IMG/VR virus record: IMGVR_UViG_3300034021_001440
Coordinates: 1 to 64,000 of that record
Direction: 5' to 3' (one strand)
Length of the DNA stretch: 64,000 nucleotides
Source of the DNA: a virus
Position 1 is the stretch's first letter, and every line of letters begins with the position of its first letter. Positions 1 to 64,000 of this stretch are shown here, in pieces. The notes below the pieces were generated by a model that made no database searches, was not told the DNA's origin, and saw nothing but the letters and a program-made list of their open reading frames with translations. Both the position numbers and the translations under genes were made by a program.

Positions 1-29
1 TTGACTTGGGGGTCAAAGTGTGCCATACT
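1..29 (+). promoter_or_regulatory. early sigma70-like promoter TTGACT-N17-CATACT
   Basis: -35 at 1-6, -10 at 24-29; same architecture recurs at 340, 629 and 1080. Confidence 0.7.
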
Positions 30-53
30 AAAAGCATAAAAGACAAACAACCA

Positions 54-269
54 ATGTTCCAACTCAACACCGACTACTCGACCGCTGCCTGCGAGGTCAC
101 CCTCAACCCCTTCACCGGCACCGCCAAAGTGTGGTACTGGAGCGGAGGCCCCTACACCTACAAGCGTGTCTCCCGCCGTGCAATCGCCAAGGCCATCGTC
201 ACCGACGTGGTGACCGGAGGTCTGCCCTCGGTGGGCGGCTGGATCCACACCAACCTGCACAAGCGCTGA
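54..269 (+). CDS. small early protein, KTSC-like (71 aa)
   Basis: ATG 54 downstream of promoter; pattern S..(V)...P....(V).Y..G..Y.Y..V....S.G.W...L resembles the KTSC domain. Confidence 0.6.
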   Translation: MFQLNTDYSTAACEVTLNPFTGTAKVWYWSGGPYTYKRVSRRAIAKAIVTDVVTGGLPSVGGWIHTNLHKR

Positions 270-278
270 GGGTGCGGA

Positions 279-307
279 CTGGTACATTCGTACCAGCGCC
301 CCGGGCC
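279..307. repeat. cassette palindrome copy 1 (CTGGTAC-ATTC-GTACCAG + CGCCCCGGGCC), LexA-box-like
   Basis: one of four copies (279, 577, 1026, 1559). Confidence 0.8.
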
Positions 308-339
308 TTGTGCCAGTTGAGAAAGTGTCACAAGGGGGC

Positions 340-368
340 TTGCGTTTGGCCCTGAACCGTGCAATACT
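340..368 (+). promoter_or_regulatory. early promoter TTGCGT-N17-AATACT
   Basis: ATG starts 7 nt after the last base of the -10 box (375). Confidence 0.6.
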
Positions 369-374
369 ATCATC

Positions 375-548
375 ATGGACAAAGAAAAACCCATGACACT
401 TACCGAAAAGATGGCTCAAGAGAGTCAAGAACTGCTTTTGGAAGCAGTGGATTGGTATATTCAACATCTTTACAAAACTCAACCGAAGGAATCGCAGTTC
501 AAGAGGACTCGTCTCACTGTCATTTCAGAATCTCTTGAGATTTCTTGA
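375..548 (+). CDS. small early hypothetical protein (57 aa, MDKEKPMTLTEK...)
   Basis: translated by hand; probably leaderless; not in the ORF track. Confidence 0.6.
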   Translation: MDKEKPMTLTEKMAQESQELLLEAVDWYIQHLYKTQPKESQFKRTRLTVISESLEIS

Positions 549-576
549 GTCGTTGCCGAAGGCACCCTAGGTCAGA

Positions 577-605
577 GTAGAACATGCGTACTACCGCCCC
601 GGGCC
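577..605. repeat. cassette palindrome copy 2 (GTAGAAC-ATGC-GTACTAC + CGCCCCGGGCC)
   Basis: repeat of the element at 279. Confidence 0.75.
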
Positions 606-628
606 CTGTAACGAATTGTGACAGGGCC

Positions 629-657
629 TTGACTTTCGGGGCCAGGTGCGCCATACT
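629..657 (+). promoter_or_regulatory. early promoter TTGACT-N17-CATACT
   Basis: -35 at 629-634, -10 at 652-657, ATG at 664. Confidence 0.7.
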
Positions 658-663
658 ATGAAC

Positions 664-786
664 ATGAACAAAGAAACCCTCTCCCTCGAAACCCTCGCCC
701 TGCTCGACGAGCTGGAGGCTGACCTCGGCTGCGACCTGGACGTGCTAGACTTCAACCCTGACGAGGACCTTGACGAGGTGGCCTGA
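664..786 (+). CDS. very acidic 40-aa early peptide
   Basis: MNKETLSLETLALLDELEADLGCDLDVLDFNPDEDLDEVA; phage-like codon usage; promoter-proximal start. Confidence 0.6.
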   Translation: MNKETLSLETLALLDELEADLGCDLDVLDFNPDEDLDEVA

Positions 787-823
787 GGCCCACCCCCACC
801 CAACCCACTACACACTGAAACAA

Positions 824-1018
824 ATGTACTGCACCTACGAAGACTCCGTCCTGGCTGCTGCTGACGAGAACGGCAACCTGTCCCTGAAGGACGCCATTCG
901 CCTGTTCGCTGACCACAGCGAGAGGTTTGACGGCATCTACGAAGACAACCGAGGCATCAGCTGGGTGGCCCTGGATGAGCGCAACGCTGAGGCCCTTCTT
1001 GCTTGGCTGGGGTATTGA
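824..1018 (+). CDS. small early hypothetical protein (64 aa)
   Basis: ATG 824 within ORF 770..1018; typical codon usage. Confidence 0.65.
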   Translation: MYCTYEDSVLAAADENGNLSLKDAIRLFADHSERFDGIYEDNRGISWVALDERNAEALLAWLGY

Positions 1019-1025
1019 GGCCACA

Positions 1026-1053
1026 GTGGTACACCCGTACCACAGGCCCGGGT
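1026..1053. repeat. cassette palindrome copy 3 (GTGGTAC-ACCC-GTACCAC + AGGCCCGGGT)
   Basis: repeat of the element at 279. Confidence 0.8.
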
Positions 1054-1079
1054 CTTGTGTGAAGAAAAGTGACAACCCC

Positions 1080-1109
1080 TTGACTGGGGCTGCCCCTGTG
1101 TGCCATACT
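1080..1109 (+). promoter_or_regulatory. early promoter TTGACT-N18-CATACT
   Basis: ATG at 1116, 7 nt after the -10 box. Confidence 0.65.
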
Positions 1110-1115
1110 ACCAGT

Positions 1116-1364
1116 ATGAACAAAGCAATCCTCACTGCCCTCGCTGGGCTCGCCCTCGGTGGCGTGGCCCTCGCCACCCCTGTGCCCCACCCTGTGGTGG
1201 CCCCTCACGAACAGACCGTGCTCGTGCCTGGACTGGAATCACTGGGAGAATCCCGCATCTCCACTGTGCGCCATTGTGCTGCCATCACACACACTGACTG
1301 GCAGAAACTCATCACTGACAGGGACTACGAGAACATGGAATCCTGCCTGATTGAACACACCTGA
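1116..1364 (+). CDS. small exported or membrane-anchored early protein (82 aa)
   Basis: MNKAILTALAGLALGGVALA signal-peptide-like N-terminus; two Cys. Confidence 0.7.
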   Translation: MNKAILTALAGLALGGVALATPVPHPVVAPHEQTVLVPGLESLGESRISTVRHCAAITHTDWQKLITDRDYENMESCLIEHT

Positions 1365-1372
1365 GTATCACA

Positions 1373-1546
1373 ATGAACTACTACCAACCTGTCATCGCTG
1401 TGCTGGCCGTGCCCGAGAACAGAATCAAATGTGCAAATCAATTTGCCAATCAACATCAACACATTGATCCACAAATGTACTCACTCGCAGTACGACGAAT
1501 GATGGATTTCACTCCACTGTGTGACACATCGGAATCGCACTACTGA
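1373..1546 (+). CDS. hypothetical protein (57 aa)
   Basis: MNYYQPVIAV..., translated by hand; fills the gap before the fourth palindrome. Confidence 0.4.
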   Translation: MNYYQPVIAVLAVPENRIKCANQFANQHQHIDPQMYSLAVRRMMDFTPLCDTSESHY

Positions 1547-1558
1547 TTGACAATCAAA

Positions 1559-1586
1559 CCAGTACATCCGTACTGGTGCCCCGGGT
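1559..1586. repeat. cassette palindrome copy 4 (CCAGTAC-ATCC-GTACTGG + TGCCCCGGGT)
   Basis: repeat of the element at 279; contains AGTAC-N4-GTACT. Confidence 0.8.
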
Positions 1587-1712
1587 TTTGGGCCGGCCCC
1601 CCCCCAATGGGTCCCTTTCACCGTCGCCCGGGATTTTACCGTCGTGGCCGCGTGAGGCCGGATATAGGGGTGAGAGTGCAAGTCAAAATCCCCCCACCCC
1701 ACCGTAAACCAC

Positions 1713-1740
1713 TTTACACCCCCGCCCCTCACCCTATACT
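1713..1740 (+). promoter_or_regulatory. class II promoter TTTACA-N16-TATACT
   Basis: same TTTAC...TANANT spacing at 3723, 5246, 7894, 43843 and 46583. Confidence 0.6.
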
Positions 1741-1762
1741 CCCCTGAGACCGCCCCAACCGC

Positions 1763-3700
1763 ATGGACACATCAACCAACATCTCCCAGCAACTTAAAGA
1801 TGACTATCTTGCCTACAGCATGGCTGTCATTGTGGGCCGAGCAATTCCGTCCCTCACTGACGGCCTGAAACCAGCTCAGCGCCGTGTCCTCACCGCAATG
1901 AAATGGCTAGGGCTGAAACCCGAGGGTCCCTTTATGAAGAGTGCCCGTGTCGAAGGGGAGACCATGGGCAAGCTGCACCCTCACGGTGGGGCATATGGCG
2001 TCATGGTCACATTGGCAGCCCCGTGGAATAATAACCTTCCTTTAATCTCTGGGCAGGGCAACTGGGGGTCGTCGGTCGATGGTGCCGCTGCGAGCAGGTA
2101 CACGGAATGCAAACTGTCCCCATTTGCCTGGGAGTGTCTCCTTGCCGATTCCGATACGTGGGTTACCACAGAGAATTACGATGGGTCCCTGCAGGAGCCC
2201 GTGGAGCTAAACGTAAAAGTGCCTACCGTTTTGTTAAACGGGCAGGATGGCATTGGAGTTGGTTTCGCCACAAAGATCCCCCCACACTCGCTTCGCGACA
2301 TCTGCGACGCAATCACAAAAGGGTCCCCTTTAGTTCCATCATTCCCTACCGGCTGTGACATTATTCGAGATGACGGACTTGATGCCTACACTAACACTGG
2401 CATTGGGGGCCTCCGCCTCCGTGCTCGCTGTGAGACTGTTGAAACGGGCACAGGTCGTAAGGCAAAGACAACGCTTACGTTCACAAACCTCCCCGCAAGC
2501 ACAAACCCGGAGAAAGTCGGGGAGCAAATTGCGGCGGCGCTAGAAAAAGGGTCCCTTACCGGAATCACCAATGTCATTGACGAGTCTGATCTCACCGGAG
2601 ACCGTATCGCGGTTACTCTTAAGTCTGGCACCGATATCCAACTGGCCATCCGCCAACTCTACCACTACACTGACCTGGACACTAAGTATTCGGCGCGGTT
2701 GCTGGTTGTGGACGGGGTCAAACCAGTCGAACTCTCTCCAAGTGAGCTTCTTGCGCGTTGGCAGACATGGCGACTGGATCGGTTGGGTGCGAAGTTCCAA
2801 TCCGAACTAGACGGTGCAGAACACCGTTTGGAAATCGTTCGTGGTTACCTCAAAGCAATCGACAAGATTGATGCTGTTATTAAAATTATTCGAAACGCAG
2901 CTTCACCAAAAGAAGCCCTGATTGAACTCGTCTCCAACAAAACACTCAAATTCACTGCGGATCAGGCCCGTGCGATCCTGGAAATGAGACTCCGGGCATT
3001 AACCAACCTCGACTCTGAGGAACTAGCAACCGAAGAGGGTACCCTTAAAGAGCGAATTACAGAGCTTGACACCCTAATCAAGGACGAAAAGGCACGCAAA
3101 GGGTATATGATCAAGGAAATCAAGGAGATTGGGGTACGGCATGGCGAGAAACGCCGCAGCGAACTGATTGATCCACCCGAAGGCCTTGTCGTGGAGAAAG
3201 GATCCTCACGGCCTGCGGCGCCGGCAAGACCGCGATTCATAAAAATTGACATCAAGCGGGGCGTGGCCGAACAAGCGAAAGGACCACGAGGAGCCATCAT
3301 ATTGGAAAAGACTGATAAACTTATCACACTTACAGAAGATGGCACGCTCAAAAAACTTCCCCCTAACTACAAGGGTCCTCTTGGCATGGGACTCTCTCCT
3401 GTGTTACTTGCAAAGAAAGAAACTGATGTGGCAGAACGCAAATACCTCGCAGTCTTCACACTCGGGGACCAGCTCAAAGCGATGATGGTTGCTGGGAGTG
3501 ACTTGTGTAAGGTTACTTCAAAAGGAAAACGCGTCATCCCTGAAGAAGCGCAACTTCTGTACTTTGGCGAAGGTTCCTATGTGGTTCCCTGGGCCTCCAC
3601 TCGCAAGAAAAAAGTGGAACTGTTCCCTGTGAGCACCAAACAAGGTCGCCCTGGCGCTCGCGGCATCAAAGTAGCCACCATCACCGAACTCACCCTGTGA
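1763..3700 (+). CDS. gyrA: type IIA DNA topoisomerase subunit A (GyrA/ParC-like)
   Basis: YSMAVIVGRAIP..DGLKPAQRR, HPHG, GQGNWGS, catalytic AASRYTE, LLNG..GIGVGFAT.IPPH, QARAILEMRL. Confidence 0.93.
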   Translation: MDTSTNISQQLKDDYLAYSMAVIVGRAIPSLTDGLKPAQRRVLTAMKWLGLKPEGPFMKSARVEGETMGKLHPHGGAYGVMVTLAAPWNNNLPLISGQGNWGSSVDGAAASRYTECKLSPFAWECLLADSDTWVTTENYDGSLQEPVELNVKVPTVLLNGQDGIGVGFATKIPPHSLRDICDAITKGSPLVPSFPTGCDIIRDDGLDAYTNTGIGGLRLRARCETVETGTGRKAKTTLTFTNLPASTNPEKVGEQIAAALEKGSLTGITNVIDESDLTGDRIAVTLKSGTDIQLAIRQLYHYTDLDTKYSARLLVVDGVKPVELSPSELLARWQTWRLDRLGAKFQSELDGAEHRLEIVRGYLKAIDKIDAVIKIIRNAASPKEALIELVSNKTLKFTADQARAILEMRLRALTNLDSEELATEEGTLKERITELDTLIKDEKARKGYMIKEIKEIGVRHGEKRRSELIDPPEGLVVEKGSSRPAAPARPRFIKIDIKRGVAEQAKGPRGAIILEKTDKLITLTEDGTLKKLPPNYKGPLGMGLSPVLLAKKETDVAERKYLAVFTLGDQLKAMMVAGSDLCKVTSKGKRVIPEEAQLLYFGEGSYVVPWASTRKKKVELFPVSTKQGRPGARGIKVATITELTL

Positions 3701-3722
3701 GCAAGGTTCGGTAAACCGCCCA

Positions 3723-3750
3723 TTTACCTGGGCGGTGCCCTTCCTACAAT
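3723..3750 (+). promoter_or_regulatory. class II promoter TTTACC-N16-TACAAT
   Basis: intergenic, upstream of the RTX gene. Confidence 0.6.
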
Positions 3751-3786
3751 ACAAGCAACCGAAAGGAAAACACTCCTAACTAAACC

Positions 3787-5214
3787 ATGGCAACTTCTAA
3801 CGTCTACACCAAGGCTCCCTACGTCATCCTCCCCGGAGGTAACGCCCTCAAGGGAGTCACTGGTGTTCAGGATTCGATCAACGTTGTTCAGTCAATGCTG
3901 GAAGGCGGCGTCATTGACAAATACGAGTCCCCCTCCAACATCGTCAAAACTCGCCAAGAAACATTCACTCGCAACGTTGAGTTTCTGAACAATGTCGTCG
4001 GTGCCAAAACCTACGAAGGTTTCGTTGACTCTGCCCTCATCAAGGACTATATCACCTACGCCCGCACCACCTACAAGGCCGAGAGCTTCGTGCTCCCTGC
4101 CGACGTGTACGGTGCTCCGATGACCTACAACTCGCAGACTGGCGGGTTCCAGCTGCTGCAGGCACCTACCGTCGTGACCCCTGTGGCTCCCACCGTGGTT
4201 GCTCCGGCCGTGCCAACCTACACGGTAACCCTGCTCGATCCTTCCGTCACGGCCACCGAAGGCCAAGACCTGGTGATGCGCTTCAAGCTCGACACCAAGA
4301 ATCACAACGGGGTCTCCTTCCGCCCGAGTTTCACCAACCTGGGCAACCAGTTTGTCCAAGCCGACGTGGTCGGCGCTGAGACTCGTTCCAACTACATCTT
4401 CCCCGACGTTCGCTTCACTGCTGGCTCCGACTACGCTGAGATTCGCCTGCAAACTGTCGACGACACGATGAAGGAAACGGACGAAGCCGTCCGTCTTGAG
4501 GGTGGGGCCTCTCTGAGCAGCGCCTACAAGCTGAACTTCGTCGGTGCTTCCACCGTCACCCTGCAGGACAACGACTGGGCTGCCACCAGCGTGACCAACG
4601 TCACCATCAACGGCAACAACAACAACGTCAACGTGCTGAACAACTTCGGCACGATCACGGTGGACAACCGCACCTACGTTGACATTGCTGGCGATAACAA
4701 CAGCAACGTTCTGGCCGGCACTGACCGTGACGACTGGATCAAGGGGCTCTTCGGCGACGACACCCTCAGTGGTGGCGCTGGCAGCGACGTTCTCACTGGC
4801 AACCAGGGCAACGACACCCTGAGCGGTGGCACTGGCACTGACACTCTTTGGGGTGGCTTCGGTGACGACATCCTCATCGGCAACCAAGACGATGACATTC
4901 TGTATGGCAACGACGGTGCTGACGTGCTCTGGGGCGGTTTCGGCAACGACATGCTCATTAACAACACTGGCAACGACATCGTTTATGGCAACGCAGGCGC
5001 CGACTCCTTTGTTCTCTGCGCTGGCCAGGACACCTTCAAAGACTTCAACCTCGGCGAGGGTGATAAGATTCTGGTCTTCGCAGATCCGAAGTACACCATT
5101 GGCCAGAATGCTCAGGGCTATGTCGAAATCAACCGTGGCGACAACAAGACCACCCTGGAAGGCGTGACCTTCGCTGGCTTCGACGCTTCCCGCGCCATCC
5201 AGTTCATGGGTTGA
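3787..5214 (+). CDS. RTX (hemolysin-type Ca-binding repeat) protein with Calx-beta-like domain
   Basis: many GGxGxDxL / GNxGxDxL nonapeptides; TVDDTMKETDEAVRL...TVTLQDND Calx-beta-like segment. Confidence 0.88.
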   Translation: MATSNVYTKAPYVILPGGNALKGVTGVQDSINVVQSMLEGGVIDKYESPSNIVKTRQETFTRNVEFLNNVVGAKTYEGFVDSALIKDYITYARTTYKAESFVLPADVYGAPMTYNSQTGGFQLLQAPTVVTPVAPTVVAPAVPTYTVTLLDPSVTATEGQDLVMRFKLDTKNHNGVSFRPSFTNLGNQFVQADVVGAETRSNYIFPDVRFTAGSDYAEIRLQTVDDTMKETDEAVRLEGGASLSSAYKLNFVGASTVTLQDNDWAATSVTNVTINGNNNNVNVLNNFGTITVDNRTYVDIAGDNNSNVLAGTDRDDWIKGLFGDDTLSGGAGSDVLTGNQGNDTLSGGTGTDTLWGGFGDDILIGNQDDDILYGNDGADVLWGGFGNDMLINNTGNDIVYGNAGADSFVLCAGQDTFKDFNLGEGDKILVFADPKYTIGQNAQGYVEINRGDNKTTLEGVTFAGFDASRAIQFMG

Positions 5215-5226
5215 TCCCACCCGGCG

Positions 5227-5273
5227 GGGTAAAACCACCTGAGGCTTTACCTCGCCACCGGCGTCCCTATAAT
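5227..5273 (+). promoter_or_regulatory. GGGTAAAA motif (5227-5234) plus class II promoter TTTACC-N16-TATAAT
   Basis: tandem motifs in the intergenic region. Confidence 0.6.
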
Positions 5274-5294
5274 GCCCCCAGTGGAGCAATACCT

Positions 5295-5843
5295 GTGGAA
5301 ATTTTCTACCCTGTCGAACGGCTTCTGGCCAACCCTCGCATTTTCTTTGCGATTGCAAACGCTCTCGAAGGACCCGACGGAGAGACACTCAAAAATGCTT
5401 TCTACGAGCTGATTGAACACGGATTTGGAGAATACGAAGATCCGGAAGAAATCGAATTCACTGCGGACGAAATCTGCTTCTCCATGGATCACTCCGACGG
5501 CACGGTTCAAATGACCCTCAACACCGGCCTCGCTTCCATTCTCAAGCCCATCGACGGCGAGCTTCGCGCTCAAATCACCAATGACCACGAGATGGCCGCA
5601 GCAAGTGCCATCTACGACCGCATCGTCAAGTCCATCGTTGAGGCCAACCCTGACTTTGACGGGAACATCGCTCTTGTTTCCCCGCCGACACCTGGCAACA
5701 GCTACCTTCGTTCCGAAGACGGCGAACGTTTTGAAGGTGCGTTTCACCTTCTCTCTGACCCCGAGCGTCAATACGCCTTCAACGTAGACATCATCGACGT
5801 TCAAGCTGACATCCTCCGCGCAACCTACAAGCCAATCTACTGA
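5295..5843 (+). CDS. acidic hypothetical protein
   Basis: GTG 5295 with GGAG upstream, within ORF 5211..5843. Confidence 0.7.
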   Translation: MEIFYPVERLLANPRIFFAIANALEGPDGETLKNAFYELIEHGFGEYEDPEEIEFTADEICFSMDHSDGTVQMTLNTGLASILKPIDGELRAQITNDHEMAAASAIYDRIVKSIVEANPDFDGNIALVSPPTPGNSYLRSEDGERFEGAFHLLSDPERQYAFNVDIIDVQADILRATYKPIY

Positions 5844-6640
5844 TGACTGCTGACAACATAGTTCTCGCAACCAACAGCATGCGGTCCTCAGTGTCTTCGC
5901 TGAGGAAAAAACTCTCGGACCTCAAAGTCTCTGTCGAAAAGTTTGACGCAGACCTGTCCAAGCTCGATTCAAAGTTTGACAACGTTCTCACCCAGGTCGA
6001 AATCTATAAGTCCAAACTTGAACGCGAGATGGGTCGTGAAGTGCGTCGACTCGAACATGAGTTGGCGCTTTTGCGTAAGGAGATGCCCGAGAGTGTGACA
6101 ACTGACGTCTCACCGAGCGAACTCAAGATTGCCTCAACTGTGGCTATCCTTGATAGCATCCTCCGCCTCATCTCCGGCACGGCCACAGACATTCGCCTCA
6201 TCTCAGAGGCATTCCTGTTTCCTGCCGTGATTGAGCGGGTGGTTTTCGGAGATCAAGAAGCCTATTTCCTGACAGAAGTGCCTCCCTCTGCGGCCCTCGT
6301 GATTGCTCGCGGTCGCGAATACGTCGACTGGATGCGGACTCAGTATGAGACTCACTTGACAGACCCCGACACCTGGGCTGATGCTGTCGATTACATGCGT
6401 GAGTGGTGGGCCAACGACGCCTTGCCTCTGCTCTACGGAGCTCGCGACGAACAGTGGGACATTGATGCCCCCTTCTCCCTCCCGGAGATGCTTCTTTGGC
6501 GTGACTCTCCCGGAGATCGCCCGCTGAACTTCTCCACAATTTTTGAAGCCTACGAAATTTACCGTAAACACAAGGATGCCGTCTATGATTCTACAGGACT
6601 TCGCGAGTTTGAGCTCAAGCAATTCCTCAACAAAGGATAG
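5843..6640 (+). CDS. hypothetical protein with N-terminal coiled coil
   Basis: TGATG coupling to the upstream gene; heptad pattern in aa 10-80. Confidence 0.75.
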   Translation: MTADNIVLATNSMRSSVSSLRKKLSDLKVSVEKFDADLSKLDSKFDNVLTQVEIYKSKLEREMGREVRRLEHELALLRKEMPESVTTDVSPSELKIASTVAILDSILRLISGTATDIRLISEAFLFPAVIERVVFGDQEAYFLTEVPPSAALVIARGREYVDWMRTQYETHLTDPDTWADAVDYMREWWANDALPLLYGARDEQWDIDAPFSLPEMLLWRDSPGDRPLNFSTIFEAYEIYRKHKDAVYDSTGLREFELKQFLNKG

Positions 6641-6701
6641 GCGTCAGCACTCTCGCCCACTCAATCCGGTCGATCACCTCATTTCCAAAGTTGGTATTGG
6701 C

Positions 6702-6905
6702 ATGGTGGACACCGTTGAGCGTTATTACCAGAAATACTGTGAGAAACCCAACGATGCCAATGCCCGAGCCTACTGCCTGTGGCGTCTGCGCCTCCACCGT
6801 CGCCTGAAAAATGACAAGGCACTCCTTGAGTCAATCAATGAGGCTCGCAATCTCGGGCTTCACGATGAGAGACCGGGCAAACTCTGCTGGGATTGCGAGT
6901 TCTAG
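6702..6905 (+). CDS. hypothetical protein (start uncertain)
   Basis: 3' part of ORF 6543..6905; C-terminal CWDC. Confidence 0.5.
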   Translation: MVDTVERYYQKYCEKPNDANARAYCLWRLRLHRRLKNDKALLESINEARNLGLHDERPGKLCWDCEF

Positions 6906-6912
6906 GGTAAAA
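6905..6912 (+). promoter_or_regulatory. putative late promoter GGGTAAAA
   Basis: 39 nt before ATG 6944. Confidence 0.7.
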
Positions 6913-6943
6913 GCAGAGTAACTTCTTCAAGTCTCCAGGTGCC

Positions 6944-7891
6944 ATGATACCTCGTACAGCGAAAGTGGCAGCGTATGTTCAGAGTACCTTCACCAACCCT
7001 CAATACCTAGACTACGGCAACGTTATTCTCAACGGTTACGTTACCACGGCAAACGCCGTCTCCACTGCAGGAGCCTCTGGCGGTCTCGACACTCTCTCAA
7101 TCACAACTGCCGGGACCAACTACGCGAACGGCACTTATACCAACGTCTACCTCAGTTCGATCACGGGTAGCTTCGGATTTGCCACAGTGACCGTGGCTGG
7201 TGGTGCTGTGACTGGCGTCGCCATTACTTCTGCCGGAGAGAACTTCACCGTCGGTGATACCATCAAACTGAGCAACATCACTCGCGCCTCCGCTGGCACC
7301 ACCGCAGTCCTGACCGTGGGCGCCGTGGACACTCGCATCGTGCAACCCGTCTTCAAAGGCTGGACCACGAACTTTTCCAGTTACTACACCGAGATTCCCC
7401 CGGTTGCCGCCCCTTACGCCAACACCTACCCTGGCATGGACGCTGGCGGTTTCGAGTACGTCGTTCACTCGTACAAGCCCCCGACCGGCACCATTTCCTC
7501 GATCGGCTTCACTGGGCCGATGGGCTCGGGCTACACTGATGGCATTTACACTGGGGTTGCCACAACCACAGGAGCTTTTGGCTCTGGCGCTACTCTCAAC
7601 ATCGTAGTCGCTGGCGGCCAGGTTCAAACTGCCTTCCTCAACAACGTTGGTGCCGGATACCCTGTGGGAACGACCCTGGGCGTCGCTGGCGGGGCAATTG
7701 GCCCTGGCACCGGTTTCTCCGTGGTTGTCACTTCAATCAGCACCACGAGCCTCGGCGGTGAGCCCTTCTGGTCACAGCGCCCCGTGAACGCTCAAGCCCA
7801 GGTCAACTCCCTCTTTCCGCTCCCCGGCGTGGGCGGCTGGATCTACCCGGTCGGAGACAGCGCCGTTCCGCCGCCGATCGGCACCCTCTAA
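6944..7891 (+). CDS. virion structural protein with two GxGYxxGxY beta-rich modules
   Basis: modules similar to inserts in the tail sheath; late motif upstream. Confidence 0.7.
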   Translation: MIPRTAKVAAYVQSTFTNPQYLDYGNVILNGYVTTANAVSTAGASGGLDTLSITTAGTNYANGTYTNVYLSSITGSFGFATVTVAGGAVTGVAITSAGENFTVGDTIKLSNITRASAGTTAVLTVGAVDTRIVQPVFKGWTTNFSSYYTEIPPVAAPYANTYPGMDAGGFEYVVHSYKPPTGTISSIGFTGPMGSGYTDGIYTGVATTTGAFGSGATLNIVVAGGQVQTAFLNNVGAGYPVGTTLGVAGGAIGPGTGFSVVVTSISTTSLGGEPFWSQRPVNAQAQVNSLFPLPGVGGWIYPVGDSAVPPPIGTL

Positions 7892-7893
7892 GG

Positions 7894-7921
7894 TTTACTC
7901 GGGGCAAACCACCCCTATAAT
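7894..7921 (+). promoter_or_regulatory. class II promoter TTTACT-N16-TATAAT
   Basis: polymerase ATG starts 7 nt after the -10 box. Confidence 0.65.
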
Positions 7922-7927
7922 ACAAAC

Positions 7928-10708
7928 ATGAAAAACACATCGTCTATGCGAAAAACCTCGCTCGGATACCCAGTCCTGGATGAAGAGATTCATTCCAGGA
8001 TTTTTGGTGTAGAAACGCCCGCGCCCATGTCGCGCCTGGCCAAGCAAAAGGCTGAGAACTTGCTGAAGGAGTTTGGGGTGGCGACTCCGGTTGACTACCC
8101 TGACCACCTCTACGACGGCCCTCTTCCTCTTCCTGAACTCAAAGCTCCCGCCCTGCGTGAGCACTTTGAGACCATCGCAAAGGAACAAGTCGGCCAGTAC
8201 AAGGGGTGGGCCGATGACTTTGCAAAAGCAAAACTCCCAGAGTTGCCCCCGACAACCGAACTTGTCTTTGAAAGCGGCTGGCGCCGTTATGAAAAAGTGC
8301 GAGGAAAGTGGAAAGTCACCAAGGTTCCGTACCCACTTGAAGACGCTTTCACATTTGACACCGAGACCTTTGTGCACGGTGGTGCGTTTCCCATCATCGG
8401 CACCGCACTCTCTGCCAAAGCAGTTTATGTCTGGCTCGCTGCCGAACTTGTCGATCCGTCCCTCCCTGAGGACGAGTGGGACCAGTACGACCTGATCCCT
8501 GTTGGCGAGAACCGTTTCATTGCCGGTCACAACATTTCCTATGATCGCGTGCGTGCCCGCGAAGGGTACTCCCTTGACCGTGTCAAACCAGAAAACTTTT
8601 ACTTTGACACTCTGTCCGCACACATTGGCGTGAGTGGCTTGGCTTCGGGCCAGCGTTGGCTCTATGTTCTCGCTGGCAAAGATCCCGAGGATTTGACGGA
8701 TGAGGAAAAGCGCAAGTTGCGTTATGCACCCAAGTGGCTGGACGAAGGTTCCACCAACTCCCTGGTTGCCACGTACAACTTTCACGTTTATGAGGTGCGC
8801 AAGTACTTCGGTGACGACGTACAACCCCTTGGCGCCGGAGACAAAGCCGTTCGTGACATCTTCGTCAAGGCTACGCACCTGAGTCAGATTCGGCAGATGC
8901 TGACGCAGGCTGTTGACTACGCTGTCAAAGATGCTTTCTACACTGCTGAGCTCTTCCAGGCAATCTGGCCGAAGTATCTCGATGCCACTCCCAGCCTGGT
9001 TGCCCTCTGTGGGCATTACCACCTGAATGGATCCATCGTTCCCCTCGTACCCGACTGGGAAGACTGGATCAAGGGTGTAGAGCGAGTGTTCGATGAGCAC
9101 AATGCCGAAATGACGAAGCTATGCCAGGACCTTGTCTGGCAATACTACGAAGAATGGCGTGATCGCTACTTCGCAGAACCCGGCATGGCCGAGTCTTGGA
9201 TTGCCAAGGATCCCTGGCTGTCTCAACTTGACTGGGAAGTGAAGTCGGAGAAAGGCAAATACGCACATGTTCCGAATTGGGTGCGTCCGTTCGTCAAAGA
9301 CCCCGACACTCACATCGGAGTCAAAAGCAACTTGTCCCACCTCCTTCTCAAACTGCAGTGGGAAAACACGCCGATGATCCTGACAAAGGACATGGGCTGG
9401 TGTTTTCACAACGAAGACGGTGCTCTGACAAAGATCCCTCACCCGAAAGGAAACGGGGATAACGTTGGCGGTGTCCTTTCCAAAGACTTCGTCGATGACA
9501 TGAAGGTGGGCCGTCTAAACAGCGACCTGCCCGAAGCAAAGCGTGCGCTTGAGATTGCAAACGCAGTGTCCTACTGGACTTCGGTCCGGAAACGAGTTAT
9601 GGACCGTATCTTTCTTCCAGCAGCCAATCCCCACGGCGCTGACGCCCTGGTCACCCTTCCCGAAATCCTTTGCCACGGCACCGTCACTCGACGCACCGTG
9701 GAGAGCCTCATGGTGACAATGTGCTCCACCAAAAACTGGAGGATCGGGACAGAACTAAAGTCTCGAGTCCAAGCTCCTGACGGGTGGAAGATTGTCGGCG
9801 CTGACTTTGACGGTCAGGAGATGCAGATTGCCTCAATCTATTCCGACAAATGGGAAGGTGGTCACGTCGGTTGCTCACCGTTTGGATACAATGTGCTGAG
9901 TGGAAGCAAGGAGGCGGGCACGGACCCGCACTCCGCGCTCGCGAAGCTCGCGGGCGTAGATCGCGACACTGCCAAGATTGCCGGCTTTGCTGTGCTTTAT
10001 GGCGCTGGTGTTCGCGCTGTGCAAACCTACATTCGTCGAAAGTATCCAGAGAAGTCTCCAGCAGAAGTCAAAAACTTTGCGTATCGCATTCTTGAAGGAA
10101 AGAAAGGCAAACAGCGCAACGGTCTCTATGAAGGAGGGAGCGACAGCGGTTGCTTCAACTTTATGGAAGAGATTGCGATGCGGTCGCGTGTCCCAACGCT
10201 TCCGTGCCTTGGAACCAAGATCTCAACCGCAATGCGTCCCGCTGCTGTCGGCGACGATTTCAAAACCGGTCGCGTCAATTGGACCATTCAGTCTTCGGGT
10301 GCCGAGATCCTGAGTATCATGCTCACCGCCGTGCACTGGTTGGCTGCTGAGTATCGAATCCCCTGTCGATTCGTGCTCAGTATTCACGACGAGATCTGGT
10401 TCATGACTCCCGAGCGATATGCAGAGCAATTTGCTGTGCTTTTTCAGATCGCTCACATGTACACCTGGTCCCTTTTCCACTCGGCGCTGGAGATCCCTGA
10501 CCTTCCGCTTTCCCGAGCCTATTTCTCCTCTGTCGCTATCGACACTCGCCTTCGCAAATCACCGACTGAAAAGACGGTGACCCTTTCCAATCCTGGGGGA
10601 GAGAAGGAAGAGCCCGGTGTGGAATACTCAATGATGGAACTTTCCGAAATCGGTGCCATCGACAAACTCAAAGTTCGCTTCAACGCAATCCAAAAAGGAA
10701 TGATCTGA
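7928..10708 (+). CDS. family A DNA polymerase, mitochondrial Pol gamma-like, with 3'-5' exonuclease
   Basis: ExoI FDTET, ExoII GHNISYDR, GTVTRRTVE, motif A VQAPDGWKIVGADFDGQE, motif B RDTAKIAGFAVLYG, RVNWTIQSS, motif C SIHDEI, all colinear with POLG. Confidence 0.95.
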   Translation: MKNTSSMRKTSLGYPVLDEEIHSRIFGVETPAPMSRLAKQKAENLLKEFGVATPVDYPDHLYDGPLPLPELKAPALREHFETIAKEQVGQYKGWADDFAKAKLPELPPTTELVFESGWRRYEKVRGKWKVTKVPYPLEDAFTFDTETFVHGGAFPIIGTALSAKAVYVWLAAELVDPSLPEDEWDQYDLIPVGENRFIAGHNISYDRVRAREGYSLDRVKPENFYFDTLSAHIGVSGLASGQRWLYVLAGKDPEDLTDEEKRKLRYAPKWLDEGSTNSLVATYNFHVYEVRKYFGDDVQPLGAGDKAVRDIFVKATHLSQIRQMLTQAVDYAVKDAFYTAELFQAIWPKYLDATPSLVALCGHYHLNGSIVPLVPDWEDWIKGVERVFDEHNAEMTKLCQDLVWQYYEEWRDRYFAEPGMAESWIAKDPWLSQLDWEVKSEKGKYAHVPNWVRPFVKDPDTHIGVKSNLSHLLLKLQWENTPMILTKDMGWCFHNEDGALTKIPHPKGNGDNVGGVLSKDFVDDMKVGRLNSDLPEAKRALEIANAVSYWTSVRKRVMDRIFLPAANPHGADALVTLPEILCHGTVTRRTVESLMVTMCSTKNWRIGTELKSRVQAPDGWKIVGADFDGQEMQIASIYSDKWEGGHVGCSPFGYNVLSGSKEAGTDPHSALAKLAGVDRDTAKIAGFAVLYGAGVRAVQTYIRRKYPEKSPAEVKNFAYRILEGKKGKQRNGLYEGGSDSGCFNFMEEIAMRSRVPTLPCLGTKISTAMRPAAVGDDFKTGRVNWTIQSSGAEILSIMLTAVHWLAAEYRIPCRFVLSIHDEIWFMTPERYAEQFAVLFQIAHMYTWSLFHSALEIPDLPLSRAYFSSVAIDTRLRKSPTEKTVTLSNPGGEKEEPGVEYSMMELSEIGAIDKLKVRFNAIQKGMI

Positions 10709-10896
10709 TGAAAAAACAAAAGAAATCCCGTGTCGAGTCTGTCGGTGTGCTCCTTTTCAAGGGCGTCATCGACACCTACTACCTCACGGTCCCCTACGAC
10801 AAAAAGAATCGTGTGATTCCTTCCTCGGTTGAGTGTGCCTATAACTCTCGCTACTTTGACCTGGACCAGACAGTCAACATGCTCAGATCACTATGA
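10708..10896 (+). CDS. hypothetical protein
   Basis: TGATG overlap with the polymerase gene. Confidence 0.65.
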   Translation: MKKQKKSRVESVGVLLFKGVIDTYYLTVPYDKKNRVIPSSVECAYNSRYFDLDQTVNMLRSL

Positions 10897-11123
10897 CACT
10901 CCCCCTTCCACTGGACCCTGATTTTCGCAAAGCGGCAGTTGGGTTCTGGTTGGATGATGTTGAAGACCGAATCCAGCTCAATCGCGTCGATGATGCAGAA
11001 AAAAGCTGGCAAGAAGCCAACTTGATTTACCTTTCACTTCCCGCAGGCTGCGGCGATATGTCTCTCGAAGACCAAATTGCTGCAATGCGGGTAAAACTTG
11101 ATAACATCTCACAGAAACTATGA
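10893..11123 (+). CDS. hypothetical protein
   Basis: ATGA overlaps at both ends. Confidence 0.65.
   Translation: MTLPLPLDPDFRKAAVGFWLDDVEDRIQLNRVDDAEKSWQEANLIYLSLPAGCGDMSLEDQIAAMRVKLDNISQKL
11089..11096 (+). promoter_or_regulatory. putative late promoter GGGTAAAA
   Basis: 31 nt before ATG 11120. Confidence 0.65.
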
Positions 11124-11446
11124 GAACTATTTCCAATGACGGTGAACCCGCAGCACCTGTGACCAAGAAAACTCCCCAGTCTAAACTTCAAACGTTTTCC
11201 ACCACCATTTCCGATGGTCGTGAGATCGTGATCCGCGAAATGACAGGTCGTGACCTCATCTACATGGAGAAAGACCTGAGCAAGTCAGGCGATGTGGAGA
11301 AGGGCATGAAAATCATCGAGCGTCTGATTGTGGGCGATGACAAAATCACCTACGACGAGATTCTCGACCTGGGCGTTCGTGACTTCAAAAAACTCAGCGA
11401 TTTAGTTGGTGAAGCCAGCGGCGCTGACGAAAACGACCCAAACTAA
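11120..11446 (+). CDS. tail assembly chaperone (Mu gp41 / P2 E-like)
   Basis: IREMTGRDL...EILDLGVRDF pattern; ends D-P-N on a slippery site. Confidence 0.75.
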   Translation: MRTISNDGEPAAPVTKKTPQSKLQTFSTTISDGREIVIREMTGRDLIYMEKDLSKSGDVEKGMKIIERLIVGDDKITYDEILDLGVRDFKKLSDLVGEASGADENDPN

Positions 11447-11865
11447 CAGCCGAGGACTTAGAAGACTTCTCCTACCTGGTTACTGTCGACGATCTTACTT
11501 TCCATCTGAGAGAAATACGACCAAAAGATTTCTATTTTGCGCAAATTGTTCGTCAAAAGGAAGGCAGTGGGATTGAGATACTAAGTAGACTTCTACTTAA
11601 TGATGAAGTCCTCGATGAAGCAACATTCCACCAAACAAAAAACGTTTTCAATTGGGCATCAAAACACCTACTTGAAAACAATGTGTTCTCAGTTGAAAAT
11701 TGGCTTGAAGTTTCCTATCACCTGTGTAAGCAACGGTGGGACTCTTCAATTGACTGGTTGGAACTGCAACCAATTAGCAAAATTCACACTATGCTCGACA
11801 TCATTAAAAAACACGGGGAAGACGTCGAAAGAGAACAGAAAAAAGCCGCAAGGAGACGAAAATGA
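11437..11865 (+). CDS. -1 frameshift extension of the tail chaperone (G/GT-type; fusion about 248 aa)
   Basis: C CCA AAC TAA at 11437-11446; -1 frame open 11428-11865 with no ATG/GTG until GTG 11683. Confidence 0.8.
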   Translation, partial: PKLTAEDLEDFSYLVTVDDLTFHLREIRPKDFYFAQIVRQKEGSGIEILSRLLLNDEVLDEATFHQTKNVFNWASKHLLENNVFSVENWLEVSYHLCKQRWDSSIDWLELQPISKIHTMLDIIKKHGEDVEREQKKAARRRK

Positions 11866-12275
11866 TTCGGTTTCGCGTTGCAGGCGACGGACTGCAGAGA
11901 ATGAATCTGCGGTGGTGGACTCCTACTCAAAGAGAGTGGGTTCCACTTCTAATAGACGACAACTACCGATATCAAAAACGACAACAAGACCCAACCTATG
12001 GGCAAAAATGGGCGTCATTGGCACCCAGCACAGCAAAATGGAAGGCCAAGCACTTTCCCGGCGAACCAATTCTGCGCCGCACGGGGGCTATGCTTGACGG
12101 CTCTTACATTTTTACTCGTGGCCGCGATCAATTTCTCGTTCGCACCACACGCTACGGTGCTTTCAACCAGTTTGGTACGAGCAAAATGTCCGCCCGCCCC
12201 TGGATGGGAGTTCCCGATGACTCTCTCAAACAAATTGTTCCAATTTCCTGGAAAAACATTCTTCGACAATACTAA
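11862..12275 (+). CDS. virion morphogenesis / tail completion protein (Mu gpG / P2 S-like)
   Basis: DP.YGQKWASLAPST, ILRRTGAM, YGAFNQFGT.KMSARPWMG. Confidence 0.8.
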   Translation: MIRFRVAGDGLQRMNLRWWTPTQREWVPLLIDDNYRYQKRQQDPTYGQKWASLAPSTAKWKAKHFPGEPILRRTGAMLDGSYIFTRGRDQFLVRTTRYGAFNQFGTSKMSARPWMGVPDDSLKQIVPISWKNILRQY

Positions 12276-12277
12276 TC

Positions 12278-12697
12278 ATGGTAGCACGTAAACGCACACG
12301 TCCCTCTGCTCCGGCACCCGTTGAGGAAACTCCCGCAGTGACTGAAGAAGTTGCTGTGGAAACCCCCGTGGCTGAGGAAACTCCAGCTGAAGAAGCTCCC
12401 GCCGAAGTGGTGGTGGCTGAAGCTGACAACAAGGGGCCGGTGATCGGCGACCTCAAGCAAGAGGAACCCGCAAGCACCCTCAAAGAAGCCCAGTCCGCCG
12501 AAAGCATTCACGATCAAATCCGAAACAAACTGGCCAACCGCAAAACTGAGGAAGATCTCTTCAATCCCGGCGTCTCCCAGGCGGTCGACAAGTCCAAAAT
12601 GGAACAAGTCGCTAAACAGCAAGGATTTGAACTCACCCGTGGTCGTGAGATTGGCGCCCGTCTTATTGCCCGCGCAAAATCTGGTTATCGCCCATGA
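12278..12697 (+). CDS. hypothetical protein with basic N-terminus and acidic low-complexity region
   Basis: EETPA repeats. Confidence 0.7.
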   Translation: MVARKRTRPSAPAPVEETPAVTEEVAVETPVAEETPAEEAPAEVVVAEADNKGPVIGDLKQEEPASTLKEAQSAESIHDQIRNKLANRKTEEDLFNPGVSQAVDKSKMEQVAKQQGFELTRGREIGARLIARAKSGYRP

Positions 12698-13056
12698 CCG
12701 TTTCAGTACCTTTCCAACAACAATTTACGTGGCGAAAGCTCGGTTATCTTTTCTTTACCGACTCGCTCGACTATCGGCAGGTACTGGAACAAAACCCCCA
12801 GTGGAATGTAACGCAGTTGCCTCCCATTGGGGCTCAAATTCGTATTCGCGAAACATCATCAAGCACCGGGGGCCTTGTCCAAGGAAGTTTCCTGTTTGGA
12901 CAGCCCATCGATGACACTAAGTTTGAAATCTATCCCTTCGACAGCGTTGAAGATTACGTGAAGTCTCTGGTGAAATACAGTCCCAGTGCCGTGCAGCAAC
13001 GCGACAAGGTCAATGGCTACTCCCTGGACAGCGAAATCACAACAGTTGGCGGGTAA
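12694..13056 (+). CDS. tail X / LysM-like baseplate protein
   Basis: TWRKLGYLFF....YRQVLEQNP.....PPIGAQIRI pattern. Confidence 0.6.
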   Translation: MTVSVPFQQQFTWRKLGYLFFTDSLDYRQVLEQNPQWNVTQLPPIGAQIRIRETSSSTGGLVQGSFLFGQPIDDTKFEIYPFDSVEDYVKSLVKYSPSAVQQRDKVNGYSLDSEITTVGG

Positions 13057-13058
13057 AA
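13051..13058 (+). promoter_or_regulatory. putative late promoter GGGTAAAA overlapping a stop codon
   Basis: upstream of the sheath 5' UTR. Confidence 0.7.
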
Positions 13059-13162
13059 CTTATTTACGGAAACCCGTCGTCTGAGCAGCTCTGCGGAGAC
13101 CACGTAGGAGTCATCCTGGCCTACACTGCTCTGCGAAAAAGCAGGACCACATATGTGTAAAC

Positions 13163-16100
13163 ATGGCCACTTTTTCTTTGGGCACTTCGGGGATTACTCC
13201 CGGAGCTCCCGGCGTTTATATCAATGAGCGTGCCGGTCTTGCCGGTGCTCCCCAACTTGCCAGCTTTAGCACCGTCTACATGCTGGTAGAGACCGAGGAG
13301 AACGTTCCCACCACAATCTTCCCTTTCAACACTCCCGTTGCCGTTTCTTCACTGAACGACTACCGAGTGCTGAATGGTGGTCAGATTCCAACCTCACGCA
13401 TTCCTTCGCTGAGCTACAGCTGCGTTGAAGAGTTTTTCAACAACGCACAAGTAGGCGATTTGCGGGTTGTTCGCGTTGGAACCCCGAATCAGATTGTTGA
13501 GATCGAGTTTTTTCCCTCGGGTAGCAAAACTAACACAAGTTCCCTGCCGTCTGCCCTGATGGCTGGTAACGTTGTTTACGTGCAAATGGTCATCAATGGT
13601 CTCCGTCTGACCAGCGGTGTGCAGGACGACTTCAACCTGGAGTATCCTGGTTTTACTGCCAATGACGAGTACCTGGGTGTGCCCGTTCGCATCCCCGTCA
13701 ACTATGTTGCCGGTGACGAAGTCAATAACCGCAAGATTGCCGCCGCTATTTCGAGCGCCGTGGCAGCTGCCATCGAGTCCAACCCTGCCGTTCGCGCTGC
13801 TGTCTATGTGCGCGATTTCGGTCTGGTGAACGACCTCGATCCCCTCTCCAACTCGCAGAATTCCTACATCACCATTGCCAACACGACCTTTGACGGCAAC
13901 GTGTCGGTGGTGACTCAGGTGTTCCCTGTTGGTGCCAATTTCGTGTTCATGCAGAACACCTACGATGTCAACAACATTGTGGGTGGACAGAGTGCAATCG
14001 TTCGCGTTCCCCAGGACTACACTCAGTGCATCACCACTGCGTTTGAAGGTCAGCAAGACCAGGGCTACCTGATCACCCCGACCGCCTATGCTCAGTTCGA
14101 TTCCACTGGCCGTGCCTATGTGGGTCAAATCGCTGCTCTGCACTGCGAAAGCAACAGCTACAAGTGGATGGCCCTGGCTGATCCTGGTCCTTACCTGATC
14201 ACCGACGTCAACAAGTACTCCGAGTTCCAGCCTCACCAGGCTGCTGCTGACCTGATCACAGGCATGAAGTACCTGATTGACAACGCCATCTATCAGTGGA
14301 CCGGTGCTGACCGCACCTACGACCGTCTGGCTTATCAGGCGATCGTCTCCGGTCAAAGCCCTCAAGCCGCTGTGACCGAGTCCGCCAACACCGTTGGCTC
14401 CGATGTTCAAGTGGGTCTGCTGGATTCCGGATCCTACGATCTGGTTACTATCGGTGCCTCCGTTAATGGTGTGTTCCAGATCACCAGCTCCAACTTCTGG
14501 CCGGTGAACCTGCCGATCCAGAAAGTGGTGCTGTCTGGTGCTGATGCCGTGACCAATCCCCTGCATCCTTACAACGGGACAGAGGTTTACGTCATTGCTC
14601 CTCCTTATACTCCTGAGGTGGACGCCACTGGTTCATATCCTTTGAACTTTGTCTACCTGGCAACCACATCTCAGGACGCCACTGCTGTCTACAACTTTGT
14701 TGTTGCTGCTGGCGGCACTCTGGCTGCTTCGACCTCTCCGGTAAGCGGCTCCATTACTGCAGCTGGCACCGGCGACTCCTTCAGCGTTGCTTATGCTGAC
14801 TCGTTCTGGAACTTCCCTGTCACCATCAACGGTCAGACTTCCAACCTGATTCAGAACATCACCAACGCCACCGTTGGTGTGAACACCCTGCACCTGCCTG
14901 GCACTCTGCAGGAACCCACCGAAACCTATCGTCTTGGTTTCGTGAGCCGCACCATTCTCAACCCCAACACCAATCCGGGTGGCGTGAGCCCTGCCGGTAG
15001 CACTGGTGGCGTTGCCACTCTGAGCAGCCTTCAAGGTGGTGCTGGATACGTTGCCGGTACCTACCTTGCCGTACCCCTCGTGGGTCTGCATGGCACAGGC
15101 GCCACTGCTGACATCACCGTGAGCCCTGCTGGCGTTGTGACCTCCGTGGTCCTGGTGGCAGCTGGCTCCGCATACTATGTCGGCGACGTGCTGACTGCTG
15201 CGAATGCCAACCTTGGTGGTTCCGGCAGTGGTTTTGCCATCACCGTGGCTTCGGTCGTGGGTGGCAGCACCAACAAGTACACTGGTGCTCTGCAGTTCAA
15301 CGTGGTGAGTCACGGTTTGGTGAGTGGGCAAAAGCTCTACTTCACTCAGCCCATCATCGTCAACAACACGAACGTAATCAAGGCTACAACGCCAAACGCT
15401 ACCAACCCTTACTGGGTGACCGTTGTTGACAGTGACACCTTCGTGGTTTCCAACTCCCTGTCGAACTACACGACTCAAAGTTTCGTGAAGTACGTCAATG
15501 GCTACTACGAGCCCCTGCCGACTGTCATGTACACCGACATCCTCGTCGGCGGTACAACTGACATCACTCTGCAGGATGTGGGTCAGTTCCCCGTGATTCG
15601 CGGACGCAAATACGCTTTCGACTCCAGCAACGTCTTCAACCAGGCTTCGCGCTCGAGTGCCGCCCCTGCTGTTTCGGCTGCCAACATCGTTCCCGATCAG
15701 TCCATTTACTTCAACACCAGCGCCGTGGTTCTGGGCAGCGGTCTGATCTCGCCCTATGGAGAGACATATGACACCGCTGGCTGGCTGCCGAAGCTGGAAC
15801 TGCCGAACCCGACCACGAACCCCACTCCTACAATCGCCAACGCCTACTGCGTTCCGACTGTGGATCAGGAGTTCCAAGCCGAAGCCTTCATGGTTCCTGC
15901 TCTGGGCACTATTTATGGTGGCGACTATGATCCGACCGGCACTGGCACCGAGGGTCCTCTGACCCTGGCCAACATCTCCGCCGCAATCACCACTCCTGGT
16001 GCTGGATACACTGCCGGTACATACCAGAACGTGGAACTGACTGGTGGCGTGGGCCGTGGCGCTCAAGCGACCATCGTGGTGGCTGGTGGCGCGGTGACAA

Positions 16101-17419
16101 CCGTGACCGTGACTCAAGCCGGTTGGGGCTACGCCGTGGGCGATGTGCTCACCGTTCCCGCCTATCAGGTGGGTGGGTCTGGCACGAACTTCGCCCTGAC
16201 TCTGACAGCGACAGAGCTGAATCTTGTCGCTTCCTCAGGTGAAGTCACCACAGGTGCTCCTGCCGGTAGCTACGCTCAAGCTGCAGGTATTGGTGCAGGC
16301 AACACTGGAAACTCGGTTCAAGCTGCTCTTGAGTCCGGTGCCATTACTGGTCTGACCTTCGAGATCGTTTCCAACGCAGGTTTCGCTCCCGACGGCACTA
16401 CTGCTGTTGTCATCGGAGACACAATCACCGCTGTCTACAACGGCAACACCTACAGCTGGCAAGTGACTCCCGCCGTCGCTGCCGGTGGCGACATCACCAC
16501 CGCTGGCCGCGTTCAGTACAACTCTCAGATTGAAATGACCTTCAGTGCTGAGGAAGTTGTTCCTGCTGTGCTGTGGCGCTTCGATGCCATCACTTCCACC
16601 GAAATCATTGACAATGCCCTCCGTGGCGTTGGCAACGGTGGTGAGCCTGAGGCTGTGTTTGTGGATGCTGGTGTTGACAACGTCAACCGCCTGCTGGATG
16701 ACTCGCAGCGTTATGCCAACCCGTTCGGCTTCATTGCCTACTACGGTCCGTACATCCAAAACGGTGCTGGCAAGTGGATTCCCCCGTCGCCCTATGTGAC
16801 CGGTGTGGCCGTCCGCCGCTACCGCTCCGAGGGCTACCAGTTCCCGCCCGCTGGCGTGAAGTATCAGCTGAACGATGCCATCGCCACTCAGATTCCGATC
16901 AATTCGGCTCAGCAGAATCTGCTCAACCCGAAAGGATGCAACGCAATCCGCACCCTGCCTGGTTATCCGCAGACTGCCGTGTTCATCTGGGGTGGTCGCA
17001 CCCGTCTGCCCAACCCGAACGACGCTCAACAGGCGCTGTACAAGTTCGTCAACACTCGCGTTATTCTCAACGTGGTGTATGGCTCGCTCCGTCGCGCTTT
17101 CGACAGCCAGATCTTCAACGTGATCGATGGTTTCGGTATCGTGTTCAACCAGATCATTCTGGTGGGCAACGCTATCCTGAACCAGCTGTACGTGAAGGGT
17201 GCTCTGTTCGGTGCGACTCCGGACCAAGCCTTCCAGGTGATCTGCGATTCTCGCATCAACCCGCCTGCTGACTTGGAGAACGGCATCGTGAACGCCAAGG
17301 TGTTCGTGACCCCGGTCCCGACACTGGAGCGCATCCAGATCGACCTCATCCGTGTTGCCATCGGCAATATGCAGAATGAGCTGGATCTGCAAGGACTCGG
17401 ACAGGATAATTCGTTCTGA
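13163..17419 (+). CDS. contractile tail sheath protein with large inserted domains (1418 aa)
   Basis: N-terminal PGVYINE, FFNN; C-terminal YYGPYI..WIPPS, LNPKGCNAIR, IWGGRT, FVNTRV, GALFG..AFQVICD..N, P.PTLERI. Confidence 0.92.
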   Translation: MATFSLGTSGITPGAPGVYINERAGLAGAPQLASFSTVYMLVETEENVPTTIFPFNTPVAVSSLNDYRVLNGGQIPTSRIPSLSYSCVEEFFNNAQVGDLRVVRVGTPNQIVEIEFFPSGSKTNTSSLPSALMAGNVVYVQMVINGLRLTSGVQDDFNLEYPGFTANDEYLGVPVRIPVNYVAGDEVNNRKIAAAISSAVAAAIESNPAVRAAVYVRDFGLVNDLDPLSNSQNSYITIANTTFDGNVSVVTQVFPVGANFVFMQNTYDVNNIVGGQSAIVRVPQDYTQCITTAFEGQQDQGYLITPTAYAQFDSTGRAYVGQIAALHCESNSYKWMALADPGPYLITDVNKYSEFQPHQAAADLITGMKYLIDNAIYQWTGADRTYDRLAYQAIVSGQSPQAAVTESANTVGSDVQVGLLDSGSYDLVTIGASVNGVFQITSSNFWPVNLPIQKVVLSGADAVTNPLHPYNGTEVYVIAPPYTPEVDATGSYPLNFVYLATTSQDATAVYNFVVAAGGTLAASTSPVSGSITAAGTGDSFSVAYADSFWNFPVTINGQTSNLIQNITNATVGVNTLHLPGTLQEPTETYRLGFVSRTILNPNTNPGGVSPAGSTGGVATLSSLQGGAGYVAGTYLAVPLVGLHGTGATADITVSPAGVVTSVVLVAAGSAYYVGDVLTAANANLGGSGSGFAITVASVVGGSTNKYTGALQFNVVSHGLVSGQKLYFTQPIIVNNTNVIKATTPNATNPYWVTVVDSDTFVVSNSLSNYTTQSFVKYVNGYYEPLPTVMYTDILVGGTTDITLQDVGQFPVIRGRKYAFDSSNVFNQASRSSAAPAVSAANIVPDQSIYFNTSAVVLGSGLISPYGETYDTAGWLPKLELPNPTTNPTPTIANAYCVPTVDQEFQAEAFMVPALGTIYGGDYDPTGTGTEGPLTLANISAAITTPGAGYTAGTYQNVELTGGVGRGAQATIVVAGGAVTTVTVTQAGWGYAVGDVLTVPAYQVGGSGTNFALTLTATELNLVASSGEVTTGAPAGSYAQAAGIGAGNTGNSVQAALESGAITGLTFEIVSNAGFAPDGTTAVVIGDTITAVYNGNTYSWQVTPAVAAGGDITTAGRVQYNSQIEMTFSAEEVVPAVLWRFDAITSTEIIDNALRGVGNGGEPEAVFVDAGVDNVNRLLDDSQRYANPFGFIAYYGPYIQNGAGKWIPPSPYVTGVAVRRYRSEGYQFPPAGVKYQLNDAIATQIPINSAQQNLLNPKGCNAIRTLPGYPQTAVFIWGGRTRLPNPNDAQQALYKFVNTRVILNVVYGSLRRAFDSQIFNVIDGFGIVFNQIILVGNAILNQLYVKGALFGATPDQAFQVICDSRINPPADLENGIVNAKVFVTPVPTLERIQIDLIRVAIGNMQNELDLQGLGQDNSF

Positions 17420-17721
17420 TGAGTATAGGGAGTCACATTTTGTACCGGGATCTAAATCTACGCATCCCAGACTCCCTTCTTTTTCAGCTTGAGCAACAGG
17501 CCGAGGATCAGGGTGTCTCACTCGAGGCACTCTGTATTTCTCGGCTCTCAGGCGAAAACAACGAAGGAAGTCTTGTTGATCCAAACTTTTATCAATCAAT
17601 GCATCTCGATGTTCTTCGCAAAGAGATTCGCAAAGTCATTGAGAGTGACCTTCCCACCGACGAGGTGAAGAAAAGAGTCAATGCTCTCGAATTTCAAATT
17701 TCCCGCAGGTATATCCGATGA
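17419..17721 (+). CDS. ribbon-helix-helix DNA-binding protein
   Basis: LNLRIPDSLLFQLEQQAEDQGVSLEALCISRL. Confidence 0.7.
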   Translation: MSIGSHILYRDLNLRIPDSLLFQLEQQAEDQGVSLEALCISRLSGENNEGSLVDPNFYQSMHLDVLRKEIRKVIESDLPTDEVKKRVNALEFQISRRYIR

Positions 17722-18095
17722 GCAATCCCACGATGCTTTCTGCGTCAATTCGTGGCATCCGGTATCCTCTTACCGTTGAGAATGGCAATCTAGCAGTCAG
17801 CACTGACTACGACTTGATTTCGCAGCAGATTCGTAGCGTTCTCGAAACGCGCTACTACGAGCGTGTCATGATCGCTGACTACGGCATCGGTGACTATGTT
17901 CTGGAGATTCTAGATCCTGGACTCATCAACTCTTCCATTCAGAGCGCCATTCTCCAAAACGTTGACGGTCTCACTGCACTTTCTGTGCTCGGGGACTGGA
18001 AGACTGCCGGAGACGACGGTTTATACACGGTTTCTATTCAATACGAGGTGGCAGGAGTGCCTCAACCGCCTCTCAACTTCACCCTGGCGAACTAA
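17718..18095 (+). CDS. baseplate wedge protein, gp25/W-like
   Basis: GIRYPL, QQIRSVLETRYYERVMIADYG. Confidence 0.8.
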   Translation: MSNPTMLSASIRGIRYPLTVENGNLAVSTDYDLISQQIRSVLETRYYERVMIADYGIGDYVLEILDPGLINSSIQSAILQNVDGLTALSVLGDWKTAGDDGLYTVSIQYEVAGVPQPPLNFTLAN

Positions 18096-18097
18096 CC

Positions 18098-18105
18098 GGG
18101 TAAAA
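18098..18105 (+). promoter_or_regulatory. putative late promoter GGGTAAAA
   Basis: 40 nt before the portal ATG. Confidence 0.7.
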
Positions 18106-18137
18106 CTAATCAACTAGGCCACTGCACGAGACTTTGG

Positions 18138-19760
18138 ATGGCGCAGCGATTCAAGACAGCACCAGTCCCATCAGGAGAAGTCGCAAGGTACACGAGCGAC
18201 CCATATAATCTATCGTCAATCTACATGTTCGGTAGTTCCTCTCCCTTCACGGGGCAGGGGAACACGATCGTTCGCCCGAACGACGATCTTCTGATTCAGA
18301 AGGGTGGCAACCGCGCCCTGGTGGTGTATCAGCGTCTGCTCTATGACGAGCAAGTGCAGGGATGCTTCCGCAAGTTGCTCCAAGAAGTGACTTCGCGTCC
18401 CTGGTATGTTCAGCAATATTCGGATAAACCTGGAGACATGGCAGTCCGGGACTTTGTGGCCGAAGTTCTGGAAGAGATGCCTCTGGATGACATCTATGTG
18501 GGAATGGCCGAGGCGATGATCACTGGTTTCTCTGTTGGAGAAATCATGTGGAAGAAGACCAAGCGCGGTGTGATTCCTTTTGACGTTCGCATGCGCGATC
18601 AGCGCCGTTTCGTTTTCCAGGAAGAGCAAGATGCCAGCACTGGCTTTACAATGCGTTGCCTCACTTTCAACCGCATGTTTGAAGGTGTTGAGCTCCCACA
18701 GCGGAAGTTTATCGTCTCTCGCTACTGGGTTTCGCACAACGGCGACCCATACGGTTCTTCTCTCGGCCGCATTCTTTATCCTCTCGTCAAGTTTCGGCGC
18801 CGTGCCATCGAGTCTTACGTGCTCTACGGCGACCGTTACGCGACGCCGACAGCTGTTGCTAAAGCCCCTCTCAGTGCGAGCACGAGAGAGTTGGATACGC
18901 TCTACGGCCATCTTTCCAATCTCTCGCAAGAAACGGCAATGATTCTGCCGGAAGGATACGAGCTTGAGTTCGTTGTCCCCTCCGGTTCTCCCGAAGTTTT
19001 CAAAAATCTGATTGACTATATCGACAAAGAAATCTCTCTGGTTATCTGTGGAGAGAACGAAGCTGGGCAGGCTGAAGCAGGCTCCCGCGCTTCCTCTCAA
19101 GTGGCAAACACGGTGCGTGTGGTGCGAGCAAGCGAGCTCTCCGAAATGCTTTCGCACACACTCTCACAAACCTTGGTTCGTTGGATCGTCGATCTGAACT
19201 TTGGCACTGACGTTGCCTCACCCTCTCTGACTCGCGAGTTTCGCATCGAGGAATCTGCCATCACGGTTCCCGACCTTTCCCTGCTCATTCAGTCTGGATA
19301 CACTCCTCGCAAAGAATGGATCGAGCGTCACTTCCGCGTGGAGCTGGAAGAGAAGTCTCCCGGCGAAAGTGGTGGCGCAGAGGAAGAGGCACAATTTGAT
19401 CCGCAAAAAGATCAGAATCTTTTTGAAAACATTTTTGGCCCTGAGGGAGAGGGGCAAGGTCCCACCCCCCAAGGAGAGCAAGCCGCTGCTGGTGAGCTTG
19501 AGAAAGCAGCAAACGAAATGAACATGCCCGCTGGCGCTGCTCCCGAAGAATCCCAAGCTGACGCAATAGGGGACCCTTCTGTTGACGACCTATTGGCAAG
19601 CACTGAGGAAGGCAGCACCGGTGCTCCGACTGAGCTGGACGATGAGCTTGACTTCCTTTGGGACAATGAGCCCGAAGAGAGCATTTCTGATGATGAAGAG
19701 AAACCGTTCGGCGACCAAATAATCACGGAGGACGAAGCAGTTGAGATGGATAGAAAGTAG
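18138..19760 (+). CDS. portal protein, Mu gp29 / DUF935-like, with long acidic C-terminal tail
   Basis: GFSVGEIMW, DPYGSSLGR.LY, YATP, IDYIDKEIS..ICG, GSRASSQV, LVRWIVDLNFG. Confidence 0.88.
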   Translation: MAQRFKTAPVPSGEVARYTSDPYNLSSIYMFGSSSPFTGQGNTIVRPNDDLLIQKGGNRALVVYQRLLYDEQVQGCFRKLLQEVTSRPWYVQQYSDKPGDMAVRDFVAEVLEEMPLDDIYVGMAEAMITGFSVGEIMWKKTKRGVIPFDVRMRDQRRFVFQEEQDASTGFTMRCLTFNRMFEGVELPQRKFIVSRYWVSHNGDPYGSSLGRILYPLVKFRRRAIESYVLYGDRYATPTAVAKAPLSASTRELDTLYGHLSNLSQETAMILPEGYELEFVVPSGSPEVFKNLIDYIDKEISLVICGENEAGQAEAGSRASSQVANTVRVVRASELSEMLSHTLSQTLVRWIVDLNFGTDVASPSLTREFRIEESAITVPDLSLLIQSGYTPRKEWIERHFRVELEEKSPGESGGAEEEAQFDPQKDQNLFENIFGPEGEGQGPTPQGEQAAAGELEKAANEMNMPAGAAPEESQADAIGDPSVDDLLASTEEGSTGAPTELDDELDFLWDNEPEESISDDEEKPFGDQIITEDEAVEMDRK

Positions 19761-19767
19761 GGTAAAA
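19760..19767 (+). promoter_or_regulatory. putative late promoter GGGTAAAA
   Basis: 37 nt before GTG 19797. Confidence 0.7.
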
Positions 19768-19796
19768 AACCAAGTATGGGTCACTAACTAAACACG

Positions 19797-22595
19797 GTGT
19801 TTACAAAAAGAATACACGTCTTCAAAGCAGGTGATCAGACCTCGGCCCAAGGGGTCCAACGGAAGTTTTCTCCGAAGGACCTCGAACAAGTGGTGCGGAC
19901 ATACGATCCTGCGATCCATGAAGCACCTCTCGTCATCGGCCATGCGGGAGATAACGACAGTCTTCCTGCCTACGGTTGGATCCAAGGATTCAGCCGTGAA
20001 GGGGATAACTTGTATGCAGACGTCGCTTTTACTGACACTGCAAAGAATCTGGTGAAAGATGGGCATTACCGCAAGGTTTCCATCTCATTCTATTCTCCAG
20101 ACTCAGCAATCAATCCCCACAAAGGCAAGTGGAGTGCCCGACACCTTGCTCTGCTGGGGGCCTCTCCCCCGGCGGTGAAAGGACTTGAGCCATTCACCTT
20201 CGCGGAAACGGAAGGAGTCTACGATTTTGCCGTGGCCTTGTCGCCCTCGGACATTTTCGATGAGGAACTTGGACCGACACTCATTGTTGAGAAGAGTCCC
20301 CTCGAAATGTTGCAAGAAAAACTCGCTGCCGTCCGTGAGGACGTCTCCAGCGCAGTCAAAGACTTGCAAACCAGTTCGCAGGCTCAGCCTGTGCAACAAC
20401 TTGAGGAAGTGACTGGATCCTCGGTAACTACAGAGCCAGAAACCGCACAAATGGCTAATCCAGAAACCGACTACTCTGAAAAACAAAAATACGTGGGTCG
20501 CGAAGGAACTGAAATCACTCAGCAAACGGCTGACCTCGAAGATCAATTTCCGGAAGAGGAATTTATGGAACAAGGAAAAATCAGCCGGAAGCACGCTAAA
20601 GGTGCCCACGGCCAAGTCATGCAAGTCGTAGAGAACGTCTACGAGGAAGCTCACAAAGAATCTACCGACGAACGCAAAGCCGCTGCCGACCGTGCCTTCG
20701 AAGCCAAGCGCATGAAGAAGGAAGGAAAGCCTGCGGAGGCCAAAGAGGTCAAGCGTTTCGGTAAGGAAGAGGACGAACTCATCAAAGAAGCCAAGCATGG
20801 TGAGATGCCTCCCGCCCTCAAAAAGCGTGCTGCTCAAGTGAAAGCCCAAGGCCACTTTGCCGAGGATCACGCCGAGCTCGAGTACGATGAGGACCCCACT
20901 GGTCGTTACGAGACTGCCCGTTCGACTGACAACGGCTATGTCGATCGCATGAAGGTTGGCAAGTCTGGTCCCGACGGCAACGTGGGCCGCATGAAGACTG
21001 CCCGGTCCAGTGAGCAGGATCGCGACCGTATGCACACCGCTGAAAACGGTGAGCAAGACTCTGACCGTATGCACACTGCCGAAGCTGGTCCCGATGGAGA
21101 TGGTTTCTCCCGCTGGGCTGGTCAGGAAGATGGCTACGATCAAGTCAGCAACATGGACCAGTATGACGCTGGTTTTGACGATTACCCGGAAGGCAATAAG
21201 CCGAAGCTGTCTTCGGGAACCGACCCTTACGGTCGTGACGAGACTGAGACCAAGATTCCGACCGAGTCGGAAGAGATGCCCGATGACACCGTGTTTGCTG
21301 TTGGCATGACCAACGTTATGAGCGACAAGAACATGCGTGTTCTTCGTCAGAAGTCTTCGGATGCTCGTGCCAAGTCCGTGGGCACCCACGACTATCTCTA
21401 CGGTGAGCCTCAAGCCGATGAAATGACTGGCGAAAAAGGTGTGACAACCGCTCGCAAGGGCATGACAGCCAGCAAGACCGTTGAGCACGCTGAGTACGAG
21501 ACTGACGACGCTGACAGCGGCGCCAGCCTGGACACTCTGCGCCACGAAATCGGCGACGGCAAGAAAGCCAAGAATCGTCTCCTGACCCCTGGTGCTCAGG
21601 ACTCCCTCGAGGATCCTGCTGCCATTGTTGGACCTTCTGGTGCTTATGCTGAGCGTTCGATGAAGACGCTGCGTGCCACCGACGGCGACGGTATTCCCGT
21701 CAAAGGTGCCGAGCATGCTGAAATCCCTGAGGGCGAGTACAAGTCCTACAAGGGCGAGAAGAAGTCCTCCAACAAGCAGCTGGTCCCCGGCGCTATGGAT
21801 CGCATTGACGAGGCCGATCAAACCGTGGGCCCTGACGGTGCCTATGGTGAAGCCTCTCTCCAACAGCTCCGTAATGACATCGGCGATGGCAAGCCCTCCA
21901 AGGCCCGTCAGCTCAAGCCCGGTGCCATGGACGACCTGGACAGCCCTGCTGAGGTTTCCAAGCGTTCCGGCGGCGTGTATGCTGAGGAGCACGGCGAGAA
22001 GAAGGATCCCTACACCAAGACCGGCTTCGGCTCCACCTACGATGAAGGTGAAGGTGATGACGGTGTGGATGAAGGTGAAGAGGACTACAACGAGCTGAGC
22101 GTTGACCACTGCGGTATGGACTACGGCATGGGTTCGATGGGTCAGGCTCGTGCCGTAGGTTTCCCTGCCATGAGCATGGCTGAGAAGATGCAAGCTGAGC
22201 TTGAGAAACTCAAGTCTGAGCATGCTGAGCTCCAGAAAATGTACATGGAGGAGAAGATCAAGGCTCGCAAGGACAAGATGCACAGCTTCGTTGAAGCTCT
22301 GTATGAAGAGGGTCGCCTGACTGACGGCATCATGCCTCAGGGCGAACTGCTTTCCTATTGCGAAGGCCTTGAGTTCGGCACCATGGAGTTCTCAGAGGGT
22401 GAGACTGCTGCCACCAAACTGCTCGGCCTGCTGGCCAAGCTGCCCCCGATGGTTTCCTTCGGTGAAGTGGCCGGTGGTACTTTCCAGTACGCTGAAGAGG
22501 ACCTCGATCCTCACGCTCGTGCTCTGAAAATGGTTGAAGAGTCCGAAGGTGCTATCGACTACGTTGAAGCACTGAAGAAGACCATGTTCTCCTGA
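19797..22595 (+). CDS. prohead protease-scaffold (Mu I/Z-like) with very long repetitive middle region
   Basis: APLVIGH, AYGWI, YRKVSISF, RHLALLGASPPAVKGL; C-terminal coiled coil and DYVEAL; possible internal start ATG 20565 after GAGGA. Confidence 0.85.
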   Translation: MFTKRIHVFKAGDQTSAQGVQRKFSPKDLEQVVRTYDPAIHEAPLVIGHAGDNDSLPAYGWIQGFSREGDNLYADVAFTDTAKNLVKDGHYRKVSISFYSPDSAINPHKGKWSARHLALLGASPPAVKGLEPFTFAETEGVYDFAVALSPSDIFDEELGPTLIVEKSPLEMLQEKLAAVREDVSSAVKDLQTSSQAQPVQQLEEVTGSSVTTEPETAQMANPETDYSEKQKYVGREGTEITQQTADLEDQFPEEEFMEQGKISRKHAKGAHGQVMQVVENVYEEAHKESTDERKAAADRAFEAKRMKKEGKPAEAKEVKRFGKEEDELIKEAKHGEMPPALKKRAAQVKAQGHFAEDHAELEYDEDPTGRYETARSTDNGYVDRMKVGKSGPDGNVGRMKTARSSEQDRDRMHTAENGEQDSDRMHTAEAGPDGDGFSRWAGQEDGYDQVSNMDQYDAGFDDYPEGNKPKLSSGTDPYGRDETETKIPTESEEMPDDTVFAVGMTNVMSDKNMRVLRQKSSDARAKSVGTHDYLYGEPQADEMTGEKGVTTARKGMTASKTVEHAEYETDDADSGASLDTLRHEIGDGKKAKNRLLTPGAQDSLEDPAAIVGPSGAYAERSMKTLRATDGDGIPVKGAEHAEIPEGEYKSYKGEKKSSNKQLVPGAMDRIDEADQTVGPDGAYGEASLQQLRNDIGDGKPSKARQLKPGAMDDLDSPAEVSKRSGGVYAEEHGEKKDPYTKTGFGSTYDEGEGDDGVDEGEEDYNELSVDHCGMDYGMGSMGQARAVGFPAMSMAEKMQAELEKLKSEHAELQKMYMEEKIKARKDKMHSFVEALYEEGRLTDGIMPQGELLSYCEGLEFGTMEFSEGETAATKLLGLLAKLPPMVSFGEVAGGTFQYAEEDLDPHARALKMVEESEGAIDYVEALKKTMFS

Positions 22596-22601
22596 TGAGT
22601 T

Positions 22602-23366
22602 ATGGATCTCCTCTCGTTTGTTAGCTTAGCCACCAAGCGCAGGGGAGACTACATCTCTCAAGCAAAAGATCTTGTCAAGAAGTACAAGGATGCTGGCAAT
22701 CTTGAACAGAGAATGGCAGCAGAGTCTGTGGCTCTTGTCAAAGGATATCGAGACAAGCTAATGAGGTGGGAAGAGTTCGAAAGAACAATTTTGGACAAAA
22801 CTCTCACCTCAGCACTTGCCTCGGTTATTTTCGGAGTCGGACCGGATAAATCCGATCAAAAAATTGAAAAGGCATGGCCCATCATTGTTGGCGACATGCT
22901 TCCTCCCCTCACAAAGTTCTTGGCAGAGATCAAGGAATATGTCGATAACGGCACCCTTCGTCTTGGTGACCAGACTCTCGATTTTGCTGACTACGACCTT
23001 CTCGGGGCTGTTCCCGGTGCGGTTGATTTGACAACGGACGAGATTGACGGTATCAATCCCGAAAACGAAGGTACAAACGAAGCGTCTCAGGGAAGGGCAC
23101 AAGGAAAAACTTGGCCCTCACTCGCGGACAGAGTTGCACGATACCTTTCCACCCCGGTCTTCGCTTTCTTCAGTCTTGGGCAGTACATGGTAGCTCAGGA
23201 TCTGGGCTACAAGGAAATGCGCAGGGTTGCACGAGGCGATAAGAAGACTTGTGTTGACTGCAAAAACTACGGAGAAATGGGGTGGACTCCTATCGGCGAA
23301 CTTCCAATGCCAGGCAAAGGTTGTCGGTGCTACGATCGATGCCGTTGTAGCATTGAATACCGGTAG
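22602..23366 (+). CDS. head morphogenesis protein, Mu gpF-like
   Basis: C-terminal KTCVDC...LPMPG..CRCYDRCRCSIEY. Confidence 0.65.
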   Translation: MDLLSFVSLATKRRGDYISQAKDLVKKYKDAGNLEQRMAAESVALVKGYRDKLMRWEEFERTILDKTLTSALASVIFGVGPDKSDQKIEKAWPIIVGDMLPPLTKFLAEIKEYVDNGTLRLGDQTLDFADYDLLGAVPGAVDLTTDEIDGINPENEGTNEASQGRAQGKTWPSLADRVARYLSTPVFAFFSLGQYMVAQDLGYKEMRRVARGDKKTCVDCKNYGEMGWTPIGELPMPGKGCRCYDRCRCSIEYR

Positions 23367-23373
23367 GGTAAAA
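23366..23373 (+). promoter_or_regulatory. putative late promoter GGGTAAAA
   Basis: upstream of the capsid operon. Confidence 0.7.
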
Positions 23374-23381
23374 ACAGGCAT

Positions 23382-23431
23382 ACTGACTGGGTTCCAAAAC
23401 AAGTCCCAGAGTAACCAAAACGAACTTGAAG
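23382..23431 (+). ncRNA. putative 5' UTR RNA element, copy 1 (CTGGG...AAGT-CCCAG ... TTGAAG)
   Basis: stem with AAGU bulge, shared with 23935-23988. Confidence 0.45.
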
Positions 23432-23451
23432 TCCTCTATCTGAGATACAAA

Positions 23452-23925
23452 ATGACGATTAACACTGGACCTATCTACGGAAAGCAGTACATCCGTTACG
23501 CTGAGACCTGGGAAGCTCCCAGCAATAACCAAGCTGGAGCCCTCGATGTCGTTGATGTTGGCGAACTCCGTTGCGTGAGCTACGCCACCTGGGCTGGCCC
23601 CAACTACGCTGCTGCTGGTGACGCTTTCAGCCCCGCTGTGGCTCAATCCACCATCGTCGGTGTGAACCAGGCCTATGTGCCCACCGCTCTGGCTTCCCCT
23701 GCCGCGCCCCGTCAAATGACCGTGGCTACCTCCGGTCTGCTGCTGATCGAGCAAGACACTGCTGCTCCTTTCACCAACGCCAACCTGAACGCTCCCCTGG
23801 CCATCAACGCCCTGGGTCAAGCCCGTCTTGGCGGCACCGCCGCGACCCTGGATGGCACCACTCCCCGCATCCGTGAGATCGTGACCATCGGTGGTCGCAA
23901 CCTCGTTCTCGTCAGCTTCGCCTGA
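23452..23925 (+). CDS. capsid decoration / cement protein
   Basis: 157 aa, immediately upstream of the major capsid gene; TVATSGLLLIE pattern. Confidence 0.7.
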   Translation: MTINTGPIYGKQYIRYAETWEAPSNNQAGALDVVDVGELRCVSYATWAGPNYAAAGDAFSPAVAQSTIVGVNQAYVPTALASPAAPRQMTVATSGLLLIEQDTAAPFTNANLNAPLAINALGQARLGGTAATLDGTTPRIREIVTIGGRNLVLVSFA

Positions 23926-23934
23926 TAACTAGCA

Positions 23935-23988
23935 CAGGCTGGGCATCCGCAAGGTGTAAGTCCCAGCCCTGGTTGCAACCATTTGAAG
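23935..23988 (+). ncRNA. putative 5' UTR RNA element, copy 2 (GCTGGG-CATCC-GCAA-GGTG-TAAGT-CCCAGC ... TTGAAG)
   Basis: GNRA-capped inner hairpin; same outer stem and bulge as copy 1. Confidence 0.5.
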
Positions 23989-24017
23989 ACATTTTTTAAT
24001 TACGGAGACTCCCTCCC

Positions 24018-25073
24018 ATGATGAACCTCCAGCAAACCTATGCTGGTGTAGACCCGATTCTGACTACACTGGCACAAGGTTTCATGCTTCCGGCGACCAA
24101 TATCGCCAACTTTATTGCCCCCGTTGTTGACACCCCGACTCGTGCTGGCCGCATTCTGCGCTTCGGCAAAGAGCAGTTCGCCATCAACGACTTCCGTCGC
24201 GCTTACGGCACGAACATTCCTTACGTTCAAAGCCGTTACGACTCGGAGCCCTATGCTCTCGAGCAAGAAGTCGTGGCTTGGGAACTTCCCGAAGAAGTCA
24301 TCGAGAACGCCGGTGAAGGTCCTGCTCAGGTTGACCTGCGTGCGATCGAAACTCGCAACGCGATGTCCCGCCTGATGAACGCCTATGAGTACTCCGTGTC
24401 TCAGGCCGTCACCGTGGTTCCTGGCTACAACCCTTACGAAGATAACACCCCGGCTCCTGGCTCGCAGACCGGTCTGGGCTTCCTGACCTGGAGCGACTAC
24501 GCCACCGCTTACGGCACTGCCGCCGGTGACTATGCTTGGTCCTCCGGTGGTTCGAACCCGATCGAAGACGTTCTGACTCTGAAGCGTTCGGTTGCCAACC
24601 AGATCGGCATTCGCCCGAACTCGATGGTTCTTGGAACCGCCGTGTTCGACCAGCTGCTGACCAACGGTAACATCCTTGAGCGTATCAAGTACACCACCGC
24701 TGACTCCATCGACACCGACGTGCTGGCTCGCTACTTCGGTCTTGAGCGTGGTCTGCGCGTGGCTGAGGGTCGTTATCTGGCCACCGACGGCACCCTGCAG
24801 CCGGTGTTCCCCGAGAACGGCATCCTGCTGTTCTACAGCCCCAATGGTCCTAGCGACTCGGTGATGCCTGCTGGTGGTGCTAATGCTGCTACCCCTGCTT
24901 TCGCCTACACCTATCAGCTGACTGGTACTCCTGCCGTGCGCCCTGAGTACTACATTCGTGAGCGTCGTGTGGTTCGCGCTGAAATCACTGTTGAGCGTAT
25001 TATCAACCTTGTTGGCCTGGGTGCCACCGGTAGAATCGGTTCGGGAGCTATGATCACCAACGTTCTGTCCTGA
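24018..25073 (+). CDS. major capsid protein
   Basis: VDPILTTLAQGF, FGKEQF, WS...SNPIEDV, GIRPNSMVLG, PAFAYTY; strong codon bias; position in head module. Confidence 0.88.
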   Translation: MMNLQQTYAGVDPILTTLAQGFMLPATNIANFIAPVVDTPTRAGRILRFGKEQFAINDFRRAYGTNIPYVQSRYDSEPYALEQEVVAWELPEEVIENAGEGPAQVDLRAIETRNAMSRLMNAYEYSVSQAVTVVPGYNPYEDNTPAPGSQTGLGFLTWSDYATAYGTAAGDYAWSSGGSNPIEDVLTLKRSVANQIGIRPNSMVLGTAVFDQLLTNGNILERIKYTTADSIDTDVLARYFGLERGLRVAEGRYLATDGTLQPVFPENGILLFYSPNGPSDSVMPAGGANAATPAFAYTYQLTGTPAVRPEYYIRERRVVRAEITVERIINLVGLGATGRIGSGAMITNVLS

Positions 25074-25101
25074 TAAGGATAGACATTAAGGAGGTGTTAT
25101 C

Positions 25102-25548
25102 ATGGCTATTCTTCGCCCGATCACTAAAGCGCAGTATACCGTCTCGTTCTCCGATTCGACTGGCGCAGTAGTTTTCAACAGCGTTTTCACAACGTTTAGT
25201 GGTATCAACGATTCGTCGGATGCTACTCAATATGCTAACGGAACCGGCAACCGCCTGTTCCACGTCGTAGGTCCTCGCACCGCTGAGAACGTTACTCTCG
25301 GTGCTCCTTACGATCCGACGATCTTCAAAAACCTCGAAAAGTTCTGGCTCAACTATAACTGTGAGCCTCTGACCGTGACCGTCACTCCTAAGAGCTGTGA
25401 CGGCATCACTGACGGCCCGACGGGTGGCCAATATGTTTGCTACGAATGTCAGTTCGTGTCGGTCAACACCGCTGAGGTGGACCGTGAGAGCGGCGACGTG
25501 GCGACCATTGAAGTTGAGTTTACCGTCAACTACTGGACTCGGACCTGA
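25102..25548 (+). CDS. tail tube protein
   Basis: 148 aa; FTTFSGI, ENVTL, EVDRESGDVATIEVEFTV; strong AGGAGG RBS. Confidence 0.8.
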   Translation: MAILRPITKAQYTVSFSDSTGAVVFNSVFTTFSGINDSSDATQYANGTGNRLFHVVGPRTAENVTLGAPYDPTIFKNLEKFWLNYNCEPLTVTVTPKSCDGITDGPTGGQYVCYECQFVSVNTAEVDRESGDVATIEVEFTVNYWTRT

Positions 25549-25565
25549 GTTCCCCCGATCAAACT

Positions 25566-25592
25566 GACCCCGGCTTCGGTCGGGGTCTTTTT
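25566..25592 (+). terminator. intrinsic terminator
   Basis: GACCCCGGC-TTCG-GTCGGGGTC followed by TTTTT. Confidence 0.9.
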
Positions 25593-25599
25593 GTTTGTA

Positions 25600-25607
25600 G
25601 GGTAAAA
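25600..25607 (+). promoter_or_regulatory. putative late promoter GGGTAAAA
   Basis: directly after the terminator, 39 nt before the ATG. Confidence 0.75.
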
Positions 25608-25638
25608 CAATTAAAAGCATACAATCCGACAGGGATTC

Positions 25639-26196
25639 ATGGCAAAGACGACGTTTAGTTCCGGGGTCATCGTCACTTCACAGTGGTTGAACGGAGCGCA
25701 GCAAATATACTTCGACGGCCAAGACCTGGATTGGCACTATCCTCCGCTGGGTTTGAGTTCTCTAGTTCTGTCCGGCCCCGACGGAATGGACAACCGCTAT
25801 GTGACTTTGGGGACTGACCAGCCGACGGTTGTTGGCGGGGTTTATCAAACTGGGATCCCAATCAGCGGAAGCAAAGTTGTCACAGGGCCGTGGAGTTACG
25901 GATACGATCCGCTATTTCTCGGAAACCCTGCAAATGTCATCGCAAACGCACCAAAAAGTTTCACAACCAACGGCAAATATGACAACGCCAATGGCTCCTC
26001 CCCTTCGACAGTGCCGCAGCGTTTTGCCGCCCTAGACCCCGAAGACCTCATCACCAAAAAAATCCTGGCTGAGTGGGCTGAGTATATCTTGGAAGAACTG
26101 GAAATTGACAACGGTATCTATGCTTCCGCGTCCTCGCCAGGCTGTATGAATTACAGTGTTGGGTCAGGTAATTCGCCTGTCATTTGTAATCCTTGA
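25639..26196 (+). CDS. virion structural protein (hypothetical)
   Basis: MAKTTFSSGVIVTSQWLN fibre-like N-terminus; genomic context. Confidence 0.65.
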   Translation: MAKTTFSSGVIVTSQWLNGAQQIYFDGQDLDWHYPPLGLSSLVLSGPDGMDNRYVTLGTDQPTVVGGVYQTGIPISGSKVVTGPWSYGYDPLFLGNPANVIANAPKSFTTNGKYDNANGSSPSTVPQRFAALDPEDLITKKILAEWAEYILEELEIDNGIYASASSPGCMNYSVGSGNSPVICNP

Positions 26197-26208
26197 TGAG
26201 GTAAAATC

Positions 26209-29040
26209 GTGCCTCGTTACAGTCCGCTTCCCGCAGTTTCAATTGACCCCCGTAACGAAGCTGAGATTGCACAGGTTGCAGCTCAGGTCGTTTACGAAGC
26301 GTCTAATCAAACTCTCAACGACTTCTCCTCGGGCAATCCCCTTGCCGCTCTGATTCAAGGCCAAGCCTTTGCTCAGGGAGAGTTTCTTTTCTGGGCCAAT
26401 CAGCTTCCTGACGCCATTCTTGTGGAATGGCTGGGCCCGTTTTTGGGCGCAATGCGTCGCCTGGGCACCTCTTCCGTTGCCCAGCTGGTTGTCACCATCT
26501 CACCCAGCAACACTGACACTACGATTCCTTCCGGATCAATCTTCAGCACCGGTGGAATCAACACAGACGGAAACGCAATCAGTTTTGTAAATACTGAAGC
26601 CTACGTTATCCCTGCCGGTCAATCAACGGTAAAGATCAACGTTGCTTCTCAGTACGTCGGCAGCCAGTATAACTGCCCGGCAAACTCCATCAACATTGCT
26701 CCATCAATCGGCATTCCTGGTCTGACTGTGACCAACCCGCAACCAGCGGTTGGTGGCTCGGACGTGGAGACCTATGCCCAAGTCCAAGAGCGTTTCTTCA
26801 CTCTCATTCGTCGCAAGAACCCCGTCAGTCAAGAAGATTGGCAAGATTTCTTTATTGACTTCTACGGTGAAGGCACACTGACCTCGGTTCAACCGAATCG
26901 TCCCAATCAAGGCACCTACAACTATCTGACGGACTACATTCGTCCAAACGGTCAGGTCTCGTTTTTTGTTCTTGGCCCCGACGGCGTGGAACTCACTCAA
27001 GTTCAGTTGGAGCGTGGACAAAACGCTGTCAACTATTCCGTTCCGGTTGAGAACCAAGGTCATCTCTATCCCTTTACTCTGAGTCAAGTTCAGTATAATA
27101 TCTCTCTGGAGATCGACGCCAACAGCACATACGGCGTGAACCTGAAGGACACCTCACTGAACTTCCGCGACCGGCTGTTCTCCGTGCTGACTCCTGGAAC
27201 CGTGTTTCCGGCCACCACTGACCCGACCGTTTCCGACGTTGACGCTGCTTTTTACAGCACTTTTGAAGCCACCGAGCGTTTTGTCAATCCTCACATCGAA
27301 GTGAGCGCAGCCTACAACACGCCGCCCCTTCTGACACCTTCCGCCGCAACCTACACCCAGGTCTATACCTTTGAGCCAACCGGTGAAATTCTCAAAGCCA
27401 ATGACCTGGTCGAAGTCACATTGCCCATTCCCGTGTACTATCCTGTGACACAGGACTTCACGCCATACTCAATTGCCAAAAAAGACCAAACAGTCTATGG
27501 CAACCTTGCTTTGCAGCAAATCGTCCCCTTGCTGGCCGGTGTCTATCTGCGTGGACAAGTGGTGTACTGGGATCCTGCCATTGGCGGTGACGGTCAACTT
27601 CACGTCATTCTGGAAAACCTGACGGTTGAGTCGGAGCTCGTTGCTACAATCAATAACTTGATCTCTAAAGGGCAAATCTCTGCCGCAATGACCTACTCCC
27701 CATGGGTTGTTGGCACCAACTATATTGCCACCACAGGCACAGCGTACACACCTCAAATCGTTCAATACGACTACGCTTCAAACGAGTTCATTCCTGACCC
27801 GACCTCTCCAGTCGTAGTCAATAAGCGACCGGGCACCTTTGTTTGGGTGGTTGCTCAAAACTTCACTCTGCTCCCTGACACCAATGACATCACTGGTGCC
27901 CAGGCAGCTTCGGTGCTGGGTGCCCCGGTGACTCCACAGATTCTGGTGCCAGGAACGTCGTATGCCGCAGGCACTTGGGTCTACACTCCGCAAGTTGGCT
28001 CTGGCCCCGACCCTGTTGCCGACCCGTACTACAACTACGTTGACATCACAAAAGGCATCGTCAACAAGTATGCCTATGTGATTGAGGCTTTCACCTACGA
28101 GCCAAACCAGCAAACAATCAGCGTTTACTTTGACGGTCTTGCTGAGCAAGGCATCATCAAGGAAATTTTAGTTCAGAACGGCGACAACGGGTTGCCAATC
28201 GCAAAGTACAATCCCCGGTTTGAGGCTGGTCAGTACCTGCTGTATCGCGAGAGTGCAGGAGCAACCCCCGAATACTACATTGCTGCCACACACTTCACAC
28301 CAACCAGTGTGAACGCAGGAGTGATGGTCAACCAGGGGTTGATCTTCCCCCTCTACATCAACGCAAGTCAATACACTCAGCTGACTGCTGAACTGGCAAG
28401 CTCAACAACCACGGTTCAGACTCCGGTGAGAATGTTCACCTTCTTCAAGGGGGATCGAACTTTCTTCCGTCAAGGAAGCACCGTGCTTTCCTACACTGCG
28501 ACCACCAACGTCACCCCGTTGTTTGAGTTCTACATCTATCAAGCCAACGGCACCTTCATTCTGACCGAGCAGGGTCAGCCTGTTGAGTTTGCCACGGCCA
28601 ACTACATTCCTTATTTCAATCCTTCCTACAAAAACTACGCAGAAGACACCATTTTGGCAGAGGATGGACGCAACATCTACCGGGTGATGCGTGCATTCAC
28701 TCCGAACGCAACCGCCACAAACTGGACAAACACGACTGTTGCCAACACTGCTCGCATTGAAGAGTATGAGGGCAACCTGCTCCGGTATGTGCGAGAGTAC
28801 ACTTGCGAACAGGACATTCTGTCGCAACTCGGCAGAGACATCTCCGCCATTAAACTTGGGGTTGCCCAGATCACTTTGATTCCGAAAGATAAAGGGCGGT
28901 TCACCAACACACGACAAAACAGTGTGTTTGTTTGGGAAAACACTTCGTCTGCCCTTGTCACACCGCAACTTTCGTGGTACAGCGGTACCTCTTATGCCTA
29001 CAACCCGCCCCAATACGGTGAGGGCACACTCAACTTGTAA
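26209..29040 (+). CDS. baseplate J-like wedge protein, extended
   Basis: IDPRNE, NDFSSGNP, VTNPQPAVGGSDVET....ER, VSQEDW. Confidence 0.82.
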   Translation: MPRYSPLPAVSIDPRNEAEIAQVAAQVVYEASNQTLNDFSSGNPLAALIQGQAFAQGEFLFWANQLPDAILVEWLGPFLGAMRRLGTSSVAQLVVTISPSNTDTTIPSGSIFSTGGINTDGNAISFVNTEAYVIPAGQSTVKINVASQYVGSQYNCPANSINIAPSIGIPGLTVTNPQPAVGGSDVETYAQVQERFFTLIRRKNPVSQEDWQDFFIDFYGEGTLTSVQPNRPNQGTYNYLTDYIRPNGQVSFFVLGPDGVELTQVQLERGQNAVNYSVPVENQGHLYPFTLSQVQYNISLEIDANSTYGVNLKDTSLNFRDRLFSVLTPGTVFPATTDPTVSDVDAAFYSTFEATERFVNPHIEVSAAYNTPPLLTPSAATYTQVYTFEPTGEILKANDLVEVTLPIPVYYPVTQDFTPYSIAKKDQTVYGNLALQQIVPLLAGVYLRGQVVYWDPAIGGDGQLHVILENLTVESELVATINNLISKGQISAAMTYSPWVVGTNYIATTGTAYTPQIVQYDYASNEFIPDPTSPVVVNKRPGTFVWVVAQNFTLLPDTNDITGAQAASVLGAPVTPQILVPGTSYAAGTWVYTPQVGSGPDPVADPYYNYVDITKGIVNKYAYVIEAFTYEPNQQTISVYFDGLAEQGIIKEILVQNGDNGLPIAKYNPRFEAGQYLLYRESAGATPEYYIAATHFTPTSVNAGVMVNQGLIFPLYINASQYTQLTAELASSTTTVQTPVRMFTFFKGDRTFFRQGSTVLSYTATTNVTPLFEFYIYQANGTFILTEQGQPVEFATANYIPYFNPSYKNYAEDTILAEDGRNIYRVMRAFTPNATATNWTNTTVANTARIEEYEGNLLRYVREYTCEQDILSQLGRDISAIKLGVAQITLIPKDKGRFTNTRQNSVFVWENTSSALVTPQLSWYSGTSYAYNPPQYGEGTLNL

Positions 29041-29043
29041 GGT

Positions 29044-30297
29044 ATGTCCCAGCAACTAATCCCGGTCAATGGGGGAGTCGAGCAAGTTGTCATCACCCCC
29101 TCCTCAGCAACTGCAAATGTGCTGTCTCACCAGTACATCATTGCAAAAAATTTGGAGTCTCGCCCAACAGAATGGGTGCCGGGTGGACGGCCTATCTACC
29201 GCCGGTTGCCTGCTATCAGTGAGACCTATGTAATCGACTTTTTCAACATTGTTTCTCCGCCAAACACGGCAGTGAGAGCTTCGCTTGAGAAAATCGGTTA
29301 TGTCTTTGTGCCCTGGACCGAAAACAGCGAGGGGCCAACTTCAGTCAAGGTCAATGTGTCAGAGTCTGGCAAAGATTTGCTGATCTGTGGTGGAAAAATT
29401 GTCTGGGAGTATGGCGGAACTCAAGTCTATCCCGCCATCATCAACCTGGAAACCCTTCGCACTCGTGGCGATCGGCGATATTTCCTCGCCTATGAGCTTG
29501 TCTATGACGACAATGTTCAACAAAAACAATACTACGTGGAAGATTTTGCTCTGACTGGGCAACCTTTGACGATCACTTCCAGCACTGACAGCGTTATTGG
29601 TTGGCGTTATCCCGCCGTGAACGCTTTTTTGAACTCCTCCTCAATTTTTTGGACTTCAAAAGACACATACTTTCCTGCGTTCGCTCAACCAGCCACCAGC
29701 TATCTTCAGTGGACGAGCACCCTGGGCGCTGCATACTCTCAAGTCACACTCCGTTGCCCTGAAAGCACAGCTTACACCGCCACAGCGTCGATCTATTATG
29801 TAACTCCGGACGGCAACGTGTCGTTTCAAGGTCAAGTTTCTCCCTCGGAGGATTCGACTGGGCAATTCTATCGGTTCAACTTTCAAACACCGGCTTTCAA
29901 CACTGGGTGGAAAGTTGTTTGGTCCTCCACAGATGTGGCTATCCAAAGTGTCACCGTTACTGGCACCGTGGTTCTGGAAAAGAAACCCGTTGCGCCGGCA
30001 ACTCGGGCAACTCTTGTGATGTGGCCAGCTGGGACCGAGCCGAAGGACGTGACCTACTGCCCTCTGGCTTATGTGGATGTCGACAATAACTATAAAATTA
30101 CCAACATCCAAGACATTCGATATGTAATTCGCCGAGACTACGTTCCCGTGGCTGACTGGCTGACAAAACCCTTCGACGAAACTCTCATCAACCTTTATGA
30201 GCAGGTGGAGGAATACCCACAGTTTTGGATGAACCCGCCTACTTGTATGAAGCAGGAATATGCTGCTCTTATTGACAAAAACATTATAGTTGTGTAA
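29044..30297 (+). CDS. baseplate / tail structural protein
   Basis: 417-aa ORF in the baseplate cluster. Confidence 0.6.
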   Translation: MSQQLIPVNGGVEQVVITPSSATANVLSHQYIIAKNLESRPTEWVPGGRPIYRRLPAISETYVIDFFNIVSPPNTAVRASLEKIGYVFVPWTENSEGPTSVKVNVSESGKDLLICGGKIVWEYGGTQVYPAIINLETLRTRGDRRYFLAYELVYDDNVQQKQYYVEDFALTGQPLTITSSTDSVIGWRYPAVNAFLNSSSIFWTSKDTYFPAFAQPATSYLQWTSTLGAAYSQVTLRCPESTAYTATASIYYVTPDGNVSFQGQVSPSEDSTGQFYRFNFQTPAFNTGWKVVWSSTDVAIQSVTVTGTVVLEKKPVAPATRATLVMWPAGTEPKDVTYCPLAYVDVDNNYKITNIQDIRYVIRRDYVPVADWLTKPFDETLINLYEQVEEYPQFWMNPPTCMKQEYAALIDKNIIVV

Positions 30298-30298
30298 A

Positions 30299-33202
30299 AT
30301 GACTTTCGAGACTGCCACTTTCAATCCAAGAGAGTTTGAACTGCGGAACTTTACGAATCCGTATGTGACACCGGAGCAGTCCGATGCCATTTCTCTCACT
30401 GAGACACGAGTCAACTCTCAACTTGACTACGTGGCTCAAATGCTGGGCTGGAACGGACCAAACTATTGGAATAGCCTGCCCAACACTCCCGATCAAAAAC
30501 GTCAGCTACTGGGCGGTAGCTTTGGAGTCTACAACAGTTTCATTATCCCGGTTGTTTACGAATACCGAAATTGGAACAGCACAGTTGTCATTGATCGTGT
30601 TCCTTTCCTCAAGCCGGGTCGCCGTGAGTTTGTAGAAAAAGTTCTCGTTGGTTTTGATGTTTACAACATCCTGAGTGTCACACTGGAGGGTGAAACGTAT
30701 GTGGTGGAACTTGAAGGTGTGACGGACACCTTCTACCAGCAAATTGCCAGCAACATTCCCCTTCAACTCATAGTTCCGTCAGCTCGACCGGCTCCTTTTG
30801 TTCGCCCTCAGATTGGCGCCTCTGGAGATGCCTCGTTCACGGTTGGCAGCAGTGGGACTGAACTTTTGCTGTACCCGTACTACGACACTCAGAAAAAGTT
30901 TCGTTATTATACTCTCTCCCTGTTTGGTGATTCAGTCTATACTTTTGATCAACCTGTCTATGTAAAGTACGATCTCACCAACACAGATCCTGACATTTCC
31001 CCCACCTACGATGCCGCCAATCAAGTTTGGGTCTTGAGGATTCCTCCCAACCTTGCCACAGCTGCTGCTCCAATCACTTCTTTCCTGTGCTGGGATTACT
31101 CGGACAGTTCCACGCTCACCGTGGTCTCCACCCCCATCTACATTCAGCAGTGGAGGGACCCGTCTGACTGGGGTGGTCTCAGCACCCTGAGAAACTTCAC
31201 GGGCGCGTGGGGAAACAAAGGTGGCCCGCTGCCATTCAATCTGGCTTTCGACAGCCTGTCGATTCACGGTGTATCTGAGCAGAATGCTCTGATTTACACG
31301 GGAACGCAACGGTCTTTGTCCTACAACGAACTGATGGTTGAAGTCTACAACCAACTGACTCCGTATGACGTGACTGCACCGGGCAATCCCAACCCTGGTG
31401 ACTTGTGGTGGAACCCTGAAACAGGCGCCCTTTCGGTTTGGTATGCCCCGGAGAACCAACCTTGCGCTTTCTGGGTTGAGACCCTGTATCGAGAACAACC
31501 GAAAAATCAAATTATTCCTACGCTTGTCTACCCCGACTTGACAGCGTTCAATGCAGCTGCTCCAACCATTCCCCAGGGTGAAGTGGTTCTGATTCTAGAC
31601 GCCACAGGACTTTCCACAGCGGAGAATGTGATCGGTCTGACCGGCACTATTACGAACGCTCCTGCCGTGTACCTTTTCAGGGCCGACAGCTCCTCCCTCT
31701 GGACGGTCTATCAGTTTGTGTTTGCGACTGAGCCGGACTTTGCCGCAAATGCTCAGATTCTTCCGTTCAAAGTGAAGACGGTCATCTCCGAAGCAAACGG
31801 ACTTGCCCCCGTTGCTGCCAACTACAAAATTGAAAACCTTGGGTTCCAAATCACTCAACCAATTCCCGCAGTCATCAGCAAGTACTATACCAACGACAAC
31901 TGGGAGATTTTTCCAGACTCCATTCTTGAGTACATCTCAGAGTCTTCCCTATTCGGTTATGAGCTTCAAGGGGAAATGTGGTGGGACTATGGCAACCCGG
32001 TCTATGAGACACGGGCAGCATCGATCTACATTCAAAGTGCCTGGGTTTCTGTCAATTATCACCCCTTGAGTGCTGCTCCGCAATACTTCTTCAACCAGCT
32101 GGCTTTGCGATTCTACTCCAATGGGGTGCTTCTTGCCCCCAGCGTTGACTATAACACACAGGACTATCTCATCCGGTACGTCTACAACGACGCCACTCAG
32201 GAATACGATTTTACTTATACACCCTTGACGCTTGAGGGCAAAACAATGCTGCCCACGATCGAGGTGTCGGACTCACTGGAAAGCACCTATCGCAAAGACA
32301 TCTCTCAGATGATCTTCGGTGGCATTGCCTATACGTTGAGTCCCGCAGTTGCTGACTCCGAGACCCCTCTGCGTCTTTGGAAAACTCAAGACCTTCAGGA
32401 TGCTGGCACTGTGGCTCATTTGCTAGAAGATAACTACATCAACCCCTTGCTCGCTGACAGAAACAATGGACCTGGGCTTGAGAACTGGGAGAAATACTTC
32501 ATTCGTTTACCGTTGGACTATGGTCGAAACGAAAATCAATGGGAGAAAACAGCCCTGATTTGCCAAGACTTTGGATACTGGGGATCTACTATTGAGCCTG
32601 AGTTTATGCGTTGTCCCCCCGAAGATGATGCTCCGGCCATCTATGAAGAACTCTTCCTTTACAACCAGCCCATCCAAGACTACACCTACGTTTACACCGA
32701 GCCATATCTGTACTCAAACATCGCCTACTTCACCAGCCCCGAGGTGGGTGACTACGAGAACGCAGGGTTCTTCCCAGCAAACGAGATTCCGTTTGACGGA
32801 TTCACCGAGGGTGCTCTGATCTCCTATGACCCCCTTCACAATCGTTTGGCTGACACGGACTCTTCAGTTGGCAACGGCTACGGAGATTGGCTTGGCATCT
32901 ACACGAACATTAGCCCTTGCAACCCCTTGACAGGATTCTTCATCAACGACTTGGCTGACGGTGCTCTGACTTATGTTGATGCCCCTCTTTGGGACGCCAG
33001 CATCTACAAGGCTCCTCCCACCTGTGAGCACGATCCCGGATCCTACACCGTTGACGCCAACCACTACAAGATTGGCTACGCTTATTTTGTTGCCGACGCT
33101 TCTGCGGCAGAAGACGGTTTCTTTGACCCTCAACAGCAAGCTGCCTGGAGATATCCTACGGACAAAGTTCCTTCTCTGTATCTGCTGCCCAGGGGCGGGT
33201 AA
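30299..33202 (+). CDS. large virion structural protein
   Basis: ATG 30299; PNPGDLWWNPETGALSVWY fibre-type motif. Confidence 0.7.
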   Translation: MTFETATFNPREFELRNFTNPYVTPEQSDAISLTETRVNSQLDYVAQMLGWNGPNYWNSLPNTPDQKRQLLGGSFGVYNSFIIPVVYEYRNWNSTVVIDRVPFLKPGRREFVEKVLVGFDVYNILSVTLEGETYVVELEGVTDTFYQQIASNIPLQLIVPSARPAPFVRPQIGASGDASFTVGSSGTELLLYPYYDTQKKFRYYTLSLFGDSVYTFDQPVYVKYDLTNTDPDISPTYDAANQVWVLRIPPNLATAAAPITSFLCWDYSDSSTLTVVSTPIYIQQWRDPSDWGGLSTLRNFTGAWGNKGGPLPFNLAFDSLSIHGVSEQNALIYTGTQRSLSYNELMVEVYNQLTPYDVTAPGNPNPGDLWWNPETGALSVWYAPENQPCAFWVETLYREQPKNQIIPTLVYPDLTAFNAAAPTIPQGEVVLILDATGLSTAENVIGLTGTITNAPAVYLFRADSSSLWTVYQFVFATEPDFAANAQILPFKVKTVISEANGLAPVAANYKIENLGFQITQPIPAVISKYYTNDNWEIFPDSILEYISESSLFGYELQGEMWWDYGNPVYETRAASIYIQSAWVSVNYHPLSAAPQYFFNQLALRFYSNGVLLAPSVDYNTQDYLIRYVYNDATQEYDFTYTPLTLEGKTMLPTIEVSDSLESTYRKDISQMIFGGIAYTLSPAVADSETPLRLWKTQDLQDAGTVAHLLEDNYINPLLADRNNGPGLENWEKYFIRLPLDYGRNENQWEKTALICQDFGYWGSTIEPEFMRCPPEDDAPAIYEELFLYNQPIQDYTYVYTEPYLYSNIAYFTSPEVGDYENAGFFPANEIPFDGFTEGALISYDPLHNRLADTDSSVGNGYGDWLGIYTNISPCNPLTGFFINDLADGALTYVDAPLWDASIYKAPPTCEHDPGSYTVDANHYKIGYAYFVADASAAEDGFFDPQQQAAWRYPTDKVPSLYLLPRGG

Positions 33203-33204
33203 AA
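33197..33204 (+). promoter_or_regulatory. putative late promoter GGGTAAAA overlapping a stop codon
   Basis: 30 nt before ATG 33227. Confidence 0.7.
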
Positions 33205-33226
33205 CCAAATAGTTCAACCCACCGTT

Positions 33227-33526
33227 ATGGCTACTCGTAGAAAAACTTCTTCTGCAGGGGGATTCTCAACCGAATCTCAACCCGTTGAAGAAGAAAAAGT
33301 TGTGGAAATTACAGAACCTTCGACTCCTGAAGAACTGGAAGAAGAGATTGAAGCCATTGAAGAATTTCTGACCGAAGCAGTTGAGGAAGTGCTTGTAGAG
33401 GAAGAGGCCAAAGAGGAACCACTCGCTCCGGCTCCGGCTCCCGAAGTCAAGCACGAAAATCCTCCTCCCTCCACCACTTCTCTCGTCCGTCACCGTCGTA
33501 ACATTCCGAGATTTGTCAGGCGCTGA
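33227..33526 (+). CDS. acidic hypothetical protein
   Basis: basic ends and Glu-rich core. Confidence 0.65.
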   Translation: MATRRKTSSAGGFSTESQPVEEEKVVEITEPSTPEELEEEIEAIEEFLTEAVEEVLVEEEAKEEPLAPAPAPEVKHENPPPSTTSLVRHRRNIPRFVRR

Positions 33527-33528
33527 TT

Positions 33529-34344
33529 ATGCTCAAACCGAAGGGACGTAATCTACCGATCGTCAAACAACTGGCTGCGATGCAGCAGGCGTCCGAGTTC
33601 AATATGAAGTACGCTGGTTTGCCAGAGTCTTCTGTTCGCGGCACGATCTATGACGTTGACGATCCTGAAAACCGGGGTCGCGTTCGGGTCCTTTTCGACG
33701 ACTTCAATGCCAATGTGCCCGAAGTCCAGAACGCAGGTGAGTCCTCCGGCAAACGTATTCAAGAAGGTGAACCGCAACTGTCTCACTGGATTGACACGAT
33801 GCCGTCATTCAAGGGAAGACAACCCAAAGGAATGATTGGCAAACGGGTCGGCATCACGATCACGAACCGGCAGTTTCAGTATGCGATTCTCTCGGACGTT
33901 ATCTACGACCCGGAAACTCTTGTCAATGACGCTGCAAAGGGACTGAAGCAGCCAAATAACAGCTCAATGACTCGGCTGCCCGTGTATGACTCCGGGCAAC
34001 TGCCGCCACCGTGCGAAGAAAACCACGGCTGCACAGTGATTGAGAACGACGGCCCACTTCAGTCCGACTGGCTCTGTGTTTGCTTGAAAAGAAACGGAGA
34101 GTATATGTGGGTTCGTCACATTGACGTGTCCCACGGGCACGCAGGACAGAACGACAGCTCACAGCCTCCTGACAACGAGGTTGACAACGAGCAACCGGTC
34201 AACAACCAAACCATTTGGGACTACACGTTCCCCACAACGGCAGGAGAGATGGCAAAAAGAACCAACTATGGGGCAAGTCCCCGCCCCAATCCCTTTGGGG
34301 ACCAGGCGGGTTGGGTTGGACCCGCACCGTCGACGGAGGCATAA
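33529..34344 (+). CDS. baseplate central spike (gp5 / gpV OB-fold)
   Basis: GTIYDVDDPENRGRVRV..SHWI; HGH motif. Confidence 0.75.
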   Translation: MLKPKGRNLPIVKQLAAMQQASEFNMKYAGLPESSVRGTIYDVDDPENRGRVRVLFDDFNANVPEVQNAGESSGKRIQEGEPQLSHWIDTMPSFKGRQPKGMIGKRVGITITNRQFQYAILSDVIYDPETLVNDAAKGLKQPNNSSMTRLPVYDSGQLPPPCEENHGCTVIENDGPLQSDWLCVCLKRNGEYMWVRHIDVSHGHAGQNDSSQPPDNEVDNEQPVNNQTIWDYTFPTTAGEMAKRTNYGASPRPNPFGDQAGWVGPAPSTEA

Positions 34345-34347
34345 ACA

Positions 34348-34716
34348 ATGGCAATAGGATACCCCGACGCTGACTACGCAGCACCACCCGACTACTCGGT
34401 GGAGTCAGGAACAAACTGCGGAAATGCCAAACCTGCCCAGTTCTGGCAAGGTGGCAACTTTTGCGGAGACGTAGAAATCAATACGAATCTCACCGTTGGT
34501 GAAAACATCACAGCAACGACCGGTCTGATTGGCAAAGCCCAGTTCACTCAAACGGAAACCCTTGTCAGCGTGCCGGTGACGATTGACGCCAACACAATTG
34601 TCAGAGGGCGCCTCATCACCAACGAGCTGGAAGTCCAAGAGATTGAGTTTCGTGCGGTACGCCTTCCACTTTTTGACAACTACTACGTCTTGGCCTCCTA
34701 CATTCCACCAAGCTAA
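34348..34716 (+). CDS. short beta-helical structural protein
   Basis: GDVEINTNLTVGENITAT spike/fibre-like repeats. Confidence 0.55.
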   Translation: MAIGYPDADYAAPPDYSVESGTNCGNAKPAQFWQGGNFCGDVEINTNLTVGENITATTGLIGKAQFTQTETLVSVPVTIDANTIVRGRLITNELEVQEIEFRAVRLPLFDNYYVLASYIPPS

Positions 34717-35546
34717 TGGCAATTCGTAGACCGAGCATCTATTCCCCGACGTGGGTCTATCAGGATTTCCTCTACATGGACAATCCTCCAGAGCAACTGC
34801 GTTATCTCCAGGTCAAGTGGGACGGGCAAGTCTACCAAAGAATTTCCGAAACTTTTGACTACAGCAATCCCCCCTACCCTGACATTGAGCAGAAGGGAGG
34901 AGACATCGTTGCGCAAATTGACTACACAATCAGTGGAAAACTGATTACAATCAACGACTGGAACGTTGACTGGCGCGACGAGTGGCCGTTGAGGCAAGCT
35001 GTCAACTACTTGATCAACTGCTTGTACATGCCTGAGAAAGGGTATGTCATTCGCGTTCGTGGGAAAGAAGTTTACAACCAAGCAGGAGAAGCGATTCAGG
35101 TTGCTGACAAAGAGCCGATCGCTTTCTGGGTGTCCGAAACGTTCAAGCCTCTGGACAACGCCCCCAATGACTATCTGGTCCGCTTTGGTGCTCCCGACAC
35201 ACCCCAACCTTATGCAATAAAGTACCAGTTTGCCGCTTCTGTTCAAACGCTGGTAAACGGGGCACAAATTGTCGCAGTTGTACAACCATTCAACCTGCCA
35301 GCTGCTGAAACCTTGTTCTGGGAAGTTGTTGGAGACGAAGTAAACGCAGCATATCTCCTTCAAGGGCCAACCACTGGCTCGGTGCTGATCGACGAAGACC
35401 CGACCTATTTCAACATCCCTTTGACCTACCCAGTGCCGGTGGTTCCGCAAGGTCCCCCGTACATGCTCAACATCAACTTCTATGCCGAGGCCAACAGGCT
35501 GGTTCCCGTTGGGTCAACAACGGTTGAAGTTCCTTCGCTCCCCTGA
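34716..35546 (+). CDS. two-domain protein: possible GNAT-like N-domain plus Ig/Calx-like C-domain
   Basis: C-domain homologous to the C-terminus of fibre 60843..63149. Confidence 0.6.
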   Translation: MAIRRPSIYSPTWVYQDFLYMDNPPEQLRYLQVKWDGQVYQRISETFDYSNPPYPDIEQKGGDIVAQIDYTISGKLITINDWNVDWRDEWPLRQAVNYLINCLYMPEKGYVIRVRGKEVYNQAGEAIQVADKEPIAFWVSETFKPLDNAPNDYLVRFGAPDTPQPYAIKYQFAASVQTLVNGAQIVAVVQPFNLPAAETLFWEVVGDEVNAAYLLQGPTTGSVLIDEDPTYFNIPLTYPVPVVPQGPPYMLNINFYAEANRLVPVGSTTVEVPSLP

Positions 35547-35548
35547 CC

Positions 35549-35556
35549 GGGTAAAA
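35549..35556 (+). promoter_or_regulatory. putative late promoter GGGTAAAA
   Basis: 30 nt before GTG 35579. Confidence 0.7.
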
Positions 35557-35578
35557 CCTTTGAAAAGGTCGTAGTATT

Positions 35579-36658
35579 GTGGCAATTCCGCAGGTAAAAG
35601 AGATCACGGTGCCAACCCCGATGTCCATCATCGTGTGGTTTGACGGGCCGCTTGACACAAACGTCATTGTGCCCGTAGAATCTTTCACCGTCAACTACGG
35701 CCAGTACGGTGTGTCAACGATCAACTACTCGTCTGACACGATGCTGACCCTGGGGCTAGATAGTGCTCTGTCGCCCTGGGACGAAGTTTTCATCTCTTAT
35801 GAGCCGCCGTTGGACCTGGCTCGTTGCCTGCGTGGCCCTGTGCCCCCGACGGCAAATGACGTGGTTCGAAAGCGAAATGCCGTTCGTGCGTTCTATCGCG
35901 TTCCAGCCCGCAACATGCTGGCTCCCGACGAACTGAAAGACGGCACTCGGACGCAAGCCAACCTCGGTCAGACAATCGGTGGGTATGGATTTCCATACCA
36001 AAACAGAAGTGGCACCCTGACGGAGCACAAGTCGGATCCTCGCTCTGCGAGCCCAGACGACTTCATCGTTGCCTATGGCTTGAAAGAAGCCATTCAGCTC
36101 ACGAACATTGACGATGCTGCTGCGACCTCGGTCAACGTGGCAAAACTGCGCATGGCTATTCAAGATGCCAACGCACTGATTGACAGCTATATTGAACAAA
36201 GCGGCAAAGCAGGCATGGTGCTCATCACGAGCAACCGTCGCCGCACCGCTCTCATCGTTGCTCGCTACTTCCTTGACACCGTTCGCCGCCGTGAGGATGT
36301 AAAGTCAGACTACGAGGTGGCGCTGAAACAAATGCAGGCGGAAATGGCAATGACTGCCATTCGCGCTGGCAACGGCGACTCAGCGATCGACACCCCGGCA
36401 GGCATCATGCGGGCGTGGCGCATTCCTCAACGCTATAACATGGTTTCGGGCAAAGGGTTGTCTGGTTGGACGACCGATACCGGAGGAGACCAAGCACCTG
36501 ACTATAGACAGGGATGGGGTGCAATTGGGCAGAACGACGACTTCCCGAACTGGATCACGGGCGACAACTATTTGGAACTGACCGGTGGAACTCCGCAGAT
36601 TGTGGAGCCGACAGACGCAGGTGGATTCACCTACGACAACGGCGGTTGGATCAACTAA
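35579..36658 (+). CDS. head-tail connector, Mu gp36 / DUF1320-like, with extra N-terminal Ig-like domain
   Basis: ASPDDF..AYG..E.IQLTN, AIQDANALIDSYI, IVARYFL, DYEVALK. Confidence 0.75.
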   Translation: MAIPQVKEITVPTPMSIIVWFDGPLDTNVIVPVESFTVNYGQYGVSTINYSSDTMLTLGLDSALSPWDEVFISYEPPLDLARCLRGPVPPTANDVVRKRNAVRAFYRVPARNMLAPDELKDGTRTQANLGQTIGGYGFPYQNRSGTLTEHKSDPRSASPDDFIVAYGLKEAIQLTNIDDAAATSVNVAKLRMAIQDANALIDSYIEQSGKAGMVLITSNRRRTALIVARYFLDTVRRREDVKSDYEVALKQMQAEMAMTAIRAGNGDSAIDTPAGIMRAWRIPQRYNMVSGKGLSGWTTDTGGDQAPDYRQGWGAIGQNDDFPNWITGDNYLELTGGTPQIVEPTDAGGFTYDNGGWIN

Positions 36659-36666
36659 GGGTAAAA
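36659..36666 (+). promoter_or_regulatory. putative late promoter GGGTAAAA
   Basis: 34 nt before ATG 36693. Confidence 0.7.
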
Positions 36667-36692
36667 GCAGCTATAACAATAGCCGACAAAAA

Positions 36693-37163
36693 ATGGCTTA
36701 TTCCTTCCCGCCTAGTCCAACGGTGGGACAAGTATATACCTCGAATGGTAGGACCTGGAAGTGGAACGGCGTCCAATGGACCGCAGTAGCCGTTTCCTCC
36801 CCGACCTCGGCACCGGTGTATGTAAGTGTCTCACCCCCGCCCAATCCCATTCAAGGTTCGCTGTGGTACGACAGTAATAACTCGAATCTGAATATCTGGT
36901 ACACTGATCTCAACGGGGGTCAGTGGGTATCGGTGGTGCCGTACCCTCAGGATAACATTACACAAAACGGCGGTGTATTTGAAGGGCCAATCTACGCTCA
37001 ATACGAAATTCCAAATAATCCTGCCGCGTTCATCACGGTGCAGTGGTTCGACGACCATCTTGTGGGATACCTCATTGAGGAAGGATACATGCGTGCCGGC
37101 AACGGCGTCACCATTGATTCCAATGGTCAAATTGTAGCATTAGACTCAGGACTTATCGTTTAG
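36693..37163 (+). CDS. fibre-associated structural protein
   Basis: FPPSPTVGQVY..NGRTWKWNG..W and GSLWYDS motifs. Confidence 0.7.
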   Translation: MAYSFPPSPTVGQVYTSNGRTWKWNGVQWTAVAVSSPTSAPVYVSVSPPPNPIQGSLWYDSNNSNLNIWYTDLNGGQWVSVVPYPQDNITQNGGVFEGPIYAQYEIPNNPAAFITVQWFDDHLVGYLIEEGYMRAGNGVTIDSNGQIVALDSGLIV

Positions 37164-37167
37164 AACC

Positions 37168-40100
37168 ATGACAGTAACCGTTCAAAACCTTCGCTCATTT
37201 GTTTCCGGCACCGAACCTGATTCACTGCTGCCCGGACAACTGTGCTACAATATGGCCGACCGCATCGTGTATGTCGGTGACGGGTCAAGTGATAAAACGA
37301 ACTTCGACGGCACCACGACTCCCGGCGTTGCCGGCAGTGGCTGGTTTGCCATGCCGATGGACTTTGACAGCCTCAAAGATTACTTTGTTGCCAACCCTAC
37401 TTTCTACGGAGACATTCCCACCGACGGTCAGGTCGTGTCTTGGAGCACGGCACTCAACCATCCCGTCTGGACCACTGGCGGTGGCGGTGGCGGTGGCCAA
37501 GTCTATACGACCACAAACGGCGCTGTGGCCGTGGCCGGTGGCGCAACAATCAGTGAAAAGATTTCGAATGCGATTGGTGTCGCGTCTCCCGACGAAGGCG
37601 ATGCCGTAATCGTTACAGGCACTCCTGGCGAGGTTTATCAGGGGCTGTATCTTTTCACAACCGAGTGGGTTCGGGCAGCCTACTACGCCTATCCGAACGC
37701 TTCGAGCGTCCCCTACAGCAACACCATCAGCGGTCTTTCGGCAATCACCGTTCAGCAAGGTATCGATGAGCTGGACGTTCTTGTCACCGCTGCCCAGTCG
37801 ACAGCAAACACCGCTGTAGCCAACGCTGCTGCTGCCCAGGCTCTGGCCAATGCCGCGCTGCCTCGTTCTGGCGGCACAATGACCGGCACGATCAACTTTG
37901 CCACTGGTCAGCTGTTCCCGGTCTCAGGCATCCAAGATTCCTCCTCCTCGCAAAAAGGCGTGGTTCAAGGGGGTGCCAACATGATCTACACCTCGGCGGG
38001 TGTGATCGACGTTCGCGCAGCGAGCACTACCAATCCCGGTGTAGTTCAACTCGTCAACTCCACAAGCAATACTTCAACCTCTCTGGCTCCGACCGCCGCT
38101 GCAGTTTCTGATTTGCAAGACCAGATCAATGGTCTGACCGTTGCTTCAAACGTCATTCTTGCCGGTACTTTGGATTGCGCCGCCGGTCTAGTTGACTCGG
38201 TGACTTCTGACGGTACAGCCGCTGGTTTTACAGTTGCCTCTCCCCTGCCTTCGGCTGTGGGTCGTGCTGACTACTATGTAATCGTTTCTGACGCTGGCTC
38301 CTACAACCCCCCTGGCGGCGGTGGCCCATACAACGCTCAAGCCGGTGACTGGTTCCTCTCAAACGGTGCGACTTGGCAGTATCTTGGTGTGGGTGCTCGT
38401 CCGACCTATGCAACCACGAGTGTTGCCGGTATCGTTCAACTTTCTGACAACGCTGCAACTCAGTCCGGTGCCAGTGCGATTCTGGCTGTCACACCGTCTA
38501 CTTTGCAAAGCAAAGTTTCTGACAGCGTTTCAACCACTTCCTCCACATTCATTGCTTCGAGCACGGCAGTCAAAGCCGCCTATGATCAGGGCGTTCTTGC
38601 CCAGACCTCCTCAATTCCCAAGACCACGGTTGCTACCAAAGGCAGCATCATCACCGCCAGCGCCGCAAACACCCCGGTCGGCCTCCCTGTGGGAGCAAAC
38701 GGGTACATCCTGGCCGCAAACTCGGCAACCGCCACTGGTCTGGAATGGGTCCCCGACAGCGCCGGAGACGTGACATCGGTCACAGGGACTGCTCCAATCA
38801 CAGTCAATAACTTCAACCCGCAGACTCCCATCGTTGGAATCAGCGCAGCAACCGGCGCTTCTCTCGGTGCGGTTCAAGTCGGAACCAACATCGACGTCTC
38901 TTCTGGCACAATCAGCGTCAAGAGTGCAACCACAGGACAAGCAGGCGTGGTTCAGCTGGAAGACACCACTTCCTCAACCTCTTCGGTTCTTGCCCTGACA
39001 GCCAACCAAGGCTATGTTCTGCAGCAGCAGATCAATGCCCTGGCAGTGAGCAACAACATCACTCTGGCTGGCACCATTGACGGCAACACTGGCTTCATGC
39101 TGACGGTGACAACCGAAGGAACGGCCAAAGGATTTGTAGTCGGCTCCCCGATGCCTGCCCCCGTGGCCGGAAACTCGGAGTATTTCACCATCGTCACGGT
39201 GCCAGGCACGATGACTCCTCCGGGCGGTTCGGCTCAGCTTGTGAACGACGGCGACTGGTGGCTCTCGAACGGCACAGCTTGGCAGTATCTCTCGGTGGGA
39301 TACTCTGCACCATACGCCACGACGGCAATCCCGGGGGTCGTCCAACTGGCAACCGATGCCGAGGTTCAGGCGGGAGTGGAAACTACCCACGCTGTGGTGC
39401 CTTCGGCTCTGCAAAGCAAGATGTCAGACTCGGCAACCACAACGTCAAGCACGACGATTGCTTCGAGTACGGCTGTCAAAACTGCCTATGACCTGGCTGA
39501 CGCTGCCATCCCTGACGCCACGATCACGGCAAAAGGTGATTTGATTGCAGGAACTGCATCTGCCGCCTATGCTGCCCTGCCTGTGGGAACTGCCGGTCAG
39601 TTCCTGTCAGTGAACGCTGCTTGCGCCACTGGACTGGAGTGGTGCACAATTTCTCTGGCTTGTGTGCCTTGCAGTGCATACACCGCCGTCGGTACGATCC
39701 TGGCCGGCACTGGTGCAGGCACCTATTGCTCGCTCCCCGTTGGAACAAACGGTCAGATTCTTGTTCCCAACTCTGCCTGCGCTGCTGGCGTTGAGTGGGT
39801 TACCCGTACCTCCCTCAATATTTGCGGATACACCTGCACAGCAACTCCATTCAATACCGCTCTTGGTGCCAATGCCGGTGATAGTATCATTTCAGGCACC
39901 AACAACACCAACGTCGGCTGGAACGCAGGTACAGCACTGACCATTGGTGGTGGTAACACCTTCGTGGGTTCTTGTGCTGGTGATTCCGCTATCACAGCTG
40001 ATAACTCAGTCGCTGTTGGCCTCAGTGCTCTGACTAGCGCTGTTACCGCGAACGGAACTGTCGCCATTGGCTCCGGTGCCCTTGCCTCTATGACATCAGG

Positions 40101-42387
40101 TGCCGGAAACGTCGGCATTGGTTATCAGGCTCTTGACACGCTTATTACAGGTGGATGCAACACTGCTGTTGGATTCCAAACCGGAACGAACGTCGCCACC
40201 AACGTTAGTGGAAACACCCTGATTGGTTATCAGGCTGGACTCAACACCTCCACTGGCGGTCAGAACACCTTCGTTGGTAACGCAGCTGGTTCCTCTGTGA
40301 CCACTGGCGCCAACAACACCATCCTTGGTAACTACGTTGGAACTGCTGCTCTTACAAGCAACGTGGTTCTGTCTGACGGTGCCGGAAACCGACGGTTCCA
40401 GGCCAACTCTTCTGGTGCTTGGTCCTATGACGGCACCAGCTTTGGTACTTCGGGTCAGTTTCTGGCTTCCCAAGGTTCCGGGTCGACTCCTGTCTGGTGC
40501 ACTCTGTCTCTTGCTTGCATCCCTTGCTCCGCCTTTACTGCTGCTGGACAACTTCTGGCAGGAACCGGTTCAAGCACCTTCACGGCTTTCACGGTCGGTA
40601 CGAATGGTCAGTTCCTTTCGGCAAATTCGGCTTGTTCTGCAGGGCTCGAGTGGTGCACCCTGTCTTTGGCTTGCGTACCTTGTTCTGCCTTTACCGCTGC
40701 TGGCCAGCTATTGGCTGGTACTGGTACAAGTACCTTCGCTGCTCTCACAGTTGGTAGCAACAACCAAATCCTGGTTGCCGACAGCGCTTGCACTGGTGGT
40801 TTGAAGTGGTTTACGTCTCCAGGCGCATTCTTCTGCGGGTACACCTGCACAGCATCACCTTTCAATACCGCAATCGGCGCTAACGCTGGTGACAGTATCA
40901 CTTCTGGCACTGACAACGTGACCCTTGGCTACAACGCTGGCACCGCGATTACGACAGGCAGTCAGAATGTTGTTATTGGCAGTGGAGCAGCTGTATCCTC
41001 AAACTCCGTTGGCGTAGTTACCATCGGATTCTGTTCCGGTCAAGCATTGACTACGGCCGGATGCGTTACCCACATCGGCTTTATCTCTGGTCGCAATTCT
41101 ACCGGCCCAAGCAACACTTACGTGGGTGCTCTGACCGGTTGTGCCGCTTCGAATACTTCTGCCTGTGGCACCTTACTCGGCTTCTGTGCTGGTTCGGCGC
41201 TAACGACCGGCAACGGTAACATTTTCGTTGGTTTCCAGTCAGGCCGTAATGTAAATAGCGGCGCCAACAACGTTGCCATCGGTACTGCTGCCTTCCAGAC
41301 TGCAACCACAGCTACTAACAACGTCGCTGTTGGTTGTGGCGCTCTGTCAGGTCTCTCCACTTCCTCAGGTAACACCGCTCTGGGTCACCGTGCGATGCTC
41401 AATGCTTCGACGGCGGCGAACAACGTTGCGATTGGTTGCAACGCAGGTGAACAACTCTCAACCGGATCGAACAACGTTTTAATCGGGGACAGCGCCGGAG
41501 ACACAATTACAACGGGTACTCAAAACACCTTCGTCGGTTCTGGCTCTGGTGGTTTGGTTGCTACTACCTCAGAGGGCAACACGGGCCTTGGTTTCAGTGC
41601 CTTGGGTCAAGGTGTTACGTCGGGTGCTTACAACGTTGCTATCGGCAACAGCGCTGGCTTGTCAGTGACTTCCGGTGCCCTTAATACTCTTGTCGGCTAC
41701 ACTGCTGGCCAGGCCATCACAACTGGCGGTAGCAACACACTGGTGGGTCGTTACGTCGGTACATCTACGCTGTCTAACAACGTCGTTCTATCCGACGGTG
41801 CTGGCGCCATTCGCTTCCAGTCCAACTCTTCAGGCGCTATCAGCCTGGGCGCTGGCGGCGCTTACGGTACGGCGGGTCAGATTCTCGTCTCCAATGGTTC
41901 TGGTGCTGCACCCACTTGGACCAGCTCTGGCACAGCTTCTGCCAACTACGGATCTTTTGTTCGCACAACAACTCAAACAAACGCAGGTGGTGCCAGCGGT
42001 AACGCAGTTTCGTACGACACCACAAGTTCGGCAAATAACTTCTCGATTGTGAGTGGGTCTCGGATCACGGCGGCGGTGGCTGGAACCTACCAGATTTTGG
42101 CCAGTTTGCAGGTTCAAAAAACGGATGCTGGCACAGATGATGTCAACTTCTGGGTCAAAAAGAACGGTGTCAACGAACCGAACTCCGCTTACAACCTGAC
42201 TCTCCAAGGAAGCAACGCTGCGCAACTCGGTTACATCAACTGGGTGGTTACTCTGGCCGCTGGTGATTATGTGGAACTGTGGTGGTACTCCGCTGACGCT
42301 AATGCTCGTCTTCTGGCCGACCCCGCTGTTGCCCCCTACCCTGCTGTGCCCGCTTCAGGGTTCATTATTCACCCGATGGGCGCCTAA
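37168..42387 (+). CDS. long tail fibre with duplicated modules, Cys-rich repeats, YadA-like NxAxG repeats and C1q/BclA-like tip (1739 aa)
   Basis: GVVQL fibre repeats, NTAxG repeats, C-terminal beta-sandwich. Confidence 0.85.
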   Translation: MTVTVQNLRSFVSGTEPDSLLPGQLCYNMADRIVYVGDGSSDKTNFDGTTTPGVAGSGWFAMPMDFDSLKDYFVANPTFYGDIPTDGQVVSWSTALNHPVWTTGGGGGGGQVYTTTNGAVAVAGGATISEKISNAIGVASPDEGDAVIVTGTPGEVYQGLYLFTTEWVRAAYYAYPNASSVPYSNTISGLSAITVQQGIDELDVLVTAAQSTANTAVANAAAAQALANAALPRSGGTMTGTINFATGQLFPVSGIQDSSSSQKGVVQGGANMIYTSAGVIDVRAASTTNPGVVQLVNSTSNTSTSLAPTAAAVSDLQDQINGLTVASNVILAGTLDCAAGLVDSVTSDGTAAGFTVASPLPSAVGRADYYVIVSDAGSYNPPGGGGPYNAQAGDWFLSNGATWQYLGVGARPTYATTSVAGIVQLSDNAATQSGASAILAVTPSTLQSKVSDSVSTTSSTFIASSTAVKAAYDQGVLAQTSSIPKTTVATKGSIITASAANTPVGLPVGANGYILAANSATATGLEWVPDSAGDVTSVTGTAPITVNNFNPQTPIVGISAATGASLGAVQVGTNIDVSSGTISVKSATTGQAGVVQLEDTTSSTSSVLALTANQGYVLQQQINALAVSNNITLAGTIDGNTGFMLTVTTEGTAKGFVVGSPMPAPVAGNSEYFTIVTVPGTMTPPGGSAQLVNDGDWWLSNGTAWQYLSVGYSAPYATTAIPGVVQLATDAEVQAGVETTHAVVPSALQSKMSDSATTTSSTTIASSTAVKTAYDLADAAIPDATITAKGDLIAGTASAAYAALPVGTAGQFLSVNAACATGLEWCTISLACVPCSAYTAVGTILAGTGAGTYCSLPVGTNGQILVPNSACAAGVEWVTRTSLNICGYTCTATPFNTALGANAGDSIISGTNNTNVGWNAGTALTIGGGNTFVGSCAGDSAITADNSVAVGLSALTSAVTANGTVAIGSGALASMTSGAGNVGIGYQALDTLITGGCNTAVGFQTGTNVATNVSGNTLIGYQAGLNTSTGGQNTFVGNAAGSSVTTGANNTILGNYVGTAALTSNVVLSDGAGNRRFQANSSGAWSYDGTSFGTSGQFLASQGSGSTPVWCTLSLACIPCSAFTAAGQLLAGTGSSTFTAFTVGTNGQFLSANSACSAGLEWCTLSLACVPCSAFTAAGQLLAGTGTSTFAALTVGSNNQILVADSACTGGLKWFTSPGAFFCGYTCTASPFNTAIGANAGDSITSGTDNVTLGYNAGTAITTGSQNVVIGSGAAVSSNSVGVVTIGFCSGQALTTAGCVTHIGFISGRNSTGPSNTYVGALTGCAASNTSACGTLLGFCAGSALTTGNGNIFVGFQSGRNVNSGANNVAIGTAAFQTATTATNNVAVGCGALSGLSTSSGNTALGHRAMLNASTAANNVAIGCNAGEQLSTGSNNVLIGDSAGDTITTGTQNTFVGSGSGGLVATTSEGNTGLGFSALGQGVTSGAYNVAIGNSAGLSVTSGALNTLVGYTAGQAITTGGSNTLVGRYVGTSTLSNNVVLSDGAGAIRFQSNSSGAISLGAGGAYGTAGQILVSNGSGAAPTWTSSGTASANYGSFVRTTTQTNAGGASGNAVSYDTTSSANNFSIVSGSRITAAVAGTYQILASLQVQKTDAGTDDVNFWVKKNGVNEPNSAYNLTLQGSNAAQLGYINWVVTLAAGDYVELWWYSADANARLLADPAVAPYPAVPASGFIIHPMGA

Positions 42388-42398
42388 CTCGTCTCACT

Positions 42399-42424
42399 GG
42401 GCACCTTCGGGTGCCCTTTGTTTT
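42399..42424 (+). terminator. intrinsic terminator
   Basis: GGGCACC-TTCG-GGTGCCC followed by TTTGTTTT. Confidence 0.9.
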
Positions 42425-42437
42425 GCTTTACAGAACC

Positions 42438-42445
42438 GGGTAAAA
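42438..42445 (+). promoter_or_regulatory. putative late promoter GGGTAAAA
   Basis: after the terminator, 28 nt before ATG 42466. Confidence 0.75.
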
Positions 42446-42465
42446 CCACACAGGAGGATAACCGA

Positions 42466-43689
42466 ATGGAACTGAACACTATTACGCGAATCGAGCAGTA
42501 CATGTGCGACGCCCTGATCGCCAGCCCACTGATTCCGATTAGCGTCAATGTGTTGCGCCTTGCTGACGCTATCACCAACGAGGGTGTTGTCCAGCAAACA
42601 AACAACATCGTCGTGCGCTACACAGGGTCAACCAACTCGGTTGTCAACAAAATTCCGATGGTTTTCACTCGAACGATGACGTTTGAGCTGAACTTTTCCT
42701 GCCAGAACTATTTGACCTCTTCCGGTCACGACTTTGCCACGCAGCTTCTGACCGGTGCCTTCAACACCCTGAATGGTGGTGTGCCGGGCAATGCCGGAGT
42801 TCAAGTGATTGAACCTTTCACTTGCAGCAGTGAAACTTTTACAGGAATCTCAGAAGAATCTCAATATACCTACACTCAAATCTACAGCCTCCTCATCGAG
42901 GAAGCCCTCCCGTATGTCGCCCTTGATCCGTGCGTTCAGCGGGGCGATTGCCGAGCCATCTGGCCTGGTCAAAACGTCGAAACCAAGCTGCCCCTCGGTG
43001 GTGTTGTTGATGAGGCTTCTGGAGAGATCTACGTTCCGGCATACACCGGGGATCTGGAACCGGGCGAAGACTATGACAAGTGCTGTGGTATTCGATGGAG
43101 CAACGAGTTTGGTCAAAACGGTGACTGGGTGTTTATCACTGATCCAGACACAATCTTTCTTGAAGATCCGTTGGGCCAACCCATTTACCTCCTTCCCACC
43201 AACAGCTATACTGAAGATGGGCGCCTCGTGGTCACCGTTTGGGACGCAGAAACTCGAGAGCCAATCCGAGAAGTTTTCTATTGTGGCACTGGCAAAAAGT
43301 TGGCACGTTATGCCATCGAGCTGTGGCGCAATGTGATTTCTGACGACGGCGGAATCAGCCCCAAGGCACGACTGGACGCCAAATGGTTCCAGAACATCAA
43401 CTGGGGTGAGTTTGCCGTTGTCACTGGCGGGTATCAATTCTTATACACCGACCCGCTGCTGCCAGACGCCCCCGTGGTGTCCATTGACGGTGGCGAACTG
43501 ATTGGCGTTCAAATGGAAACTTTCATTCAAACTGCGAAAGGAAGGTTCTATTATGTGGGTCAATCACCCAAAGGTCGTGGTTGGATGCTTGACGGCACAT
43601 TCGTGACAGCAGAAGTCACTCAACTCTGGCGCCTCGGTTGCCCTCCTTGCACAGCTGACTCAGGTCCCATTTGCTCTCCCCCACTATGA
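42466..43689 (+). CDS. structural protein; N-terminal part possibly tail terminator / completion-like
   Basis: AGGAGG RBS before ATG 42466; function inferred weakly from pattern and context. Confidence 0.6.
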   Translation: MELNTITRIEQYMCDALIASPLIPISVNVLRLADAITNEGVVQQTNNIVVRYTGSTNSVVNKIPMVFTRTMTFELNFSCQNYLTSSGHDFATQLLTGAFNTLNGGVPGNAGVQVIEPFTCSSETFTGISEESQYTYTQIYSLLIEEALPYVALDPCVQRGDCRAIWPGQNVETKLPLGGVVDEASGEIYVPAYTGDLEPGEDYDKCCGIRWSNEFGQNGDWVFITDPDTIFLEDPLGQPIYLLPTNSYTEDGRLVVTVWDAETREPIREVFYCGTGKKLARYAIELWRNVISDDGGISPKARLDAKWFQNINWGEFAVVTGGYQFLYTDPLLPDAPVVSIDGGELIGVQMETFIQTAKGRFYYVGQSPKGRGWMLDGTFVTAEVTQLWRLGCPPCTADSGPICSPPL

Positions 43690-43841
43690 AACCGGCTGCA
43701 GAACTCTGGCGGCAATACCATGCCGCAGCAAACTCGGGGCAACAGGCGCTTGCCAATCAACTTCTCAGGGCACTTCAACAGTACAAAGGAAACCCGCCGC
43801 GTCCCGCAGGATGCACCAAATGTCGTAGGAGTCTACACTAA
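43686..43841 (+). CDS. small hypothetical protein (51 aa, C-terminal CxxC)
   Basis: MKPAAELWRQYHAAA...GCTKCRRSLH; ATGA overlap; not in the ORF track. Confidence 0.55.
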   Translation: MKPAAELWRQYHAAANSGQQALANQLLRALQQYKGNPPRPAGCTKCRRSLH

Positions 43842-43842
43842 A

Positions 43843-43869
43843 TTTACTTTTGGTGAAAACCGATATAAT
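43843..43869 (+). promoter_or_regulatory. class II promoter TTTACT-N15-TATAAT
   Basis: ATG 7 nt after the -10 box. Confidence 0.55.
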
Positions 43870-43875
43870 AAACAA

Positions 43876-44547
43876 ATGAAAAATTTTTACACCTACGCCT
43901 TTTTGCGAGAAGACGGCACTCCATACTACATCGGAAAAGGTTCTGGAAAACGGGCCTATGCTAAAACAGGAAGGCCGTGCGGTTTCCCGAAAGATAGGTC
44001 TCGCATCCTCATACTGAAAAAAGACTTGACAGAACGGGAAGCTTTTCAGCACGAGGAATATTTAATTTTTGTGCTCGGAAGAAAAGACCTTGGCACGGGA
44101 ATTCTTCACAACAAAACCAACGGAGGTGAGGGTGCTTCCGGAAGGATCGTTAGTGTAGAGATTCGGAGAAAAATCAGTCAAAAACAAATTGGAAAACGAA
44201 TGTCTTTGACTTCGAGGAGAAGGATGAGTGCTGCTCAAAGAGGCAATCGGAATGCATGTGGAACTCGGACAGAGGAACAGAGGCGAAATAACAGTAATGC
44301 GCAAAAAGGGAAAAAGTTATCCGAGGCACACAAAAGGAAGACCAGTGAAACTCTCACTGGCAAGTCAAAAACAAAAATACACAGAGATAGGATTGGTCAA
44401 AGCAAGAAAGGAAATCAGTATGCAAAAGGCAGAAAGCACTGGGTGAATGAAAAGGGAGAAAGACGTTTTCAAGCAGAGTGCCCTGGACCCGATTTTCAAC
44501 GGGGCATAGTTTGGAGTTCGCAGGGTAAAACCAGGAATATGCACTAA
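43876..44547 (+). mobile_element. free-standing GIY-YIG homing endonuclease with NUMOD3-like repeats
   Basis: FYTY...PYYIGKG...R, E..E..LI, ILHNKTNGGEG, GKKLSEAHKRK; AT-rich; flanked by CACTAAAT direct repeats. Confidence 0.85.
44523..44530 (+). promoter_or_regulatory. putative late promoter GGGTAAAA
   Basis: 30 nt before ATG 44553. Confidence 0.65.
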
Positions 44548-44552
44548 ATGCC

Positions 44553-44831
44553 ATGTCTAAGGAGAAGGACACAATAATCCAACAGAAAGAGTTTCTCGCC
44601 AATGAAGCCCTACGAGTAGCCAATGAAGCCATCGGAATGCTGCAAGATCAACTGGCCGAGTGTTCCACACGGGATCTGGTTCAAATCTTCTCCGCCTCCG
44701 TGAAAGCTCACCGGGAAATCACCGAGGACATTGTGGTTCTCACTGCCAAAGAACCTCCTGCTGAAGAGCAACTGGCACGGGAATATGATGGCAAGGTTGG
44801 AGAACTTCTCAAAAGAATTAGTGACTTCTGA
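44553..44831 (+). CDS. probable terminase small subunit
   Basis: helical 92-aa ORF coupled (TGATG) to terL. Confidence 0.5.
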   Translation: MSKEKDTIIQQKEFLANEALRVANEAIGMLQDQLAECSTRDLVQIFSASVKAHREITEDIVVLTAKEPPAEEQLAREYDGKVGELLKRISDF

Positions 44832-46582
44832 TGCGTCCAATCCTCACGAAGGCAAAACTGCTCGAAGAGCATAGCACTTGGAGAAAATACATCCGAGGAA
44901 TGAAAGAATTGATGCTGCTTGAGGCGCCTCAATCTGTGATTGATGACTTCCGATACCAGGCAGCACGAAACTGTTTTTTGGCATTTGCCGACATCATGAA
45001 GAAAGGTGACCTCAAAGTGGTTGCCTTTCACGAAATTATTGCATCTGCGTTCGAAGATCTGGCAAACAAGCGCTATCGCCGTCTGATTGTTTCGTGCCCT
45101 CCGCGTTCGGGCAAGTCGATGCTTGCGTCGATGTTTGTAGCGTGGCTGCTTGGTCGAGACCAGCAAACACAGCACATCATTGCGTCATACGGTCAGCAAC
45201 TTTCCAACAAGTTCTTTCGCGACGCCATTCAGATGCTCAAGCATCCAGAGTTTCGAAAGATTTTTCCGGATTGGAAAGGTTTTGCTCCCGACTCCAAATA
45301 CGACATGCTTGGCGGAGGATACATTCTTCCAACCTCCGTTGGCGGTGTGCTGACTGGTTTCACTTCTGGAACGACCAACCTAACGAGCCCTGGCGTGGGC
45401 TCCATGATCATTGACGACCCGCTCAAGGACTCCACCTCGAAAGCTGCTTTGGAAGAGCTGGAGTCATGGTGGGGGGAACAGGCATCCACCCGGCGCACCA
45501 ACAATTGGTGTCAGCTAGTGATTGCTACACGATTTCATGAAAGGGACTTGCACGGGGTGCTGCTGGAAGCGGACGGGGTCTATGACGAGGAAGAGAACCC
45601 GATGGGTTGGCGCTGGGTCAATATCGCAGGCATCATTGAGACTCCGGAGCAGGCCGACGAGGACCCACTGGAGCGAGAGCTGGGAGAAACGCACTGGCCA
45701 AGCAACACTGCGTTCACCGTGGATATGCTCATGGCACAGAAAAAGACCATGGGTTCTTTTGCCTTCTCTGCTCTGTATCAGGGCAACCCGGTGGCTGCCG
45801 AGGGTCAGATCATCAAAGACAGCTGGATTAATCGCATCAACCTTTCAGAGTGTCCAAACTTTGACCTGACTTGGCTCTCAGTTGACTGTGCTTTTTCGGA
45901 AAAAGAAATGGCTGACGAGACAGCAATCTGTGTCGCTTCCATCTCTCACCAGCACCCTGGCCTTGTATATGTTCGAGAAATGATCACGGGCAGACTGGGA
46001 TTCCCAGACTTGATTGCAAAGGTCAAACACTTGTATGCTTTCTATGGTGCCCGTGTTCTGTGCATTGAGAAAGCTGCCTCGGGACAGTCCCTGATTCAGA
46101 TGCTGAAGAAAGAAGCTCGGATTCCGATTGAAGAGATGAAGCCGCTGAAGTCAAAGACGATTCGTCTTCAAGCGGTGGCCCCTTTGATGGAGTTTGCTCG
46201 GGTGAAGTTCGTGGAGGGCGAGTGGATTGACTCGTTTGTGAAAGAACTGACCACGTTTCCTTTCGTCAAGCACGATGACCGAACTGACGCCTTCACCTGG
46301 GCTCTGACTTATTATTCGATGAAGTTAGACAAAGTAGACAAAGGATTGCAAGATAGCATTTTGCAAAACAAACGTTTCTACGGCGACCTCACTCGTCCAG
46401 GATTTGGTGACCGAAACGTTTTCTCAAACTTGTCTCGTGGGCGTTTGCGTTTGTTTCCTGCCGATAACGCCTATAATGACCCGGACTATGATGCCGTCTC
46501 TGGCGAAGCAGACAGTCGATCCGCCTTTTTGAGAGGCATTCGAGGAGCAAATCGAAACATTGGTTGGGACACTGATTTGTGA
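44831..46582 (+). CDS. terL: terminase large subunit
   Basis: Walker A PPRSGKS, Walker B MIIDDP, TRFHERDL, ALYQGNP, nuclease VDCA, IEKAASG, HDDRTDA. Confidence 0.95.
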   Translation: MRPILTKAKLLEEHSTWRKYIRGMKELMLLEAPQSVIDDFRYQAARNCFLAFADIMKKGDLKVVAFHEIIASAFEDLANKRYRRLIVSCPPRSGKSMLASMFVAWLLGRDQQTQHIIASYGQQLSNKFFRDAIQMLKHPEFRKIFPDWKGFAPDSKYDMLGGGYILPTSVGGVLTGFTSGTTNLTSPGVGSMIIDDPLKDSTSKAALEELESWWGEQASTRRTNNWCQLVIATRFHERDLHGVLLEADGVYDEEENPMGWRWVNIAGIIETPEQADEDPLERELGETHWPSNTAFTVDMLMAQKKTMGSFAFSALYQGNPVAAEGQIIKDSWINRINLSECPNFDLTWLSVDCAFSEKEMADETAICVASISHQHPGLVYVREMITGRLGFPDLIAKVKHLYAFYGARVLCIEKAASGQSLIQMLKKEARIPIEEMKPLKSKTIRLQAVAPLMEFARVKFVEGEWIDSFVKELTTFPFVKHDDRTDAFTWALTYYSMKLDKVDKGLQDSILQNKRFYGDLTRPGFGDRNVFSNLSRGRLRLFPADNAYNDPDYDAVSGEADSRSAFLRGIRGANRNIGWDTDL

Positions 46583-46610
46583 TTTACATTTGGGGGGACA
46601 AAGGTAAAAT
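46583..46610 (+). promoter_or_regulatory. class II promoter TTTACA-N16-TAAAAT
   Basis: ATG 46616 six nt after the -10 box. Confidence 0.55.
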
Positions 46611-46615
46611 AAATC

Positions 46616-47137
46616 ATGAAGCACAAACACCATATAAAACCCAGATACGAGGGTGGTTCAGACGACCCTGAAAACCTTGTGGAGTTGACTCCAATTCAAC
46701 ACGCAATGTGGCACTATGCCGAGTGGTTGAGGAAAGGAAATTGGCAAGACCTTGCTGCGTATAGAACTCTGGCGGGTAGAGCGCCAAAGGAGGAAGTAAT
46801 CAGAGGATTGGTTTCGGAGTCGAACCGGTCCAGGAAGGGTGAGAAAAGAAGTCCCCGACCCTTGGAAGTTAGACTAAAAATCGCAAAGTCCGTGAAGGAA
46901 AGTCATGAGAGAGCACGAAAAGAAGTCAAACCAAAACCAAAACCAAAACCACCTGCGAGAGGCAGAGGCAGAAAACCAAAACCAATCGAATTGACATCTC
47001 CCTGCGGTCAGTTTGCTTTTTTATTCCCTTCTGCCAAAGAAGCGGGAGCAATACTGGGACTATGGGATGGCAATATTACTAAAGTTGCCCGTGGGGAATG
47101 GAAACAGACGGGCGGATGGACTGCTCGCTACGTGTAG
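46616..47137 (+). mobile_element. free-standing HNH homing endonuclease with NUMOD1-like HTH
   Basis: HKHHIKPRYEGGSDDPENLVELT..QHA.WH; FPSAKEAG..LG....NI....G. Confidence 0.85.
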
Positions 47138-47184
47138 CGCGATGGAACCGCGTAAAAAGTTTCTAATGTTTTTTCATTGGAACC

Positions 47185-47370
47185 ATGGCAAATTCCCCCG
47201 TTGATCGAAATCCTGAACTCATGCAGCAAGAGTTCGGAACCAAAGTGTTGATTACAGACCTTGCAGCAGACCGTTTGCTGGAGAAAGCATCCAAGCACGG
47301 AAACGAGCGGTATTCAAAGTGGTGCGGAGGCAAAGGCGGCTTTGATGATTTCGCAGAGCGACTTCACTGA
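47185..47370 (+). CDS. small hypothetical protein
   Basis: 61-aa ORF. Confidence 0.65.
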   Translation: MANSPVDRNPELMQQEFGTKVLITDLAADRLLEKASKHGNERYSKWCGGKGGFDDFAERLH

Positions 47371-47378
47371 GGGCTGCC

Positions 47379-47386
47379 GGGTAAAA
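47379..47386 (+). promoter_or_regulatory. putative late promoter GGGTAAAA
   Basis: 33 nt before ATG 47412. Confidence 0.65.
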
Positions 47387-47411
47387 ATAAGAGTCGATTG
47401 CCAGTCCTCCA

Positions 47412-48230
47412 ATGGATCGACTTATTTTTCTTGAAGGAGGTGAGTTGTATGTAGAGCTCGTCGGACACGAAGCGTATGATCTACCCACTGTTGTCAAGTT
47501 GTTATCCATGCTCACCTCCAAGGAAAAGCGCAAGACTCGTCGCGCTGAAGCTGCCCAGATGCTAGAACAATCCTACTCAAAAGGAATGGATGTTCAGCCG
47601 CCAAAGTTTCTCACCTGGCGCCAAGAAGAACTCTGGAACTCCTTCAAAAGAAACACAGTCACCCTCGCTCATGGCTGTGCCGGTACAGGAAAAACTCTGA
47701 TCGCCCTTCACTACGGACTTCATGGTATCGCCTCTGGCGATTTCGATAAAGTTTTCTACGTTCGTAGCGACGTCGGTGTTGAGTTTCAAAGGGGACGAGG
47801 CGCTCTCCCTGGCGATCTGTCTGAAAAGATCGCTCCGTTGATCGCACCAGTTTTAGACAACCTGCCCTGCATTATGCGTTCTCAGGGCGCAGCAGAATAC
47901 CTTCTCAATAAGAAAATTATTGAGCCGATCCTCCTCGAAGACATTCGCGGACGCTCTCTCAACGAATCTTTCATTATCGTGGATGAAGCGCAGAACTTCC
48001 TGCCTTCGCACATCAAAACCTGTCTCTCCCGCGTGGGCAAAGATTCCAAAATCTGCCTCATCGGCGATACCAAGCAAACGGACTTGGAAGTTTTCCGTCG
48101 CGAGAATGGACTTGTCGATGCCATTCATCGCCTCAACAACCTGATGGAAGTCGGGATTGTAGAGTTTCAAAAAGAAGACATTGTTCGCAACTCTGTGATT
48201 GCGCATATCCTAGACCGCTACGACGACTAA
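47412..48230 (+). CDS. phoH: PhoH-like ATPase (alternative start 47508)
   Basis: GCAGTGKT, GALPGDL.EK, RGRSL, IIVDEAQN, SRVG, GDTKQTD, DIVRN. Confidence 0.93.
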   Translation: MDRLIFLEGGELYVELVGHEAYDLPTVVKLLSMLTSKEKRKTRRAEAAQMLEQSYSKGMDVQPPKFLTWRQEELWNSFKRNTVTLAHGCAGTGKTLIALHYGLHGIASGDFDKVFYVRSDVGVEFQRGRGALPGDLSEKIAPLIAPVLDNLPCIMRSQGAAEYLLNKKIIEPILLEDIRGRSLNESFIIVDEAQNFLPSHIKTCLSRVGKDSKICLIGDTKQTDLEVFRRENGLVDAIHRLNNLMEVGIVEFQKEDIVRNSVIAHILDRYDD

Positions 48231-49648
48231 TGGCAAGCAAGGGACCCATGACTACCGCTCATTATCCTGGAAAGGGAGCTATGGGTCCCTCCTTGGGCAC
48301 ACGCAAGAGAGCACCCACAGCACGGGAAGTCGCTCGAGCAAAAGCGCAAGCGGTTGGTGGCGGAAGGAAAAGGTGCAGGAAAGGAAAAAATTGCTCGGCG
48401 GCTTGTATTCAGTCGCGCATGATTTGTTTGGTTGAGTTTCCCGCACCGGTGCAAGCCCCTCTCGGGCAGGTGCGTGACTATCTGAGGCAGAAAAATAATG
48501 TTCAACCAGGAAGTATCCAGGACAAGCGTCTGAACGCGGCCCTGGGCAAACTCTCCAGTGTTCTCAAAGTTGAGGGCCAAGAGGCCCCGTCAAAACGCAC
48601 GGGTTTGGCAAAGCCAACGGTTGAGTGGAAACGAGATGAAAAGAGGGCAGAAAGACAAGGCATTCTGTGGAAAGAAGTTCAAGGGTTGAAGAAGCGTCGA
48701 AACCTGCTGGGTGAGGCTGAGTTTGAGCGGGAGGCAATGCGTGCCCTTCACAAGGATGCGATGTCACGGGGTCTCCGACTGCCTCGCGCAGAATTGGAAA
48801 TGATCTTGGATGTTCTTCCAAAAAATGTTCAAACATCTCTCGCAAAGTCTGGAAGAGCAGAAAGTGGTCAGTGGTATAATGGAAAGGATGAAAATGGAAA
48901 TGTGATCTTCTCTAGAACCCCAGGCAAGGAAAGAGCTCTCGCTGTGCTCGACATGTGGTTTCGCCAGGGTGGCACAGATGCCTATCAGGGGAGAGGTGGC
49001 CGAGTGTGGGCACCACCCGATCTCGACATTGAGCACATGCGCTCACTCTCACAGGGTGGCAGGGACACCCCGTCCAACTGGATCTTGGCACGAGCTGGTG
49101 CTCAGCGAGCACGTCAGGCTCAACCTCTTGGCAAGTGGATTGATCGATTGCCGTCTTCCAAAGAGGAATACCAAACATATTTGTCAAACTATGCGAAAGA
49201 ACGCCGAGCAAAGCAAGCACGAAAAGCGCGATTGGCTCTGGTTGATCCGAAAAAAATTGGAGACGGGGAACTTTTCAGCAAAGGTGGAAAGACACTGGCA
49301 GAAATTTTCCGTGGAGAAAACGGGGGAAGAACCCCTGACACTTTCACAAAAGAGTGGTTGGGGATTGCAAGTTCTGGGGGACGGAAAGGAAACTCCGGGC
49401 CTCCCGCACCTTTCGCCAAAGGACTGGCTCTCATTGCAAAAGCAGAAGGTCTTCCCAAGGCACGGGCAGTTGGAAACACAATGAAGCGAATGTGGAACGA
49501 TGACTGGAAAGCACAAGGAAACATAACCAAGCAGCAAGCCTTCAAACAAATGGTGTCCGAAATGGAGAAAAGTTTGACCAGCGAACAATTCAACAACCTT
49601 TTCCTGCCCTCAGCGCAAGCATGGGCCAGAGCCAACGATTTCCTGTAG
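48230..49648 (+). CDS. basic protein: shared Cys4 N-terminal module plus HNH nuclease-like domain
   Basis: GGGRKRCRKGKNCSAACIQ...C; DIEHMRSLSQGGRDTPSNW. Confidence 0.75.
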   Translation: MASKGPMTTAHYPGKGAMGPSLGTRKRAPTAREVARAKAQAVGGGRKRCRKGKNCSAACIQSRMICLVEFPAPVQAPLGQVRDYLRQKNNVQPGSIQDKRLNAALGKLSSVLKVEGQEAPSKRTGLAKPTVEWKRDEKRAERQGILWKEVQGLKKRRNLLGEAEFEREAMRALHKDAMSRGLRLPRAELEMILDVLPKNVQTSLAKSGRAESGQWYNGKDENGNVIFSRTPGKERALAVLDMWFRQGGTDAYQGRGGRVWAPPDLDIEHMRSLSQGGRDTPSNWILARAGAQRARQAQPLGKWIDRLPSSKEEYQTYLSNYAKERRAKQARKARLALVDPKKIGDGELFSKGGKTLAEIFRGENGGRTPDTFTKEWLGIASSGGRKGNSGPPAPFAKGLALIAKAEGLPKARAVGNTMKRMWNDDWKAQGNITKQQAFKQMVSEMEKSLTSEQFNNLFLPSAQAWARANDFL

Positions 49649-49652
49649 GGAC

Positions 49653-49985
49653 ATGAGAAAAGACACGCGTTTTCGTCGCCCTGAGCGGGCAGACATTGAG
49701 TCAAAACTTCCCAAGAAAATCCTCTCAGACCCTCAAGCACTCGGCGTCTGGAACATGATGCTCCAGTGTGACGACCCTTCAGACGTTTCTCACAAGTATC
49801 GATCATACCGAGACAGCGCACATTGCACTGTGCCTCGAGAGCATTTACGAGCGATGCGAGACACTATGATAACGGCAATGAGGGAAGAAAACAGCAAAGA
49901 CCCCAAACCAAGAAAAGAGAGGAAACAAGGAGTTCATTACACTGGTCACAATAACGGTTGGCTACCCCAGAGGAAAGGCGCATGA
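49653..49985 (+). CDS. hypothetical protein (candidate partner of the upstream nuclease)
   Basis: starts 4 nt after the nuclease stop. Confidence 0.65.
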   Translation: MRKDTRFRRPERADIESKLPKKILSDPQALGVWNMMLQCDDPSDVSHKYRSYRDSAHCTVPREHLRAMRDTMITAMREENSKDPKPRKERKQGVHYTGHNNGWLPQRKGA

Positions 49986-50335
49986 ACGTCACCAAAGAAA
50001 TTGAAAGACACCGCCTTCCCTGCGGAGCGGCAACCATCGCGATCGACGGAGTTTGCCGTCGTCGTTTGAGGGATCACTTTGACGCACTGCTGGACAAGTT
50101 GGCCAATGAGGTCAATCCAGAGGGGGTCGATAAGGATATCCTTGAAATGGAGGAAGATGTCGAGATTCCTGAACCTCCCGCACCGGAAGAGACTCGCGAA
50201 GAGAAGAAAAAGCGTTTGATCGCTGAAGGGAAGCTGAGAGCAGAAGTGAACAAAGAGGTTGGCAAGTACAAAGAAAAACTGATGGGCAACAGCAAAATGC
50301 TGCAGGATATCTCGGGTAAAATCAAGAAACGGTAA
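49982..50335 (+). CDS. hypothetical protein
   Basis: ATGA overlap. Confidence 0.65.
   Translation: MNVTKEIERHRLPCGAATIAIDGVCRRRLRDHFDALLDKLANEVNPEGVDKDILEMEEDVEIPEPPAPEETREEKKKRLIAEGKLRAEVNKEVGKYKEKLMGNSKMLQDISGKIKKR
50314..50321 (+). promoter_or_regulatory. putative late promoter GGGTAAAA
   Basis: 31 nt before ATG 50345. Confidence 0.65.
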
Positions 50336-50344
50336 TCAACCAAC

Positions 50345-50695
50345 ATGACAAATCGTATTGGTGGCGACTTCAATCAAGACGCCATGGAAGCCTTTCGTGC
50401 CGCATATGCTCAACAACTGAGCACTCCCGATGAGGACGGTGTGGCCAATAACTCTGGTCTTCCGACGAATGTAGTGACAAATACTTCACCCTGGATCGAG
50501 CACACTGGGCTGTGGAAATACCCCAGTGGCAAAGGTCCGGATGAAGATTTGAAAACTCCATTTGACCCGAATCAGTATCTTTCCGACGTTATCTCTGACG
50601 ATGATGAGGAAGCCGACAGCTTGAGTGAAGAAGAAGTCGAGCACCTGATCAATGAAATCACTGGATCTGAGGACGAAGAAGAAGAGGCTGAGTAG
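50345..50695 (+). CDS. acidic protein with shared N-terminal leader (GDFNQDAMEAFRAAYAQ)
   Basis: leader similar to those of 52999 and 53367. Confidence 0.7.
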   Translation: MTNRIGGDFNQDAMEAFRAAYAQQLSTPDEDGVANNSGLPTNVVTNTSPWIEHTGLWKYPSGKGPDEDLKTPFDPNQYLSDVISDDDEEADSLSEEEVEHLINEITGSEDEEEEAE

Positions 50696-50702
50696 GGTAA
50701 AA
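50695..50702 (+). promoter_or_regulatory. putative late promoter GGGTAAAA
   Basis: 33 nt before ATG 50728. Confidence 0.7.
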
Positions 50703-50727
50703 AGCATACATAGCCTGTGGTCCAATT

Positions 50728-51369
50728 ATGTTCTTCACTGCCCCGAGAGTGATTCCTGAACCTCCCGTTGATGGATTCCCCTCCACCAACCCTCGTCAGG
50801 CAGGGTACAACGAGGACATCAAACAGCGTCTGGCTGGTAAAGACGAGGAAGGGAAAGAGCGTCTTCTGGATGCCCTGCGCTTTGCGTTTTGGATGAGCCC
50901 GAATCTGCCCGGCGTTGAGCTTCTGGTCAGTTCTGCACCTGTGATTACTCTCCACGACCTGGAGGGTGAGTTTGACATTACCATCAATCACGGAAGCGCC
51001 GCCTTTTCCGTTCATGAGAGTCCCTATGGCGATTCTACTCTGGAGGATCAAAGGGTGGCCCTCGGTCGCAGGTTGCTGAAGAACTGGAACACTTTGATCG
51101 CTCATTTGCCCGAAGGTTTTATTATCTACGGTCCCGACGTTGATCTCAACCACCCCACTTTCCCTGTTCGGGAAAGAGTTTTGCAAGGCTTGGGTTTTGC
51201 TCCGGTAGAGGCCAACGGTGACCGCATGGCGATTGTTCGCGGTGGCCAACTGTCTCCTTTGACTGCTTTTCAGCACCACGAACTGACCGGGGAGGATGGC
51301 CCGGCTCATTTGTACAATCAGCGTCTCTGCGTCGAAGAGATTGTCTGGGGCAGCAAGGAGGCTGAGTGA
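50728..51369 (+). CDS. hypothetical protein, possibly GNAT-like
   Basis: RERVLQGLGFAP resembles the GNAT C-terminal motif; weak. Confidence 0.6.
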   Translation: MFFTAPRVIPEPPVDGFPSTNPRQAGYNEDIKQRLAGKDEEGKERLLDALRFAFWMSPNLPGVELLVSSAPVITLHDLEGEFDITINHGSAAFSVHESPYGDSTLEDQRVALGRRLLKNWNTLIAHLPEGFIIYGPDVDLNHPTFPVRERVLQGLGFAPVEANGDRMAIVRGGQLSPLTAFQHHELTGEDGPAHLYNQRLCVEEIVWGSKEAE

Positions 51370-52079
51370 TGTACGGTTCCAACTTTGATTTCAGTGGTGT
51401 TGTTCTTCCCGGCGCTGGCGGTCAAATCAACGCCAGCAACGCCATCAGTGGCGATCAACTTGCCAAAATGAATAAGACCGGTAAAAAATGGCGTCCCGAC
51501 GCAGATGGTTTTATGTCCAACCACAATGAGAACATCCTGAAGATGAACGCCGAGCACCGCGAAAAGCGTGCTGGGCTTGTCAATCGGGACTATAACGAGA
51601 ACGCTGACGGCAAAGATGCGATGAAGGAAATCTTCGATCGCAAAAAAGCTCGAATGTCTTCTTTCAAAGAGATGAAGAAGAATGAGTATGGCTTTGCGGA
51701 AGGGGACTCGCAAGACTCAGAGCTTCTGAGCATGCCCCTGCCAGCATTCAAAGACCACACCTGCAAAGGCCCTGGTTGCCCGATCTGCACCAGCCAGAAG
51801 TATGCGGAGATGTCATTCAGAGAGTGGAGCACCGAAAAGCGCAAGGCGCTCAAAGAGGGCAAAGTCAAGGGCGAATTTGCGGGTCCTGACATGAGCTTTC
51901 CGATTGCCAGCCCTGTGGATGTTGCCGCAGCATGGTCTTCTGTGGGCCGCGCCGCCAATCCTCGGGCCATCATGAAGCGCATCATCTCGATTGCCAAAAA
52001 GCATGGCTGGGAGTCGGGTCTCCCGGAGTCCGTCAAGAAACGTCTGGCAGCTGGTGAATCTGGTTTGCCAACGGAGTGA
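51369..52079 (+). CDS. probable head-internal protein
   Basis: FAE/YAE motifs; C-terminal FAGPDMSFPI...AWSSVGRA module. Confidence 0.65.
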   Translation: MYGSNFDFSGVVLPGAGGQINASNAISGDQLAKMNKTGKKWRPDADGFMSNHNENILKMNAEHREKRAGLVNRDYNENADGKDAMKEIFDRKKARMSSFKEMKKNEYGFAEGDSQDSELLSMPLPAFKDHTCKGPGCPICTSQKYAEMSFREWSTEKRKALKEGKVKGEFAGPDMSFPIASPVDVAAAWSSVGRAANPRAIMKRIISIAKKHGWESGLPESVKKRLAAGESGLPTE

Positions 52080-52082
52080 GCC

Positions 52083-52403
52083 ATGGGGCTTGACATTCTT
52101 GGCGTAGTTGCCTCAATTGCGACTATCATATCCGGACTCGGTTGGGTTCTTGACAGAAACTCCAAAAAGTTTGCGTCAATGCAACAAGCGAGTTCCGACA
52201 TGCTGACAAACTTTGGTGCCAAAGTTGAAAGACTCGACCAAACTCTCACCGAGGTTCGTCTCACTCTTCCAGAAAAGTATGTGACGAAAGAAGAGTTATT
52301 GATGCACATCCGGGGGGAAGAAACCTGGCACAATTCGATTGATCGCCGCCTTGACGATATCCGTGACGAACTTTCCTCCCTACGTGAATGGAGACACCGA
52401 TGA
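52083..52403 (+). CDS. single-TM protein with coiled coil (holin-like candidate)
   Basis: N-terminal hydrophobic helix; LPEKYVTKEE. Confidence 0.6.
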   Translation: MGLDILGVVASIATIISGLGWVLDRNSKKFASMQQASSDMLTNFGAKVERLDQTLTEVRLTLPEKYVTKEELLMHIRGEETWHNSIDRRLDDIRDELSSLREWRHR

Positions 52404-52999
52404 ACTTTGATGACTACGACTGGGAACGCCTTGAAGGTCTTGGCTTTGCTGAGGATGCTCGTGAAGAGCTGAAGAAAGCATGTTGGAAAGGCTATGAGGC
52501 CATTGGTGTAAAACAAAAGAATGGGCGCACCGTGCCCAACTGTGTGCCTAAGAAGAAAAAGAAAAGTCTGAGTTCTAATCACGGGGAGCAGTTTGACATC
52601 AACAAGCCAAACGACATCAATGACATGGCCATCGGCAATGCCCTGCCGAAAGTGCCTGCCACCGGCCCTGTGAAAAATCCACAGATGGGTGAGCAAAAGA
52701 TTCGCATGCCTCGCATGGAAGAGATCAAAAAAGCCAACGCCAATAATGGGCAACTGGCCATGGCTGCTGCTCCCAACTATGCCGAGACTGAAGACTTCAA
52801 CGATGCGTTTCATTCCGACGAGCCAAATGCCCGGATGATCATCACGCAACTGCGAGTGATGCGAGAAAAGATTGACATCATGCTCGGAATGATGTATCCC
52901 GATGACAACTTTGAACCCTGGGTGGCAACCAAAATTGCCAACGCCGGAGTTGGAGTTGCCAGTGTTGCCGACTATCTTCGCTTTGGGGGAGAAACGTGA
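52400..52999 (+). CDS. probable head-internal protein with CWKGY..VPNCV module
   Basis: FAE, HGE and YAE motifs separate short modules. Confidence 0.65.
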   Translation: MNFDDYDWERLEGLGFAEDAREELKKACWKGYEAIGVKQKNGRTVPNCVPKKKKKSLSSNHGEQFDINKPNDINDMAIGNALPKVPATGPVKNPQMGEQKIRMPRMEEIKKANANNGQLAMAAAPNYAETEDFNDAFHSDEPNARMIITQLRVMREKIDIMLGMMYPDDNFEPWVATKIANAGVGVASVADYLRFGGET

Positions 53000-53328
53000 T
53001 GTTTGGATCATTTCCTGACGATGTGCTTGAGGATTTCTTTCAGAGCTATGCTGAAAGAATCGACAAAGACAAAATGCCTTGCAACAAACCCAAGGCACAA
53101 GCGGTGGGTGACTCACTGACTGGAAAGTCACATGTAGTCAAGGCATGCGCAAACGGCAAAGAAAAAGTCATTCGCTTTGGGCAGCGCGGTGTGAAAGGGT
53201 CACCAAAGAAAGAGGGTGAGTCCGCAGCATACGCAAGTCGTCGCAAGCGTTTCAAAACTCGGCACGCAAAAAATATTGCCAAAGGCCCCATGAGTGCGGC
53301 CTACTGGGCAAATAAAGTTAAATGGTAA
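52999..53328 (+). CDS. basic protein with acidic leader (GSFPDDVLEDFFQSYAE)
   Basis: IRFG...RRKRFKTRH...SAAYWA module. Confidence 0.7.
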   Translation: MFGSFPDDVLEDFFQSYAERIDKDKMPCNKPKAQAVGDSLTGKSHVVKACANGKEKVIRFGQRGVKGSPKKEGESAAYASRRKRFKTRHAKNIAKGPMSAAYWANKVKW

Positions 53329-53331
53329 CAA

Positions 53332-53339
53332 GGGTAAAA
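53332..53339 (+). promoter_or_regulatory. putative late promoter GGGTAAAA
   Basis: 35 nt before ATG 53367. Confidence 0.7.
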
Positions 53340-53366
53340 CCCTACATATAATGTCTCTGTCCGGCA

Positions 53367-53891
53367 ATGCGAAAGGACTCCATCAACAATGAAGCCCTTG
53401 AAAAGGCTTATCTGATTTACAAAGAGCACGGTCACGAAATTGTTGACTATGACTTTTCGCACGCGCCGACCGACTATCAGCGGGGCACCGTGCGTGAGCC
53501 AGAGCAGGTCTCTGTCGTCGAAGGTGCTTTCAAAGAGCTGGTGAACCCTGCCAACGTTTCCAACGGTTTCCGCTATGAAGACCTGAAGAGCAAGGCTGAT
53601 GCCCTGGATGCTCGTATCGACGAGCAACAGAACAAGCTGCGTGTGTGTCGCCTGCGCGGAAACTTCCAAGAGTTTCACAGGTGTATGCAAGAAATGCAAG
53701 ATATGATCAAAGAGAAAGAGCGCCTTGACGCCAAAATGGCTGTCGCCGCTCCGGGTGGAAACGCCGGTCAAAAGCAAATGGATGACTATAATCGCACCTA
53801 CGATCAAAACGATAACTACTCTGAAATAACCAGCATTGCAGATCGCATCGCTGCCCTCGAAGAGCAAATCAAGGCATACATGGAGGGGTGA
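53367..53891 (+). CDS. coiled-coil hypothetical protein
   Basis: leader-like N-terminus DSINNEALEKAYLIYKE. Confidence 0.7.
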   Translation: MRKDSINNEALEKAYLIYKEHGHEIVDYDFSHAPTDYQRGTVREPEQVSVVEGAFKELVNPANVSNGFRYEDLKSKADALDARIDEQQNKLRVCRLRGNFQEFHRCMQEMQDMIKEKERLDAKMAVAAPGGNAGQKQMDDYNRTYDQNDNYSEITSIADRIAALEEQIKAYMEG

Positions 53892-55150
53892 TCCCCATGC
53901 TGTCACGCCAACCTACTGCTTCCGACATTCGATCTGCCAAAAGCCGTGCCACAGGGGGAGGACGGAAACGTTGCCGCCGTGGAAAGAATTGTTCCGCCGC
54001 TTGCATTCAAGCAAGCATGGTGTGCCTTGTTGAACTGCCAGAGTCCGCAGGTGTCAATCTTTCGAGGGCTTCGTCGTTCTTGAGCAAACGCGCACCGAGC
54101 TTGCCGAGCAGTATGAAGAGGGAACTTGCCGGGCTCGGTGGTGGTCCCACGGATGTATTGGACGTCAAAGCAAAAACAGTTGAAAGAAAAACAGAAGGCA
54201 AGCCGCCGTGGTCAGCCACAGGAAATACCAAGTGGGCACGAGAGGATGCCGAAGACTTTGACTCTGCCTTGGTCGCAAAGGGCAAGACAGAGCCGCTGCG
54301 AAGAGTGGGAGATAAATCTTATGACAAGTGGGATGATAGCTATGGGAGCGGTGCTTCAAAGGTTGGGGAAGGATCTTATGGAGCCGTCATTCGCAACAAA
54401 GACGGCACATATGTGAAGAGAGGAGCCATCTCTGACACCGAGGCCGAGTTGATTGAGCGGGTGGGGAGAGCAGATATCGGCCCTCGCCTGAAGGCAGCAG
54501 ACATTGACGGAAAACACGACTGGCACGACGAAAAATTTGTAGACGTGCGTGAAGGCCGCATCGCAATGACTGGTGTTCCCGGCAAGCCAATTGGTGACAC
54601 TGCCTTTCCGGATACAAAGCTGGGAGGGAGAAATGCCGCTGATGTGTATTGGGGTGCCCTTGGCAATTTACACCGGCTCGGTATTGCCCATAATGATGCG
54701 CACATTGATAACATCCTTGTGGACGACAAGGGCAAAGGGCGCTGGGTGGACTTGGGACTGGCACAGGCTAATCCAAAAGCAGCCTTTCTAGAAGCCTTTG
54801 GAACTTTTACACCGGCAAACAAGTCGGGAGGGTCCAACTGGAAAGAAGGAAATTGGCAAACTTCTCGATGGCGAGCAACCGGAGTTGAAGACTATTTCAA
54901 ACGAAATGACTTTGGAAGAGGAAAAGAGTTTCTTCAAGACGGAAAGTATAAAGAATTTCGTACAGTCGTTGAGAACCAGCCGAAAGTTCTAAACAAACTG
55001 AGAACTATGGGTTTCTCTGTTTCTGAAATTGACCAACTCATTAGAACTCCCATTCGCTCCACTCCGGAGACTTTTCAACAAGGCCCTTGGGCAAAAATGA
55101 CAGACACCCAAGCCAAAGAACTCATCAACATTTTCTACGATGGCATCTAA
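53888..55150 (+). CDS. protein kinase-fold enzyme with shared Cys4 N-terminal module
   Basis: VGEGSYGAV, YVK, E, LHRLGIAHNDAHIDNIL, VDLGLA. Confidence 0.85.
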   Translation: MIPMLSRQPTASDIRSAKSRATGGGRKRCRRGKNCSAACIQASMVCLVELPESAGVNLSRASSFLSKRAPSLPSSMKRELAGLGGGPTDVLDVKAKTVERKTEGKPPWSATGNTKWAREDAEDFDSALVAKGKTEPLRRVGDKSYDKWDDSYGSGASKVGEGSYGAVIRNKDGTYVKRGAISDTEAELIERVGRADIGPRLKAADIDGKHDWHDEKFVDVREGRIAMTGVPGKPIGDTAFPDTKLGGRNAADVYWGALGNLHRLGIAHNDAHIDNILVDDKGKGRWVDLGLAQANPKAAFLEAFGTFTPANKSGGSNWKEGNWQTSRWRATGVEDYFKRNDFGRGKEFLQDGKYKEFRTVVENQPKVLNKLRTMGFSVSEIDQLIRTPIRSTPETFQQGPWAKMTDTQAKELINIFYDGI

Positions 55151-55307
55151 AAAAGACGACAAAGACTATGGGATTTTGATGGCTCAGTACAAGAACTTGA
55201 GAACCAAAGACCCGGAGAACGCAATAAAATACCTTGAAGGCGCAATGAAGTTGCGAGAGCAAGGAAACGTGAGTGAAGATGCTGTGATAGGGTCTGCGTA
55301 TCTGTAG
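55140..55307 (+). CDS. small protein (55 aa) overlapping the kinase stop; candidate inhibitor / immunity protein
   Basis: MASKKDDKDYGILMAQYKNLR...IGSAYL, translated by hand. Confidence 0.6.
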   Translation: MASKKDDKDYGILMAQYKNLRTKDPENAIKYLEGAMKLREQGNVSEDAVIGSAYL

Positions 55308-55308
55308 C

Positions 55309-55316
55309 GGGTAAAG
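55309..55316 (+). promoter_or_regulatory. variant late motif GGGTAAAG
   Basis: intergenic, upstream of a fibre gene. Confidence 0.5.
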
Positions 55317-55364
55317 TTATGGAAAGCGTGTCTTCACACGCGCACAACTTTGCTCTTCAGCACG

Positions 55365-58300
55365 ATGGCAGCGACCAAGATTATTCTCAAGCGATCCTCC
55401 CTTCCCGGAAAGCGCCCCAATACCAATAACCTGGAAGCGGGGGAAATCGCCCTCAACACAAACGCGAACGAACCCGGTCTGTTTTTTGAAGTCACAGACG
55501 GGCAAATCGTCAAAGCTGGTCCGACTGCCTATCTGCCTGACGCCCCGACAGTTTCTCCAGCGCGAGGAGAACTGTGGGTTGACACCGACACAAAGTCCCT
55601 GAGTATTGGCACTCCCACAAACGAGTGGCAAAAAGTTGCTGCCCCGTTTCTGGGTGGCACTGCTGCCCTGACTGTTTTTGTTGCGCCCGATTTTCCGGAA
55701 GCCACTGATTCCTTGGCCAATGACGGTCAGTCCGTGCCGTTCGTGACAATCAACCGTGCCATTCTTGAGGTCACCAAGAAGATCATTCTCGACGCCAACA
55801 ATGGCTTGAGCAGCGGCAACAACCGCTATCTGATTGTTCTGGCTCCCAGTTCGCACTGTGTGGTCAATGGCCCTGGCGCAACTCTGGGTGAGTTCACAGC
55901 CAACTTTGATAGCCCTTATACAGAAGTCACTCAACAGGCCCTTCAACAGTTCAACGTTCCCACAGTTGGTGGTCTAATTCTGCCTCGTGGTGTGTCCATC
56001 ATCGGCATGGACCTCAAGAAAAGCGAGGTTCATCCAGTGTATGTGCCAAAATACACCCACCCTGCTTTCCCGATCAACTATAAGCAAACTTCGACTGGGC
56101 CGGTCTACCAGAACCAGCCCCTGTCCAGCATCTTCCGATGGTCGGGCAACACCTATGTCAGCAACTTCAACTGCTTTGACAAACTCACTGAGCGAGTGGT
56201 GAACTCCGTTCGTGTTGACGAGACGACGGGCGTGGCCATCTTCAGCAGCCCCCGCCCTCACGGTCTGAACTTCAACGATTTCGTTCAAGTCACATATTCC
56301 AACATCGCCGACCAGGCCGGAGCAACTTTTGCCAACGGCGCATACTATGCCAATCCAGTCAACTCGTTTGAGTTTCAGCTTTCTCTCAATAACTGGGAGA
56401 CTCTGGGCACCACCGGGGTATTGGCATCAACCCTGCCAACCTCGTTCACTCTGCCCGTCAGCAACGGCAAGGTGAAACTTCAGGTTGATAACATTTATCC
56501 ATACTACATTCCCTCGGACGGTGTTTCCTACGAGTTGTCGAACTACTCTCACCACCGTCTGAGTGTTTTCAAGAACTGCTCTCTCCAAGATCTCAACGAT
56601 TTCTACATCAAAGTTCAACTTGCTTTCCCAACTCTGTTCGGTGGCTCGGTTGACAAGAATGTGGCAACTGCTCCCGAGTATCAGATTGTTGCCGAGGCGC
56701 AAACTCTGTATCCCCAGAACATCCTGTCAAACAGCGCCTCAAACTCTTCCCCCTACGAGAACCAAGTCAATCACCGTTCCAACTATGGGATGGCAAACGT
56801 TGACGCAGACGGGGAAATTGTCAGCGGCTTCAAGTCAATCATCGTCAATTCTTCCACGGCGGTCATACTTCAGAAAGACCCTTGTGCTTATGAAGTCTAT
56901 GCCGACTCGGATCAGATCTGGCGCACTCTGACGACGACTGCGCAGTCCCGGATGCCTCTGGATACTCCGATCTGGTCAGTTCCCACAGATTTTCAGCTGG
57001 AGATTTTGAACGAAGCGTCCATTCCCAACATTCGTTATTATTACACAACCCTGCTGGTGACCTCGGGCCAAAGCACCGGCCTGACTGACATCGATAACGA
57101 TTTCCGTCACTTTGGTTTCCGAATTCGCGGTGCTGGCGCCTACATGCAGGCACAGTCCACCTACACAATCGGTGCTGCCATTGGTTGCTGGGCAATGGGT
57201 GGTGCCTTGATGAACCTCACCAGCGCAACTTCAAACTTCGGTTCCATTGCGTTTCAGGCCGAAGGTTTTGCCGGCATCGGCACCCTGGGTGGAGCAACTC
57301 AGGTGGGTCAAGGCTTCCTGCAATCTGGCATTGTTCGCCCTCTCGCTCTGACTGAGCCCCAGGTTGTTTCAGACTTCCAGAAGAAAATTCTTCCTCTCGG
57401 AAGCCGAGTGGTTCACATTGGCGACGATCCGACGAATGCCGAAGTGACCCTGATTTATCTACGTCAAGCATTTGATCCCGCAAGCATTCTGCCGTTCTCT
57501 CTCAAGCCGGGGAGTGCTGTGTTCCTGGGTGACGCCACATGCACATACGTTGCCTATTTTGTGGACAACGGAGAGCCCACCTGTATTCTATCTGAGTCCA
57601 ACCCTGCTGTCAACCCATACGCCCCTGGCGGTGCCATTCTGCGCGTCAGAAAGTCTGACTCCAACCTGCCCTCGGGAGGGGTGTCAGAAACTAGCTTCCC
57701 ATACATTCGCCGTTTCATTGACCCTCGCGCAGACACGGAAAAGTGCTACGGATTCTACGTGGAGTCCACCAACCCTGGCTCTCAAGCTCCGCAAACGGGA
57801 GCAGTGCTGCGCCTCAACCAGGTGGGCAAAGATCTGTCGACGACCATTAAGCGCAACTACCAGTTTGACCCTGGGCAGTTTGGTGGAATTGCACAGACTT
57901 TCACCGTTGACCAAGTTGAGACCGTTCAGTATAACTTCTCCCTCAACTATAACAACAAGGTTTCCGACTCGGCACAGTCCACAGCTTATGCGGTGTATGC
58001 GTCGTTGAGTGACAACTCGGGACCTTGGATTCAGTCGTATCCTGTGAATGGGGTTCAGGTTCCTTTCAACACTCAGGAAGGAAACTACATCACCAACAAC
58101 TACCGCAACTATTACGCAGCAGAGAATAACCTCTGGTCTGCTTTGTACTACTCGACAACTTTCAACCCCGAGAACGGGCCGACGAAAGTGTCTCCCAACA
58201 AGGCAGACTCACCGTTTGTGCCTGCGGCCATTCTGGATCGCCAGGAAAACATTCGGGATGCCTGGCAGGGATACGTTCCTGATCCGTACTACTCCTACTA

Positions 58301-60296
58301 CATCAGCGGTGTTCCTGCTGAGTACAACGCAGATATGACCTATCTACGTGGCACGGTTATTCCCCTCAAGGAGTTTTTCTCAGAGTACGTTGTTGACCAG
58401 GATAACGGCTCCGAAAGTCTTGGCATCATCTTCCACCGAGTTCCTGTGGAAGGCGCCGATACTGTCACGACCTCGGCTTCAGTTGCGGTTCAAACCGCAC
58501 AAGTCATGACGACTCCGTTTGTGACGAATCCAACGTTTGGCCGTCCCGAGATCATTCGTTTCAATGCGTTGAAAGTCTCGCAGCTTGAGAACCCGAAGAA
58601 CGGTATCTCCGTAATTCAAGTCACGAACGGACTCATCGGAGGACCGATTGAGTACATGCGAGTGATCGGACTTTCCTCGAACGTTATCACGGCAGTTCGC
58701 AACTACTACCCCGAATACGCCCAGGGTACTCTCCCTACGACGTGGCCTTCCGGTACAAAAATTACTCCTTGCGTGAGCACCGGGTATCCCGAACCCTCAG
58801 TCTATGACCCGGACTGGGCAACCACCAAGAACACAGTTCTTCGCTACTACGAAGTGATGGGCTTCGCTCGTTCCCTGGTGGCTCCTTTCCTGATTCCCCA
58901 GTATGCTGGGGAGCGAGTCCTGTACAATGCTACACTGCCTCTGGCTCCAATAAACGGGTACGCAAACACAGCAGCTCCGTGGCCTGTGGAGTTCAACAAC
59001 CCTTCAACCATTCTGGCAAACAATCACACCTGGACTTTTGTAGGATATTTCGACTATTCGCGTGGTTTGCCCAAGTATCAAACAAACGAACTCTCCCGGA
59101 AACTGGCAGCTGATTATCAGACTTATGGAACGTGGGGTGGCAAAATCACTTGCTTTGGTGCCGGGGAAAGCGGCGCTCTGGTTGTCTCTGGCGACTTCCG
59201 CGAGTCTGCCACACTGAACTATTTCCAGAACAACACTCCGCTTCAGAACTTCAACGATCGCGTTGTCTACGCTTCGCCGACTCCGATCGACTATCCCGCC
59301 CCGGTGCTGGTCTACTCCGTCGACGATCTCACCCCACAGTTCACTGGTGTCTACAATCCTTCAACAGGTCAAGTCACCGGTCAAACTTCGTTCGAACTCA
59401 AGCGCGGCGGATACCGAATCCCCGCATCCCAACTCTCCAACTTTGGTGTTTTGGTGTTCCTGGGCGGTGTTGCTCAGCTCCCCGTGACTGCCTACACAAT
59501 CAACGGTAGTGAAATCATCTTCACTGAGCCTCCCCTGGTTGGCACAGCTTGCGACATTCGTGTCATCACGACGGACGACCAAAACAAAACTCTGGAAGTC
59601 GTTCCCTTCGCCATCGGCGCACCTTTCAACGGTTCAAACGTCGATTTCCCCTTGACTCCGGACTTGGAGGGATTGACAAACGGCAACTCCCTGGTGTTCC
59701 TTGGTGGCGTTCTTCAGGACCCTCTCGGCCCTCCCACACAGACCGACTTTGCCTACACTGTTGTCAATGGCACTGGTGGTGGTTTGTCAATCTCGTTCAT
59801 TGGTGCTGCCCCGCAAAAAGGCACAACCATTGACGTTCGCGGTGTTCTTTCCGGCAACATCTATCGTACAGCCGGTGTGCCGATCGTGTTTATGTCGTCC
59901 ACGGACGAAATCTCCGACAAGTTTGACGGAGCTCGGACTGCGTTCCCGCTGGCGATTGATGGCGTTTCTCTAGATGCCTTCAAAGTCAATTCCGAGAACA
60001 TGCTCGTGAACCTGGGCGGTGTGATGCAGATTCCCATCGCCAACGCTGCAAGTTCTCAGCTGGGTCTGGCATACAGCGTCGGTGTGAATCCGTCCTCCCA
60101 AGTTCTGGAAATCACTTTCGCCGTTCCCCCAACTTTCGGCACGACTTGCAACATTCGCGTTCTGTCTCAGGATGAGTTCATCACTTGCCCGTTGCCTGAG
60201 CTGTTGATCAACCAGAACCTGAAAGCAGGTCCTGGCGTTGAAACTTCGATCGACGGAGAGCTGATTGGTCTGGATGAAGGTCTCATTGGCGGGTAA
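55365..60296 (+). CDS. large tail fibre / spike with beta-helix-like domain and cyanophage-type C-terminal repeats
   Basis: IILKRSSLPGKRP..L..GEIALN; FVAP...ATDS....PFVTINRA; repeated F.G....F.L ... LVFLGGV.Q.P. Confidence 0.8.
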   Translation: MAATKIILKRSSLPGKRPNTNNLEAGEIALNTNANEPGLFFEVTDGQIVKAGPTAYLPDAPTVSPARGELWVDTDTKSLSIGTPTNEWQKVAAPFLGGTAALTVFVAPDFPEATDSLANDGQSVPFVTINRAILEVTKKIILDANNGLSSGNNRYLIVLAPSSHCVVNGPGATLGEFTANFDSPYTEVTQQALQQFNVPTVGGLILPRGVSIIGMDLKKSEVHPVYVPKYTHPAFPINYKQTSTGPVYQNQPLSSIFRWSGNTYVSNFNCFDKLTERVVNSVRVDETTGVAIFSSPRPHGLNFNDFVQVTYSNIADQAGATFANGAYYANPVNSFEFQLSLNNWETLGTTGVLASTLPTSFTLPVSNGKVKLQVDNIYPYYIPSDGVSYELSNYSHHRLSVFKNCSLQDLNDFYIKVQLAFPTLFGGSVDKNVATAPEYQIVAEAQTLYPQNILSNSASNSSPYENQVNHRSNYGMANVDADGEIVSGFKSIIVNSSTAVILQKDPCAYEVYADSDQIWRTLTTTAQSRMPLDTPIWSVPTDFQLEILNEASIPNIRYYYTTLLVTSGQSTGLTDIDNDFRHFGFRIRGAGAYMQAQSTYTIGAAIGCWAMGGALMNLTSATSNFGSIAFQAEGFAGIGTLGGATQVGQGFLQSGIVRPLALTEPQVVSDFQKKILPLGSRVVHIGDDPTNAEVTLIYLRQAFDPASILPFSLKPGSAVFLGDATCTYVAYFVDNGEPTCILSESNPAVNPYAPGGAILRVRKSDSNLPSGGVSETSFPYIRRFIDPRADTEKCYGFYVESTNPGSQAPQTGAVLRLNQVGKDLSTTIKRNYQFDPGQFGGIAQTFTVDQVETVQYNFSLNYNNKVSDSAQSTAYAVYASLSDNSGPWIQSYPVNGVQVPFNTQEGNYITNNYRNYYAAENNLWSALYYSTTFNPENGPTKVSPNKADSPFVPAAILDRQENIRDAWQGYVPDPYYSYYISGVPAEYNADMTYLRGTVIPLKEFFSEYVVDQDNGSESLGIIFHRVPVEGADTVTTSASVAVQTAQVMTTPFVTNPTFGRPEIIRFNALKVSQLENPKNGISVIQVTNGLIGGPIEYMRVIGLSSNVITAVRNYYPEYAQGTLPTTWPSGTKITPCVSTGYPEPSVYDPDWATTKNTVLRYYEVMGFARSLVAPFLIPQYAGERVLYNATLPLAPINGYANTAAPWPVEFNNPSTILANNHTWTFVGYFDYSRGLPKYQTNELSRKLAADYQTYGTWGGKITCFGAGESGALVVSGDFRESATLNYFQNNTPLQNFNDRVVYASPTPIDYPAPVLVYSVDDLTPQFTGVYNPSTGQVTGQTSFELKRGGYRIPASQLSNFGVLVFLGGVAQLPVTAYTINGSEIIFTEPPLVGTACDIRVITTDDQNKTLEVVPFAIGAPFNGSNVDFPLTPDLEGLTNGNSLVFLGGVLQDPLGPPTQTDFAYTVVNGTGGGLSISFIGAAPQKGTTIDVRGVLSGNIYRTAGVPIVFMSSTDEISDKFDGARTAFPLAIDGVSLDAFKVNSENMLVNLGGVMQIPIANAASSQLGLAYSVGVNPSSQVLEITFAVPPTFGTTCNIRVLSQDEFITCPLPELLINQNLKAGPGVETSIDGELIGLDEGLIGG

Positions 60297-60298
60297 AA
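60291..60298 (+). promoter_or_regulatory. putative late promoter GGGTAAAA overlapping a stop codon
   Basis: upstream of ATG 60345. Confidence 0.7.
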
Positions 60299-60344
60299 AA
60301 GTATAGGTCCGAAAAACGGATATCACTCTGACATCTAGTCACCA

Positions 60345-60833
60345 ATGGCTACCACAAAGGTTACACCGATTCAACTACTGCGGTCGATTGTCCTCAACAA
60401 ACGTCCTGATCCAACAAAACTTCTGCCAGGGCAGCCCGCTGTAAATACAAATATCGCACAGCCTGGACTCTTTTTCGCCGATAACAGCGGGGCCACCCTC
60501 TTCAAAGTTGGTCCCTGCGCTGTCGGAGGCACTGCTCCCAACGCCGGAGCAACCGGTCCTGGCTCAGGAAACACTCTGGGCGAGCTTTGGTTGGACACTG
60601 GTTCAACTCCTGCTCACCCTGGTCCAACCCTCAAGGTTTGGGATGGTCTACAGTGGATCAATTGTCTTCCTTACACTTACGCAAACGCCATCGTCGCTGA
60701 CACTGCTCCGACCATCAGCGATCACATTCCCGGAACTCTGTGGTGGAACTCCACAACGGGTCTGATGTACATTCTGTACAATGATGGTAACTCCATTCAG
60801 TGGACACAAGTTTCTTCTAGCACCGTTTCTTAA
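60345..60833 (+). CDS. short fibre-associated protein, paralogous to the N-terminus of 55365
   Basis: QLLRS...KRP...L.PGQ.A.NTN..QPGLFF; GELWLDT. Confidence 0.75.
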   Translation: MATTKVTPIQLLRSIVLNKRPDPTKLLPGQPAVNTNIAQPGLFFADNSGATLFKVGPCAVGGTAPNAGATGPGSGNTLGELWLDTGSTPAHPGPTLKVWDGLQWINCLPYTYANAIVADTAPTISDHIPGTLWWNSTTGLMYILYNDGNSIQWTQVSSSTVS

Positions 60834-60842
60834 TGCAGTAAG

Positions 60843-63149
60843 ATGGCCAATCCAGACAATTTTAATCCTCTTGTTCCTATTCCCAACGGCCCGATTCCTG
60901 ACATCCCGGAAGTTTGGACCTTCAAACCCTCCGGTGGAAACGCTGGTGGGCCCCCTGCGTTCATTATGGGGAATGGATTTACCGTTACCGGAAATCCGTT
61001 TCTTGTCACCATTTCTCAACTTCCCCCGCCGATTGTCGGCACTGTAACCAGGGTTACTGCTGGCACTGGACTGGTTTCCCTGCCTGTCACAGGTGTCCGA
61101 GTCTCGGGCAGCTTTGCCCTGGCTCCCGCCCCCTCAACACTGACTCCGGGTGCATACAAGTATGCCAACCTAACGGTGGATGAGTTTGGCCACGTTGATG
61201 CCGCTTCCACCGGAAACCAGCCGCTCCTTGGCGGTCTGGGTCTCTTCCCCATTTCGGTCACTGGTGCTCCTCCGACCCTGAACGTTTCTATCGGCGCTGG
61301 CTCAACCCTTCAACTGGGTGCAGTCCAACTGGTTGACGATTTGGTTTCCCCCGACAGCACCAAGGCTCTGACGGCAAATCAAGGATATATTCTCAATAAC
61401 GACCTCAATAGCATTCCAATCGATCCGGTCAACGGTCAGTACTATGCTGGCTCGTTCAACCCGACGAACGGACTGCTTCAAAGCGTTTCCTCCCTCGGCT
61501 CAGCAAACGGCTTTGTGCTCGGTCAGTTTTTGCCCGCGCCTGGTAGCCTCAGTGTTGAAGGTTTCGTAATCGCAACTGGCACTGCTTCGTACAACCCTCC
61601 CGGTGGTGGTGGTCCCTACAATGTTCAACCCGGCGACGAGTTCTACTGCGGAAACACTTCCTGGCTTTACATTCCCAAGGCATTCCGTTATAATTACGCA
61701 ACGGACACGACCGCAGGCATCGTAAAACTGGCAAAGCAAAGTGACGTTCGTCCTTTCACGAACAACACCCTCGTTTGCACACCGTATTCCCTGGCCAACC
61801 TGATTGCCACCAACACAGAAGTTGGCTGGATTCTGTTGTCCACCGATGCTGAGTGCCGCGCTCTGCTCACTCCGTCCAAGGCTGTCACTCCGGCAAACCT
61901 TTCGGCCACGCCCGCAACGTTGTTCGATCGCGGTATCGTTCAGCTCAATAACAGCACGACTTCAACCTCAACTACTGAAGCGGCTACAGTCCAAGCCATC
62001 AACTCGGTCTACAATGCTGCGATTCTGAAGTCTCAGATTGTTGCTGTTGGTGACCTCATCTCAGCTTCTGCTGCCGCAACTCCTGTAACTGTGAGCCGTG
62101 GCACCAACCGATATGCGCTCACTGCCGATGATCAAGCCGTCGGCGGAATGTCCTGGGAAGCCATCAGCCCTCCCCAAACCTGCCCGGTTGGCACCATTTT
62201 CTGGTTCCCGAGCACCAACCTCTCAAAACTGCCAACCGACTGGGCATACTGTGACGGTGCGTCGGCGAACTCCGCTGCTGAAACTTCTCCCGGTGTGGCA
62301 AACCCCTACCGCGATCTGTTCAATGTGATTGGATACACATATGGCGGTAGCGGTGCAACCTTCAACCTCCCCGACCTGCGCGGCAAATTTGTTCGCGGTT
62401 GGAGTGGTGCTGGTGGCACTGCAGGTGCTATTGACGCCCCTCGCACTTTTGGAAGCACTCAACTTTCAAGTGTAATCTCACACACACACCAGTTTACTGG
62501 TCTTGGTCACAGTCACAATCCCATCTCAATCGTTGACCCTGGACACAACCACAGTGCAAGAACTGCGACCGTGATTGGACCCAATCGAGGATATTATGGC
62601 AACAAGGACACTGGACCGGACCTGATGAGTGATGGAGTTGACGTGACCGGCGTTACAATGGTTCTTGCCGATTTTGATCCTGCCGTCCTGTCAACTCCTC
62701 CAACCGTCTATAAGCAAACTCTCACAAACACGGCACCGGTCCCAACCGACGAGACTCGTCCCGTAAACTTCTCTCTGGTCCCCATCATTCGTTATACCTA
62801 CGGTTCAACTCCTCCGATTCCGAATCCAAACCCCTACTTCTACTACGTGTCGGTTTCTCCGACTTCGATGGGAGCAAGTGCCACTGCAACAGTGACGGTT
62901 CTCACAGCCAACGTTGCCCGTGGAACCACGCTCTACTGGGAACTCGGTGGCCCTGGCGTCGATGCCAGCTTGTTCAACCCTGCGACTCTGACTGGCAGTG
63001 TGACAATTGGATACAACAACGTTGCAAGTTTCGCTGTGACGGCTGCCGCGTCGCTTCCCACTCCGCCCTACAGCGTGGAAATCAAGATTTACAGCGACTC
63101 CGCTCGCCTGAATCAAGTGGGCAACACCGCCTACCTCACTCTTACCTGA
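60843..63149 (+). CDS. tail fibre with tail-collar domain, HxH motifs and Ig-like C-terminus
   Basis: PVGTIFWF...W.YCDG...LF.VIG.TYGG....FNLPDLRG.FVRG; SHTH, HSH, HNH; ETRPVN. Confidence 0.85.
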   Translation: MANPDNFNPLVPIPNGPIPDIPEVWTFKPSGGNAGGPPAFIMGNGFTVTGNPFLVTISQLPPPIVGTVTRVTAGTGLVSLPVTGVRVSGSFALAPAPSTLTPGAYKYANLTVDEFGHVDAASTGNQPLLGGLGLFPISVTGAPPTLNVSIGAGSTLQLGAVQLVDDLVSPDSTKALTANQGYILNNDLNSIPIDPVNGQYYAGSFNPTNGLLQSVSSLGSANGFVLGQFLPAPGSLSVEGFVIATGTASYNPPGGGGPYNVQPGDEFYCGNTSWLYIPKAFRYNYATDTTAGIVKLAKQSDVRPFTNNTLVCTPYSLANLIATNTEVGWILLSTDAECRALLTPSKAVTPANLSATPATLFDRGIVQLNNSTTSTSTTEAATVQAINSVYNAAILKSQIVAVGDLISASAAATPVTVSRGTNRYALTADDQAVGGMSWEAISPPQTCPVGTIFWFPSTNLSKLPTDWAYCDGASANSAAETSPGVANPYRDLFNVIGYTYGGSGATFNLPDLRGKFVRGWSGAGGTAGAIDAPRTFGSTQLSSVISHTHQFTGLGHSHNPISIVDPGHNHSARTATVIGPNRGYYGNKDTGPDLMSDGVDVTGVTMVLADFDPAVLSTPPTVYKQTLTNTAPVPTDETRPVNFSLVPIIRYTYGSTPPIPNPNPYFYYVSVSPTSMGASATATVTVLTANVARGTTLYWELGGPGVDASLFNPATLTGSVTIGYNNVASFAVTAAASLPTPPYSVEIKIYSDSARLNQVGNTAYLTLT

Positions 63150-63153
63150 TGCC

Positions 63154-63161
63154 GGGTAAAA
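63154..63161 (+). promoter_or_regulatory. putative late promoter GGGTAAAA
   Basis: 42 nt before ATG 63196. Confidence 0.7.
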
Positions 63162-63195
63162 CTCACCAACGACGAACAATCCTTAGCGTGTAGAA

Positions 63196-64000
63196 ATGGC
63201 TCCTATCAATCCTTCTCCCAACATCATTCCCAACCAGCCCATCCCAAACAACCCGTTCTACTCACCCGTTATTTGGCAGTTTTACACTCCGAACGGCACT
63301 CTGACTCTGGGCAGCGGTTTCCTGGTGGATCCCGCCACAATGATCGTCCAGAACGCCCCTGGACCCAACCCTCCTGGCACGGTGACCTCGATCACCGCCA
63401 CTCCTGGTGGCGGCCTGGCCACGGTGCCCTCTGGTGGCATCACCTCCACTGGCTCCATCGGTCTGGCCCCCGTGGGCGGCTCCCTGGTGGCAGGTTCCTA
63501 CACCTACTCCTCGGTGACGGTAGACGCCTTTGGCCGAATCACCAACATTGCAGACGGCATCATTCCGGTGCAAAACGTCACCGGTTCTGCCCCGATTGTG
63601 GTGACTGGTGCTGCTCCTTCGGTCACCGTGAGCATTACGGCTGCCACCACGACCGCCCCTGGTGCGGTTCAACTGTGTGACAACCTGGTCACCCCTGCCA
63701 GCGATCTGGCTCTGACGGCGAATCAAGGATATATTCTCAATCTTCAAGTTGCTGGTCTGGCTGCCACTGCCGCCAACCAATTCCTGGCTGGCACCCTGAA
63801 CACCAGCACCACGCTGATGGCTTCGGTGACTGCCGCTGGAACCACTGCCGGTTTCTCCGTTGGCGCTGCTCTGCCCGCTCCCGCTGCTGGCAACGCTGGC
63901 GCTGTGGTCTATGTGACCCAAACTGCCTCCTACACCCCTCCCGGTGGCGGTGGCCCCTATAGCACCGTGCCTGGCGACGAGTTCATCAGCGACGGCACCA
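63196..64000 (+). CDS. tail fibre paralog, truncated by the window end
   Basis: MAPINPSPNIIPNQPIP..., VTVDAFGRIT, GAVQL, ALTANQGY, PPGGGGPY shared with 60843 and 37168. Confidence 0.8.
   Translation, partial: MAPINPSPNIIPNQPIPNNPFYSPVIWQFYTPNGTLTLGSGFLVDPATMIVQNAPGPNPPGTVTSITATPGGGLATVPSGGITSTGSIGLAPVGGSLVAGSYTYSSVTVDAFGRITNIADGIIPVQNVTGSAPIVVTGAAPSVTVSITAATTTAPGAVQLCDNLVTPASDLALTANQGYILNLQVAGLAATAANQFLAGTLNTSTTLMASVTAAGTTAGFSVGAALPAPAAGNAGAVVYVTQTASYTPPGGGGPYSTVPGDEFISDGT

What the first reader, a model, noticed from the sequence alone, without database searches (positions are those of the whole stretch)
48230..55307. Candidate modular virion-delivered effector system: shared Cys4 N-terminal tag fused to a nuclease or a kinase, each followed by a small ORF
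Seen: ORF 48230 (aa 27-71, nt 48308-48442) and ORF 53888 (aa 7-51, nt 53906-54040) share R.PTA.....AK..A.GGGRKRCR[KR]GKNCSAACIQ..M.CLVE.P. The 19-residue core has 18 identities despite many synonymous DNA differences, so it is conserved at the protein level. The sequences after the tag are unrelated: an HNH-like nuclease (DIEH....GG....SNW) in one and a kinase fold (GEGSYG, HND..DN, DLG) in the other. Each gene is tightly followed by a small ORF (49653..49985; 55140..55307, the latter overlapping the stop). Both lie downstream of late GGGTAAAA motifs. Known: a constant delivery domain plus variable toxic domain plus adjacent immunity gene defines polymorphic toxin systems, including phage MuF toxins. 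Here the gpF-like gene (22602) has no toxin extension. Inference: the basic Cys4 (Zn-binding?) module is a capsid- or DNA-loading tag that lets interchangeable enzymes be packaged and injected.
Basis: partly seen in the sequence, partly recalled or inferred. Interest (0 to 1): 0.88.

Follow-up and report, generated by a model that had tools for sequence, protein, structure and literature searches.

The report
Four-cysteine loading tag on cyanophage enzymes
Two late genes of this uncultured cyanobacterial virus, a nuclease-like and a kinase-like enzyme, begin with the same uncatalogued four-cysteine tag. Hundreds of related virus proteins carry this tag on many different enzymes, and in a cultured relative the tagged proteins are reported in purified virus particles, so the tag most likely loads enzymes into the particle for delivery to the next host.

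Summary
ORF A (48230-49648, HNH-like) and ORF B (53888-55150, protein-kinase fold) share an N-terminal module at the stated coordinates. It is conserved at protein level despite many synonymous DNA differences.

The module (helix, then [KR]RC-x2-GK-x-C-[SG]-[AT]-x-C-I-x5-C-[LM]-V-[DE]-[LM]-P, then a K/P/G/A-rich linker) gave no match in Pfam, NCBIfam or the PDB. The module profile hits 579 cluster representatives. In the 197 proteins examined it is almost always N-terminal. It is fused to kinases, ADP-ribosyltransferases, HNH-like, NMNAT-like and many unknown domains, with 2-8 copies per phage contig. A pattern scan of 185,579 bacterial and archaeal genomes found none.

The nearest cultured phage, Synechococcus phage S-CBWM1, has five tagged genes. 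Three are the APH-, ChoK- and RIO-like kinases reported in its virions, and one (an ORF A homologue) is annotated "virion structural protein".

The best reading is a virion-loading handle on injected enzymes (confidence about 0.6); loading itself is inferred.

The immunity reading fails for the ORF after A, which is a syntenic core gene independent of the effector type. The 55-aa ORF after B is a conserved kinase-linked partner of unknown role.

This scan has noted similar Cys4 handles on other cyanophage DNA before.

The parts
47379..47386 (+). GGGTAAAA motif heading the PhoH / ORF A / 110-aa ORF / o49958 gene run (candidate late promoter element)
   Evidence: 19 copies, all on the + strand, against 1.3 expected. 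The same motif precedes the portal, protease-scaffold, capsid-region and TerL genes. Promoter function is inferred.
48230..49648 (+). ORF A, 472 aa: N-terminal Cys4 module plus a well-folded HNH-like (Cas9/HNH_4-type beta-beta-alpha-Me) enzyme body
   Evidence: It is a homologue of S-CBWM1 gp174, annotated 'virion structural protein'.
48308..48451 (+). Module copy 1 (aa 27-74): helix, Gly-rich turn, basic Cx5Cx3Cx6C knuckle, L-V-E-F-P
   Evidence: AF2 pLDDT is below 50 here.
49016..49090 (+). HNH-like catalytic motif of ORF A (aa 263-287)
   Evidence: Pfam HNH E 0.005, below the cut-off. E268, H269, N283 and W284 are invariant in the family alignment. The top Foldseek hits are HNH domains but are weak.
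49653..49985 (+). 110-aa ORF downstream of A: conserved syntenic core gene (homologue of S-CBWM1 gp107), not a cognate immunity gene
53332..53339 (+). GGGTAAAA motif heading the o53367 / ORF B / 55-aa ORF run
53888..55150 (+). ORF B, 420 aa: N-terminal Cys4 module, disordered linker, and a protein-kinase-fold domain (aa ~112-420)
53906..54046 (+). Module copy 2 (aa 7-53)
54221..55147 (+). Kinase domain of ORF B. Intact G-loop, Lys177, Glu185, H-N-D-x4-N and D-L-G are invariant among 35 relatives
55140..55307 (+). 55-aa ORF overlapping B's stop: member of a small-protein family that sits next to virion kinases in several cyanophage lineages
   Evidence: 43% identity to S-CREM2 gp13 (E 3e-11). 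hhalign gives 89.5% probability to S-CBWM1 gp114. Adjacency census.

Best explanation
ORF A and ORF B belong to a large, phage-restricted family of mosaic proteins. A constant N-terminal module of about 45-60 residues is joined through a flexible K/P/G/A-rich linker to interchangeable enzyme domains. The module is a short helix followed by a strongly basic four-cysteine knuckle that ends in L-V-[DE]-[LM]-P. The enzyme domains include Ser/Thr-kinase-like, Cas9-type HNH-like nuclease, ADP-ribosyltransferases, NMNAT-like nucleotidyltransferase and many unknown domains. The module most likely acts as a virion-incorporation handle. The genes would be expressed with the structural genes, the module would dock the enzyme to an internal head component (scaffold/protease core, portal or capsid interior) during prohead assembly, and the enzymes would leave with the DNA and act on the next host at the start of infection. 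The four cysteines probably hold a metal ion, and the basic residues may also contact the packaged DNA. Shown here: the module, its strictly N-terminal position, its phage restriction, its domain promiscuity and its multi-copy state. Reported for relatives, via a secondary citation and GenBank labels: presence of tagged proteins in virions. Inferred: that the module is what causes loading, what it docks to, metal binding, and injection. The 55-aa protein after ORF B is a conserved partner of the kinase, possibly a co-packaged regulator. The 110-aa ORF after A is an unrelated core gene.
For: (1) The module is real and under protein-level selection.
(2) A profile search of 1.84 billion representatives gives 579 hits at E<=1e-3 and 179 at E<=1e-10. 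In the 197 proteins examined (lengths 56-802 aa) the first Cys lies at aa 21-68 in 196.
(3) The fused domains are diverse and shuffled: kinases, ART/ADPrib_exo_Tox, HNH/HNH_4, CTP_transf/NMNAT-like, a weak ATLF-like hit and many without any Pfam hit. Two-enzyme combinations occur, such as module+X+ART and module+kinase+Y.
(4) There are 2-8 copies per phage contig. A pattern scan of 185,579 species genomes found none.
(5) S-CBWM1 is the nearest cultured relative: TerL is 54% identical and the TerL-PhoH-slot1...slot2-baseplate synteny is the same. The profile hits five of its genes: gp106, gp113 RIO-like, gp161 ChoK-like, gp162 APH-like and gp174. PMC10665884 states, citing Xu et al. [quoted passage not shown] The fourth kinase, gp173 (PknB-like), gave no module hit and is not in that list.
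(6) The enzyme types on the module match the non-structural enzymes found by mass spectrometry in other cyanophage virions: kinase, Cas9-like HNH nuclease and cytidylyltransferase/NMNAT (S-CREM2, S-SCSM1, S-CRM01, S-TIM5).
(7) AF2 gives confident enzyme bodies but pLDDT below 50 for the module and linker, as expected for a tag that folds on a partner or metal.
(8) Both genes lie in runs headed by the GGGTAAAA motif that also precedes the portal, protease and capsid-region genes.
Against: No experiment shows that the module causes packaging. The primary S-CBWM1 proteomics paper could not be read, so I rely on a secondary citation and GenBank labels. The authors of PMC10665884 themselves warn that abundant late proteins may co-purify with virions. 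The three virion kinases are paralogues, so the kinase body rather than the tag could be the shared cause; only gp174 breaks that confound. S-CBWM1's virion NMNAT-like protein lacks the module, and homologous virion kinases in T4-like cyanophages lack it too, so it is not the only route into a virion. In two other contigs the tagged gene sits among nucleotide-metabolism genes rather than structural genes. No protease site could be established: the scaffold polyprotein repeats end in [FYH]-[AG]-E, whereas the module ends in L-V-[ED]. A very basic Cys4 knuckle could simply bind nucleic acid.
Confidence: 0.6

Rival explanations
1. The module is a small Zn- or nucleic-acid-binding domain that steers the attached enzymes to DNA, RNA or a nucleoid-bound host target inside the cell. 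Virion presence would be incidental, or a consequence of sticking to DNA. This is not strictly exclusive of the main reading.
For: The core is extremely basic ([KR][KR]RC-[RK]-K-GK) with four invariant Cys at fixed spacing. The partners act on nucleic acids or nucleoid proteins (HNH; ARTs; kinases). Some tagged genes lie in replication or nucleotide-metabolism neighbourhoods.
Against: A general DNA-binding knuckle would be expected at varied positions and in cellular genomes. This one is N-terminal in 196 of the 197 proteins examined, and a pattern scan of 185,579 genomes found none. It also heads proteins with no plausible nucleic-acid role and short proteins with little beyond the module (56-150 aa). 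It coincides with virion detection in S-CBWM1. It has no similarity to any solved Zn finger.
Confidence: 0.2
2. This is a polymorphic toxin-immunity system in the strict sense: each tagged enzyme is a toxin and the small ORF after it is its cognate immunity protein protecting the producer.
For: There is a constant N-terminus with variable enzymatic C-termini, including classic toxin folds (ART, HNH). The 55-aa ORF is repeatedly adjacent to kinases.
Against: The 110-aa ORF does not co-vary with the effector type and is absent next to two HNH-type genes. Most tagged genes in L015/L016 have no detected small partner of this family. The 55-aa family's S-CREM2 member was found in virions. A pattern scan found no module in bacterial genomes. 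No MuF/PF04233 domain was found.
Confidence: 0.07
3. The module is a removable pro-peptide or auto-inhibitory or oligomerisation element. It would keep dangerous enzymes inactive while they are made late in infection, with no role in targeting.
For: The position is N-terminal and is followed by a conserved L-V-[DE]-[LM]-P boundary and a flexible linker. T4 CTS peptides are also cleaved off (background knowledge; review PMC9026906 listed).
Against: No matching protease motif was found in this phage's scaffold. The short proteins with little beyond the module make no sense as inhibited enzymes. One inhibitory peptide is unlikely to fit kinases, ARTs, HNH and nucleotidyltransferases alike.
Confidence: 0.1

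Closest known systems
Phage T4 capsid targeting sequence (CTS) proteins: internal proteins IPI-III and the ADP-ribosyltransferase Alt
   Same: A short N-terminal element is shared by otherwise unrelated proteins, including an ART. The proteins are loaded into the prohead and injected with the DNA. Small cargo proteins also exist. The module ends in L-V-E/D, which recalls the T4 L/I-x-E cleavage rule (background knowledge; PMC9026906 and PMC9503650).
   Different: There is no sequence similarity. This module is longer (about 45-60 aa), has four invariant Cys and is very basic. The phage has a Mu-I-like rather than T4 gp21-type protease. Cleavage and sufficiency for targeting are untested.
MuF-fused effectors / MuF polymorphic toxins and phage polyvalent proteins (Aravind group; PMC9503650)
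   Same: A constant head-associated N-terminal part carries interchangeable enzymatic effectors, with ARTs prominent. The genes lie near terminase and portal genes.
   Different: The handle is a small uncatalogued Cys4 peptide, not the MuF domain or a portal fusion. The proteins are 56-802 aa, not giant polyvalent proteins. A pattern scan found no module in bacterial or prophage genomes. No cognate immunity gene was shown.
Virion-associated protein kinases, NMNAT-like proteins and Cas9-like HNH nuclease of cyanophages (S-CBWM1, S-CREM2, S-CRM01, S-TIM5, S-SCSM1)
   Same: ORF B's kinase domain and ORF A's HNH-like body are homologous to these virion-detected proteins. S-CBWM1 shares the synteny and carries the module on its three virion kinases.
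   Different: The papers read here do not mention a shared N-terminal module. In S-CBWM1 two of the five tagged genes are annotated with starts that cut the module off. T4-like cyanophages package homologous enzymes without this module.

Membership tests
T4-type capsid targeting sequence (CTS) | Short N-terminal peptide shared by unrelated head-internal proteins | tested here: met
   The module is N-terminal in 196 of 197 proteins and sits on many unrelated C-termini.
T4-type capsid targeting sequence (CTS) | Ends at a prohead-protease site (L/I-x-E in T4) and is removed on maturation | tested here: inconclusive
   L-V-[DE] follows the last Cys, but the candidate motif in this phage's scaffold is [FYH]-[AG]-E. 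No peptide data are available.
T4-type capsid targeting sequence (CTS) | Sufficient to load a foreign protein into the capsid | not testable with these tools
   This needs a tag-reporter packaging assay.
MuF polymorphic toxins | N-terminal MuF/SPP1 gp7 domain (PF04233) | tested here: not met
   No Pfam hit lies in the N-terminal region of A or B, or of relatives.
MuF polymorphic toxins | Cognate immunity gene immediately downstream that co-varies with the toxin domain | tested here: not met
   The 110-aa ORF is kept with kinase, protease-like and other slot-1 proteins and is absent beside two HNH-type genes.
MuF polymorphic toxins | Found in prophages within bacterial genomes | tested here: not met
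   A module pattern scan of 185,579 species genomes confirmed no hit.
HNH endonuclease (PF01844 / PF13395 HNH_4) - ORF A | Beta-beta-alpha-Me motif with catalytic His and conserved Asn | tested here: inconclusive
   D-x-D-[IV]-E-H...GG-x-D-x-P-S-N-W is conserved. Pfam HNH scores 17.3 bits against a 21.4 cut-off. Four relatives hit HNH_4 at 7e-5. The top Foldseek hit is an HNH nickase, but with E 0.73.
Protein kinase superfamily - ORF B | Gly-rich loop, ATP-binding Lys, alpha-C Glu, H-x-D-x4-N catalytic loop, D-x-G | tested here: met
   All are invariant in 35 relatives. The AF2 model matches more than 500 kinase structures at probability 1.0. The Pfam score is below gathering (22.4 against 31.7), so this is a divergent member.
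Virion-associated (packaged) protein | Detected in purified particles | not testable with these tools
   Only indirect evidence exists: homologues and tag-bearing proteins of S-CBWM1, and homologous enzymes of S-CREM2, are reported in virion proteomes.

The most novel reading that the evidence does not exclude
The Cys4 module is a self-sufficient, metal-dependent cargo-loading signal. That would make it a new class of capsid address tag, unrelated to the T4 CTS or MuF. A whole lineage of cyanophages would use it to load a swappable arsenal of kinases, ADP-ribosyltransferases, nucleases and NAD enzymes, plus tag-only small proteins, into the head for injection. The 55-aa protein would be a co-packaged regulator of the kinases. 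If so, the tag could be used to package arbitrary proteins into these phages, and the list of fused domains would be a catalogue of first-minute host-takeover activities in marine and freshwater cyanobacteria.
Probability: 0.35. Interest if true: 0.85.

Novelty: new variant of a known kind. Interest (0 to 1): 0.72.

Why it matters
Phages are known to inject enzymes with their DNA, but outside T4 (CTS) and MuF or portal fusions the signals that select cargo are unknown. This finding gives a short, sharply defined and easily searched sequence tag, present in hundreds of protein clusters. It coincides with proteins reported by proteomics in the virions of a culturable cyanophage, S-CBWM1 on Synechococcus CBW1002. 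That makes the question of how cyanophages choose what to package directly testable. It explains why kinases, NMNAT-like enzymes and Cas9-like nucleases keep turning up in cyanophage virion proteomes. It also flags many unknown domains as candidate early host-takeover effectors of globally important primary producers.

Tried and rejected
- **Searches that found nothing.** The ESM Atlas gave no usable hit for the module. A PDB sequence search with the module profile gave nothing at E<=10. PHROGs gave nothing for A's and B's partners. The module pattern scan of species genomes gave none. S-TIM5 has no module.
- **Searches for the 55-aa ORF.** A single-sequence pattern search in IMG/VR found nothing, and the alignment-based search found only the L015 contig. 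An HMM run over the loci already fetched was more useful.
- **Rejected: the 110-aa ORF as immunity for A.** The synteny test is.
- **Rejected for lack of support: a protease site shared between the module end (L-V-E) and the scaffold repeats ([FYH]-[AG]-E)**.
- **Rejected: DNA-level conservation or a recombination hotspot as the reason for the shared module.** Third-codon positions differ throughout.
- **Clustering.** Single-linkage clustering of the C-terminal parts merged 160 proteins because domains are shuffled. A rough segment decomposition gave about 70 segment families; this is only an order of magnitude.
- **Paper not held.** The primary S-CBWM1 paper (Xu et al. 2018) is not held.

Full report
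**What the window is.**
The window is the first 64 kb of a 112,418-bp linear IMG/VR virus record, with all genes on the + strand. It encodes:
- a topoisomerase subunit;
- a Pol-gamma-like polymerase;
- a Mu-type portal;
- a 932-aa Mu-I-like protease-scaffold;
- a capsid protein and a baseplate J protein;
- TerL, an HNH homing endonuclease and PhoH.

The nearest cultured phage is Synechococcus phage S-CBWM1 (Aokuangvirus, 139 kb). TerL is 54% identical. The gene order is the same: TerL, small gene, PhoH, "slot 1" protein, a block of small genes, "slot 2" kinase, small genes, giant baseplate/fibre protein.

- ORF A (48230-49648, 472 aa) and ORF B (53888-55150, 420 aa) align only at their N-termini (BLASTP E 7e-13).
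- The DNA alignment differs at many third-codon positions through the core, so selection acts on the peptide.
- ORF A's body folds confidently (AF2 pLDDT 80-95 from residue ~75). It carries a conserved D-x-D-[IV]-E-H...GG-x-D-x-P-S-N-W motif of the Cas9/HNH_4 type.
- Database support for HNH is weak: Pfam is below its cut-off and the best Foldseek hit is an HNH nickase at E 0.73.
- ORF B residues ~112-420 are an intact protein-kinase fold. All catalytic residues are invariant in 35 relatives, and more than 500 kinase structures match at probability 1.0.
- In both models the module and linker have pLDDT below 50.

**What the module is.**
I aligned 25 copies from the window and from IMG/VR contigs (A2) and profiled 197 database proteins. 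The module has four parts:
- a short helix, roughly P-[TS]-x-S-[EQ]-I-R-R-A-K-x-x-A-V-G-G;
- a very basic knuckle, [RK]-[KR]-R-C-x-K-G-K-[SN]-C-[SG]-A-[AT]-C-I-x5-C-[LM]-V-[DE]-[LM]-P;
- a weakly conserved stretch;
- a K/P/G/A-rich linker.

The four Cys, the G-K pair and the spacing Cx5Cx3Cx6C are invariant. Minimal versions, as in S-CBWM1, start at M-S-K-R-C. The module gave no match in Pfam, NCBIfam or PHROGs and no PDB sequence match.

**How widespread it is.**
- A search restricted to residues 20-80 of ORF A found 54 clusters of 284-800 aa.
- A profile search of 1.84 billion representatives found 579 at E<=1e-3 and 179 at E<=1e-10.
- Among the 197 proteins examined, lengths run from 56 to 802 aa, and the first Cys lies at residues 21-68 in 196.
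- IMG/VR holds 57 distinct loci.
- Large contigs carry 2-6 copies. One 47-kb contig carries at least 8 within 21 kb. S-CBWM1 carries 5.
- A pattern scan of one genome for each of 185,579 bacterial and archaeal species confirmed none. The TIM5 lineage has none.

**What it is fused to.**
Identified partner domains are:
- protein-kinase-like domains of several subfamilies;
- NAD:arginine ART and ADPrib_exo_Tox;
- HNH/HNH_4;
- an NMNAT-like cytidylyltransferase domain;
- a weak anthrax-LF-like protease signal;
- many bodies with no family hit.

Local alignments show real domain shuffling. Examples are module + a 430-aa unknown + ART, module + Bud32-like kinase + a second unknown, and module + part of that unknown + ADPrib_exo_Tox. 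A rough decomposition gives some 70 segment families.

**Evidence for virion association.**
In S-CBWM1 the module profile hits five genes:
- gp106 (slot 1);
- gp113 RIO-like kinase (slot 2);
- gp161 ChoK-like kinase;
- gp162 APH-like kinase;
- gp174.

For gp113 and gp161 the annotated starts lie inside or after the module. An in-frame upstream ATG restores it.

PMC10665884, citing Xu et al. [quoted passage not shown] These are exactly the three tagged kinases. The untagged PknB-like gp173 is not listed.

gp174 lies between the head peptidase and the major capsid gene. It is annotated "virion structural protein" and is a homologue of ORF A across the module and the HNH-like region (E 4e-24).

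ORF A's body also matches a protein in S-TIM5's "virion structural protein and packaging" category. ORF B's kinase matches kinases labelled or reported as virion proteins in S-CREM2 and S-CRM01.

S-CREM2's virion proteome contains a Cas9-like HNH nuclease, a kinase, a cytidylyltransferase and small unknowns. NMNAT-like proteins recur in cyanophage virions. The enzyme kinds on the tag are thus the same kinds repeatedly found in cyanophage particles.

Both window genes also lie in runs headed by GGGTAAAA. This motif has 19 sites, all on the + strand, against 1.3 expected, and it also precedes the portal, protease and capsid-region genes.

**Limits of that evidence.**
- I could not read the primary proteomics paper.
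- The authors of PMC10665884 caution that abundant proteins may co-purify with virions.
- The three kinases are paralogues, so they are not independent observations.
- S-CBWM1's virion NMNAT-like protein lacks this module.
- T4-like cyanophages package homologous enzymes without it.
- In two contigs the tagged gene sits among nucleotide-metabolism genes.
- Whether the tag is cleaved is unknown. The scaffold polyprotein is punctuated by [FYH]-[AG]-E at repeat ends, while the module ends in L-V-[DE].

That the module is the cause of loading is therefore an inference. I put it at about 0.6.

**The small downstream ORFs.**
The 110-aa ORF after A is a core syntenic gene, homologous to S-CBWM1 gp107.
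- It persists where slot 1 holds a kinase (L015), a protease-like protein (L016), a short tagged ORF (L018) or gp106.
- It is absent from L010 and L011, which do have the HNH-type gene.

It is therefore not a cognate immunity gene.

The 55-aa ORF after B behaves differently.
- It is 43% identical to S-CREM2 gp13 (E 3e-11) and related to S-CBWM1 gp114 (hhalign 89.5%). Each of these lies directly after a virion kinase.
- An HMM over all fetched loci finds it right after a kinase in the window, in L015 (twice), L016 and L074.
- It lies after a 98-aa tag-only ORF in L018 and in L062/L072, and before a tagged kinase in L046.
- S-CREM2 gp13 was itself seen in virions, with one peptide.
- The closest full-length relative of this block (L006) lacks both ORF B and the 55-aa ORF, so the pair behaves as an accessory cassette.

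Its role (regulator, chaperone or inhibitor) is open.

**Comparison with known systems.**
Functionally this resembles the T4 CTS system (IPs and Alt) and MuF- or portal-fused effectors and polyvalent proteins (PMC9503650). It is not a member of either. It has no MuF domain, no bacterial or prophage occurrence in the pattern scan, no shown immunity pairing, no similarity to the T4 CTS, and a different protease family. I class it as a new variant of a known kind, namely virion-packaged effector enzymes selected by a shared handle, carried by an uncatalogued peptide module.

**Relation to earlier notes of this scan.**
Earlier AI notes describe similar Cys4 handles on other cyanophage DNA. They agree with this reading but are not independent evidence.

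Noticed in passing
L019:8378-8482 and L021:5822-5902 (S-CBWM1 record 70377-70481 and 117821-117901): S-CBWM1 gp113 (RIO-like kinase) and gp161 (ChoK-like kinase) are annotated with starts that cut off the Cys4 module. In-frame upstream ATGs (M-S-K-R-C, M-G-K-N-C) restore it. This may be why the shared tag went unnoticed.
   Followed up: yes
L024:2852-5119 and L024:5385-7994 (S-CREM2 gp14 kinase and gp12 Cas9-like HNH nuclease): These two virion proteins of a T4-like cyanophage share an N-terminal stretch of about 35-95 aa with each other (BLASTP E 6e-5 and 1e-4). It is different from the Cys4 module and may be a lineage-specific counterpart of the same idea.
   Followed up: partly
L079:1360-2019 (S-CBWM1 NMNAT-like virion protein); window 52388-52999: The NMNAT-like protein starts with another two-Cys motif (C-x-R-P-D-G-x2-Y-G-x5-C-R-K-G). 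Window ORF 52388 carries a C-W-K-G-Y...V-P-N-C-V-P motif that hits several PHROGs of unknown function. Other short Cys motifs may mark proteins of this block.
   Followed up: no
window 46616-47137; L003, L007: The HNH/NUMOD homing endonuclease between TerL and PhoH is variably present and variably placed among close relatives. It is absent in L004-L006 and lies after the 61-aa ORF instead of before it in L003, whose TerL and ORF A are 100% identical to the window's.
   Followed up: partly
window 19797-22595: The 932-aa Mu-I-like protease-scaffold has long repeats ending in Y-A-E, Y-G-E, H-A-E or F-A-E. There are 22 [FYHLIVM]-[AGSV]-E sites, which are plausible maturation cleavage sites.
   Followed up: partly
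window, 19 sites (e.g. 18098, 19760, 23366, 44523, 47379, 53332): GGGTAAAA occurs 19 times, only on the + strand and mostly just upstream of structural genes (expected 1.3). It is a strong candidate late promoter or regulatory element.
   Followed up: partly
L006:13626-14202 compared with window 53367-55350: The closest relative with the full block goes straight from the o53367 homologue to the giant fibre gene. ORF B and the 55-aa ORF are therefore an insertion or deletion between close relatives.
   Followed up: partly
L018:5813-6106, L062:5488-5781 (98-aa ORFs): Conserved tag-only proteins (module plus about 40 aa) are followed by the 55-aa family member. They could be small internal proteins or remnants of kinase cassettes.
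   Followed up: no
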